Shown here in pieces: positions 1-64,000 of a stretch of DNA of 64,000 bases. A program made the position numbers and the translations under genes. The notes beneath the pieces are model-generated. The model saw only the letters and a list, made by a program, of their open reading frames with translations. It did no database searches and was not told the DNA's origin. The first letter of the stretch is position 1. The number at the start of each line of letters is the position of its first letter. Source of the DNA: Lama guanicoe (taxonomy: Eukaryota); NCBI GenBank assembly GCA_013239625.1, contig MU053557.1, positions 4,928,123 to 4,992,122 on the forward strand. The letters run 5' to 3'.

Positions 1-36
1 TAAAAAAAAACCAAAAAATTCATCATGTACACTGAC

Positions 37-111
37 CTTACATAAAACTTCAACAGGCGTGGACATCTTCTTTTCACTAATTTTTTCATATTTTTGCTTC
101 TTTGTTGCAGC
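37..111 (-). CDS. CSNK1A1: CK1 alpha exon 7 ([25 protein letters not shown]); gene continues beyond the window start
   Basis: 75 nt; acceptor ccacag|GCT, donor AAG|GTCAGT; TKKQKY basic motif. Confidence 0.97.
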
Positions 112-1152
112 CTGTGGAAAATGAATTAAACCACACAGACATACTCAACACTACTGAGAAGAACCTTATTAGTTTAACACACTAGACATAAAAGTAAAAT
201 TTGATATTCAAGAGAAATCATAGCCTAGAATAAAAAAGAATTCCAAGTATAATGCATCTAAATTTTTCTTTTCCTAAACTGTTAACTTTTCACATGACTT
301 CCTACTTTAAGAACGTTTTTAGTTATTAGGAAAGGGTGAGTCTAACAGGAACATCAAGATGTATGATTTAAGTAAAAATGGGTAGAGTTAAACTTGAAAT
401 GAGATTTTGGGGGGAAAAAGGGGGGGAGAAATAAGATTTCTTAACCCACATTCAACAACAGGGCAAAGATATAAGCAGATCAATACCATCCCTCCAAAAA
501 AAGTGCCCATGATTTAGTGACATTTATAATTGATGTTAAGTCAAAGTGTTTCTGCAACAAAGTATTCATACTGGATAATGTTACCTACACAACACTGAAC
601 TCAGATACTCAATAAATATAGGGACCATTTTCCTTTAAAGGACCAATAAAATATCAAATAGCCATTAAATTCTAGAACATAGTACTTCATCATTAACACA
701 CAAATACTCACAAAAGTAATGGTAAAACTAATTAATAGCAAGAAGTAAAATGTTAAGATAACTAAATAATACAGCTAGAATTACTAGATAAACCAGTTCC
801 ACTATACATAAAAGTATAGATTGTCAGCATAATGGCAATACATCAAAATGAGACAGTCTCCACTCTTCTTAGCCCATGTCAAGCTCTATCCCAAAAAGTT
901 ACTGGTTACCCATGGGGTACCTGCTTATTGTTGCAAAGGAAACTGTTCTTCAGGTGTGACAGTGGTAGTCTATTATTTCCTACTGAATTTCCTATTGAAG
1001 TAATCAGGTTTAATTTTCCCAATAAAAGGTAAAGATAAAGTTATTCACTCTCAGAAAACCTCATACTTGGAAGGGACCTTAAAGGTCATCTCCAATATAT
1101 ATTTGTATTATTAAAACAAAACCAAAACACTGGTAACGTCAGTTTGGCTTAC

Positions 1153-1231
1153 CTTTAGTCCTTGCCATGGCAGGCTGGTTCTATTAAAATACATCAAAAC
1201 ATATCCTAATGACTCCATGTCATCTCGGCGA
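1153..1231 (-). CDS. CSNK1A1: CK1 alpha exon 6 ([27 protein letters not shown])
   Basis: 79 nt; acceptor tctctag|TCG, donor AAG|GTAAGC; LPWQGLK CK1 motif. Confidence 0.98.
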
Positions 1232-1663
1232 CTAGAGAAAGAAAACGTAAGTTTGTAAGCTGGAATTACTGTAAAGAACATGTGAAAGTAAGTCAGGTAC
1301 ACAAGAACAAATATTCCCAAGCAAGGACAGAGACTAATTTGGTGTCTAGTGAAAAACTTACTTAGTTTATGTAATTTTTTAAAAGAAGTTCATAATGGGT
1401 TACTTCTAAACAAAATTTTCTTATAGGATCCAAAACTATAAAACACAACATCATCCAGATATTTAATTTTTAAGAAAAACGAAAAGAATTTAGCCAAATA
1501 ATTTTCTAAATGAGGTTACTAATAAAGATGGAAGAACCACGTATTAGGACACACAAGTTTTGCAGAAGCTCACAAAGATAATTTAGGGATGCTGAAATAA
1601 ATTAATATTTTAAAGCTAATTAAACAACTTTATGAATATATAAATGAACATACACTTATATTT

Positions 1664-1684
1664 ACACACACACACACACACACA
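1664..1684. repeat. (CA)n microsatellite in CSNK1A1 intron
   Basis: Direct reading. Confidence 0.95.
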
Positions 1685-2430
1685 TTCAGACAGAAACATG
1701 TATTTAAGGATTGGTAATACACTGGCTTACAGAAGATGTGAAATTATAGTTTAATTCAAGGTATTCAGATACTCATGGTTATTTCCTAAGCTTAAAACTC
1801 TTCTCATGAAGTCCCCTAATCTGAAAGCATGTAATATGTCATTTCTATGCTTGTTTTAAGAAAACAAAAACAAAAACAAGACTGATGAAAGATGAAGGTA
1901 GATGAAAAACTAGAACCCAGGTCAAAAAATAGAAAGCATAGAAATTATGACAATGTTTAAATCAAATCCTATTAATTTATGTAGGACTAGAAGAGTAGAA
2001 CAGAAGCTAGTCCACCAATACCCTTTTGGTTCACTAGGGTAACATTTTCCTTGTAAAAAAAAAAAAACCAATACATTGTTCCCCAAAACTCAACTTGCAT
2101 CACTAAAATATAAAAAGCCCAAGATCAGTATTAAGAAAATAAGAACTGTCTTCAGCTGTAAAAATAAACATAAAGTTGCATTTATCCTTTAACTTTCCAT
2201 CATGTAATATTTTCTCCCCAAGAGACAACCTTCCAAAAAAAAAAAAGAGGCCTCATTTAATTGGCTTCTCTTTATTGTCTCAACCAGCAGATAAAAAGGA
2301 TTAATGAGCATTCTTCAAATCTTCAGCCAAGAGACATCTTTAAAAATTTTAAGAATCTAATTAAAATATTTCTAAAACCTGTTAATGGTTTTTGCTATGA
2401 ATTTGATAAAAATTCAATTTTCAAACTCAC

Positions 2431-2570
2431 CTCTGTTCAATACCAAGATGTGCATTGATGCTAGCATATCGAGCAGTGCCAGTGAGATTTTTATCTTCTC
2501 TGTAAGGTATGTGTTGCCTAGTCCTGTTGTCTCTGTACTTTTTGGCCAAACCAAAATCAATAAGGAATAA
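2431..2570 (-). CDS. CSNK1A1: CK1 alpha exon 5 ([46 protein letters not shown])
   Basis: 140 nt; acceptor taaag|TTA, donor AG|GTGAGT; DFG motif and the CK1-specific SIN motif. Confidence 0.98.
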
Positions 2571-5500
2571 CTTTAAAAGAAAATAAAGAGACATTAGGTT
2601 TCCAACCTTGTTCAATTAAACTGCTTCTTATTCATTAAATGGCATCTCTATTCTACTTTGTTCAATTGTATCAAAATAAAACATCATAAGTAGAACAGAT
2701 AATGAACAAACTCAACACTCCAATCGTCTTTTACTAGTCCGTATCAAAAAAGCAAGATAAAAAAAGTTAAATGGTTGATCCTTGTCAGCGGAACAATTTC
2801 ATAGGCTCAGTTCATTACACACTCAGGAGCCTGTCTTCAGAATTTCTAAAGTAGTGGGGAAATGTATGCATGGCTTGAATAGCAGAGTTGTTGACAGGTG
2901 TGCTGTGTGCCATAATGAAGCTGACATCCTGTTACTACTAGTAAACAAGCATGGGATTTTAAAAACTAAATATGAAAAACTATCTGGAACTCTTCCATTT
3001 AACAAGGGCCACTCCCTAGTATGCAAACAGAATGTTGGTTATCTAAAGTAAGACAACTCTGGAAGTTTGATACTGACAACAAAACCAAGATTTTTATTTA
3101 CTAAAAATAAGCATTTATAAAATAAGCATGCATTTCATTTCCAACTGACATTTAGTTATGCACATGGTAAGTTTAAACTTCTAGAAAACATAACAAGTTG
3201 ATCTAAAATCTTAAAAAAAGTACTTCAGTATTTATTTAAATCAAGTGGCTTACAACAGTTTAAATGAGCTAACTAAAAACCAAACTAGATAAACAAACAA
3301 AAACACCAAACTAGCATTTTAGAACAAAATAATACTTAGAGCTATATCTCATTTATATGGTACACAGGGAATAAGGTACTCATTTTTAATATAGCTAATT
3401 GTTAAAAGCAATTCAGGTTTACTCTCCATGATTAAAACCTTTACAAGAGGAAGAAAAAAACCAAACAAAAGTATTCTTAAACAAAACAACAAAAAAACCC
3501 ACAAAATAAGCCAAAACAAAACAAAACAACAAAAAACTACCCCAAACCCAAAATATATTCATATTTACCTACTTTCTAAAGCAAAATAAGCTTAACTTAA
3601 AATTTTAGACTTTTTCATTAATCACTTACTATGGGTTATATCTATAAAGTTTATCAAGCAAAGCAGGTCTCTGTGCCCTTATACTATGTAGCCCTACACT
3701 ATTTTTTTCTAGTTATACCTAATTTTGTAGTTCTTCTCATTAGGGCGACACAAGGTCCCTTATGCCGAAGGTTACAGTCTGAGATGCGCTGGGAAACCTG
3801 ATCACCTAGACTGTTAGGGTTTACATCAAAAAATAAATTAAGCAAGTTACTGATTTAGGTGAAAAAGATATGACCAAGTGCTTCTTTTAGGAGGATGAAA
3901 AATAACTAAGATACTGTCTTAGTTATCTGTTGAATGGCAAAGACTGAGGTTTGAGCTTCTATAAACCATGGTAACAATGAAATACTTATTTCTCTTGGTC
4001 TACTACAAAAGAATGAAGACTAAAGTTTTAGTAAAATGTAACTGGATGAGAGCTCTCTAGTATGATTAAACTCACTTTTAAAAAACCCACTTCTTAAGTA
4101 ACTGAGTTATTATAAAATAGAAATATGAAAGTAAATGTTATAAAACACTAAGAGAAATAAAGCTCATACTCTTGTTTCTTTTGGTATGAAAATTAGCTCA
4201 GTATACAAATATTAAAATGAGCAAAATACACTCTTAGGTGAAACAAAAAAAAGTATGACTAAGTTCAACAGATTCACACTGAAAAGCAAACAAAGGAAAA
4301 CAAATATAAAAGGACATCCAGCGTTATGGTACTTTAAAATGAACCTTAAGAAATTATGTGGGTTATAAATGAAAAGTGATTCGGACATAGACTCTTCTCT
4401 AAGGGTTATTTTCTAGGATTGCTTCCTTTACTACCCCTAAAATGGAGGAGAAAAATAATAGGAACAACTTTGACATGATTATGTCTGATGGTAACATTCA
4501 TGTCTAAAGCTACTTTTAGTAGCTCCATTTGCAACTCAGTAATCATTTTATCACAATTAAAAGACTACTTTATAAAGATTAGGTGTTCACTAGAGAGTTC
4601 TTTTCTTATACAACTCTAAAGGAAGAAATCTAACTTATTAAGAAAATAAAAAATGTAGACACTATTTTCCTTATGTATCTCAATTTTTAATATCAAAGCA
4701 AAAAACAACAAAGCAAACAAATTTTAAATTTCCTTATAAAAACTGAAAATAAGCCAGGAAAAGTAATGCTACTGCTAAACAAAGGTATCCATTTTAAGAG
4801 CAAACAACCAAAAGGAAAACTACTTAAAATAAAAAAATTTTAAATCTCTTGATAGTACATTATCTTCTAGCACCTATCAGGCTTCCTTAGTAACTCTTTA
4901 CATTTTGAATTTAAAATAAATAAAACATATAATGAAAGTGTAATGAAACCATGTAATACCAAGGATATAAGCAAACAGCTACAAATATGCAAAGGTAAAA
5001 CCAAACAAGGAAAAATCAGTATTCAATAAGTAGTAAAACAATATATTCTTATAGATTTGCAGATGCAAAGAGAAGTCTAATCTCTTTGGTATGTCAAGTT
5101 GCTTTTCTATGAATTTTAACTACATGTTCTAAGCAAAATTTGTGCCTGTTTTAAAGAATGCAGCATATTCTTCAAAGGCATGTAGAAATGAGTTAACGTT
5201 GGCTATACTGAGATAACTCTACTTATCAGAGGTGCACTTCAGAAACATTACTGCCAATTTTAGTTTTTGGCATTTGAAGCAGTTTTTCTCTTAACCAGGG
5301 GTCACATTTCCCTGTCCTTCCAAAAAATTCACAAGGTCACTTTTTCTCATAATCCAGATAAACTATATGTAAAGAGTATGACCAATTCAATACAATTTTA
5401 TGGAAATTATTAAATGATTATGTTATACTTATATTTTAAGTAAAAATGTGCAAATGTATGGATAAGTAGAAACAGGGCAGTACAGATGCTTTACAGTGTA

Positions 5501-6659
5501 CCTAATTACCCACCATGTTACACCTCTCTGCCCAACCAAGATCTAGGCACCACAGTTGGTATTTGTGAATAAAAATAAAATTGAATTTCTGAAACCTTTC
5601 TAGCAGCAGGAGAATGTAGTCCTTGAAATAATACTGGGCAGTATAGAAATGGATGAAATGATTACCCAGATGATGTATGTGATTTAATTAAGGAACTATA
5701 AAGTATGCTCACACATCAAATGCATCTTTGATTGCTCATGCCAATACTTCCTCAGTATATACTAAATTGAATGATAAAAATTCTTTTGTTTAGGAGCTTC
5801 AAAATTTACAAACCTAAATGTGTTTTTTTAAAGCTATTTTCCCTTATCTGGAAATTAATATAGTAATAAAGCTATATAAATCCTATAAAACTAAAATAAA
5901 ATGTGAAGAGTTCTGCTTACATTAAAAAAAATTAGAAAATTATTGAAATGTTTATCTAGCCTGCTAACACTAAATCAGGTTATGCATTTGTTTAATATAT
6001 CTTATGTGCTACTAATGGGAATTGATAAGTGCTTCAATTATATTACCATTATTAGATATATATTAGAATACAATGTATTCCAGTTCCAGAACATATAATG
6101 CTCTTTAAGCATTTTTTGCCACTTGGTTGAAGGTGAGAGAATTCACATTGAGGTAAATCAATTCTGGAAACACTAGATCTGAAATCTGATCTACACTTAC
6201 CTGAAGATCATTAGGGAAGGGGAAGATAGCTGAGGCAGAATACATTCATCACACAGCACTGATGCAACTGAATTTAGATGTATATAATTTCATGCATTAA
6301 GTTCTGCAACTCCAAATACATTTTAAAAAACTAAACAGTCTACTTCAAGTTTACCATTAGGTAAAGAATTTCAATACACCAACATATTTCTTCATGTGGA
6401 TGTTAGAGATCTAAACATAACCCTGTTTTCATTTAGGTTTTCTCTAAACTTTGGAAGCTTTAAGCAAAAGCCACAAAGAAACATCTTAGTAATGTTATAT
6501 GTTTGCCAAGTATGTCTGAATAATGCCAACGTAAGAGGTGCTTGAGTAAGATCTACATTCTCCAGAATTAAAACAAAACAAAAATAATCAAAATAAAACA
6601 ATAAAAAAGAAAAGCACATGAATTTGGGATTGAGGTTGGAATAGGAGACAGTTTCAGAC

Positions 6660-6743
6660 CTGGTTTAATCCTGAGAAAGATGGGTCCTGAGAAGTACTAA
6701 CAGTCATGCTTCTTTTCCTCTTCCCCACTGGAGATTCTAAACA
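6660..6743 (-). CDS. CSNK1A1: CK1 alpha alternative 'L' insert exon, 28 aa (CLESPVGKRKRSMTVSTSQDPSFSGLNQ) with a basic NLS
   Basis: 84 nt, phase 0-0; acceptor tttag|TGT, weak donor CAG|GTCTGA; matches the known CK1alphaL insert. Confidence 0.95.
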
Positions 6744-8941
6744 CTAAACAGACAATAGAGGGTGGCAGTGCATCAAACAGTATTGCTTACATTGCAACAA
6801 TGGCCGGCGCAGACAGGCAACACCGAGGCATTAGAGAAAGAACAGGGTAGCCAAATGCCATCCTTCTTCCACCAAGCACTGTAGCTTCTCAGTTTTCCAA
6901 ATAAGAATCACATGCTTAAGAACATTTGAATTCTTTACTCAGGTTTTTAATGCCACTATATTGTGTCACTGCCTGAAACAGGGATAGCAATGGTGACATT
7001 TGGCTCTTTAATTTTTTAATCAAAAATGGGGAATTTGGATCTGTAATCTTTGGTACCACAATCTGCCCTTCCCCCAAAAAAATATTGTACAAGGGAAAAA
7101 ATCTTCAGTAAGGAAGAGGTAGAAGGCATTTAGTCACCTTAAAATTTATTTTCATAAGCATGCAGGGCTGATTACTGGAAGAGATGAGTAAATTCACTAA
7201 GACTGGAGTGACTACTCCTAAATATCAAATTCAGAACAATTTTCCAAATAAGAAATTTGACTTTAAAAATCAACCTCAAAAGCACCCCCTCCACTCTTTC
7301 CCACAAACAGAAAACTACTGGAACGAGCTACCAAGAATCCAGTCTCATACAATTGGCATTTTTTAAACTACAATACAGAAAACACTAAAAACCAACTACA
7401 TAAACAAACACTAATCCAAAATGTTCAAGAACAACATTTAGAATCTGAACCTTAGGTAAACACTGCATTTTTACCACTGGGTCTCTCTGAATCTGTATGG
7501 CAGCAAAGCAGCTTCACAATATTCTTTACTATCTCTAAAAGAGGACACAAGATTCTATAAAGGTTTACATATCACTAAGCAATTTGGACTTCTAACACAA
7601 CTATGTGATTAATAAGCTATTTTTAAAGGAGGGGGGAGCAAAGAGGAATTATCTAGGCCATCATTAAATTTAAAACAAAAACCATGTACTGCAATGTCAA
7701 CATGCAGAACACGGATCACATGATAATGGATCTTTAGCAGAAAGAAAATGGGAAGGAAAAGGGCTTGGGAAATGGTCAAAATATTAGGGTCAGCTAACAA
7801 AAGTGCCCCCCAAAATTAAGACCAGTAATTTTTTTTTCAATTAAATTACCAGGTTATACAATGAAAATTAAGAACCTGGATGCTTCAAAAAGAGAAGCCA
7901 CATAATATTAAAAACAAAAAGATGCAATTTGGGAATGGCAAGAAAGGTTATATGTAGATTTAAACACCTTTTATTATTTAAAGCTAAGCTTTCAACAACA
8001 AAAAAACCCCTTAGATTTCCTAAAACTTGGTCAGAACAACATTAATGTCTCACACATAAACAAATAACACCAGTTCTAATGGTAATGGCTCTAAGTTGGC
8101 ATTCATACAGGCAAACAAAGGTAAACATTTATAGCTAGACCTAAAAACACCAAACATTCCCTAATGGTTTAATAAAACACATGGGAATAATCCTTCCAAA
8201 AACAAAACAAAAAAACACAAAAAACCCCAAAAAGCCCCCAAGTTGTCCTGAAGTTGACAAATTTCTATCAGATCATCAGATCACAACATGCTTAGTGCAT
8301 TGCCAATGCTGCCTGTCTGCCCGAGCTCAACATTGAAATCGGTAAAGCAATTCACTCAGTAAAACTAATCATTGCAGAAAAAATTCAACATAATTAGTTT
8401 CTAACTGCAATCATACGTCACTAGCTAAAACCCAATGACCCAATAAATTCAATCATTCTGGGACCTCCCCTCAATAATGTATGAATATTCATTTCACTTG
8501 TCTCTATTTTCCTTAAAAAGGGGAGAAGAGGGGTGGAGAACTCACCCAACTTGGCATCCAAATAAAAACTGTAAACTACTTTTGAAGCACGCCCCAAATT
8601 ATCCTTTTGAATACACAAATCCAAGGACTGAAGAATTCTCATTATCAACCATGCTCAGTCAGCAAATGTTAACGCCATGGTGACAGATATGTCAGTGGTT
8701 TCCACACTGGCACAAGCACATGTATTACAAAAACCCACACTTCAGAGACAAAGGTTAAAATCTAATTTTTAGCATTCAGGAAGAAAAGTTCATGGGTTTT
8801 TTTTTTTTGACATTTGAATGAATGAAAAAGATACAATTTTTGAATAGTTAAATGATATACATGATTTACATTTCATTATAAAGCCCTTGGAATTTTATAT
8901 TTCCACATAGATAACTAATCTTGGTTAAGTTGGAGAGAATT

Positions 8942-8992
8942 TATTTCAAGTTACTAAGTTAATAGAGTATTTCAAGTTACTAAGTTAATAGA
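8942..8992. repeat. Perfect tandem duplication of 25 bp
   Basis: tatttcaagttactaagttaataga at 8942-8966 and 8968-8992. Confidence 0.97.
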
Positions 8993-9135
8993 TTATCCTT
9001 TTAGCACAATCTTTTAAACCAATTACCAATAGCAAATTCAACTTACTATGACTTTATAAAGACTGAAAAGTTCACCAAAGCAATTCTTCAAGTTTTTTAC
9101 TCTTTGTGCTGTCATGCAAAGAACATTTGACTAAC

Positions 9136-9234
9136 CTTATTACAGTGACGCCCAATACCCATTAGGAAGTTATCTGGTTTAATGTCTCTGTGTATAAAAT
9201 TCTTTGTATGCACATATTCAATTCTACTGATCAT
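9136..9234 (-). CDS. CSNK1A1: CK1 alpha exon 4 ([33 protein letters not shown])
   Basis: 99 nt; acceptor ttccag|ATG, donor [17 protein letters not shown] catalytic loop; translated by hand (not in the ORF track). Confidence 0.98.
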
Positions 9235-10776
9235 CTGGAAAAAAGAGGGGAGAGAGAATCAAGTAAGTGATTTGAATTAAGAGACGAAAGAAAGCAACAT
9301 TACTTCTCAACTATTTCAACAAGTCAATTATTTTTCAAGATCACAGGTATTTTATTAATTTTATTTAGAGTTCACAAAGATAGTGCTAGACAAAATTAAA
9401 CAGAAGGGGCAACCAGGCTCTCCATTTCTCTCTAGATTGATGGTGATCTAAGAATAAACCTGCCATGTCCTTTGGGCTTATTCTTTCCATATTAATGATT
9501 ATAAACAAGACAGTACCTAACCTGATAGGAAGAACTGATGTTTGTAATTTTTTATTCACAAAAGCAGTAAAATTTAAAATTGTTTCAGTTGTAATAAATT
9601 ATATAAAGTAAAAACCAATCTTACGCCCCCTGAGGTACCTGTGTTAAAAAAGCCTAGTATTAGCCAGATCTATTTCCAAGCTCTTATATAGTACGTACAA
9701 ATTCACATAATTTGAGAGTAGTTGTTATATAAGCTATAAGTTATTGTTATTGCTTTAAACTGATATAAAAGTATTCTACTCACTTTATTCTTGTTCCCTT
9801 ATTTTTACATATCTCAAACACTCCTGAAAGTTGGTAGCGTACAATGTAAGTACGTAACTTTTATATCAATAGGACATATACAAGCTGAGTTTCCTTCCTG
9901 CATGTTTTTTGGACTCTCCCATGATTTTCCTTCATACTACAATCATATTAAAAAACTGAAAAGGAAACATGCCATTCTAACAAGCTTTTCTTAATTTCTT
10001 GGAATCTGCCAAGTCAAATGGTATGGTTTTAGCACTGCTTTTAATGGCTACACATATTCTGTGGTATAGATGGAAGTATTCCCCAATTATCCCCTAACTC
10101 ACAGTACTCCCAATGTTTGCCTTATTTTCCCATTGTAAACAATAACGTTATTAATATATTCCAACATATCCTTATCTACTAGTGCTTTTATTTCTATGGG
10201 CTATGAATCCTGTAAGATTACAATGGGGAGTCACTGGGTTGAAGGGTACGTGTTTTTTTCATTTTGATGGGTGCTACAGGACTGCCCTTCAGAATAGGCT
10301 ATAGCAACTCACTTTCCCAGCAGCATTTTTTTCCTACTAGCAAAGTTATTTTAGTTCTTTCTAAATCTTGCCAATTTGACAGGTATTGATCTCACTTGAA
10401 TTTTCCTAACAATTTGGTAATCTACTTATTTTTACTGACCATTTGGATTTAGTACTATTCTATGAACTGTCAATCTACAGCCTTTGTCCATTATTATTTT
10501 GGCTTGTCCTTTTCTTGTCAATTTTAAAGAATTCTTTGCATATAATTGACAGTCTTTAATCAGTCATTTATTATGTAAATAGATTTAAATTGTGAAAAAT
10601 ATCTTCACTATGGCATCTTCTGTAATAGTTTTAATTTTCAAATTATCAAATATGTCTCCCTTTTCTGTAAAAGTTACAAGCTGAATTTGAAAATGTTTCT
10701 CATATCCAAAGGCTGCCAACATTATCCTTCTACCCATATGTTCTTGCTCATCTCAGTAGTATATGTCAGGATTCCA

Positions 10777-11004
10777 TTTTATTTATTTATTAATTAAAAA
10801 AAATTGAAGTACAGTCAACTACAATGTGTCAATTTCTGGTGTACAGCACAATGTCCCAGTCATGCATATACATACATATATGTTTTCATATTTTTTTATT
10901 AAAGGTTAGTACAAGATATTTAACATAGTTCCCTGTGCTATACAGAACTTTTTTTTAAATCTATTTTTATATATAGTGGCTAACATTTGTAAATCTCAAA
11001 CTCC
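10777..11004 (-). mobile_element. L1 3'UTR fragment
   Basis: ttgaagtacagtca...gtgtcaatttctggtgtacagca...ttccctgtgctataca; homologous to the copies at 46025 and 52015. Confidence 0.85.
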
Positions 11005-12747
11005 AGAGCTTTTATCACCATGGATATACAGATTCTAAACCTTACTCCTCTACACCTTGGCAAATGCCTTTTAAAGCCAAATCATGATCTGTGGCTTGAA
11101 CTATACAATGTCCAAATATCACTCTTTTAGGTACAACAGCAACTTGCATATTAAAGAAGTAAAACACATTTGGCTCACTTTATGTATATATTTGTCCTAG
11201 CTAAGTAAAATCTATCATTACACTATGACTATTCACTTACTGGTTTAAGGTCAGGCAAAAGATAATTAACGGCACAAACTACAGACTACTTCAAGTGTTG
11301 TTTGTCATCTACAGAGCAAGACTTAGCTGTGACTTCCTTAAAACAAATGCTTTCTTGCAACTCCCTTCCATGAATTACATTCTTTTTCTGATGATACCAG
11401 TGTATCCAATATAAACTTCTATGATAGAACCTTTCCATTTCTCTCCACTAGACTCTATGCTCCTAGAGGGAAGATACTAGTTCTCACTCTTCTTTGTATC
11501 CAAGTAGAGTGGCAGGCCCCAAACAAATGCTCACTGTATGAATGCATGTTACTGAACCTACAGAATATAAACTTTCGTTAAGATTCATTCATGTTAGTTA
11601 AAACATTATTGAAAGGTTTTTTAACTGTTTAATGTTTGAATTTTTAACGTGCCACAAATAGAACACTGTAATTTGCTAATATTTGCTTGAGCCACTCAGA
11701 GTTTTTCCGTTGAGCTTAGGCAGTAACAGTTGCTGATTAAGAAAATAAGCACTACTTTCTAACCCCTTGACTTTATTATTATTTTTTAATACTTTGAATT
11801 TATACTTTGTAAAACTCTACCTCAAATGCCAATTCTGTTCATCACCTCACTTAAATTTATTATGACATTCAATCTAAATTTTAATAATGTCAATCTCTTC
11901 CACAGCATTTTTATAAATACATTTAGTTTAACTTGAAGCACGTCCAACATTTTCTTGCCCTTCAAGGTATCGTGACCAAAATTTTAAAATTATAAATTCC
12001 TTGACATTTACCTATTATCTTTTACTGTATTAGGTTTCCTCAAGGCTTGTTACTGACCCCATTCCCCTATTTTAAAATTCTTTAAAACTAATTTTCTTCA
12101 TCTCCTTTAGATTAAAAAAAATCTGAGCTCTGGCTTTAAATAATTTAATCAACCCTCCAGCATGAATCTAATTCATGACATTAAAATTTCCGCAGTGCTG
12201 CTTAAATATTACCAATGGCTAAGAATCCTTTACTGCAAGAAACATCTACTTGGTCAAAAATTCTTCCTTAAGTTATTTCAGTACCTTATTTTCCTCAAAA
12301 AATACACCTTTCATAAGGGTTCCACATATAATACATAGCATTCAATTTGTTTAATTTAACCAAAATTTCAACATACATATTTATGGATACATATATACAC
12401 TCCAAATCCTTTCTTCAAAATCTTACAAGGAAAACTGCTACATTCAACACTAAAACAAATACACTCCGTCTGATGGAAGCACCTTAAAAACTACCAGTCT
12501 ACAGGTAAGTAATAAACCAGTATAATCCATTTTCGTCCCATATCCATAGGAAAACATCTACAAGTAATATCAGAGTAATACACTTGAATAAGTACATCTT
12601 ATTATCTGTATCTTTTTTTGCTGATATAATGCTTAAATAGTGACACACAAGATTATAATAGTCTAGCTTACATACATTTAAATTATAGTCAAATAGTGTT
12701 GAACAATAGTATTTCTCAATTTTTATTCTCATAAAAATTTCACATAC

Positions 12748-12874
12748 CTGGTCAGCTAACATAAGTACAGTTTTCATTGTGAACCTTCTTGAACAGAAAT
12801 TGAAGAGGTCTTCGAGGCTGGGTCCAAGAAGATCCATGACTAGCACATTGTAGTCTTTTTCCTGACCATACCAC
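12748..12874 (-). CDS. CSNK1A1: CK1 alpha exon 3 ([42 protein letters not shown])
   Basis: 127 nt; acceptor ttag|GTGG, donor CAG|GTATGT; CK1 signature [10 protein letters not shown]. Confidence 0.98.
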
Positions 12875-15800
12875 CTAACAAAAGGGGGAAACGAAAAGGA
12901 AGGGCATTATAAAAAGTCAGTATCACCAAATATTAAAAATTTTTAAGTAAGAATAAGACAGTTTTTCCTCTCTGGTTAGGCTTTACTTAAAGTTAAGTTT
13001 TCCTCTGTGCAGTCAATGAACCCACTAACTCACTAACTGACCACATTGCCCAACACAAAATAAGGGTAAAGAGTGACCTCATTGTTCTATTAAGTTAGGA
13101 CTTGTGTGGCAGACTTAACACTCCTCTTACCAGGGCAGGTTAATTCTATACCCAACTGCCACTGATGCCTGTGACTTTGGGCAAGTTCCTTAATTTCATC
13201 TGGTCTACTTTCTAACTGGAGAAATGAAGGAGATTACACAGCCATTCCAAAACATTTCAAAAAGCAGAGATATCTTTTATTGTAACTGTTTCATTTCCTA
13301 CCAAGTTTTATTAATAAAGTTTTTTGCTTAATTTCAGATTACAGAATCTGAACAGTATTACCACAAAGATGACATCTGCTTTTTATGGAGGAATCACGCT
13401 TTTAATTATCCCATGTTACATTACTGCAGATAAACATACCACTTGTATCCAATAATTTTAGGCATATCAACTGCTAATTTCAGAGACTTCAATCCAAGGA
13501 CTGGGAATCACTGCAATAAATGATTTCAAGTTTCTATATGCCTCTAAGTCTGGTAGGGGTAATTTTCTAAAAATGAGCACTACTATTTTTATTTCAAACT
13601 AATCTAGATTATGAATTCAGCTTGAAAAGAAAACTGGCCATTATTTAAAATATTAAAAAAAAGCAGAAACAAACAAACAAAAACAAAAAAAAGGTGTGGG
13701 GGAGTATTTTACAGCTAGACTGGAATGATTTTTTTTGTTAACTCTAGTTAAGACTGATACCAGGATTTACCATTTGAAAAGTTTATTTAAAAAATTTTCA
13801 AAACAGGGGAAAAGAGCTTAAAAAATATATATGTGTCAAAAGCATTAGTAAGTATTGGTCTAGTGGGAACCTGTCTACTGCTTTTCACTCCTTTTTAAAA
13901 ATTTTGCTGTAATGCAGGTTTTTAGTTGATATGAAAGAAAACCAAGACTGAAACTAGCTAATATGGGTTTAATATCTTAATAATTATATTTTTCTAAAAA
14001 ATGCAAGCATGGCCCCATATTCAGATACAACGAATATACTCCCTGGAATCTTACGTAAAGATCATAAAGGGACTAGGCTTAAAAAGTTCACATTCCTTAC
14101 TACATTTTTGCTTCAACTGTTCCAGAGGACTATTTCCTAACATGACACATGAGTAACTATCATCAAACACATAAAAAGGTATTCATTCTCACACTGACTT
14201 TGTTAAAAAAAAAATTAAAAAAAAGGTAGGTAAAGACTTTCTGTTTAACCTTATAGAGACTGTCCCCACTAGCCTAAGAAAAGCAACAGATTTGTCAATG
14301 GTAGAGCTGGGCTGTGCTTATTGCACCTAAAACTGTGTTCAAAGCTGCTTTAATTTTCCCTTTTCTAACCTTATTTTCCATATAGGAATTCAATACCCTT
14401 CACATTCATTCAAACATTTACTTCAAAGAAAAGCTCACGGTGGTGGGTTTTTTGTGGGGTGGGTGTGTAGGTGGGTGAAGATGGATAAAACATAACAAAT
14501 AATAATATTAAAAGATAAGTGATTAACAAAGTGAAAAGGTTATGTTCTCCTTTCCTGGAATTTCCTCTGTTTATTCTGTTTTCCTTCCTTTTTTTCCGTC
14601 TTCCTTTACTTAACGGCAGAGGCAGATCTGTGCTAGGAAGCTGGCAGGAACCAGCCTTTGCCATTTTAAATGTCCAATCGTTAAGTGTTAGAGAGGATTT
14701 TTTATGTAAATCTAATTTATCTAGGTTTTAAAGGAAAAAAGACTCTATACAAGAACACCAACTCCAGAAAGAGCTAAGGCAATGACAGGAAGTCACAAGA
14801 AGTCAAAGGCAAAAGGGAAAGCATAAATCAACTCTCTTAAGATTACAAGCCATGTCTACACAAGCAGATGTGCATCAATGGCTACGTAACAAAACTACAA
14901 TAAACAAGTAAAATTTACAACCACCCGTGTCCAAATACAAACCGGAAATATAAAAGGCACAAATTTACACTTCTTCATGTAATTATACAATTTCACAATG
15001 CACTTTATGAGAAGTCATCTGCAAATTAAGCCTTTAACAGAATACTCTAAGTCAAGCTAATGGGCACTTCTATCCTTATTTGTTTACTTAAGAGATTTAG
15101 ACAGACCCACTATTTGCAACGTCAAAAAGAAAAACAGTCCATAAAGAAAAAAACCTGCTAAAACATAAATGTTTCAAAGGCATTTCCTCTATGGAACAAC
15201 TATCCATTTCTAAAATAATTAGGATTTTTGCTTAGAGATTGGTACTATAGCTCCTTAAACCTAAGTGACAGGTGTTTCTATCTTTCATACTTCCTTTTGA
15301 TCTCAAGGAATAGATAGCTTTATTTCTCTAAAGCTAACACCTCATTCCCTCCCCATCTGTGCTTTCCATCCAGATATTATTACACACAGATTAGGAGCCA
15401 GAAACAGTCTTCTGCTTATCCAAATCCTACTTTTAGTCAGTTCTACCTTCACTTCCAGGTTTTCCACTTCTATTTTGAGAGCTTCTAACTCCCCATTTCA
15501 ATTTTGAATGCCAAAGAAATCTTCCTTAAGTAGCCTATCCTACAGTGTTTTCCCATTTCACGGAATTCCCATAGCCACTGACTACTGCTTGGATCCAAGA
15601 TCCAACCCCTTAACAATACAATATTCAAGTAGTTACTTTGGTATTTCTCACTCTATACCTGGTAAGATAGAGCTTAATGTTCAGTCCTCACAGAACCTAG
15701 GTAATGAGCAAGTACTAATCTGATTCTGAGAGCATTTAAGTTTGCAGATTAATTTGAAACATAGCAACATGAAAATTTCACTTCTGTTCTTCACTTTAAG

Positions 15801-16404
15801 GTGCCTTCAGCCTAAAAACTTAGGTTTTATCTTTAGACATTTTTTTAATGTGAGCAACAATGTGTTGGTACTAAGTACCCTGTGGTAAAGTAATGTACGC
15901 ACTGTAGGTAGCTCAGATACCTGTAAGATTGGGGAAAAACAAAAAACTGGTTTGACTTGGAGCTTTCTTGATTTGGAGTGATCATGATTTGGAGCTATTC
16001 CTCCTAACAGTTTCAAAACATAGAAGAATCAAGTAATTTAACGGACAGAAGAAAAAAAAATGCAGGAGACTCAATTTCCCTTTGTTTCAAATCAATGCCT
16101 TTAGACTTAGTGTTGCCTGGCCAATCAAGGAAGTAGGCTGAAGAATGAGCCTGCAATTTAGAAAACCATCATTACTTAGAGCATAAAAAAAGGGTACCTT
16201 AAGGTCTGAAGAAGATGCTAGAAAAGGCAAAGCAAATCTCTCTGCTCTCATTTCCTTTCCTCTAAACCCATATCCAAACAAATTCTAATTAAAACATGAA
16301 GGCACACACAAAAAGCACACATCTAAGATGATACTGGTACAAGTTATTGGTGCTGACAAAAAAAGATGCTAACAGAATTCAGAAAAATGAGGTAAGTGGG
16401 AATT

Positions 16405-17284
16405 GACTACAGGTTAATTGTATGCATCATTCTAACTGGGCTATGGGATGCTGGAATAGCTGGTAAAACATTTTGGGGTGTCTGTGAAGGTGTCTCCAGA
16501 GGTGATTAGCATTTCAGTAACAGACTAAGTAAAGATCACCCCACACCCAAAGTGGGGCCAGGGCTGGGGTCCTGAATAGAACAGAAAGACAGAGGAAGAG
16601 AAAATGTACTCTGCTAGAGCTGAGACAGCCATCTTCTCCTCCCCTGGACATCCATGCTCCTGTTCAGACATCAGGACTCAAACCAGGACCTAAATTAGCT
16701 TCCCTGGTTCTCAGGCCTTCAGGCTTGACTAGAACTACTGCTGGTTTTCCTGGGCCCCTAGCTTGCAAGATCACACATCATGGAACTTTTTAGCCTGTAT
16801 AATCACCTGAGCCAATCCCTCATAATAAATGTCTTCCTGTGTATCTATAAGCAGATCTTGATTTATTGTTCTTTACAGATATCACGTTTTACATATTCAA
16901 GTTTTGCGGCAACCCTGTGTCCAACAGCGTATTGGCACCATTTTCCAACAGTATCTGCTCACTTTGTGTCTGTCACATTTTGGTAATTCTCACAATATTT
17001 CAAACCTTTTCATTATTATTGTATTTGTTATGGTCATCTGTGATCAGTGATTTTTATGTTTGATGTTACTACTGCAAAAAGATCACAACTTGCTGAAAGC
17101 TCAAATTATGGTTAGGACTTACTACACTATAGCGTAAACATAACTTTATGCACTGGGAAACCAAAAAGTTTGTGTAACTTTGCTTTACTGTGGTGATCTG
17201 GAACTGAACCTGTAATACATTCAAGGTCTGCCTGTATATATAATCCATCAGTGCTGTGTCTCTGGAGAATCCTAACACAATACA
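16405..17284 (+). mobile_element. MLT2 (ERVL LTR) interrupted by a Tigger1 derivative
   Basis: MLT2-type start (ggttaatt...ggtgtctgtgaaggtgtctccagaggtgattagcatt) and end (tctctggagaatcctaacacaataca) separated by the insert at ~16849-17234. Confidence 0.8.
16849..17234 (+). mobile_element. Internally deleted Tigger1 DNA transposon
   Basis: Tigger1 5' sequence (ggcaaccctg...tgctcactttgtgtctgtcacattttggtaattctc) joined to its 3' end (tgcactgggaaaccaaaaa...ctggaactgaacc...gcctg) followed by TA. Confidence 0.85.
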
Positions 17285-19217
17285 GCCATTTTTTGGTCTT
17301 ATTCACAATGCCATATTCCTAGCATCCAGCATAATGCCTTACATGCAGCAAATGCTCAGTAACATTTGCTGAATTAAAAAATAAAAAGCTGTATCAGAGG
17401 TTTTAACAGGCTAGGGCATGCTTGATGTGGCAAGGAAAACAAAGCAAGGAATACAAAAAACTTCACGCACTGAAAGTATAAGGTCATCAGGAAGCATCTA
17501 CTTACCTTCGATTCAAATAAACCAAATAATTATAAAATTTTAAAAGTGATAGTTTTAAGAGGTAAATATCTTTTCCTATGACATTTACCTTTTCATCTTT
17601 AGGTTAGTAATGTCAAGAGTCCCTACTAAATGACTAAAGTGTAAACACTGAATCAGTGCTATAACATATCCATTTTCATAGCATCTAAATTCTCAAAAAT
17701 ACTGTATCTTAATCTCTTGCCAACTCACCGTCATCCAATCTTTATGTTCCTTTTAATGAGGGTAGAAATTAAGGACCTGGTCTAGTACAATCTTGCTAAA
17801 CCTAAGAACTAGCTCAAATTCCCCCTTTAGGTTGTCATTGCTAACAGTTCCAGCTACCCTATCTTTTTTGTCTAAATTCTTTTTAATGTTCCTACACATT
17901 AATATTTATGTGTATCATCCTTAACAGTATAATTTTGCCCTTCACGATATTCTTAAAATTATAGATAGCTCTTTCCATCCTTCAAAACCATCCAAATTAC
18001 TATGGGCCAAAAAAAATTACCAACAGGCAATTCTTGTTTATCTTTTCCTAAACCCTCTTCCTTTCCTGCTTCTTATTGTAATCATGCCATGTTGACTTCC
18101 TTTCCTTTTTTTGTTTTTGGTGTATGTGTTGGGGTTAACAATTCATTTACAACAGTTAAGAAAGGCACTTCTTACTCCCCCTGTCCTCCTAAATCACCAG
18201 ATTCCAAAAGTAGGCTACCTTCAACCACAACACAATCTCATGAGTCTCAATTTAAATTCCTGAGTCTCAAAAGTCACCAGTCCTCCTGGTACTGCATTCA
18301 CTTGTTGATTACTTCTGGAAGCTGCAGGCCACCTGTGAATTTGAGTCTTAAGACACTATAACCCCTTCAACCTAAAATTGTTAATACTTATTAAGCTCCA
18401 TCTTATTAACAGCATTCATCATGAAAACAGGACTGTAATGTACAGGTTTGACTATGTTCTGATTCATGGTAACTCTTCAGCTCTTCTGAAGAACTAGACA
18501 CGAGACTAAATGTGGGTCACCTGATTTTTGATTAATTTTTGGTATATGAGATGGCTGTGTAACTCTTTTTCTCCTCAAGCTTCCCTGCCCATATTTGCTC
18601 TGACATTTGTAGCCTTCATTGCACTCTGAATAGAAGACACCTAGAATTTCATGATCTTAACATCCTTTCTCTTGCCATCAAAAACTTAAGAGCATCAATC
18701 TATTTCCCTCTCTTCTTATTTCACATTTAAAATACATTCAGATTTTATAAGGTCAGTAACACAAAATTTTTATTCATAATCCTTTTGGTTTACAACTTGC
18801 AGAAATACCTTTGAAATGGTTTGGGATCGGATCATTTTTGCTAGGTAATCCTGCTATTTGGCTACTTCAGAGAACTGGAAAATTAGGTTTAGTAGACAGT
18901 ATATGTTTTCTATAGAATACAAGCAATTAAAACCAGAAACACAAATACCAAATGGACCCATTTCTCCATACTGATTTAGACATGAAGTAACTAAGAAAAG
19001 AACCATAGTTTTAGCTATGGGTATGGTGATCAGAGTAATAATTCTGATAATGTGATGATTTCAAGAAATTTTAGATACTAATTCAATCTTTTACTTCACT
19101 GACTTTCCCAGAACTGTTCAAATCTTTTAAAACTGGCTGCTTTTCCCACCCTTACAATTTTACCCTCCTGGGGAGGGAATTAACAAGCACGTAAGTAATT
19201 TAAAATTGAACAAGACT

Positions 19218-19262
19218 GGGGTGGAGGGTATATCTCAGTGGTAGAGCACATGCCCAGCACAC
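19218..19262 (+). mobile_element. Truncated 5' head of the same SINE family
   Basis: ggagggtatatctcagtggtagagcacatgcccagca matches the heads at 19931 and 35910. Confidence 0.7.
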
Positions 19263-19930
19263 TCCACAGCCCATTATCCCAACTCTCCTCTTGCCTTGAT
19301 TAACTTTGAACTTCCACCAAGGGTTTCAGTTCTCACTTCTCAATTTACTTTCTCCAATATCACTTCTATGCTGATTCTTACTCTTATCTATCCCCAATCC
19401 TAATTCCCTGGCCTAGGCTTAACTATACAAGAACCAAACTTGGGATACACTGTCACCTTAAACTCAACATGTCCAAAGCTACAACTATTTACCCTACTTA
19501 GTATCAAACCCATGCCTTTTCTGACTTCCTAATTTAAACTTCAAATTCTCAAGGCTAAAGCAACTTACCTCTATTCCATAAGAAGAGAAAATGTGGGAAA
19601 ACATACATTAAAATGTTAGACCAAGAAAATAATGGAAATCAAACTATCCCTTAGTACACTATTTAGAGATCAAACAGTTTCCTTCAGGGTAATTTCTACA
19701 CTACAGTGATCACTTATATTACAAATCTAACAGAACAAATAATTTTGGTTGGATGGAACATTTCCTCTCCCCCCCCCACTCTACATTAACTAATTTGCTT
19801 AGCAAAACATTTAAAATAGATCGATTCTAGGTTTTAAAAAATTAACTCAAATTTCTCTACTTTAGCAAATGAACACAATGAGAAAACAGAATGATTCCAA
19901 AGTCTGATATAACCTTTTAAAAATAGAAGT

Positions 19931-20125
19931 GGGGGGGTAGGCTATAGCTCAATGGTAGAATGTGTGCTTAGTATGCAAGAAGTCCTGGGTTCAATCTCCA
20001 GTACCTCCACTAAATACATACATAAATATATACATAAGCACGTAAACAAGCCTAGTTACCTCCCCCTACCCAAAACATATAAACAAGCAAGCAAACAAAC
20101 AAAAAACCACACACACCCTCAAAAC
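19931..20125 (+). mobile_element. tRNA-derived SINE (camelid vic-1-like)
   Basis: A-box-like tagctcaatggtaga and B-box gggttcaatctc; A-rich tail; imperfect TSD aaaatagaagt / aaagtagaggt. Confidence 0.85.
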
Positions 20126-20806
20126 AAAGTAGAGGTAATAGAAGAAAGAACACGAGGTCTGGGCTTAAAATGTTCCGTAAGACATAGGAAAGGGAATGTA
20201 GAAGAGGCAATATAAGCTTCTAGAAAGGAAAGGTCTGATTTTAAAGAAAAAAAAGCAATGAATATACACACGAATACCTATCCATAAATTTAAATTCTAG
20301 GCAAACCTGAACTAATGATACAGAACCATGCTATATATACTTACAAATAGAAGCCCTTCAGTGACTGGACACTTAAGAAGTGGCCCACTAAACCAGTAGT
20401 TGGGCTTAAGAATGGGAAGCTGGCTAAACTCACAGTATATCTAATACAGTGCAAAGAATACTGAACCAGCAGCCAAAAACACAGGTTCTAGCTCTGGCTT
20501 TGCCATTTTCTTGCTCTCTGGCTCCGTAAAAGCTATTTTTGCTCACTGGTCAAACATTCTTAATGAAACTTATCTACATATCAAGAGGTACTGTAATAAT
20601 CATGGGATTGTAAAAGTACTTTTGTAAACTGCAAAGCATTACACAAATACAAGGATTACTTTCACTACAAAAAGCAGTTGCCCAACAATTATGAAATGAC
20701 AACAATAAAGACAATAGCCATTTCCTACAATAGTCAAAGCCTTCTCAGCAAAATAATTGCTAACTACCCCTACAGCTCAATACAATGGAGTGTCAAAACC
20801 TCAGCA

Positions 20807-20998
20807 CAGTACTTCTCAAAGCGTTGTTCTCTGGTCTTCCTTTAGCAGAAATCATCTGAGGTTTGTGTTAAAAATACAGACTCTTGGGCCCCATTCCAGA
20901 ACCTGTCAAACAAATCTGGGGATGAGGTGGTAAAACCTACATTTTTAACAAGCTCTTTAGGTAATTATTATGCATGGTTGATGTTTGAGAAATGCTAA
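20807..20998. mobile_element. MER5A-like hAT DNA transposon
   Basis: cagtacttctcaaa...aaaatacagactcttgggcccca...catttttaacaagctc...gtttgagaa. Confidence 0.7.
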
Positions 20999-21856
20999 CT
21001 AAGGAAGATTCAAAGGGAGACCTAATTGGGTCCCTGCTGACCTGTCCAATCAAGGCAATCTCTGGATGGCTCAGAATGCTGTTTGGGGCTCAAACTCAGT
21101 AAACTATCCCAACGATATTAAGGAAATGTTCACGTCCTCACACAGTTTGAGATTTAGGCATCTTTGCTCCTAACTGTCAGCAAGAGACAAATTCGCAACT
21201 ATATGTCAGATATATGGTATAAGCTCAAAAAAGAATGTTAAGTCTCACAAAATTTTTGTCTATTCACTGAAAGGTGTGCAGTATCTAAAACCACGTGGTA
21301 TATAGTAGGCAGGCACTCAAATACATATATTTGACTGAATGAAATGTTTGCTTATGCTCTAGAAAGTACTACACAGGTACTGTAAAGTATGTTAAATTCA
21401 CCAAGACATTCTCCAAAAACAGAGCTTTAGTTTTTAAAGAAGCTAACATCACACTCCCTTTTTAAAGAAGGATACAAAGTATTAACATTACAGAGGTTCA
21501 AAAACTGGAACTCTGGGATTTCAGTAAGTGGAGCTCACTGTAAAAATGCCAATCAAATGAGAAGAGTCAAAAGCAAAACAACCTAACCTGAATATGTAGT
21601 GAACAGCACAGTAAAGGAATGAAAAAGGGAAGAATGGTATTTACATAAAGGTATAAAATTCAGCCTGGTAAGAAGGATTTCATTTTACTGTTACCAAGGA
21701 CAGCATATTAGACACATCTAGTATGTCTTAAAGATTTGGAAAATTTGGAACTGAGAATAAAATTTACAAAAACTTCATGATACTGAAGAAGGTAATATTT
21801 CTTAAGCTGCAAAGAAAAATTAAAAAATAAAAGATACTGTTAAAAAAAAGCTTCAT

Positions 21857-21915
21857 TGACACAACATTGTAAAATGATTATAAATCAATAAAAAATGTTA
21901 AAAACAAACAAACAA
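21857..21915 (+). mobile_element. Ultra-short L1 3'-end insertion
   Basis: tgacacaacattgtaaaatgattataaatcaataaaaaatgttaaaa matches the reverse complement of the L1 terminus at ~58860-58908; flanked by A-run plus CTTCAT duplication. Confidence 0.8.
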
Positions 21916-22992
21916 AAAAAACTTCATGCTACTTCCCAATAAACAAAGTAGCTTTAAATCAGGTCTCACACTCCCCTTTCCACAGAAGCCACCTTAAGGA
22001 CAGAATAGTCTGGCAGTGCAGGGAAATGTAACTACTCAGAGGAGCTTCCGTATGAGCTGAAATACAGAACAGCCTCAATTAAAAAAATTAATTTGTAAAC
22101 CTCTCCACTGTACACTTAATGAAGGCACAAATGAAACATGATATATGCTATGTATGCTTAGTCAGTGTCACCATCTTGTCTCCCTTAAAAAAAATTCTGC
22201 AGTACAAAAACTGCAACTTTGAACCAAAAGGAATTTCAAAAGGCCAATTCACCACTGAGATGCTAATAAATACTTAAGCTAACAAATGTCCACATTAGCA
22301 AGGCTTTACCGTGAAATTAATGGACATTAGTATTTTATGATATGGTAGTATCTTTACATCAGAGTTCAAAGCTAAATGAATTGATTCAGCCATATTTCCA
22401 TTTGTAAATTGGCTCCCAGCTATTCAGTTCAGCTGAATTCACTTCAGAAACACTTAAGTACTATAGAGATAAGTATTTCCATTAGAACTAAGGAACTATG
22501 CATGCACCATGCACTCCTAAAATTCTATAAATGTGCAGGTTCCTTAACTTCCCACAGAGTTCCTTTGAAAAAGTAAATACACAGAGAAAATATGAGCAGA
22601 ATTTCCTTATTATGAATACTTAGCACCTTTTTACCCAACACTTCGCTAAGAAACATGAAACACATTTCCATCAGCATGAGGAAGTTCTTTCCCTCAAAGA
22701 GTTTCTAGAAGGCTTTCTCGCAGGACTGCAGATGAGACATGAACAGGAAAATGATTTCACGTACTGGTTTTAGATACTTTTCAGAAATCAAAGCATTTGA
22801 TTGTATGGGATTACAGTATCCCAACCAATACCAAGTTTCCTGGTATAGGATTTCCTGAATGCAACTCCTAATTCATATGAGGTAGTAAGTAAGTTAAGAA
22901 TCCAGCCGTATCAAGTTGTGCTAGGAAAAGATGGAGATCGGTGGATATGGACAAGGAACGACTATAATTAATCTCTGAAATATGGTGCAATA

Positions 22993-23173
22993 CAATGGTC
23001 CTTCAACTTGGCTACACATCAGAATCACCTAGGGACATTTTATAACTCATGGTATCTAAGTCACACCTCCAAAACCAATTAAATCAAAATTTTGAGATTA
23101 GGAGCCAGGTGTCAATTTTTTTTTAAAAGTTCTCTGCATGAATCCAATGTGCAGCAAAGTTTGAGAACCACTG
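22993..23173. mobile_element. MER5A-family hAT DNA transposon
   Basis: caacttggctacacatcagaatcacctaggg...aatgtgcagcaaagtttgagaaccactg. Confidence 0.7.
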
Positions 23174-23589
23174 ATACAGTTGAAAGAGACATTAAGACCT
23201 ATGCAAATAACACATTAGCTGTATGACTTTAGGCAAATTAACCATTGTGACTTACACTTTATATAAAACCCCAACTCACTGGGTTGTTGCAATGATTAAA
23301 TGAGACCATGTGCAATGCCTGGATAGTGGGTGACTTTTTTTTCTTATACGCAGATGGGAAAAAAAATGTTTAGCTACACTAAATTCAAGCTACTACCCAC
23401 TTATTTCAAAGCACATATCAATGTTACGAATAAAAGGCAACAATGATGTTAAAACAAATTGTCATTGCATCATAGAATGTTAAGAGGTATCTTTTATTCT
23501 ACAGATCCCATCAATTTATATAATGCATTACAAAAAACCTTTTAAGACCTAATTTGTATTACAAAATCTCTTTTAGAAATGAAAGCTGA

Positions 23590-24397
23590 GAAACGTAGAT
23601 CAAAACTACAATGAGGTATCACCTCACACCAGCCAGAATGGCCACCATTAAAGTCTACAAACAATAAATGCTGGAGAGGGTGTGGAGAAAAGGGAATCCT
23701 CCTACACTTGTTGATGGGAGTGTAGATTGGTGCAACCACTATGGAGGACAGTATGGAGGTTCCTTAAAAAACTAAAAATACTTACCATGTGATCCAGCAA
23801 TCCCATCCCAGGGCACATACCCAGAGAAAACTGTAATTCAGAAGGATACACGCACCTCAATGTTCACACAGCAAATGACTGGATAAAGAAGATGTGTATG
23901 TGTATATAAAAATGGAATGGAATACTACACGCAATGGAATACTACTCAGCCATTAAAAAATAAAACGATGCCATTTGCAGCAACATGGATGGAACTGGAC
24001 ATCGTCATTCTAAGTGGAGTGGGCCGGAAAGAGAAAGAAAAATGCCACATGGAATCTTAAAAAAAAAAAAAAAGACACAAATGAACTACTTATGATTTAT
24101 AACTTATATGATTGATTTCTTGAATATGTGTAAGCACATTTGACTGTCCTGACTGTCCTTTATGATTAGATTACTGTATTCTGTTGATTCTTCTTCTGTG
24201 GTTGGCTTTATTACTTTGATAATCATGTCAGTTTAAAAGCTAAAGCTCTAAACTGTTCTTAGAAACAATGATCAGTACATATATGTAAACTAAAAAAGTA
24301 TGTGCAATACATTGTATATATGTATTAATATGCAATATATTGTATATGTGCAGTCAAACTGTAGTAATTCTACCTAACAAAACTGAAAAATTAAAGA
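23590..24397 (+). mobile_element. 5'-truncated LINE-1 with an atypical 3' segment
   Basis: L1 ORF2 3' sequence (caaaactacaatgaggtatcacctcacacc...atggaatactactcagcc); TSD AGAAAT(G/C)AAAGCTGA at 23575-23589 and 24398-24412. Confidence 0.9.
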
Positions 24398-27300
24398 AGA
24401 AATCAAAGCTGACATTCCTGATAGAATTCAGCCTAAGTTCAAATCTAGATGACATCACTGACAGAACTTTTAATTCTTGACTCTCAATATAATGTTCTTT
24501 TGAGTTCCCTTTATATTCAAGATCAGAATGTAGGGTCCAGCTAAACCTTTTCCTACAGCATTTCTAAAGTCCCCATTAAACAACATACCCCAGCAATGAG
24601 TTTCAGACAAGGAAAAGGCAGTATTCTAAAAAAAGAAAATAAGGTAAAGATAACAATCACCACTGAGTATTCACCATTCTCACCTGATCATTTTATTAGG
24701 TAAGTTCTAGTATAGTTCATGGTGATAAGAGAACTAACTTATAGTCTTACATACAGCCAAATCAACATCAAAGAAAAATAATATATAACTATGATTCAAA
24801 AGATCAACTTTTATACATATATATATATATATAAAACCTATACTGTCACGGAATGTATCTTATCAAGGATTAGCAGCACTAAAAAAAAAAAAATCAAACA
24901 TTCTTTTATGTCAACAGGGAGTGTGAGTTACACCAGTGAACCCATTTGTCAAAACTGATTCAATGGCACATTCATCTATATACTCTACTGTATGAAAATT
25001 ACATCTCATAAAAAAAATCCCATTAAGACAGGCATCAGCCTCTGTTAATGTACTAGTCATTCAGAATGTTATTTCTAGTCATTCACAATTTCAAGAGCCA
25101 CCTGAAATTGTACTGGAAACAAAAACAGTGACAAAAAGCATCATTTAAACTAAGTATTCATTTATACTATGAAAGCTATTAAGGTACTCATTTAACTCAA
25201 GAAAATTTGTTAAAACTCAAGGGCTGATGTTAAGAATATAACAGAATAAGCTTAATTAAATTTATAACATTTGCTTCAAATTCTAGTTTTCTCTTGTATA
25301 GACCTCTTGACATTAAATTTCCTTACTAAGTATGACCTATCATGAGAAAGCCTTACTAAAAGAGACTTTAGGTATAGCTTAAGTATTCTCTGAAACAAAA
25401 AGACCTAGCTATAAAAATGACCAATGCCAAGATAGTAAAATCCATGCACTATATAGAATGGTTTACAAGTATTTACTCAATTTTAAACACAAATAATGTC
25501 CAACAAAAGTTCTCATCCGGCAATCCATGGATTCAAAAGGGAGAGTAAGAATTATAAGCATCTAATTAAATATAATACAAACAATAGCTTACTTACAAGG
25601 ATCAGTTTCTTTGTATGACACCAAATGCCATAAAAGTAAAGGAGGCAAAATATGGCTCTGCAATATCAAATAAAAAGCTGTAGGGTATGTGAGTAGACAT
25701 AATTTGACCTTGACATAAAGGTGAAAATGGCTCACAGGAAAATTGGGAGTTAGGAGACTTCTAGAAACTCCTCTGACACTTAATAGTCTAATTTGTATCA
25801 TGAGGTGTTGGGCTGTCATCTCTCAGGTTTCACAAAGCTCAAAATGCTATCTAAGCACCATCACATTATTACATTACTAGAAATCCTGCACAAGACAAAA
25901 TAAGTACCTTTAGTATGCTCTATGAATTAAAATCGTGTTTCTCATGTATCCAATGATCTGTAATATTACCTCTCAAATAACAACATACCTAATGTAGATG
26001 TCATCTTTCTTCTCTGATAACAGCATGAGAACTTAATTTACAGGATATACGCTCAGTGCCAAAAGGTAAGATTAAAATTTAAGCTGCTTTTAACACTGAA
26101 GAGTAAGGATTAACTAGTACTTTTTATCTCCTAGAATATTTGACCTTCAGACAGGGCAAAAAGAAAAAGTGGTTAAATAAACAAGGGAACAAAAATTCTC
26201 CTATGCCATCTCATCTTCTTTATTCATGTTTTCCTCTAAAAATATATTCCATTAATTTACTTCCTCCTAACTGGTAGCCCATTTATCCATTGGAGACAGC
26301 ATTTTTAAGGTCCTGAGTGGTATCTCACTACTAAAATAACATTCAACAGTAAGATCTAGACAAAACATCAAACTATGATGAAATACTTTCTAGCTACGAT
26401 CATCTGAAAACAAATCTTAAGATTCAAAGCTGGAAGTTCTAAGATCAACGAGGCCAGTGACTTATGTAACTAGGGAAACTTGATCAAACAAAATCCTACC
26501 CAAAAGCTCAGCATGCGAAACTTTTTCCAGCAGAAGAAAAGGAAATCCTAAACTTTTCTGTCCAGCATTCTCCTTTCCTACTCCAATAAAATTAGAAAAT
26601 TACCAACTTGGTAAAATCCTCTTTTTATTTCAAAGATAAGGAAACTGATATGCCCAAAGAGGTTAAGGGGCTGACTGACCCCAGATCACATAGTCAAAAC
26701 CACATGGCAGATTTAGAGCTTGGTTATAACAGAAATGCTTCTTTAGAGAACAATTTAATTCACTTCAAAGTGACACAAAGAAAGGGAGGGTTGTAATAGA
26801 AATTTTAAAAGAGCTCCCAGATGTTAATTCACAAGGCCTAAGGTCTTTTAGTTTCTTAAAAATATCAAGAGACTGAATGCCATCCTCTCATTCTTGCTCT
26901 TTACACTGGATGCTACGCTTCTGTGTAACAACAGATCCCTTAGTAAGGTCCTCATTTACTAAGGATCTGATATGGGAGGTATGCTACACATGCCAGGTAA
27001 TTTTCAGCCATTGTTTTCAGGTATCTCATAGTATCTTTAAGAAAATGGTGGTAGGGAGGGTTGATTGGGGGAGGAGGTGGATATGAGGCGTACATACAGC
27101 AAAATCTAAAACTTTAAATTTACTGTCAACATTTCCAACGCTCTGGGTAATACACTGCCTTATTTAATCTAACTAAAGAGTCAATTTTATGCAATGCTTA
27201 CCAAGTAAATGTTTATTGAGTGTATACTGTATATAGTTGATGTGGAAATAGTGAGGAACAAACTGAGCTGAGAGGAAGATGTTACTACCTCAAATAAAGA

Positions 27301-29613
27301 GAGCTTTTACAAGTCTTTTTTATTTTCTCTACTTCAGCGGAAAAACAATTCTCACACTTTATTTTAATACCAATGACCCACCTTTGTTTCGTCCTGGGAC
27401 TATACCACTCCTAAAACAAATTTACTTTTCCCCCACCTTTATCCAATTACTACATTCTGTCTTGGAGACTACTCCCAGAAGCCACATTCTACTCCTGGAT
27501 GTCTTCCCCAACCAGTTCACCAAGCTATCTTCCTTAGAGCCAGATCCTGAAATCCCATCTCCTCTCCCTAGAAGCCTTAACTAGACAGTCAGGTTAATCT
27601 CTTCTTAGCTCCACCCACAGCTTAAAACCACAACTCTCTGCATTTAATATTTTACAATTTTGCTCACAAGTTAATTTCATTAATATATGTGCTTATACAG
27701 TATATTAACTATTGCTACCCTCTGTTGGTGTATATCAGTTGCCCTTAAATAAAATCTACCAGATAAAGGTGCGTGTATTTAATTTGGGTTTAGCAGTGAA
27801 AATGCCAGATGGTTAATGCTTTTTGAAAATGATTTCAGATATATTAAATTCAATCTGATCAGTGAAATTTAGAAAACCTCTGAACGTGGATGAATCTCAA
27901 AAGCATTATGCTAAGTTAGAGAAGCCAGACACAAAAGACCTCATACTTTATGATTGCATTTACATGTAATTCTAGGAAAACCTAGTGATGGAAAGCAAAT
28001 CAGTGGTGGCCAGGGTGAAGAGATGAAATTAAACGCAAAGGAATTTTAATTTTAGACTAATGCAACTGACATGTTTTTATCTTGTGAAGAGAAAAGCAAG
28101 ATATTTTAAACAAGATTTTCATTCTTCCACAATCACAAATTAATTTCCCACACAGCAGTTTTTTCTCTTAAGGGATGAAAAATCATTAAAAATCAAATTG
28201 GATCATCTCAGAATTCATGTTAGTTTTTACCTCATGGGATACACCTGGAATTTCCTTTCAAATAATTTGTTATCACTTCCAACCAATAAAAGATGTATTA
28301 TTTAACTTCTTCATTAAAAACGTCTATGAGCATTGGAAATTTTTTAAGAATAGTGTTACTTTGGTTTTTTTCACATCAGAATTAACGTAATATAATCCAG
28401 TCCATAATTCAAGATTTGAGGAACAGAGGCAGGAATAAGCTACAGTAAATACCATTCCAGTTAATTCTCAACTGTCTCTGCATCTTTTTGCAAAATTTAT
28501 TTTTGATTAATTGTTGGAAAATGGCTGGGTTTCCAACTATATTTTAGTCTATTTTAGGAAGAGACTCTTCAATCTCAAAAGTCAAACTATTCTAAAAATC
28601 CTTTAATCATTTAAAAGAACCCAATGTCTTCATCTGGTCATCTTTTATTCTCATTACTGTTACTATTTGCCTTCACCAATGTCCCATCTCCAAAAGAGGC
28701 CTCAATATTCTAAATGTGAGCAGTTACTGAGGAAGTTAACTCAACAGGTTAAAGTTACAGATCAAACTGTGGTTACATGATTAAGTTCTCTTTTAATACA
28801 ACTGAGTATCAATTTCAAAATAGTGCTGCTCCAACTGCCTTTGCCATTACCTATAAAAATTTAGTACAGACTGAAAAGTAGCCAATATTATTATTCTCAA
28901 AAGAGTAACACTTTTGAAAGGACTATGAAGTATTTTGCATAGTATAACTTAATTTCACATCGCATCTGCTGCAGAGATCACAGACTGTCATTATGCCATC
29001 TCCATCCTTGAACCCCACCGCTGCCTGCAGCTTTATTCTTGGCTTTTCAAAGGTTCAGTCACTCAAGGCTAAAGAGGGAATCAAAGAAGCATAACTTATG
29101 AACCTAAGCAGAGAAAAGGGTAGGAATATGTGGTTGAGTCACGTCGTTCCGCCATTTTCTAAGCGGAGGAGGAAGACATGTTGGAACAAAAACACAACAA
29201 AAGAGCAGCCATTTCCCAAGCCAGCTCCAATAGCAACCCGAACTGGCCGAGCCCGGTCACTTCGGCACCTTCAAATCCACTTCACTGGACAAAACCAAGA
29301 ACATCAGAGGTGTCCACGTAAAACAAGCCGCGGGCAACGCTTCCGCGTTGGGATCAAAGATGACCCGCACACTAAACTGCAAATGAAAACCTCAGGAAGA
29401 ATGATGGACGCTAAATGGAGGAGAAAGTAACAAACTGAAATTCTAAACTAAGTTGGCAAACCAAAATTTACTCTGATTGTGATGACTTACGGTTCTTAGG
29501 AAACCCAGGTTAACTCAAATGTCAAGAGCCGATTGAGCTGGTCGTATTAGCGGCCTCTTACACATCTCCCCCACTTCCCTCAGAGGATCGTCAATTTGCT
29601 TATGGATTCTTAC

Positions 29614-29720
29614 CGTATGTGGGGGATGCCGACCCCACCTTGAAGAATCTTATAGAGTTTGCTCTCGTACAGCAACTGGGGATGCCTGGCCTTCTGAGAT
29701 TCTAGCTTCACTGCCACTTC
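29614..29720 (-). CDS. CSNK1A1: CK1 alpha exon 2 ([36 protein letters not shown])
   Basis: 107 nt; acceptor ctgcag|GAA, donor CG|GTAAGA; contains the VAVK catalytic lysine. Confidence 0.98.
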
Positions 29721-30249
29721 CTGCAGGGGAAAGAGGGGATGATGGCATCAACATCCCTATGGATTCAATGTCACTTGGGAAAGGAGGGGGAGACATTAGT
29801 GAAGCTCCTACTCGCGACTATAAGGTGGAAGCGAGAGGCTGGGAAGAGAAAGGTCTCTTTGTAATTATAAAACGAAGCAACCAGCCTCAAAGTCCTCTTC
29901 AGGGGGTAGTGACGAAAGCGGCACGTCCTCTAAAATGCAGGAAAAGGATTCATCCAGAAAACGTAATGAGAGGTTAATGAAGGAGCCAGGCGATCGGAAG
30001 CTGCCCTAACTGAAACAAAAACCCCAGTAGAATTAAAGAATATATAAAGAAAAACACTGGGATCAGAGAAATAGGATTTTGCCGTCCCCACCTTAAACGA
30101 CGGTTTAAAAAGTTCGATTAAGGTATATTTTTAACAAGCTGGGAAACTTCACAGTATACCCAACCTTTCTCTCGGATTCTTTCCCTAAAAGGGAAAGAGA
30201 GGGGAGGAGGTTCCTAAGCCAGGAAAACTGGCTCCCTCTGGACTTCTGG

Positions 30250-31420
30250 GTGCATGCGTGCGGTGGGAAAAGGCCCGAACAGTTTGGGGATGGGGGTGAG
30301 GGGCGGTGAGGACAGGCGCGGCGTTGTCGTGAACCCCACCCCAGGTGGTTACCTCGCCGTTGGTGATGTTGATCGCCAGGTAAATGTCCCCGAAGGAGCC
30401 AGACCCGATCTTCCGTACCAGTTTATATTTCCCTCCGACAATGAATTCGGCCTTGGAGCCGCTGCTGCTCGCCATCCTGAGAGACGAAGATGGAGGCTGG
30501 GGCTAAGCCCCGACACCTCTAAGGGGAGGACGAAGGCCGCTAGAGCTCGTCCACCGAGCAAGGCTGCTGAGGGCGGCCGGAAATGGAAAACGTTGGCTTT
30601 CTCGGCGCTACAGGGACCAGGATCGGCCAAACGGAACCTGATCACCGCCGCTGTCAGGTTTCTTTTTGCCAGGCCGCAGATTGTTGAGGGGGTTCTGACG
30701 GTTACCAGTCTAGGCCACTTCTTTCTCGGCGGACGCCGCTGCCTCGTTTTCGCGGCGACGTCGCGGGCTGGAAAAGAGGCGCGGTGAGTTAGGGCGGCGA
30801 TACCGCTGCCACCACTGCCGCCGGCTCCCGCCCGGAGAGACCCCTGTCACTCCGCCGACGCCGCCATCTTGTTACTCCGGCTCCAGCCAACACAAAATGC
30901 CCCCAGTCCCCGGGAGCCGCTTCTTCACGGCGCAGAGCACTCTGGGAAAAGGATCGCGGGCGCTAGCCCCGGAGGGTCGACAGCAACAGGGAGGGCGGAA
31001 CCGGATCCGTGAGAGTCGCGGCCCACGCTCCGAGCGTCATCCCGTCACCGCCCAAATGCGCATGCGTACTGTAACCCTGCGGACTGCACAGGCGTGCGGT
31101 GGCCTCTCCTCACCCCCGCCCCGGGCTCATTTCCACTTCCGGTCGTCGGTTGTACCGCGGTTAACTACCTGTTAGTCACTTCAGACCGGTCCGGTTTCCG
31201 AGAGGCTGCGCGGCCTCAGGCCTCGAGAGCATGTTAGGGAGGAGTCACCTTCATTTTTCGTGGAGGTTGGAAGCGTCAGGCCTCCTTGGGAGTCGGGTAT
31301 TGACCTTTGCTCTTTGTTTGAGGCGGTTTTTAACATTTTCATCTTTACTGGGCGACTCCCCCAACCGGCCTATTACAGCCCATTTCTGTTTTGAACGAGG
31401 CTGTCGCCTCTGGTGGAGAG
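30250..31420. promoter_or_regulatory. CSNK1A1: CpG-island promoter and 5'UTR of CSNK1A1
   Basis: Dense CpG. YY1 (CAAGATGGCGGC, minus, ~30860-30871), ZNF143-like TTTCCCAGAGTGC (minus, ~30937-30949), NRF1 TGCGCATGCG (31057-31066), GC box (31114-31122), ETS/GABP ACTTCCGG (31135-31142); no obvious TATA box. Confidence 0.9.
30353..30475 (-). CDS. CSNK1A1: Casein kinase 1 alpha, coding exon 1 ([41 protein letters not shown])
   Basis: ATG at 30475; CK1alpha N-terminus with the GxGxxG glycine-rich loop; 123 nt ending at donor GAG|GTAACC. Confidence 0.98.
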
Positions 31421-34400
31421 AAAACGAAAAGCAGTCCTATGTGGGCTGCGTTTGTTTAGGGCCCCCTGTTTTAAGCGGAGTCTACTTAGTCTTAATTTTA
31501 GAGTTCTGCGCTTTATGGAGTGCTAGGGTCCCTCTTTCTACAGGAGGGGAAAAGAGGGAAAGCAGGAATTAACCCTGTTGCTCTGTCTTTGTGTTGTGTC
31601 CCTACTGATGATACTTGATCCCCAAAGAAAACAATATCCGAGTTATAATGTTAGTGGCGCATATATATAGTCAACAGGAAATAAGGCCTACAGTCGTGAA
31701 AAAACTGCACATAATGAAAGTTGTTATCCTCCCCCCCCAAAAATCCTTGAAAAATCCTATCTTAGTAGTGTTGAAAACTGCAGTTTTGACCCTAAAAACG
31801 TAAGAGTAGAAACAACTATTACAAAATAAAAATGACAACGTTTAAAACTTTACACAGTAAATTTTTTTTTTACTAAAAATTGATTAAAGAGTCAAATCTT
31901 GACCACATTTTGGTTTACAAAATTTCACCTGGAAAAGTTGGGCTTAGTAATGATGATCACAAAAGGAAGCTCCGTATTCATCGTCACCTGCAATATGAAT
32001 CAAACCCTGATGAATAAGTCACAGCCTCAGTAGTCAAAATTTAAATAAAAAATCCACCCCAAATAAAATAATTTCACTGAAACAGAAAAAAACCTACAGG
32101 CTTAACTGCCACTGAAAGCTGATCAGATAGTAATGGGGTTCATCCTGGAAGATAACTAGAATTCCTTTATGTTACTACTCTATTTTTAACTTAAATGTTT
32201 GTATTCATAAAGCTCTAACCTAAAAGTCTTGAATTTGAAAACAGGAAAAGAGAATTGCTCTAAGATTTAGCTTGAAGGTTTGAAATTTTGAGGCACTATC
32301 AAAACCCAGGCTGCCTGACTTACAAGTCAGCACTGTTAGACATTCTCCTTTGGTGACTCGAAAGCATGTCTGGCTTACTTCAAATTCTCTGCTGTTAAAT
32401 TTTGTTCTTTAAAAAAAAAAGTCAAGTGTAATCCTCTTGAAGTTTATAAGTTCCCAGAGATAGCTTCTATTCTGCTGATTTTCTACCACAGCCATCCAAA
32501 TTTTAATGGATTCCTCAGCCTAAGAAATTCTCCATGGGGGTATACATTTAAAGGGATTTTTTTTTTTTTTGGATGTAGTGAGGATATATATGCTCAACTG
32601 GGGGCTGAGGGTAACAGTGGGCTATGTGCATGGTGTGGACTAGATTAGGGCTTCCCAGAGGTCCGTGTGTGGACAGTGGACAAGTCTAACAAAGTTTTCC
32701 CATGAAATACTACAAAACTGCAGTATAATGCTTTTTTTCTTTAATTTATCTAATTTCAAATTATACTTTATTCTGAGATTATATCTTCCTACATGTGTGT
32801 TGTTAAAGTGTCCTTTTATAAAATGGTCCTAATGGTGGATGGTGGTTTTATTGATGTCCTTGTTTGGCAAAATTAGAAGTTGATGCTTTATGTCTGCCTT
32901 TTTTTCTCCCCATATTTTGTAAGCTTTTGAAATGCCATACTTTGGGACTTACTAGTCTAAATAACTTTTAGAAGCCCTTTCAACTCTGAGAGTCTTTGAT
33001 TTTATGTGTATATTTGGCGTGTTTCATTTGTTTCCTGCTTGCTGTAGTCAGTATTCCAGCATTGACAATATCCAGCAAAATGTACTAAAATGCTGTATGA
33101 GTTTTTGTAATCTTTTAAAATGTGATTTCAGTTGATTCCATCATAATATTTAAATTTATCAGATTTAAGAAGGGCAATAGTTGGGGGGTTTTTTGATGTA
33201 GGAAATGAAGTTTTTAGGCATTGGCTATGAATTCAGCTTTCTCCTTAAAATCATGTATTATCTGTAGTAACTTTCAGCCTCAGTAATTGAAGGATTACCT
33301 GTTTTGGGTGCTATTTTAGTTATGAATCATTCTTGTACTTTTGAGTCAGCAGCAGCTTTAGTGTAACAGAAGGCATCTTCTAAAATGTGCCAAAATGCCA
33401 TTCCCGACTCCTGGATCAGATGAATTCACCAAAAATATAATTTAAAGTATAGAATAAATATTTTAGATCTTGAATGTAATTTAGAAATCATCTAGTTCAA
33501 TAATCATATTTTTAAATGCTTTGCAATCTGTATAGTGCTTTCACACACAGCAGTTGTGCCTGACTAGGACAAAGTGTCTTGCCCAAGATCTTACAGATCT
33601 TAGTGGCAAAGAAAAGACTAGAACCTCAATCTCTAACTAAAAGAAAGAGAAAAAGAAAAGTGTGTAAGACAAATTGGGACAATCTTGCCCCAGTGATTAA
33701 TTCTGTTTTCGAAGAGAGGTCAAGATGAATTGAAAACTTTTTTTTCAAATCACAGTATTTACCCAAGGTAAGGTTACTGGTAGCCAGAGTGTGTTTTGAG
33801 TAAAATTATAAGGACAAGCACAAGAAGTATAGCTGGATGAAGTAAGGAGGAAAATAAAAACACAAGGGTGGCCTGCCCATCTCTGGAGTCCTTTGGTACA
33901 AATAAGTGGAAAAATGGAATACCTTAGAACATGACAAACTCTCAGGTGTTGTTTGACTGTTATAGAGCTTTGTGCATAATCAGTGTCAGATATGTGAATT
34001 AGTGGAGTGTTTGAAACAGGAGAACATTAGAAATGTGCTATTCATCAGAGTGATAATCCATTTAGTCTTTTTTCCAGTCTAAAAGAGTGACACCAATTTC
34101 TATGTCCCTTTCATGTCTCAGTTCCTGTTCTCTCCCTCTGCGTTGTTTACAGGGTTTTTTGAAAGTATATTGCTGAATCTATGATAGCAACTTCAAACAC
34201 TTTTGAGACATTCTTAAGTAAGCAAACATTTCTTAGTTTTTATGGAGTCGTTAACCATGAATGTATTTCAATTAATCTAACTCTGAACATATCTGTGTTT
34301 TTTTTTACCCGTATGGCTTCAAGATCTAAAGATTGATTAAGTTTCATATATATATATCACCTAATGATCTTTTAATAATCATGTACACATATAAAATGCC

Positions 34401-35909
34401 GATTGTTTTGTCCTTATAAAACTGACAAAATTTTAGAAAATTTAGATAAATCAGAAAAAAAGAAAAAAATCTCTTAGAGGTAATTACCAAATGTTAACAA
34501 TTTGTTGTATATAAATGTTCAGTCTTTTTTTTTCTATGCATATTATGTGTGTATTTGTATGTGTTGGGTATATCTATCAGTATGTGTATGTGTGTGCACA
34601 TGTATTTATTTTATTTCTTGAAATTTGCCACAAGTAGTCTTAGTGGGCATTCAGAATTGAGATCTGTTTTTTCACTTAATGATTTGTTTAAGACATGTTT
34701 CCATATGATTAAGTAATCTTCCGAAGTATCATTTTTAATGTCTACATATTAAATATGTATCATATTGACAGAACAACATTTAATCAATCCCAATGGAGTA
34801 TTTTAGTTATTTCCAAAGTTTTGCTAGTATAAATGAATATACTAGCTTTAATGAATAATTCTGTAGCTAAACCTTTGCCCATATTCAAAATTAATTGGTT
34901 AGAATATGTTTCTAGAAATGCTGCTGGAGTTAAAATCCCTGTATCATAAACAACAACTTCTGTTTTGGTACAGTCTGTGATGATTAAGCCCTATTCATGG
35001 ACTACCCTTCTCATTACTTATCTATACAGATTTATCTTTACAAATTTAAATCCTTGTCCTTTCATTCTGTTCTAGAAAGGGGTTTTTGGATTTTCTTTTT
35101 TGACCAGCCAGTTTTGTAAAAACCCAATCATTTTAATTAGAAGAGATCTTTTTTTTGCAAGTCCCCTGTTCCCTTCCCCACCCATTTCAAAATCTCAAGA
35201 ATTTTGCAACTGTGTGGTTTATAAGGAAGTGCTCATGAGACTGAAAGTGTCCCTTTTATGAACATTGTTAACAAGACACTTTAGCTGACCATTGGTAAAG
35301 CAATTGTATTCTATAGATACCCAGATTTAGTTGAAGGAGGAGGGAAAATCAGTTTCCTGTGAGAGAGAATGGGGATTAAAGGACCCTCAAAATTAAGAAT
35401 ATAGTTAATCAAGTATGAAAAACAGAATAATCTCATATATGTTCACATCTCCCATATTTTGCATGAGTTCAACTATTCCCGCAGAAATAAAAGTGTATTC
35501 CCACAAAAATAAATGTACAGGGTCTTAGAGATGGGGAAGAATCCAAATTGTCATTGTTCCCAAACTGAGGTCAATCCAAATTTACTATAGAAATCTTTTA
35601 AATGCTTGAGTTAAGCATTTCAGTGTACTTTGTTAAATGAGAAAGTATCATTTGTCACCTGTATGAATGCAATATTACTGTCTACATTTAGAGTAGCAGA
35701 GGACTAAGGAGTTTTCCTAACTTTAAGCAAGAGCCCATGGAAGCAATACTAGAGTAGTGGACATTTATTTTACTCTTAAAAAGTAGTTTGAAGTGGGATA
35801 GGAGAAACCAAATTATCCTTTCATTTGAGTGTTTATTTAAAGGCTGGGTTAAGAAAATGTATCCTAACCTAAGTATTCAGAAAAACTGAATTTTAATTAT
35901 GACTGTACT

Positions 35910-36065
35910 GGGGGATTGGGAGGGTAGAGGTTCAAGTAGTAGAGTGCATGCTTAGCATGCACGAGGTCCTGGGTTCAATCCCCAGTACCTCTAAAAATAA
36001 ATAAATAAATAAACCTAATTATCTCCCTCCCCACCTAAAAGCAAATAAATAAAAATTTTTTTTTG
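35910..36065 (+). mobile_element. tRNA-derived SINE (camelid vic-1-like)
   Basis: gtagagtgcatgcttagcatgcacgaggtcctgggttcaatccccagtacctc followed by (AAAT)n; homologous to the copy at 19931. Confidence 0.88.
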
Positions 36066-39000
36066 AAAATTGTGACACTACCTGAAAAACTTTTTCTAAG
36101 CTTTAATGTTGTAATCTTTTAAAAGAGAAGTCAGATTCTAAAGTTCTTTCTAGCTTTAAAAACATTGCACAATTTACTGAAGATGAGTTTTGTATTTTGA
36201 AGTAGAAGGAAGAAATTAACATGCTCTTTTCCTTTTATAGCTTCCTAAAATTCAGATAATACATAAAATTCTGATGGGCAGATCCTCACTCATTCTCCTT
36301 AATGCTTAATTGTCAGGAAAATCAGATTTTATAACCGTGAAACATAGCAATAGATAGGTAGTTAGAAATCAGAATAGACTCCCAAATTAGAAACAATTGG
36401 GAATTATCTTTTTAAAATATTTAAGAAACGCAGTAATTATAGCTTAGTTTTAGGTATAGCTTTCCCTGGAGCTGGGGGAGGGGCCTCACTTAAATGACCT
36501 CTATCAGTCCCTTTTAGTTTAAAAACTCCTTGCTTAGATTCTGATACAGGGAAAGCATGAAATGGTGCTTACTCTTCATTGCAGTCTTATTCTTGGCAAG
36601 GAAAGAGATTCAACAGTGAAAATCAAGCAAAGCTTGTTCCGTATCCTCTTCTAATACTGCTTCTGCTAACCCCATCCCTCCCTCCCAGAGTTCCTTTGAA
36701 ATAGTGCCTGAGGCTTTAACTCATTTGTCTGCAGTGAACATTCTGCAGTGTAATAATTAAGTGACAGAGATGTGTCCTGACAGGGAGGAAATTCAAATCA
36801 TTGATGTTCCATGTACTCATTGAATACCTTACCAAAGCCAGGACTTGAAAGGCAACATAAAAGTTGAAATGCCTGGGTTTCCCCTGTGTTCCCCACTTAA
36901 CCCCCCTTGTCTTGCTGTGGTCAGTCTGTCTGACCTGGCAGTATTTAGATAACCAAATTATATGTTAAATTTTCTATTTTAATCACATGAACTATTAAAA
37001 TTCCTGGAAATGCAGTGTCATGCATTGGCATTTGGGGATATTTCTGTATACTATTTTTATTTGGAAGGATTTTATTAGTGTTTTGGTGTTTCTGCAATTT
37101 CTATGTCCCTTTCTTTTCTCAACCTCTGTTCTCTTTCCCTGCATTGTTCATTAGCAAGGGCATGAAACTCTGTGCCCGGTGACTCATTATTACTCAGTAT
37201 AGTAATCTACTCTTTGTGAGACTAAATTTGGAAGATGCTTAAGTTGCCATGCCTGAGGAGAACAGGTCCTAAGAACACATCTGGTTAACTCTCAGCTGTC
37301 CATGCTAATGCCAGGAAGCACTGATACTGATCACAGAAATTGGAATAGCTGCACCATTTGATCCTGGGCAAACCCACACCACTGCAAAAAGACTTTCTAC
37401 TGTGAACAGAGTTCTGGGCCTGATTGGGGGAAAACAAAAGAACTCTGGATTGTAGGCCCCTAATCCACAGAGCAAAAAAGTCAGATTTATATTTACATAG
37501 CCTTTATAGCTCATAAAACAATTTGTAAAGCCCTAACTCTTTTCAGGACCAATTTTAGAGATAGGTAAAGCATCTTGTTATATTTATCTTATGTGTGAGG
37601 AAGCTGAAGCTCTGGAGAAGTGTGGTGACTTACCAGACAACACTAGCTTCTGAGAACACCCCAAGATCCATACCACTGTTCTGTGTGTGCCTGTTCACTC
37701 TCACAGTTAGTGTGTCCTGTCCAGACCCTCGGTCCCTGCTCCAAATCTGGTTAGGGAGCATACTAGCAGCCATTACCTCAGTAGACCTACTTTTGACTAA
37801 AATCATCCCTTTCCAACTGGTTGATCCAGCCCATTTGCAGCTCAATTGATCTCTCAGTGTCAAAAGTTCTGTAACTTGATGCTCAAGCAGGATCTGAGTT
37901 CTGACTTCCAGATGTGTCTGAACTCCCACATTTTTGAGGGCTGACACCCATCTCCTCCAAGTCCATATCTCAAACTCAGTAGTCCCTGGCTCTATAGCTG
38001 GTTCCTTGATCCTGGCTACCTAGTTATTTACCTCCATTCTCCTTCCCTACCAGCCATCCCTCCTAGACAATGCTGCTTACTCTCACCTCCCCAGGGTTAA
38101 TTACTTCTGCCTGTCTCCCTTTCAGATTCTAAAGCCCAACTGACCTCTTGAAATGTTAGCTACCTATCAGATTTTACAGACCCTCCTTACTTCCTACCAG
38201 CTCCCTGAAACTGATCTGAACTCCTAAGATTGCTTCTTATCTGTGTACTTCAAGGCGAGGCAAATGATAGACATAAGACCCTTTCTACTTACCTTCCAGT
38301 GCCTTCTAGCCTATATGAAACTCGTATTTTTTATATTTTCTTTTGTTGCTTAGAATTTCAAATTCTATTGACCTTCTTAGCTGATATTTTCTTCCACACG
38401 ACGTCATTGATTACCTTAGCTTCTGCCTCATTGAAATAGGATATGTGAAAGTACTTTGTTTAAGCCATAAACCTCATACAAATGTACCCTGCCGCTGTTA
38501 TTAGTCCCATTCAAGCCAGGGGTGACTTCTTCTAACTTTTCTGGTGGAGGAAGACAGGCTGTCAGCTGAGATAGAAACTGTACAATTATTGTCCAAAACC
38601 AAAAATAAGACAAGAGTATCAACTCTGACACTACCACAACTGATTTTTTTACGTAGGTGATTCCTTTTGACAAGGTCACCGCTATAGGCTTTTAAGATGT
38701 GTCATCGGAGACAGAAATAAAATATTATAGGCTATTCTAAAGGCCTCAGAACTTTTCTTCTAGTCAACCTGAAGAAGTTTTCAGATGGCATCTACTTTGA
38801 TTGATTTTCCCATGCCAAAGTAATAACTACTTTTCAGTGTTTATACAGCATTGTACACAGTGTTATTCTTACCTATATTATGTTATGTTAAAAAAAGGAA
38901 AAGATTTCATGGAAAAAGTGACTTATTGTTTTAAATTTTTAGATAGGGCAACTGAGGCCCTGAGATCTTAGTTGGCTTGCTCAACTGCACTAAGTTAGAG

Positions 39001-39517
39001 GTGCATTCTGTACTTGAATTCAGATTTTTATTTTGACTCCAAAGAACCTGCTTTTTCATTTCTCCAGTCCGTACATCTCACAACTGTAAAACACTGCTAA
39101 TTTATTTCAAGATTAAGTGAAGATATAAAAACAGACGTCCACTTGATAGATCACAGAATATGCCACAAAAGGGTATGTTAAAGAACCCATGCCAGATCAT
39201 GGTTTTCAATAATTACACAATGCTGCCATCTTGTGGATGTCCTTATTTGCTGTTGCATTAGCTGGCTTCTGTAGCCTAGCATCATGCTGGGCTGGAATAC
39301 GTGTTAAATGTCTAGGAAAGGGCTGGAGTTGGGGAACTTAGAATAACATTTGAGGGGTTAAGCAAGTGTCAGGAGTTTGAGCAAACCTACTGTGCCTTCT
39401 GAACAAAATCAAGCATTGGATTATTTCTTGTTAACAATACTTGAATGCTATGATATAAAGTCAATGCATCTTATGTTACATGATAAGAAGAGAAGAATGA
39501 AAACAAGGATACATATC

Positions 39518-39549
39518 CATATGGCTATGTATATATACATAGCCATATG
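39518..39549. repeat. Perfect 32-bp palindrome
   Basis: catatggctatgtatatatacatagccatatg equals its own reverse complement. Confidence 0.97.
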
Positions 39550-39598
39550 TTAACCAATTACTCCAGCATCACTGGTTGGCAAAACTTTCCTTTCTCCC

Positions 39599-39790
39599 TG
39601 TCTTAGTCAGCTCGAGATGCTACAACAAAATAGCATAGATAGACTTGGTATCCTAAAGAACAGAAATTTGTTTTCTCACAGTTCTGGAGGCTGGAAGTCT
39701 GAGATGAGTGTTCCAGAAAGGTCAAGTTCTGGTGAAGGCCTTCTTCCAGGTTGCAGACTTTTTGTATTCTTACATGGCAGAGAGCAGTTA
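39599..39790. mobile_element. MLT1 (MaLR LTR) fragment
   Basis: tgtcttagtcagctc...aacagaaatttgttttctcacagttctggaggctggaagtctgagat. Confidence 0.8.
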
Positions 39791-39947
39791 CAGGTTATCA
39801 AAAAGAGTAAACATCATCCAAGGACTTTGTATCCTCTCTGAGGAGAGAGTGTTTTCAGTTGTATACAAGATAGTTGTGTCATGTTAGGTGGAAGCAATTG
39901 TGGTTTAAGGAGTTGCATATTGGTGCCAAGTTGCTAAAGGATGGACT

Positions 39948-40388
39948 TGTGATAGTAAATTTTATGTGTCATCTTGGCTGGGCTGTAGTGCCCAGATATT
40001 TGGTCAAACATTATTCTGGATGTTTCTGTGAAGGTATTTTTGGATGAGATTAACTTTTAAATCAGTAGACTTTGAGTAAAGCAGTATACTTTTCGTAATG
40101 TGGGTGGGCCTCATCCAATCATTTGAAAGTCTGAATAGGACAAAGACTGACCTCTCAAAAGCAAGAAGGAATTCTTCTAGCAGACAGCCTTTGGAACCCT
40201 TTGGAACTCTTCCCTGAGTCTCATCCTGCCAGTCTACCTTGCAGATTTTGAACTTATCAAGCTTCCACAATTACATGAGCTAATTCCTTAAAATAAACCT
40301 CTCTCTCCCTCCTTCCCTCCCTCTCTCTATGTACACACACACACACACACATCCTGTTGGTTCTTTTTCTCTGGAGAACTCTAATACA
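39948..40388 (+). mobile_element. MLT2 (ERVL) solo LTR
   Basis: tgtgatagtaaattttatgtgtca...cccagatatttggtcaaacattattctggatgtttctgtgaagg...ctggagaactctaataca. Confidence 0.85.
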
Positions 40389-41439
40389 TTTTCTCACTTT
40401 ATTCAGGTCACTGCTAAAATATTTTCTCCTTAGAAACACTTTTCGAGACCAAATTATTTAAAATAGCCCCTTACACCCCCCCATACCCAGTTACTCTTAA
40501 GCTGTTTACCCTATTTATTTTCCTTCACAATACTTACTAGTATCTAAAATTATATATATATTTTACCCTTGTATTGACTTAGCCTCCTTCACTAGAACAC
40601 TTGCTCAATGAGACAGGAACTTTTTCTGTCTTGTTCACTAATGTATCCCCAGAACAGTGCCTTCCTCAATAATAGCTGTTGAGTGACTGAATACACCCAC
40701 CCACCCACCCACCCACACACACACACACACATATATATACATATACACACCCACAGATACCCACATGCATATGTATACGTATAACGTAGGTTTACATATG
40801 TACATGTTCAGCATTTGGCTGTGAAACCTGCTTTTTTATTTATTTAACTATCTCCTGCTGATAGTTTTTGGTCTGTTTATAGCTCTTCACTTTGATTTTT
40901 TTAAAAAGTCACAAACCGCAACCTTATGCATACATCTTTGTGCATCTGTGTGTGGATTTCTGTGGGATAAATTAATAGAAGTGAAATTTCTAAGTCAAAA
41001 ATATTTTGTCAACTCCCACTCTTACAAATTGGTTACACCCTTGCCCACCCAATTGCTTATCCTTAGATGTGAACAGCAAGCCTTTGAGGCTGTACTCCAG
41101 GGTGGTAAATGCACACTTCAGGACAGGGAATTAGTTTGCTTTTCTCACTAGACTTCTTTCTCATGCAGCTTCCAAGAAAGCATTGCATTGACTCAGCAGA
41201 GGAGATTTCCAACTAGAAAGTGATGAATAAAAATCAAATATTACAATAATTCAGGCAATACTTTAAAAAGCCCTGGCCAAATATTTTGATTGTAGTTTTA
41301 CTTGGTGGTGCGGGACCAGATTGAAACACAGCAGTTAAAGGGAATTGTTCATAAGGAAGTTTAATCAAAGGCTGGCTCTACTCCCAGCTCTTTTTGACTT
41401 CTCCTCAGTCTTTTTTGCTGTCTCCCTTTTCTCTGCCTG

Positions 41440-42330
41440 CCCCTTGGTTGTGTTTACCAGGCCTTTGTCCTTAACCCTCTTCTTTTATGTCCTTCCTGTT
41501 TCCCAGGTGATCTCATTCACTCTTACAGCTTCATGTACAATAGATGTGCTGGTGACCTTCAAATCTATATTGCCAAACCAAGCTTCTCTCTCCCAGAACC
41601 TTATATCCATTTTCCCACCAGGCACTTTCACTAGGATAAGCCGCAAGGATCAACTAGTCACAAACTGGTTGTATTACCTTCCCCCAAACCTTTGCTCCAA
41701 ACCTGTTCCTTCTCTAGGATACTTTTTCTTTAATGAGGGCTACCACTATCCATCTCGTTGCTCAAAACACGAATCTCAGAGTCAGCATAGGCCGTCCATC
41801 CTCTCACATCCTATAGGTCATCAAATCAAATTCTATAGTATTTCTTCAACATTTTACTCTTATCCTCCCCTCCTCTACTTGACTATTACTTCAACCTTAA
41901 CCTGAAGCCTATTATCTCTCCCCTGATGGAAAACTACAACTTTCTAACTGATCTCCCAGCCTTTAGCCTTATATCCTTCTAGGATCTATTTTCCATTCTT
42001 TGGACAGAGATTTTTCCTAAAATTCAAATAATATCATGCTATCCCCATTCCTCAGTGACTCCCCCATTGCCTACAGATAAAGTAGAAATTCCTTAGCATG
42101 GCATACATGCCTTGCATGATCTGGTGCCTGCCTACCTCTCTAGTCTTATCTATCACTGCAAAGTCCAAAGTATATCATCCAGTCCAGTTACAATGAAGTG
42201 ATTGCAATTTCTAAAAAACACAAGATAGTTGCATATTGTTATGCCTTTGCATGTAGTCCTTTCTACCTGGCATAACTTTCTGTGCCTGTCTGCTTGGTAA
42301 GGATTCTCTTTAAAGACTGAGCAGGTAGGG
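41440..42330 (-). mobile_element. LINE-2 remnant
   Basis: Pyrimidine-rich L2-like sequence, e.g. ctcccccattgcctacagataaagtagaaattccttagcatggcatac. Confidence 0.65.
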
Positions 42331-44229
42331 CCACCTTATCTTTGGCTCTCCAACCTCCCTGTAGAATTGCTTTCTCTCTCCTGCAGCGGATACTGTTGGC
42401 TGCCTACCCAAGAGCATTCCACCTTATTTTTCTTCTTTCCCTACAAGACTCTAATTTTGTTAAGGCTATATGGCCATATGCTTCAGAAGAGGGCTGGCCT
42501 AATGTTGACTCCTCATCCATCTAAGCCAGTCAGTGATTGAGCTTAGGTATGGTTAGGTAAGGACATGCTATTCTAGTCAATGAAATGGAAGAAGTCTGCT
42601 GGAGAGCCTTTTGGAGGGTTTTCTCTCTTGATGAGACACACAGGCAGAGATGGTCTTTTCTTCTAATGGACATTACAGTTTCTGGATGAGTTGGATTTCC
42701 GGGCCTAGAACCAGAGGAGTACTGACTAATACAAAGTGTATGGTAAAAGCAAAGCAAGTTCTCCCAGACTGGGCTAACAAATCATGATGGTAACGGGTTT
42801 AAACCAGTTGCTAGAACTAACTCATCAGTGATGAGTTCCAACAAAGTAGATTTAGAGGGACTCTCCTAAGCTTCAAAGCTAAGGCTCCACATATTTCTAC
42901 AGATTAAGAACAGAACTATTCCAGAGCTCAGGGCTGAACCTGTGTGGGGAGGTTGTGGCCTTGCCCTTGGGAAGAGGGTACGAGAAAACCTGGAAGGGAA
43001 GAGAGAACAGCTCTGTCCTTAGAAGGGTTATATCTGGAAAGAGCCGAGAACCCACAGAGAAGCCACTGGAAGCCAGGAAAAGAAAGAAATGGGAGAGGTA
43101 CTAAGTTGCGTTTCTCAATACAAATGATCACACTGGCCCAGAGGGGCATGACACACTGGAAGAAATGCGGACTTCGGAGCCAGACTGCTGAGGCTGCAGT
43201 CCCAGTTCTGCCACTTCTAGCAGTGAGGCCCCTGGCAAGCTGCTGAATCTCTCTAAATCTCAGATTTCTCATTTGTAAAAAGAAAATGGTAATACTTTTC
43301 TTTTAGGGCTGATAAGCAGAGTTTCTGGCTTATAATATGGGCTCAATAAAGCAGACACTCTTGTTATAAATATTTTTATATGTTAGTGATAAGGTTACCA
43401 CACTAGCCTATTATCTGTTAAAAGTTTAAGTCTGCTAAAGACACGGCAACCAGTAATTTCTTGACTTGTCTTTCTGAAAATTTAATATCTCAGAAGATGG
43501 AAGAAATGATTTAAGAAACATACATTTGGGCTTAGAATTTTTGTAAATGGTGATGGGAATCTTTGGAGAGAGCAACTACGTGAGAGAGTATGGTGCAGCA
43601 GTAGACTTGGCTACGCACTCATCATCTATGAGCTGTGTACTCTTAGACAACTTACTTAATCTCTCTGAGCTTCAGCTTCCTCGTCTGTAATGCAAATAAT
43701 ATCTATTATATAGGATGTTTTTCAGGATTAGGAATAATCCATCAAAGATTTCTGGTATATTTTAGGCACTCAGTAAGTAGTACCTATTTTTATTATTATG
43801 ATAAATATTAGAATGGTAAAATTTCACAGAGTTAAATGAGAAAAATAGATATGATCTCAAGACCTATCCCAAGAGGTAGGCAGTATTTTTTAAAATGTAT
43901 CAGAAAAATAAACTGAATTTATTATGCTCATGCCGCTGCCCCTATTATGCTAAGTATACTTTTGGCACCATTTACCTCTTCCTTCTGAACCTTTCTTTGC
44001 TCGACTCTGCAGTTGTGATTCCAATAAGAAATAAAAGGAGAGGCTTAGGAAGAAATTATTGGTACTGTAGAGAAGTTCTTTGACTAGCTAAAATTTTAAT
44101 TGAGTAATAAGTATGAAAGCCACCTCTTCTGGGTTTGAGAGTTCAGCTTGGGTGCTGTGTTAAGTATTTTATACAGATTATACTCTTTAATTCTTTCCTT
44201 TTTTTGCCTACAAATTATTAGAAGACGAC

Positions 44230-44755
44230 TGTGTAATAGACATTTATCTTATTCCTGGCTGCCCAGCCTCCAAATTGCCTTTATAAGTTTGGGGAACAGG
44301 CCACTGTGTGAGGCAGGGCCCAACATCTCACCCATGGAAGCCAAACGGCCCTGGTATCAGCTTTTCCTGATTGGGACCCAGGCATGACTGATTAGCCCAC
44401 CCCTCAAGGAATGTGATTCTGGAGATAGAAGTCAAAAGGAGAAGGCAATGGGTAAAATTTATTCTGGTGGTGATGGCATTCAGTATCTGGTGATAGTGAT
44501 GGCAGCTTGATCAGCTGTGGCACCCAGTCCCCAGAGCACTGCCAGCGTCCAGCAAGGGCATCCTTCCTGTGGCATGGTTTCTTCTGTGGGTCTAGCCACC
44601 CAGCCTCCATTGGTGCCTGCCTGTATTCCTCACCTGGTTTTCTAGCCTTTCCATTGATTCTTTGAGCTCCCCAGTATGCTTTCAATAAATTCCTTTTCTG
44701 CTTCAGTTAACCAAAATCAGTTTTTGTTGTGTACAACCAAAAGACTCTGGTTAGT
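44230..44755. mobile_element. Old MLT1 LTR
   Basis: Terminus ttcaataaattccttttctgcttcagttaaccaaaatcagtttttgttgtgtacaaccaaaaga is typical of MLT1. Confidence 0.6.
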
Positions 44756-45676
44756 ATGTAGTCTTTAGGTAATACTCAACCCAGAAAGAGTCTGATGCTG
44801 CTGCTTTTAGTACAGATCTATGGATAAAGTCATGGTCAAATTTGCAACTGGTCTGGGAGGTCTGTCTGGGCTCCTTTTAAGCCCATGCACCTCATGGAAA
44901 ATATCTGCTTCTCCAATCTAAACCACCTATTTCTCTGTCTCCCACAACTTCTTAATTTACACTCACTCATCAACCTAGTCAATAATCACTTATGTGGCAC
45001 AAGGCAATATGCCAGGCACTGAGAGGAATCCAAAGGTCAATAAGCTATAACCCTGACAGTGTACTTTGAAATTTTGAACCAGGTAAATATATTTTTAAAA
45101 AATTGAAAAATTGATCACTCTGTTGAGGGTAGAAATGAAGGGAACTCTTTTTATCTTTGAGTTAGTGTTCACTGGGGACAAGGTGATGTCCATTTCTTTG
45201 TAAATGTTCTAGAAATCAATCCCAAAAGGCAATTGGTTTCTCTTGTTAGAAGTTTAAGTCAAAAACACCAAGTAGCTCTCTAGAGCTCTGAGAAAAGATT
45301 GCCTCTCCTGAAGTTGACAACTAGGTTGCTGCTTATCAAAATATTTGTGACTAGGATGAGGGGAATTAGTGCCAGTGCATTCAAAATTTAACTCAAGATA
45401 ATCCAGAGTCCTAAAATAGAATCAAAGAAACATCAGTTTCAAATGAAAACAGCATCCAGCTTGTCTCCTTTTCCTTAAAATAGCAAATAAACACTACTCC
45501 AGGGGAAGAGGGACCCCATCGCCTCCTGGACTGCTAGTAATTTGCCCAAGGGGGTTGTCACTATGTCTGAAAACAACAGAATACTCAACACAAGCAAGGA
45601 AGAAGGGCACATATTAGTAATGTAGAGTTAAATAGGTAAAGCAGATGATTCCAGACACCTGGGACAAGGCTAGTGA

Positions 45677-45696
45677 GACAGACAGACAGACAGACA

Positions 45697-45729
<33 letters not shown>
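45677..45729. repeat. (CAGA)n(CA)n compound microsatellite
   Basis: Direct reading. Confidence 0.95.
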
Positions 45730-45731
<2 letters not shown>

Positions 45732-46024
45732 TAAAGGACCATAAACTGAGGTGCTGAACACTCACAAGACCTTTACCCACGAACAAAGTCTAATCTAGAA
45801 GTCAGATTTGGTTTGGGGGTAAGGTCTTCATTCCCTGGGTGATTTTGGACAAGTCACTTAACCACTGTAGGACTCACATTCTCTTCAGAATCCCTTCAGA
45901 ATTGTAAGGAAACTTAGAGACCACCTAAGCCAGTCTTTAACTATTACATTACTTTTCTTTGAAGCATCCCTAATAAGTGCCTCTGCTTAAATGCTGACTT
46001 AAAAAAAGTTTTTTTGCCTTAAAA

Positions 46025-46140
46025 AATATTTATTTATTTATTTTACTGAAGTACAATCAATTTACAATGTGTCAGTTTCTGGTGCACAGCACAGCACAAT
46101 GCCCAGTCATGCATATACATACATGTATTCGTTTTCATTA
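46025..46140 (-). mobile_element. L1 3' terminal fragment
   Basis: Same terminus as the 10777 copy; aaatgctgac occurs on both flanks (45989 and 46141). Confidence 0.8.
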
Positions 46141-46434
46141 AATGCTGACAGAATGCTCACTCTCCTCAGGCAACTGGTGTCATTTTTGAAATGCTTTGAT
46201 TGTTAGAGAAGTTATTCCTTACATATTTGCAGTTTGTCTCCGTATGTCTTTCCCCATGTTAGTGACCTCTAAGGTCATATGGGTGAAGTCTTATCCATGG
46301 ACAGCTCTTTAAGAAAGCTCTCAACTTCCTTTGCTTTTCTCATTTACAGACTAAAACCACCCCCTCCTTTCCTATTGTTCTCATCCATCACGTTCAAGGT
46401 ACAGCATCATTCTGCTCTTCATATTTTTATGTGT

Positions 46435-46680
46435 GTAGAGTAGTGGTTAAACAGCCCGAGGCCTCAGATGGTCTGAATTTGAGTACTGGTCCTGTCACTT
46501 AGTAGCTATGGGACCGTGGGCAAGTTATTTCTCTAGCCTCAGTTTTTCTCTTTAAAATCAGGATGGTAATAATAAGTATACCTATCTCTTAGAGAAGCTG
46601 TGAACGAGATAAATGAGAAAATACAAGTAAAATGTTCAGTATAATACCTGGCACTGAGTAAGCAATATTACTACTGCTAT
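46435..46680. mobile_element. MIR SINE; further MIR remnants at ~20440-20650, 43150-43350, 43590-43790 and 63260-63420
   Basis: MIR core tatgggaccgtgggcaagttatttctctagcctcagttttt...aaaatcaggatggtaataata. Confidence 0.7.
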
Positions 46681-47029
46681 CACTAATAATAATAAATAAT
46701 AAATTCACAGAATGAGAATAAGAATAAATGTTAGAATCGGGGAATTGAGAAAAGTTAGTCTATGCATAACTCCATAAACAACAATTGTTTTCCCTGATAT
46801 GAAACTTTCCATACTTTTCACAGTAATGATCAGTTTCAAGTGTGTGTTCATTGTCTGACCTGCCCCGAAAGGACAGGAAAATTGTCTGTCTTGTTGAATG
46901 CTCAATATTTAGTGCCTAGAACAGTGTCCTGTTTACTACTATGAGTCATAGAAAAGGAAACTAGGGTGCAGGGAGACTGGCAGCTTTATCTAAGATTGCG
47001 CAGAGGGCTCCCAGGAGAGCTAGGACAGG

Positions 47030-47470
47030 AACCCAGAGGTCCTGCGGGCCACTGCATGGCTGCTGCTGCGGCCCCCAGGATGGGCCGAGCTCCCAGAGAA
47101 GCGAGTGGAAAACAACCTGCCTCCAGATGGACAATTAACAAAGGCGGGAGCCGGGGCCGCCCTCTCGCGGCGCACGCACATACGCAGCGTGGGCAGATTG
47201 GTGTCTGCCCGCGCCCTTCGTGGGAACAGCGCGCACAAGCTCCCGCGCGGCGGCCGTGTCCGGGACCCCCGCGCCCCTCCAGCCCTGGCTGCGCAGTCAC
47301 CGGGGCGGCCGAGCTCCCCGCGGGAGCCGGCACCTTGCGCACAGCGCGGTGAGTCCACCGGGGTAACTGGGGCCGGGGAAGGGTGCTGGAAAACAGTTGC
47401 TGATCAGATCCGGAAAGGGAGGTGGGGGAGAGCGGGAGCAACAACGCCTGGGTTGCTCAGTAGCTAGCTT
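47030..47470 (+). promoter_or_regulatory. ARHGEF37: CpG-island promoter with probable non-coding first exon of ARHGEF37, ending at 47348
   Basis: CpG-dense island ~14 kb upstream of the first coding exon; strong donor GCG|GTGAGT at 47349; secondary CpG patch at 47810-48070 with ETS ACTTCCGG. Confidence 0.75.
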
Positions 47471-48681
47471 TTTGTCTTGAGCCTTAAGGGAATATGAGCA
47501 ATCTGATCCGTCCGACCCAATCTGGTCAGTTTACAGGTGGGAAACAGGCCCAGAGAGGTAAGCTGGTCTAGTAAAAACTAATTATTTTTCCTTGTATTTC
47601 TTTGTTTATCCTTACCTATTTCACTGTAGGATTAGAGGCGACTTTTAATAAGAATCCATACATTAGAACAATGAAATAATACAAACAATGGCTAAAAAAA
47701 AAACAAAAACAAAAACAATAACAATAACAAACAACCTTACACATGTAAGTATAATTATAAATAAACAGCTAGGACCAGGGGAAAAGAGAACTGAAATCTG
47801 TGGTCCATAGGTGAGCTGCGTTGGCCAACGTCCCTCAGATAAGTAGTGCCAAGGCTGCGACTGGAAGCCAGAACTTCCGGCTCCCGCTCCAGTGCTCCCT
47901 GAACAGCGAGCGCCAGAAACTTGGGAATGGCGAAGCTGACAGCCTGCCAAGCCGCTGGCTCTTAACCTTGAAATCACTGACTCCTTAAAAATCTGGGTTC
48001 CCTCCCGTGGGTTCACGCATAATCTTGCATACAGTTTCAGATTTGACAGCGGGGTGAAGCGTCCCTGCTGTGAGGAATGACTGAAGTCTGGCATTTAGAC
48101 TGTGCTCTTTCAGAGCAATTTATTTGCTCTTTTAAAGGGAAGCAGCTGGTAAAAAGAGTAGATTCCTTCTGTGAGTCCGGACAGCGTCCTGATGCCCCTA
48201 GCTGCCTGATCTTGGACACATAGTTTCATCTCGCCAAGGCCCAGTTTTCTTTGTAAACCAAAGAAAAGATTGTCTGCCTCCTCTTTCAGGTTATTGTCAG
48301 ACTGCAAATGAACATTGAGCCCAGTGCCTGGCACTAGTAGATGCTCCATAAGACTGGTACATACAACCCAGTGAGTCAAAGCTGTGCCAGTTAAGAAAGG
48401 GTGATAACCTGGCGGAAATTAGGCTTATCCGAAATAAAAGAAAACAAAATTAAAAAATTAAAAACATGCAAGTATAAAGTCAATCCTATTATGACTTACA
48501 AAGGACGGCACATACCTTGGTGATAGGAACCTAAACAAGAGTACACTTGGAATAATGCACTATGCTGAGTATTTGACCCAAGGTCAAATGCTGAAAGTAG
48601 AAACTACCAGACATTCTAACCAGGACCATTTATTGGGCCTCACTTGCCACTTTTGAATGGAGCCAGCACCTGTATAGTTGG

Positions 48682-48685
48682 TATG

Positions 48686-48719
<34 letters not shown>

Positions 48720-48730
48720 TGTATGTATGT
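48682..48730. repeat. (TATG)n microsatellite
   Basis: Direct reading. Confidence 0.95.
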
Positions 48731-49691
48731 GTAGTTGTTTTTAAATGAGAAGAAAGAGAAAGACATACATGGGAACCTGGACACCACCAGCAATGGTGTG
48801 CATTTGCCTAGTGATGGAGGCTCAGCTGAGCTTCTGCCAGGGTACAGGAGTTAACTTGGTAGTTGGCTCACATCCCTCTTGGATCAGAGTCTTGCTGTGG
48901 TAAACAGTGCCTTGGTTGATTCTGCCCTGGAACAAATAAATGGCTTTTTATTTAACTGATGGTGGGGGTGGGGTGGGGTTGTTTGGGTGCTGTAACTAAA
49001 GCAAAATGGTATTTGTTGAGCTTGATTGTCTAAAGCCTGTTGTTTGTTTATTGACAGGCTTAACCTCTTTAAAATCTGTGGATCCAAAATTGTGAGGACA
49101 GGGCCCGGGGCAGACCTACTTATCTATAAAAAGAACTGCTCTTACCAAATACTGTGTTGTCTTCTTTCTCAACCATTTTAGGCCTTGCAAACAGAGCCAG
49201 GGAAATATGGTTTAGGGCAACTAGCTGCTATTTAATTTGGGCTAGGAGACACACTACCTGATTGGTGGTTACATTCCTCTCTGTGTGTTTATAAAGGGGA
49301 GTTTTTCCTCAGAAAGAGAGAGTGTATGTATGTGTATGTTTGGCATGTCTCTTCCCCTCTCTTCTTCACCCTCAATCAGTAATTTCTCAACTCAGAGGAG
49401 TCCTTTTTCTCCAAGCTTGGTGACTTTGGCAGGTTCCTTAAATTGCTGGTTCTATTGCCTGATTTTGTTTCACAGTAGCTCTGTTAGAAAGGTTTTTTTG
49501 TTTTTTTAAATTTGGTTTTTAGATTCCAAACTCTTGGTGCTCCATGGGACAACATAGAGCAAACACCCACTCTCTCGGGCAAAGGCTTTTCCTTATTTGA
49601 AGACGACCCATGTACCCCTTCCACGTATCTTCTCCTCCAGACTCGTTGTCTTCATTCCTTCAACTATTCCTTTATAGGATAAGAGTATGAG

Positions 49692-49880
49692 CAGAATTTC
49701 TCAAGAAATTATCTACAGATCACTTGCATCAGAATCACCTAAGGGCTTATCAAAATGCCCTGTCTGTGACATACTGAATCACAATCTTCATGAGTGGGGG
49801 CAAGAATTTGCATACCTAATAAGCGTTCCTGGTGATTCTTACGCACCTCTAGTTATGTGTTTAAGGGAGTGGGAAACTAT
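49692..49880. mobile_element. MER5-family fragment
   Basis: tgcatcagaatcacct...actgaatcacaatct...gaatttgcat...ggtgattctta. Confidence 0.6.
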
Positions 49881-49949
49881 TAATTATTTATAAATTCCTG
49901 TGTTGTTTATCTAGTTATGTAATGAGCAAGAGCCTCTTTTGTAATTTAA

Positions 49950-50450
49950 ACAGACAAATAAGAAACCCATGATGTCCAAAGAAGATATATTGATGGCAAA
50001 TAAGCTCTTGAGAAGATACTCAAGATCATTAATCACTGGGGAAATGCACATTAAAACCACAAGCAGGTAACATTTCAAAGACGGCTACACCAAGTGTTGT
50101 CGAGGTCGTGGAACTCTTACACACTGTTGATAGGAATGTAAAATGGTACAACTACATTTTAAAAGTTTGACATTTTCTTTAAAAGTTAAATATATACTTG
50201 TCTTGTGATCGAGACATTCCATTCCTAGGTCCAGCTTTATCGTGATAGAGAAGCTGGAAGCAACCAACTGTTCATTCAGTGCATGGATAAACAAACTGTG
50301 GTCTATTTATATAATAGAATACTACTCAACAATAAAAAGTAATGAACGATTGATACATGCTACAACATGGGTGGATCTCAAAATAATTTTGCTTAAAGAA
50401 GAAAGCCAGACAAAAAAGTGTGCATACTATATAATATGTTATATAAAATT
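49950..50450 (+). mobile_element. Old L1M fragment
   Basis: atggataaacaaactgtggtctat...gaatactactcaacaataaaaag...aacatgggtggatctcaaaa. Confidence 0.65.
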
Positions 50451-52014
50451 CAAGGGGAGTTTCTGTCTCTTATCTTACCTCAAACTTTGTGGTGGCTTCC
50501 AGGAGTTGTGTATGATCATCTTAGTCTAACTCCATTTGTAAGAGTGTCATTGGCAATTTGGTTGCTGTTCTGCCAGGGTTTATCCATGTCATTCAGTCAT
50601 TAATTCAATTAATTGAGCACCTACCATGTGCAAGATCTAGAGTAGACCCAAGGTAATTGATGAATAAAAGAAACATGATCCCTGCCCTTATGGAGTTTCT
50701 GCTCTATACAACGAACCAGTAAAACAAATAGAATAAGAAACATGATTATTGGGAGAAAGGAGTGGTTCTTTGGAAGGCGAATGGGAGTCAGGGAAGACTT
50801 GTCTGGGTTTCAGGCTAAGAAATAAAGCAGTCAGTTTTATGTTTTTCACCACTCTACTCTAGTGCTATGCATCCAGTTCAGGAGAAGGGTGGTGGAGGTT
50901 TAGACTTGGGTAGTCTTAGAGGTGGGAAGCACCAAAAGAACTAATGGCTATCCTTAATACTACAGGACAGATCCCAGAGGCTGACGTTGACACTGATCAA
51001 CATTCTTTGAATTTGGCAGTTTTATCAGTTTTTAGTTTTTGTTACTTTCTTATTGCCTCCCCTCCTCCCCTAGCCTCCATCACCACATCTTATTCCATTA
51101 CTGCATCTCATTCCTTATTTGTAAGAATGTCATGAGAGACCATCAACACCCTGCTGATCCAGTTACACTAGGCTATAGCATTCCTTTGATCTACTGATCT
51201 AGTCCACTTTGGTTAAGGGAATGAGGGTAGTCTGGCATGACCTGTTCTGTTTTTTTGTTAACCTATTCTGGCTCCCTGTTTCCCTTTCTAAGGGCTGATA
51301 GACCATCTGTTTTAATCAGGTAGCAGAAACCCAACTCTGAGTGGCTTAGGCCAATGCAGGATGGGGAATGAAAATGTATTATCTCATACCAAGAAAATCC
51401 AAAGGGAATCAGCTTCCATCATGGCTGGATTGAGTAATGCCATCAGGGCTCAGTCTCATGGTCTGTCTGTATCTCAGTTTTATTTCTTTGGTGTTAGATG
51501 CATTGTCAGTCAGGCTCTGCTTTGTAGTTCTCATTACTTATTATTATCATCATGATTAGCTGTTCTCACCACCTACTTGAATATGATCAGTGAAGTGTCT
51601 CATCCAGGGTCATGCCACTCTCTCTATTTTAACAGTAATAGTAACAAAAACAACAGCTACTGTTATTGAGAACTTACCATGTACCAGAAACTTTGCTGGA
51701 CACTTTACATGGAGTATTTTATGAAATCTTATAATAGCCCTGTAAGGAAGGTTATACAGTTATCCCAGGAACCTGGCTGATTGATTGCAGAATCAGAATT
51801 TGAAATAAGGTTTTCTGGCTCCAGAGTCTAGGCTCCTAATCTTCACAGTGCCCCCTGCAGTCACTCTTCAGGGCTAAGAAAAGGAAAGCTAAGCCATCAA
51901 ATAGTGTACCTGTTTCTGAACCTTTTCTGAACATAAACCTTAAAATTTAGTTGGCAGTGATAGGGGCATAGCTTTGGAGGTTATTCTTACATTTTTGTCA
52001 ATCCCATATCATTC

Positions 52015-52262
52015 TTCTTTTCTTTGTTTTAATTGAAGTATAGTCAGTTTACAGTGTTGGGTCAATTTCCGGCTTATAGCATAATGTTTACATACATATA
52101 CATAATATATTCCTTTTCATATTCTTTTTCATCATAGGTTACTACAAGATATTGAATACAGTTCCCTGTACTATATGTATAACTTGTTGTTTATCTATTT
52201 TATATATAAGTATCTGCAAATCTTGAACTCCTAGTTTATCCCTTCCCACCCCCTTTCCCCTC
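52015..52262 (-). mobile_element. L1 3'UTR fragment
   Basis: aattgaagtatagtcagtttaca...tttatcccttcccaccccctttcccc, a typical L1 3' end. Confidence 0.85.
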
Positions 52263-53334
52263 AATCCCAGATCCTTCTTCATTTTAGAGTTCTGGAATCT
52301 CTTTGTATAGGGACCTCCCCTCTGACTTTTGTGAATATCTTTATAAACTAGGCTCATTAGCCAGGATCCCTTTGTGGCCACTTTTGTTTCTATAGGTATT
52401 TCCTCCCTTTATTCTTCAACAGGGTCTTTTGCTGTCACGATGCTTGAACTTCATCTTTGACAGTCTTCCCTGAACCCTAATCCCTAGAATCTCAGACAGA
52501 GGTTTTACTTCCTTTTAAAATTTTTTCTTAAATGTTTAAATTGACTTCCCTCTAGAACCTGGGGTGGAAGATTGTTGGATGTCCATCTTTTCTTGCCATG
52601 ACATTTTACATTTTCTTATGAAAGAACTTTAAGATGATGGTTTCACTTTTCCCTGGGATCTACTTACTTCCATTTCTTCATTCTGTTCTTCTGATTGGTC
52701 AGAATTAGCTTCAGAGTATCATTGCTGTTGTTACTTCTAACTTCTATTTTGAAAGGCATGAAATTATCAGGATGTCTATAACATTTATTTAGTCCCTCTG
52801 CTTTTAGTGAAATGAAACTTGGAGCAAGTAACCAGGTGTTTTAAATGCCCCATCCTTATTGTAGAGCCCTTTTTTCCCTTTTAAATTTGTATACTCAGAA
52901 TCCAGAAAAATGCTTGGCATGAAATAGCTGCTCCAAATATTTGTTGAATGAACATGTGAATGTCCAAATTTTCCTGTACCAGTATGAAGAGAAGAGAAGA
53001 GAAGAGAATGAACTGTTTTATCCTATCCTAGAGTCAGAAGTAGTCACTGCTTAACATTCAGCAGACTTTTTTTTTTTTCAGTACCAACTATATGCTAGAC
53101 CGATTTTAGTTCTTAATTGCCTATCACAGGTCATCAAAGAGGTCTCAGAGCTGAGCATGGGACTATATTGAAAGGCATTATTTTCCCAAATGTATTCTCC
53201 AAGACAAGCCTCCTTATCAGACCAGAAGAGAAAATGGAACAAAGGCACCCAGCCTGCTCTCCCAGGCTTTTAATCTGCATTTGTTCTGAGAGTGTCACAA
53301 AGACAGTGGATGACTTAAGCTGTCTAATACTTTG

Positions 53335-54510
53335 TTTTTGACTTTTTATTCTGAAATAATTATAGGTCAACTGGAAGTTGCAAGAAGAGTACAGAGAGGT
53401 TCTTTTCTTTACCAAGTTCCTCCAATGGTTACATCTTATTTAAATACAGCACAATGTTAAAACCAGGAAATTGGCATTGGCATAATATATGTGTATGATT
53501 GTTCTGTGCAGTTTTATTACATGTATAGATTTCTGTAACCACTGCCTCAATTATGGTACAGATCTATCCTGTCACCACAAATTTCTCCCTGGTGCTATTC
53601 CTTTGTAGTCACACCCACCTGCCCCCAACCCTCATCCCTAACCAGGTGATTATTCTGATCTCTGTCTCTATAATTTTGGATGTTATATAAATGGAATAAT
53701 ACAATATGTAACCTTTCCAGGTTGGGTTTTTTTTTTGCAGGCAGCATGATAGCCTCAAGAACCATTCAGTAGTTGCAGTTTATCAGTAGTTCATTCCTTT
53801 TTATTTCTGAGTATTCTGTGATATTTGATATACCACTTTTTTTTTTTTAGCTATCCACCTTTAAACTCACCTATTAAGCAACACTTTGGTTGTTTTCGGT
53901 TTTTAGCTATTACCAGTAAAGCTTCTATGAACATTTGGAATATTTGTAAACAGGTTTTTATATAGACATAAGTTTTCTTCCTCTGGAATAGATGCCCTGT
54001 GGCGTGATTGCTGGAAAGTATATGTTTAGTTTTTAAAGAAACTGACAAACTATTTTCCAGAGTAGCTGTACCATTTTTACATTCCCATCAGCAACGTATG
54101 AGAAATCCAGTTTCTCCATACCCTTGCCAGGACTTCATATTATAAAATATTTTTTGAGTAACAGTTTTATTGAGATATAATTCACCCATTTAAAGTGTAC
54201 ATATCAATGGTTTTTAGTATATTCACTGAGTTGTGCAACTAGCATCACAGTAAATTTAGAACATTTCACCATTCCCAAAAGAAACCCAGCCACCACATTC
54301 CAAACCTCTGTCCCTTCAGCCCTGGAAATTACTAATCTACTTTCTGTTTCTATAGATTTACCTATTCTGGACATTTCATGTAAATAGAATCATAAAATAT
54401 GTGGTCTTTTGTGACTAACTTCTTTCATTTAGCAAAATGTTTTCAAGATTCTTTCATGTTATAGCACAAATCAGTACTTTATTCCTTTTCATTGCCAAAT
54501 AATATATAAT
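53335..54510 (-). mobile_element. Old L1M (L1MB/L1MC-like) fragments
   Basis: ttttattgagatataattcacc...ctttctgtttctatagatttacctattctggacatttcat; aactattttccagagtagctgtaccattttt. Confidence 0.7.
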
Positions 54511-55309
54511 ATTTTTAATGAAATAAAAATGTATTTCTTTCCATTATATGGACTATAAACTAAGAGAATAACAAAATGCTACAGAGATGTTCTGCTAGGC
54601 CTGCTTGGAGGTCTAGATTGTAATTAACCTAAGTGCAAATTAACCTAAGTGCTATTTTAAATATTTAGCAGTGCTCTGTGAAGTATTGCTTATGCTTTTT
54701 GTTTATTTAGCAACAATTCTGAATGGTGAAACCTGAGTAGTTCTGAAATCCCATCAGGATTTTTCTAGAGATGCAATGTACTGGGAGATAAATGTCAGCA
54801 ATTCAGGCCAGGGACAGTTCAGCAAGCCAGTGGCAGTATTCAGGATCTGGACTAGAGCTGTGCATCAGAACAATGGGTTTAGGATCTTTCTGAACCCCCT
54901 GCCTTCTGAGCAACCTTGCTCTCCCCAGACACCTGTACATACGATCTGATCTGTGGGTCAGTATTCCCAGGACGGAAACTTCTGCTACTAATACATTGAA
55001 AAGGGCCATTTATGTGTGCAAATATGTATTTGTATATGCATAAACATTGTGAGACAGAGGAGGACCCAAAGAATGGGTGTTCTTCTAGTCTCCAAGGGCT
55101 TAGTGTCTAGCCAGGAAGATGAGGCATAGCTCTAAATAACCCAAGGCCAAATGGGATGTATTCCACTTTAAATATTAGGAAATATTTTAACCATCCAGAA
55201 AAGAACAGAGAACAAAACAACAAATGCTTGTGTTCTTACTACCTGGCTTTGTTTAATTTTAACATTTTTGCCATATTTGCTTCAGTTTTTGTTTTTTTTT
55301 AACAAAACA

Positions 55310-55725
55310 TCTCAGGTACTCAGCGATAAAAAAGAAGGAACTAGGAACTATTGATAACACACAATAGCTTAGATGAGTCTCCAGAGAATTATGCTGATTA
55401 AATAAAGTCAGCCCCAAAAAGTTGTATACTGTTTGATTCAAATATGCATACTATATGATTTACATACAACTTTGAACTGACAAGACTGTAGAAGTGGAGA
55501 TAGATTCCTGGTTGCCGAGGGTTAAGGATAGGATAGGGCTGGAATTAAGTGGGTAAAAAAGGCAACACGAAGGATCCTTGAGATGGAACTGTTCTGCATC
55601 TTGACTGTGTCAGTGTCAACATCTTGGCTGTGTTACTGTATTAAATAGTTTTGCATGATATTACCATTGGGGAAATTGGGTAAAGGGTATATAGAACCTC
55701 TGTATTACTCCTTCCAACTGCATTT
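55310..55725 (+). mobile_element. Old L1M 3' fragment
   Basis: ccagagaattatgctgattaaataaagtcagcc...gatattaccattggggaaattgggtaaagggtata. Confidence 0.6.
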
Positions 55726-55989
55726 AGTATTTATTTTTAACATGGACATTCTTTACTTCTGATCAGTGCCCCCTTTTCTTTAATAATTAAAGCAGATGTG
55801 ACAATGTATGTTCCATAGGCCACAAACAGGCTGTTTTAGTTAGCATAAAATTTGAGTTAAATCATATATGAGTCAGAATGACTTCCCCGTACCTCACTGT
55901 ATGAAAATTTTTTTCATCACTTGGATTTATTGCTAATCACTTCCATGAAAAATTTAGTATCTGTGCTACATGTGTATGTATCTCTAAAC

Positions 55990-58130
55990 AATATCTAGCA
56001 TTGTTTTGTATATTTTAAACTTTAAAAAATGGTATCATACTCTGTGTATCCTTCTAGGACTTGTTTATATATGTATTTTCCTCTTTACAGTGTTTGTGAG
56101 GATATCCATATTGATACATGAATCTATAGTTTATTCATTTTTGTTGTTGTTCAGCATTCCATTAAATGGCTACACCGCAAGTTATTTGTCCATTTTCCTT
56201 GGGACATTTATGGTTTTTTTTTCTAATTTTCTGTTACTTCAACAGTACTGCAGTGAACTTTCTTGTCTACATTTCTTGTGTGTATGTGGAGAAGTCTCTT
56301 GAAGGCAGGATATATCTAGGAGAAGAACTCCTTGGCCTGAGAATATGCACATTTTCACCTTCTCTAAATATTACCAAATTGCTCTTCAGGGTGGTTGCAA
56401 CAATTTCCATTATCATATCAATATATGAGATTTCCCATTTATCTATTATCTTCCCAACATTTTATTTTTATATCTTGCCAATCTGTTGGGGATGAAATGG
56501 TATCTCATTGTGGTTTTAATTATTCACATTTGCCTAGGTACTAGTGAATTGGAAATCTTTCCATTTGTATATTAGCCATTTAAATTTTTTTCTTTTGTGT
56601 ATTACCTGTTCGTGCCTGTATCAGCCAGGTTTTAGTTGGAGATAACACAAATCATTCTGTTCTAATCATTAAAAGAGGGTCTAAGGTGCTTACCAAGTTG
56701 GTGGAGGGGCTGGAGAAGCAGGTCACAGAAGGGGCCTCAGGACTGAGTCCCAGAGCAATAATATAGGAAAGGCCCTCCAAAGAAACTGCTAGCCCATAAC
56801 AATCAGGAAATGAGAACTGGGAAGCTGCTGTCCCTGCTGCTGGCTTCAAGATTCCACGACTTCAGCCGCAACCTGTTGCCAGAACTACTGACTCCGGCAC
56901 AATGCAGTACCTGCTTCATCAAATGGATATCTCAAGCACTGCTTCTCTTCCTGCTTAGCTCATTTCCAAATCTGGGCTCACTTGAGACCATCAAATTGGT
57001 GGGATCTTAGAATCTTAGTTGCAAGGGAGTCTGGAAAGCTGGGTTTTAGCTCTCCAGTATCAGCATTGCAGCAAGACATAATAGGAGGAGATTAAAATTG
57101 ACACTGAATGAACCCAGACACTGTTTTTGCAATCATATCCTTTGTCTGGTTTTCTTTTAGATTGCATTGTTTTAATGATTCATAGAAGTTCTTTATATAG
57201 TCTAGATATTAAACTTTTTTAGATTATATTAACTACAGATATCTTCTGGTCCAAGGCCTCTCTTTTCCTTTTGATTTTACAATTGTTTATGAACAGAACT
57301 TTTCAATATTACTGTCATCAGATGTATCAACTTTTCTTTTGGGGTTTGCACATTTTATATTTTGTTGAAAAAAATCCTTCCCTTCTAGACAATATAAAAA
57401 TATTTTCCTGTTTCTTCTAAGAATTTAGAGTTTCACATTTAACATTTAGGGCTTTAATCCATCTGGAATGTATTTGGGGTGTTTTGGGGTTTTTTTATAG
57501 AGGAGACCAATTGCCCCATGGACTGTCTTTTCCCAGTAACTTATAGTGACACTTATGTCATATATCAAGTTTCCAAATTTACTGTGGTCTGTTTCTGGGC
57601 TCTCCAACCTGTTCCACTGATCTGTTTTCCCCTATGTCAATACCATACTTTTTAATCATTATGACTTTCAAATAGATCTAGCTGTCTGGTAGGACAAATA
57701 CCCCTACCTTGTTCTTCAGAGTTCTCTTAGCCTTTTACTTGTCCATATATGTTTTAGAATAATTTTATTATGTTCTACTAAAAACAACAACAAAAAAACC
57801 CCAAACCCTATTGGGAGTTTTACTGAAATTGTATTGAAGCCATTTGGGCAATTTTTTTTTTGTCTTTATGATATTGATTCATCCTATCCATGAAAATAGT
57901 GTATCTCTACTTGTAATTAGTTCTTTGATGTATTTCAATAAAATTTTATGATTTTTTTGTTAAAGTCTTATACATCTTTTGTTAAATCAAGATACTTAAG
58001 AAGGAATAAGTATTAAGTATTAATATATTATTAAGTCTTTTTATTATTGTGCTGCTATTTTTCCTTAAATTGCACTTTTATATATTGTTGGTATATATAG
58101 GAATATGATAAATTTTTTTCAATGTTGATC
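55990..58130 (-). mobile_element. Old L1ME-like remnant with a probable LTR insert (~56620-57120)
   Basis: Degenerate L1 motifs (aaatggtatctcattgtggttttaat; ctgtttctgggctctc). Confidence 0.55.
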
Positions 58131-58857
58131 TCTAGCAAAATTAAGAGATTCTCACTTTTTCTTGCAGTTAGTGTTTAGTTCACTTCAAAGCTATAAAAGT
58201 GTGTAATTTAAAGAGATGGATAGTTCTGCATTTGTCATGAGAAACAGAGACAGATGATTCTATAATGTTTGTCATGAAAAGCAGCTCGTCCTCTTCTCTT
58301 TCCTGCTCCAGCCACTGCCAGGCAGTTCCTTATATCATTTTTAGCTGATTACTTTATAGCACACGTGTACCGCTGCTTCTTGAGCTTTCAATTTAGGCAT
58401 TGTTCTTTGATTTCCTCTATGGAATATGAGGCTTTAGCTTTTTTTCACTCCCTCTCCATCACCCTATCCTCTCAGTACTTAATATGAATTAGATCACTTG
58501 CATTATTATATCTGTGGATTCTACTTATAATCGAACCAGGTAGTGACATGTAATTACTTTTATCTTTTCTGCACAGTTACGACAACTCTTGTTTTTGTTG
58601 ATTGGTTTGTTTTTCAGTTTTGTATGAATTGTCTGTGTAATTATGCCTAAATAAGCACCATATTCTCTACTGATTCAAAAAATCTGTTCTCGAGACATTC
58701 TAGTACTATAGCCCAGTTCGTTTGCTGTCTCTCTGTAGCCAACAGTCAAACCTAGGATTTTCTTTCCTCTATCCTGGGGATTTCCTCAGTCCCTCTCACA
58801 TATTAGATCACCAATTCCTTGTATCTTGTGTCTTTCTGTTTCTTGACATCTTTCTTT

Positions 58858-59560
58858 TTTTTTTAACATTTTTTATTGATTTATAATAATTTCACGATGT
58901 TGTGTCAAATTCCAGTGTAGAGCACAATTTTTCAGTTAGACATGAACATATATATATTCATTGTCACATTTTTTTTCTCTGTGAGCTACCATAAAATCTT
59001 GTATATATTTCCCTGTGCTATACAGTATAATCTTGTTTATCTATTCTACATTTTGAAATCCCAGTCTATCCCTTCCCACCCTCTACCCCCCTGGTAACCA
59101 CAAGTCTGTATTCTCTGTCCATGAGTCTTTAGATTCCACATATGAGCGATCTCATATGGTATTTTTCTTTCTCTTTCTGGCTTACTTCACTTAGAATGAC
59201 ATTCTCCAGGAGCATCCATGTTGCTGCAAATGGCGTTATGTTGTTGGTTTTTGTGGCTGAATAGTATTCCATTGTATAAATATACCACATCTTCTTTATC
59301 GAATCATCTGTTGATGGACATTTGGGCTGTTTCCATGTCTTGGCTATTGTAAATAGTGCTGCTATGAACATTGGGGTGCATGTGTCATTTTGGAGTAGAG
59401 TTCCTTCTGGATATATGCCCAGGAGTGGAATTCCTGGGTCATAGGGTAAGTCTATTCCTAGTCTTTTGAGGAATCTCCATACTGTTTTCCACAGTGGCTG
59501 CACCAAACTACATTCCCACCAGCAGTGTAGAAGGGTTCCCTTTTTTCCACAGCCTCTCCA
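58858..59560 (-). mobile_element. 5'-truncated, relatively young LINE-1 (ORF2 C-terminus, 3'UTR, polyA)
   Basis: ORF 59129-59590 gives L1 ORF2 C-terminal sequence (HCWWEC...PMFIAALFTIAKTWKQPKCP...WYIYTMEYYSA); TSD 13/15 at 58843-58857 and 59561-59575. Confidence 0.95.
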
Positions 59561-60060
59561 TTGACTTATTTCTTTATTTTGGTGGAACATATTCTCCTAC
59601 AGTTTCCTGAGGACAGGAATATATAAGACAAATTCTCCAGGCCTTCAAGGTTCTGTAGTTTCTCCTCAATGTGTTTAGATGTAATTTTTTTTTAACATGC
59701 TGCTTGGGACTTGTACTTTCTGGATTTAAGAATTCACAGCTTTTATAAATTCTGGACAGTTCTTAGTCTCATGTCTTCAGATGTTGCCTCTCCTCATTCT
59801 CTTTGTTCTTTGCTTCTGGAACACAGAGTTGATGCATGACCTCTTTGTTTCAATATCCAGATCCCCTAATTCTCTTTCCTATTTTTCCTGATTTTTTTCT
59901 TTCTTTTTAGCAGTCTGGATAATTTCTTAACATCTATCTGCTCCTTTACTATTTCTCTTTATCATAATTGTTTAACTTGTCCATTCAGCTTTTAATTTCA
60001 AAGACTAATTTTTAATTTCTGTAAGTTCTACTTGGTGCTTTAAAAAATCATATGGGTATG

Positions 60061-60065
60061 TATTT

Positions 60066-60095
<30 letters not shown>
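60061..60095. repeat. (TTTA)n microsatellite
   Basis: Direct reading. Confidence 0.9.
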
Positions 60096-60096
<1 letters not shown>

Positions 60097-61638
60097 TTTT
60101 CTGGTCCTGTCTGTTTTATAGTTTTTATCTAATAGTTTGATTATCTGATGTTCTTGTGGTCTGATCCTACTCTTTGTTGTCTCTGATGATGCTCACTTGC
60201 AATGAAGTTCTTGTAATTTTGGAATTTATCTCATCTTTAGGATAGGGTTATCTGTTGGAGTACCATGTGGCATAGGTGAAGGATATGTCCTCCTGGAGAC
60301 ATTTTATTTTTCCTATGGGTACTCATAGTAGCATTAGTCCAGGACTTCTTTTTTTTGTTTATTTCTCAGCATTGGGCTACTTGGACTGCATGTAGAGTGT
60401 ACATTTGAACCTACAACCCAGTGAAAGCAGGCTTGTTGTTAAGAATTTTCAGAGGGGATCTTTTCCTTCACCCAGAATCCAATCCAAGATGTAGAAGCAT
60501 CTTTGTCATCTTCTGTGTGGGTGAAGGGACATTTTTTTCTGATTCACCATTTCACTGGCGTGTTTTGAGGGTCCCAGTTCTGTGAAGGAGCTTGTCTCCT
60601 GTTCCTGCATGGGCGCTAATGCCCAAGTCCCTGGTTCACTGAGCTCAACAAGTGTCCTCTTCCCTGCCCACTCCATCCACTTTGGCTAGAGCTGCATCAG
60701 CTCAATTGCTTCTGCTCTGATTTTCAGTTCCCCCTGTTTTGGGGGCCCTGCTGATTTCCTTTACTCTCTTGCAAGCCCTGTCATGCAGTGAAAAGGAAGT
60801 TTGTTATAGCTGATCTGGCATTTCTAGGTGTTTTGCAGTAGGGAGATTCTTCTTGTTTACAGTATTGCCTTTGTACTTTTTAAAGTTAGAAATAAAGGAG
60901 AAAAGTACATCTCACTGGATGAGGAAAGGCCTTAAAGATGGATGTCAGAGGATAGAGACGTGGGAGGGGGCACAACAGGTGCAAAAGCATGAAGGCAGGA
61001 AGTGACCATGCAGGAATGGAGAAGAGCACATCACTTTCTTTCACTGGAATGTGTCAGGGAAAAGGAAAATGAGATTCAGCTGGACCATGGAGCAACAGAG
61101 AGCCACTAAAGTCTCACAGCAGGGAACAGAAGGATCACAAGCTCTGTTTCAGGAAGTTTATAAACTGGAAGCATGTCCAGGATGAACGGGTGTGGCTGGA
61201 AGCAGGTGGGAGAGGGGTTTGGATTTGGAAAGATGTCTCTGGAGGCTGTGGAAATAGCCCAGGTACTAGGTAGTACAGCCTGAGTCGGGGAGTCAGGAAG
61301 GAGAGGAGGGAACTACCAGGAGGGAGACTCAGCTAACCAGATGAAGAAATCTGGGTCAAGAGCTGGGGGAAAATAGAAGAAAAGCCAGGCAAGCACATTG
61401 TCTGAATCCTGGGAAATGAATTTAAAATGTCAACAATTATCTGAGCTGCATTCTACCTTTTAAGATTGTTCAGATACTGCCCACAAACGCTAATGCACAG
61501 TTGGTCTCGACTCTGTATGCAGCTGAAGATGTTTTTAGGTCACTTGATGAAAGGTTGTCTTTGGATTAGCGACAGCATGTCCCAGCAGAGCTTCCAGAAG
61601 TGAGTGGGGATGTGTTTGTCTTCTCAGAACCTGCTGAC

Positions 61639-61824
61639 ATGACTGATCATGGGGATGATGAGCCATCCTCCAGTACAGGGAGTCCGAACGGGGAAGGTCG
61701 GGTCTCTGAGGACAAATCCTTGCTTCATCAAAAGCTGGCAGTCAGGGAACTCATCGACACAGAGGTCTCCTACTTGCACATGCTCCAGCTCTGTGCCTCA
61801 GACATCAGGAGCCACCTGCAGCAG
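61639..61824 (+). CDS. ARHGEF37: Rho guanine nucleotide exchange factor 37, first coding exon ([62 protein letters not shown])
   Basis: Acceptor ttctcag| with exon start 61628, ATG 61639, donor CAG|GTACGA; DH-domain start motif ELIDTEVSY; synteny with CSNK1A1. Confidence 0.93.
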
Positions 61825-63023
61825 GTACGAGGGTGGGGCCACACTTAGCCTGTCTTTATAGCGGCAAACGTAGGTCCCAGCTTCTGAGACCTCACATCTG
61901 TTCCTGGAGCAGGCTTGTTGGAGGGGAATGTGTGGTGGATGTGAAGTCACCTGGATGTAAGCCCCAGTACTTCCACTTACTGGCCCAGCAACCTTCAGCA
62001 AGGCCTTAAACACCCTAGTACCTTTGTATATTCACCTGTTGAATGTGGGGAGGAATAATCACCTCAGAGAATTAAGTGAGCTAATGGGTAAAATAGCCAT
62101 TTATTAGGTTTAGAACAGATTGCTTTAAGCGACCTGCATTCTAATTGTCTCATTTGGAGGATGGTAAAAATGGATAAGTTATCACTATGATGGGTTTCTA
62201 TTTTAATGTTCTTTTTTTTTTGCATCTTTTTCTTTCCTGATTTCAGAAATAACACAGGCTTTCTCTCTAAATGTTCAAGGATCCCCTAGAATGTAAGCTC
62301 CATAAGGGGAGAAACTGTTTAGTTCAATATATCCCAGTTCTTGATACATAAGTAATAGACTTCAATTAGTGTTTATTGAGTAAATGAAATAATCAGGTAG
62401 GTAATGTAGAAGATGAAAGTCTTCTTGTATTTCACCCTCCAGAAATTGGGATTTTTCTCTGCAGGCATTAAACAAACATAGTTTGTTACTTACTTTAATA
62501 AAAATAAGAGCATACTCTGGATGTTTTTCTAAGTTAGATTTTCCCACTTGATTGTGCCTCCAGGACATCTTTCTATCGATGAACATATATAGATGTCCTG
62601 CATACTTTTAAACAGTGGTATGGCTTAATTCATAGGGGCTGGAGTTCAGAGTGTTTCTCAAGGTAATGGTGGTAGATGCCAAGTATGTTAGAGCTGGAAA
62701 GAAGTCCAGCTTCCCACCCTTATATGACAGATGGTGAAAATGAGAGAATGAAAATTACAGTTGGCAGCAGATCTAGGATAAAACCCTAGTTCAGCTTTCC
62801 TTTTATGCTGAGCGCTCCATCTCGTCCTCTCTTCTTGTAATGAAAATAACTAATTTATAACATTACAAACTCCTTGCAAACATTCCACTGGGACATTCTT
62901 GCCAAGAATGATGGGACCCTGATGATGTGAATGTTCTAGACTACCATCAAAGCCTGCAAAAAAAAAAAAAGTCACTCTACCCACCTCCCAAGTGACTTCT
63001 TATGACTGTTTTTTTCCTTCCAG

Positions 63024-63147
63024 CTGCCACAGGGAGATCTGGATGTCCTGTTCTCAAACATTGATGATATCATCAAGGTGAACAGCAGATTGCTTCATGA
63101 TCTGCAGGAAACAGCCTCCAGGGAAGAGGAACAAGTGCAGCTGATTG
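63024..63147 (+). CDS. ARHGEF37: ARHGEF37 second coding exon ([42 protein letters not shown])
   Basis: 124 nt; pyrimidine tract plus cag acceptor, donor TTG|GTAAGC; DH-domain LFSNI motif in frame with the previous exon. Confidence 0.93.
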
Positions 63148-63419
63148 GTAAGCAAAAGATCAGGAAGCTGTTAGCTGGAGGTTCCTGTGGAATTGTTTTC
63201 GGCATGTGGTCACTGCTGTACTGTCTCCAGAGTTCCAGGGAAATGCAGCTTAATTAATCTGTCTTGGTAATCCCTGAAACATTGCATGTTAGAGCTGGCA
63301 AGACCCTCAAATAATATCCAGTCCAACCCCATCGCTTTACAGATGGACTGAGGCCCAGAGACAGGAAGGGACATCCTCATGGACACATAATTGGTTAGTG
63401 GCATGGCTGAGTCTATAGT

Positions 63420-64000
63420 ATGGACTCTTTCACATTCGTGCATTGAACAATTATCTACTGAGCACCTGCAGTGTGCCAGTCACTGCTGTGTGCCTGGTCA
63501 CAGCATCAACAAGAGGATTTGATCTTCTGTTCTTATGGATTAACAAATTAGTGAGAAAGACAGATGATACACAGATAAACAGAAGAATTTTCAGTAGTAA
63601 TTTATAATTTGAAGACTAACAGTTGTACTAACTTTTGAGATAAGAGAAGGCCTCCTGAGGAGGTGACATTTGAACTGAGACCTAAATGTTAGGAATGAGC
63701 CATCAGTGAGAAGATCTGGAAAGAGAGTAGAGAGAATAGCTGTGCAAAGGTCCTGAGGCAGGGATGAGCCTGGGATATTCGAAGGACAGGCAGAAAGAAC
63801 GCTGATGTGTCTCCAGGGGGATTAGTGAGGGGAGAGTGTTTGGAGATGAGATAGAAGAGGCAGAGAAGGACCAGATTGTGCAGGGCCTTCTAGGCCATGG
63901 TAAAGAATGTGGATTTTATTCTAAATGTGATGAGAAGTTGTTGGACAACTTTGAGCAGGGAAGTGATATGGTCAGATTTGTTTTTCAAAGATCTCTTAGG
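63420..64000 (+). mobile_element. LINE-2 remnant
   Basis: tactgagcacctgcagtgtgccag; gaggaggtgacatttgaactgagacct; gtgcaaaggtcctgaggcagg. Confidence 0.7.

What the first reader, a model, noticed from the sequence alone, without database searches (positions are those of the whole stretch)
6782..8351. Long-range RNA duplex (~50 nt, ~1.5 kb apart) docking just upstream of the CK1alpha L exon, with strand-specific G-U pairs
Seen: 8301-8351 and 6782-6830 form an imperfect inverted repeat. In the pre-mRNA (minus strand), GCAGACAGGCAGCAUUG (8320-8304) pairs with CGGUGUUGCCUGUCUGC (6825-6809) over 17 contiguous bp: 14 Watson-Crick and 3 G-U. Pairing extends with bulges to AUUGC/GCAAU. Those three positions are G-U on the transcribed strand but would be A-C mismatches on the other strand, which points to selection on RNA rather than a DNA duplication. 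The proximal arm retains CpGs in an AT-rich intron and ends 39 nt upstream of the L-exon start, ~9 nt from a possible branch A (UUGAU, 6773). ACUAA and GCAUG (8291-8287) lie directly beside the distal arm. Established: 'RNA bridges' bring distal RBFOX sites to exons such as those in ENAH and KIF21A. Inference: this duplex regulates inclusion of the NLS-bearing L exon.
Basis: partly seen in the sequence, partly recalled or inferred. Interest (0 to 1): 0.85.

Follow-up and report, generated by a model that had tools for sequence, protein, structure and literature searches.

The report
Long intron helix before CK1alpha L exon
Two unique, GC-rich stretches 1.5 kb apart in the intron before the alternative "L" exon of casein kinase 1 alpha can form a very stable 44-base-pair RNA helix next to the exon's branch point, which probably tunes how often this nuclear-targeting exon is used, although neither its conservation nor its effect could be tested here.

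Summary
On the transcribed (minus) strand, 8351-8301 pairs with 6830-6782 in 44 bp (39 Watson-Crick, 5 G-U, no A-C apposition). The energy is -53.0 kcal/mol, against -44.2 on the other strand. The 17-bp core is as described.

Both arms lie in the 2,392-nt intron between exon 4 and the 84-nt L exon of CSNK1A1. The helix ends 9 nt before the likely branch A.

- Chance: 0 of 228 intron shuffles reach its energy, but 2 of 12 whole-window shuffles do, both in GC-rich promoter blocks.
- Signs of RNA-level constraint: the arms are single-copy, each is the other's best partner over 31 kb, they hold 5 of the intron's 10 CpGs, and the core pairs with probability near 1 in a 2.7-kb fold.

These signs come from one genome only. 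No orthologue, read data or catalogue entry could be obtained, so conservation, covariation, RBFOX binding and any effect on the L exon remain untested.

Best reading (0.45): a splicing-regulatory long-range helix of the known "conserved complementary region" kind, most likely damping L-exon use. The RBFOX-bridge version is possible but weaker. It would be a new member of a known kind, of moderate interest.

The parts
8301..8351 (-). Distal (5') arm of the long-range helix, 51 nt, 49% GC, 2 CpG
6782..6830 (-). Proximal (3') arm, 49 nt, 55% GC, 3 CpG; its 3' end lies 39 nt upstream of the L exon
8304..8320 (-). Core of the distal arm: 17 contiguous bp with 6809-6825 (14 WC + 3 G-U, -29.6 kcal/mol); pair probability about 1.0 in a 2,676-nt ensemble
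6809..6825 (-). Core of the proximal arm
6831..8300 (-). 1,470-nt loop closed by the helix; single-copy, AT-rich intron sequence
8287..8296 (-). ACUAA (8296-8292) and GCAUG (8291-8287), 5-10 nt 3' of the distal arm, at the loop end of the helix
6772..6776 (-). UUGAU, the best match to the yUnAy branch consensus; A at 6773, 30 nt upstream of the 3' splice site and 9 nt from the helix end (predicted, not mapped)
   Evidence: consensus recalled
6744..6766 (-). Polypyrimidine tract and AG of the L-exon 3' splice site
6660..6743 (-). L exon, 84 nt, 28 codons, carries the PVGKRKR nuclear localization signal
   Evidence: motif named in PMC11255964
6652..6659 (-). L-exon 5' splice site CAG|GUCUGAAA (C at +3; my reading: weak)
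6744..9135 (-). Intron between exon 4 (ends GRHCNK at 9136) and the L exon, 2,392 nt, 34.6% GC, CpG o/e 0.14; holds 6 GCAUG
8364..8376 (-). Weak optional outer extension pairing with 6769-6781 across the branch region (adds about -5.4 kcal/mol after a 12-nt bulge; A 6773 stays unpaired); may be chance

Best explanation
The two arms form a cis-acting long-range helix in the CSNK1A1 pre-mRNA. The helix is 44 bp and about -53 kcal/mol. It lies wholly within the intron upstream of the alternative L exon and closes a 1.47-kb loop. Its outer end sits 9 nt upstream of the predicted branch adenosine. It therefore covers the roughly 20-nt stretch 5' of the branch site where U2 snRNP proteins must contact the RNA (the 'anchoring site'; recalled knowledge). 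I take it to be a selected splicing-regulatory structure that tunes use of the L-exon 3' splice site. The most likely effect is to damp L inclusion, which fits the L-less isoform being predominant. Proteins that unwind or bind double-stranded RNA, or that bind next to the helix, would then be able to change the outcome. Shown: the helix, its position, its stability, its uniqueness and its composition. Inferred: that it forms in vivo, that it is conserved, and the direction of its effect.
For: Helix anatomy and energy. 0 of 228 intron shuffles reach it. Gene-body parts of 6 of 6 whole-window shuffles stay at or above -43.4. Each arm is the other's best partner over 31 kb of pre-mRNA (-54; next best -42 to -45, partly promoter CpG island). 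The core persists in the MFE of a 2,676-nt stretch with pair probabilities 0.86-1.0; the outer part has 0.27-0.74. DNA-level similarity stops exactly at the arm ends. Arms and loop are single-copy in the 2.05-Gb genome. The same search gave 41 matches for the window's next-best duplex, a repeat hairpin. All 5 transition differences are G-U on the transcribed strand. The arms are the two most GC-rich 50-nt windows of the intron and hold 5 of its 10 CpGs. That is about 0.5 expected at the intron's background rate (Poisson about 2e-4, my arithmetic). Apart from 2 islets beside the promoter island, only 7 CpG/GC islets exist in 26.6 kb of introns, and the arms are two of them. L-less CK1alpha is the predominant isoform (PMC11255964, passages).
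Against: No cross-species, RNA-seq, crosslinking or mutational evidence of any kind. Energy alone is not window-wide significant: 2 of 12 shuffles reach it. G-U asymmetry is only 5:0 (P about 0.03, weaker if transcription-linked mutation bias is allowed for). GC-rich arms are partly selected for by the search itself. CSNK1A1 does not occur in the main text or the 5 held supplements of the human catalogue of conserved complementary regions; the full catalogue is a browser track that is not held. That paper reports that the most stable pairs tend to lie away from splice sites and that such regions tend to avoid branch points. The direction of the effect is a guess: a helix that shortens the intron could equally favour L inclusion.
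Confidence: 0.45

Rival explanations
1. Neutral inverted repeat. A fortuitous match or an old small inverted duplication forms a helix in silico, and perhaps in vivo, but has no selected role in splicing.
For: Window-wide shuffles reach the same energy in 2 of 12 cases. Real sequence holds comparably strong duplexes of no regulatory meaning, such as a repeat hairpin at -47.9. No conservation data exist. The catalogue paper gives false-discovery rates of 10% to over 50% even for conserved pairs.
Against: 0 of 228 intron shuffles. CpG retention in both arms against a 10-fold depleted background alongside about 25% arm divergence argues against both a young duplication and long neutral decay (inference). 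The G-U to A-C count is 5:0. The position is directly at the branch region of a conserved alternative exon.
Confidence: 0.3
2. RBFOX (or QKI) RNA bridge in the strict sense. The helix brings the GCAUG/ACUAA at 8296-8287 close to the L exon, so that a distally bound factor controls it. An upstream-bound RBFOX would be expected to repress the exon (positional rule, recalled).
For: GCAUG lies 10 nt and ACUAA 5 nt from the distal arm. GCAUG is enriched in this intron: 6 against 2.0 expected, and 5 of 300 shuffles reach 6. The reverse-complement control gives 1 against 1.4. The ENAH bridge has the same layout, as described in PMC8052449.
Against: The motif is AGCAUG, not UGCAUG, and ACUAAG is not ACUAAY. 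It sits at the loop end of a 44-bp helix, about 90 nt-equivalents from the 3' splice site. A nearer GCAUG at 6915 needs no bridge. Of 23 papers holding Csnk1a1 and Rbfox, the two with most mentions concern C-terminal events, not the L exon. No binding data were available.
Confidence: 0.12
3. The double-stranded RNA or the DNA has another role. It could be a docking site for dsRNA-binding proteins or A-to-I editing in the intron, or the two GC-rich islets could be DNA-level regulatory elements whose complementarity is incidental.
For: A 44-bp near-continuous helix is long enough for dsRNA-binding proteins (general knowledge). The catalogue paper reports enrichment of editing sites in such pairs (introduction passage). 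Both arms are CpG-retaining GC islets.
Against: Nothing specific points to editing. Incidental 44-bp complementarity between two DNA elements is improbable.
Confidence: 0.08

Closest known systems
[quoted passage not shown] 2021, PMC8052449; passages read)
   Same: Both arms lie inside one intron, less than 10 kb apart, close to a splice site. The energy is far below the -30 kcal/mol limit of their most stable group IV.
   Different: Conservation, which defines a PCCR, could not be tested. CSNK1A1 is not named in the text or in the 5 held supplements. The helix abuts a branch point, whereas PCCRs tend to avoid branch points.
RBFOX 'RNA bridges' in ENAH and KIF21A (Lovci et al. 2013; not held; known here only through PMC8052449, and recall)
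   Same: A long-range intronic helix joins a distal GCAUG-bearing site to the neighbourhood of a cassette exon.
   Different: The motif is not the full UGCAUG and sits at the far end of the helix. There is no binding, conservation or knock-down evidence.
Competing long-range structures controlling exon choice, such as ATE1 (PMC7797038) and BRD2/BRD3 exon 3b (PMC10789245); abstracts seen in the search listing only
   Same: Intronic complementary boxes kilobases apart decide exon inclusion.
   Different: Those systems have validated competing or looping-out pairs. Here the only candidate competitors (5555-5506 and 3807-3737) are weak or scattered.
Intronic helices that shorten the distance from the 5' splice site to the branch point, or mask splice signals (general splicing literature, recalled)
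   Same: The helix removes 1.47 kb from the effective intron and lies next to the branch point.
   Different: The distal arm is still 784 nt from the exon-4 donor, so the shortening is partial. The branch A itself is not paired in the main helix.

Membership tests
RBFOX RNA bridge | Long-range duplex between a site near the regulated exon and a distal intronic site | tested here: met
   44 bp, -53.0 kcal/mol, arms 1.47 kb apart, proximal arm 39 nt from the exon; predicted only
RBFOX RNA bridge | (U)GCAUG next to the distal arm | tested here: met
   GCAUG at 8291-8287, 10 nt from the arm, preceded by A, not U
RBFOX RNA bridge | Duplex and motif conserved across vertebrates | not testable with these tools
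   No orthologous DNA found: 0 loci in four collection scans
RBFOX RNA bridge | RBFOX bound at the distal site (CLIP) | not testable with these tools
   No binding data available
RBFOX RNA bridge | Exon responds to RBFOX level and to disruption and restoration of the duplex | not testable with these tools
   Bench experiment. Papers found with both names do not concern this exon
[quoted passage not shown] | Both regions intronic and less than 10,000 nt apart | tested here: met
   Both in intron 9135-6744
[quoted passage not shown] | Hybridization energy at or below -15 kcal/mol (group IV: at or below -30) | tested here: met
   -53.0 kcal/mol by ViennaRNA duplexfold; their energies come from a different program. 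Thresholds
[quoted passage not shown] | Both regions inside evolutionarily conserved intronic elements | not testable with these tools
   Only indirect single-genome signs: CpG retention, GC islets
[quoted passage not shown] | Listed in the published catalogue | tested here: inconclusive
   CSNK1A1: 0 occurrences in the main text and 5 held supplements; the full catalogue (track hub) is not held
Transposon terminal inverted repeats | Multi-copy element with arms at its ends and target-site duplication | tested here: not met
   Region 6744-8420 has only its self-match plus one 42-nt low-complexity match, and the distal arm has 1 match. A control repeat hairpin has 41 matches. No matching flanks seen

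The most novel reading that the evidence does not exclude
The helix is a vertebrate-wide gate on the nuclear form of CK1alpha. By lying on the U2 snRNP anchoring site of the L exon, it keeps the exon mostly skipped. Regulated unwinding or editing (RNA helicases, ADAR), or competing pairing of the proximal arm with a downstream-intron element (5555-5506) that would loop out the exon, then sets the nuclear-to-cytoplasmic ratio of the kinase, and with it its action in Wnt signalling.
Probability: 0.1. Interest if true: 0.6.

Novelty: new member of a known kind. Interest (0 to 1): 0.35.

Why it matters
The L exon puts a 28-residue insert with a nuclear localization signal into the kinase domain of CK1alpha. 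L-containing variants are nuclear and fail to rescue negative regulation of Wnt/beta-catenin signalling (PMC11255964, passages; PMC7460588). In ten searches of the open-access library I found nothing in print on how inclusion of this exon is controlled. A defined pair of 50-nt arms gives a direct, cheap handle: antisense oligonucleotides or compensatory mutants would test whether RNA structure sets the nuclear share of this kinase. The class of mechanism is already well known, so the gain is specific to CK1alpha rather than conceptual.

Tried and rejected
- **Read data:** There is therefore no read-level evidence on L-exon junctions or on variants in relatives. The 24 runs found hold at most 0.70 of the sampled words.
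- **Orthologue hunts:** a degenerate L-exon pattern and a 24-nt distal-arm string each gave 0 loci in metagenome contigs and genome contigs.
- **Earlier findings of this scan:** none for this place, sequence or gene.
- **Literature:**
  - 0 papers for CSNK1A1 with long-range RNA, RNA bridge, RNA secondary structure or base-pairing terms.
  - CSNK1A1 is absent from the held supplements of PMC8052449, PMC4174434 (one file not searched) and PMC10691357.
  - PMC10573301 has no readable supplements.
  - Lovci 2013 is not held.
- **Rfam:** no family at gathering score in the whole window. The only hit is a sub-threshold snoU31b match at 7178-7232 (22.5 bits against 37, E 0.46), taken as chance.
- **Transposon-TIR origin:** rejected.
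- **Intron-exon helix 7125-7097 x 6739-6710:** 25 bp, -31.6, but pair probability 0.0 in the ensemble.
- **Candidate competitors of the proximal arm:**
  - 5555-5506 gives -42.0, with 10 of its 36 pairs G-U.
  - 3807-3737 gives -43.7, as scattered short helices with a 29-nt loop. Both are within the chance tail.
- **Local traps:** in local folds the arms are paired at background level (0.50-0.65 against 0.59-0.64), so there is neither a special trap nor special accessibility.
- **Failed script:** timed out without output and was replaced by a seeded scan.

Full report
**What the window is.** Six-frame translation places a casein kinase 1 alpha gene on the minus strand.
- Exon 1 is near 30,470, exon 2 near 29,700 and exon 3 near 12,870.
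- Exon 4 ends with GRHCNK at 9136.
- An 84-nt exon lies at 6743-6660, exon 5 near 2,570 and exon 6 near 110.
- The 84-nt exon translates to a 28-residue insert containing PVGKRKR. This is the motif that PMC11255964 names as the nuclear localization signal of the vertebrate-specific L insert (passages).
- The exon-4 piece matches Pfam Pkinase at E 2.5e-6, which is 27.5 bits and below the curated cut-off of 31.7, as expected for 33 residues.
- The intron between exon 4 and the L exon is 9135-6744. It is 2,392 nt long and runs from GT to AG.
- The genome holds 2.05 Gb in 55,231 contigs.

**The observation.** It holds at the stated coordinates.
- The 17 contiguous pairs 8320-8304 x 6825-6809 are 14 Watson-Crick and 3 G-U, at -29.6 kcal/mol.
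The whole 51-nt and 49-nt arms pair in 44 bp (39 Watson-Crick, 5 G-U).
- There are only two 1x1 mismatches (U.C and U.U) and bulges of one or two bases. The energy is -53.0 kcal/mol on the transcribed strand and -44.2 on the opposite strand.
- The proximal arm ends at 6782, leaving 38 nt before the exon.
- The only good match to the branch consensus is UUGAU, with its A at 6773. That is 30 nt from the AG and 9 nt from the helix end (the consensus is recalled).
- ACUAA (8296-8292) and GCAUG (8291-8287) follow the distal arm directly.

**Is it more than chance?** I ran a seeded scan that counts runs of 11 or more pairs (G-U allowed) and scores each seed with 20-nt flanks by duplexfold.
- *Real window:* the pair scores -48.1 and ranks 4th of 3,560 clusters on the minus strand. 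It comes after a microsatellite pair, the promoter CpG island and a CA repeat.
- *Next in rank:* the -47.9 duplex at 23155/23011 folds as a 191-nt hairpin (-59.1 kcal/mol, z -4.6). It belongs to an interspersed repeat with 41 matches in the genome.
- *Intron shuffles:* 0 of 228 dinucleotide shuffles reach -48.1. The shuffle minima have mean -32.6, sd 2.8 and lowest value -41.8. A Gumbel fit gives about 0.0012.
- *Whole-window shuffles in 2-kb blocks:* 2 of 12 reach -48.1, both inside GC-rich promoter-side blocks. In the six shuffles where I recorded it, the best duplex in the gene body was -37.6 to -43.4.
- *Conclusion:* the energy is far outside what this AT-rich intron sequence gives, but as "the best thing in 64 kb" it is only marginal. 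The ungapped repeat finder did not list the pair among its 25 longest of 94.

**Evidence beyond energy.**
1. Each arm's best partner over 31 kb of pre-mRNA is the other arm (-54). The runners-up are -42 to -45, partly in the CpG island.
2. In the minimum-energy fold of 2,676 nt (part of exon 4 to 100 nt past the L exon), the core 8326-8301 x 6803-6830 is kept. In the ensemble, core pairs have probability 0.86-1.0 and the outer part 0.27-0.74.
3. DNA-level similarity between one arm and the reverse complement of the other stops at the arm ends, 8351-8307 against 6782-6822.
4. The distal arm, and the whole stretch 6744-8420, are single-copy. The only other hit is one 42-nt low-complexity match. 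The same search found 41 copies, some at about 70% identity, for the control hairpin. A transposon-end origin is therefore not supported.
5. All five transition-type differences between the arms are G-U on the transcribed strand and none is A-C. The binomial probability is 0.03 (my arithmetic). It is somewhat weaker if transcription-linked mutation bias is allowed for (recalled).
6. The arms are the two most GC-rich 50-nt windows of the intron, at 0.60 and 0.54 against a mean of 0.35.
7. The arms hold 5 of the intron's 10 CpGs. CpG observed/expected is 0.66 and 0.81 in the arms against 0.077 elsewhere. About 0.5 CpG would be expected at the background rate (Poisson about 2e-4, my arithmetic).
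8. Over 26.6 kb of introns, only 9 islets have at least 2 CpG and at least 48% GC. Two of these adjoin the promoter island, and two of the other seven are the arms. Among those seven, the arm pair is by far the best duplex (-55.5; the next is -43.7, made of scattered short helices).
9. About a quarter of arm positions differ, yet the CpGs persist. That combination fits long maintenance better than a recent duplication or neutral decay. This step is inference.

**What could not be tested.** Conservation and covariation are the decisive tests.
- Four collection scans for orthologous DNA found nothing.
- The scan's earlier findings hold nothing on this gene.
- The one call for laying public reads returned nothing.
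- The runs that hold the stretch share at most 0.70 of sampled words, so they are close relatives at best.
- CSNK1A1 is absent from the text and 5 held supplements of the human catalogue of conserved complementary regions and from two related papers' supplements. The full catalogue is a browser track that is not held, so absence is not shown.

**Mechanism.** Both arms are in one intron, so the helix does not loop out the exon. It removes 1.47 kb from the path between the exon-4 donor and the L-exon branch point. It also places a rigid 44-bp duplex from 9 to about 57 nt upstream of the predicted branch A.
- U2 snRNP assembly needs sequence-independent protein contacts in the roughly 20 nt upstream of the branch site (recalled, not read here). 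The L exon also has a donor with C at +3, which I read as weak.
- I therefore favour a damping role. This fits the predominance of the L-less isoform.
- A weak outer extension (8376-8364 x 6769-6781, about -5.4 kcal/mol) would cover the branch region while leaving A 6773 unpaired. It may be chance.

**The RBFOX-bridge reading.** It remains possible, and the evidence is mixed.
- *For:* GCAUG occurs 6 times in this intron against 2.0 expected (5 of 300 shuffles reach 6). Its reverse complement is not enriched.
- *Against:* the motif beside the arm is AGCAUG and sits at the loop end of the helix. A nearer GCAUG at 6915 needs no bridge. The papers found with both gene names concern other CSNK1A1 events.

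**Comparison and novelty.** The structure has the layout of the long-range intronic pairs catalogued in human genes. Its energy is well beyond the -30 kcal/mol limit of their most stable group. It also resembles the ENAH RNA bridge as described there. Membership in either family rests on conservation or binding, which I could not test. If real, it is a new member of a known kind, and it may already sit in the unpublished-in-text catalogue.

**Why it would matter.** The value is specific to CK1alpha. L-containing variants are nuclear and do not rescue Wnt/beta-catenin regulation. My ten searches found nothing in print on how the exon is controlled.

Noticed in passing
window 22990-23180 (minus strand, intron 2): A 191-nt hairpin (-59.1 kcal/mol, z -4.6) belongs to an interspersed repeat with at least 41 matches in the genome at 68-100% identity. 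It shows that repeat-derived hairpins give duplex energies equal to the finding's.
   Followed up: yes
window 7097-7125 and 6710-6739 (minus strand): A pyrimidine-rich intron stretch is complementary to the purine-rich 5' part of the L exon (25 bp, 3 G-U, -31.6 kcal/mol), which would mask a GAR-type enhancer-like run. Its pair probability in the 2.7-kb ensemble is 0.0, so it is probably chance.
   Followed up: yes
window 6669-6732 (minus strand, inside the L exon): In the minimum-energy fold, the purine-rich run of the L exon pairs with a pyrimidine-rich run further 3' in the same exon (6732-6717 with 6669-6683).
   Followed up: no
window 5506-5555 (minus strand, intron downstream of the L exon): A stretch containing a near copy of the distal-arm core (11 nt with one difference) can pair with the proximal arm (36 bp, 10 of them G-U, -42.0 kcal/mol). 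It would loop out the L exon. The energy is within the chance tail.
   Followed up: partly
window 8268-8283 (minus strand): A tandem direct repeat of an 8-nt unit (UGAUCUGA twice) starts four bases 3' of the GCAUG next to the distal arm.
   Followed up: no
window 6744-9135 (minus strand): GCAUG occurs 6 times in the intron upstream of the L exon (9117, 8654, 8291, 7705, 7163, 6915; three as UGCAUG) against 2.0 expected from shuffles. The downstream intron is not enriched (3 against 2.3).
   Followed up: yes
window 3726-3815, 14592-14646, 16890-16956, 22901-22952, 23977-24052: Five further small CpG-retaining, GC-rich islets lie in otherwise CpG-poor introns. They are possible conserved elements of unknown role, and none pairs convincingly with another or with the arms.
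   Followed up: partly
window 45700-45720 and 48700-48720; 40711-40957: Microsatellite or low-complexity tracts (GT-rich against AC/AT-rich, and a CA repeat) give the strongest formal duplexes in the window.
   Followed up: no
window 8198-8239: A T/G-rich low-complexity run in the loop matches one other place in the genome (42 nt, 95%).
   Followed up: no
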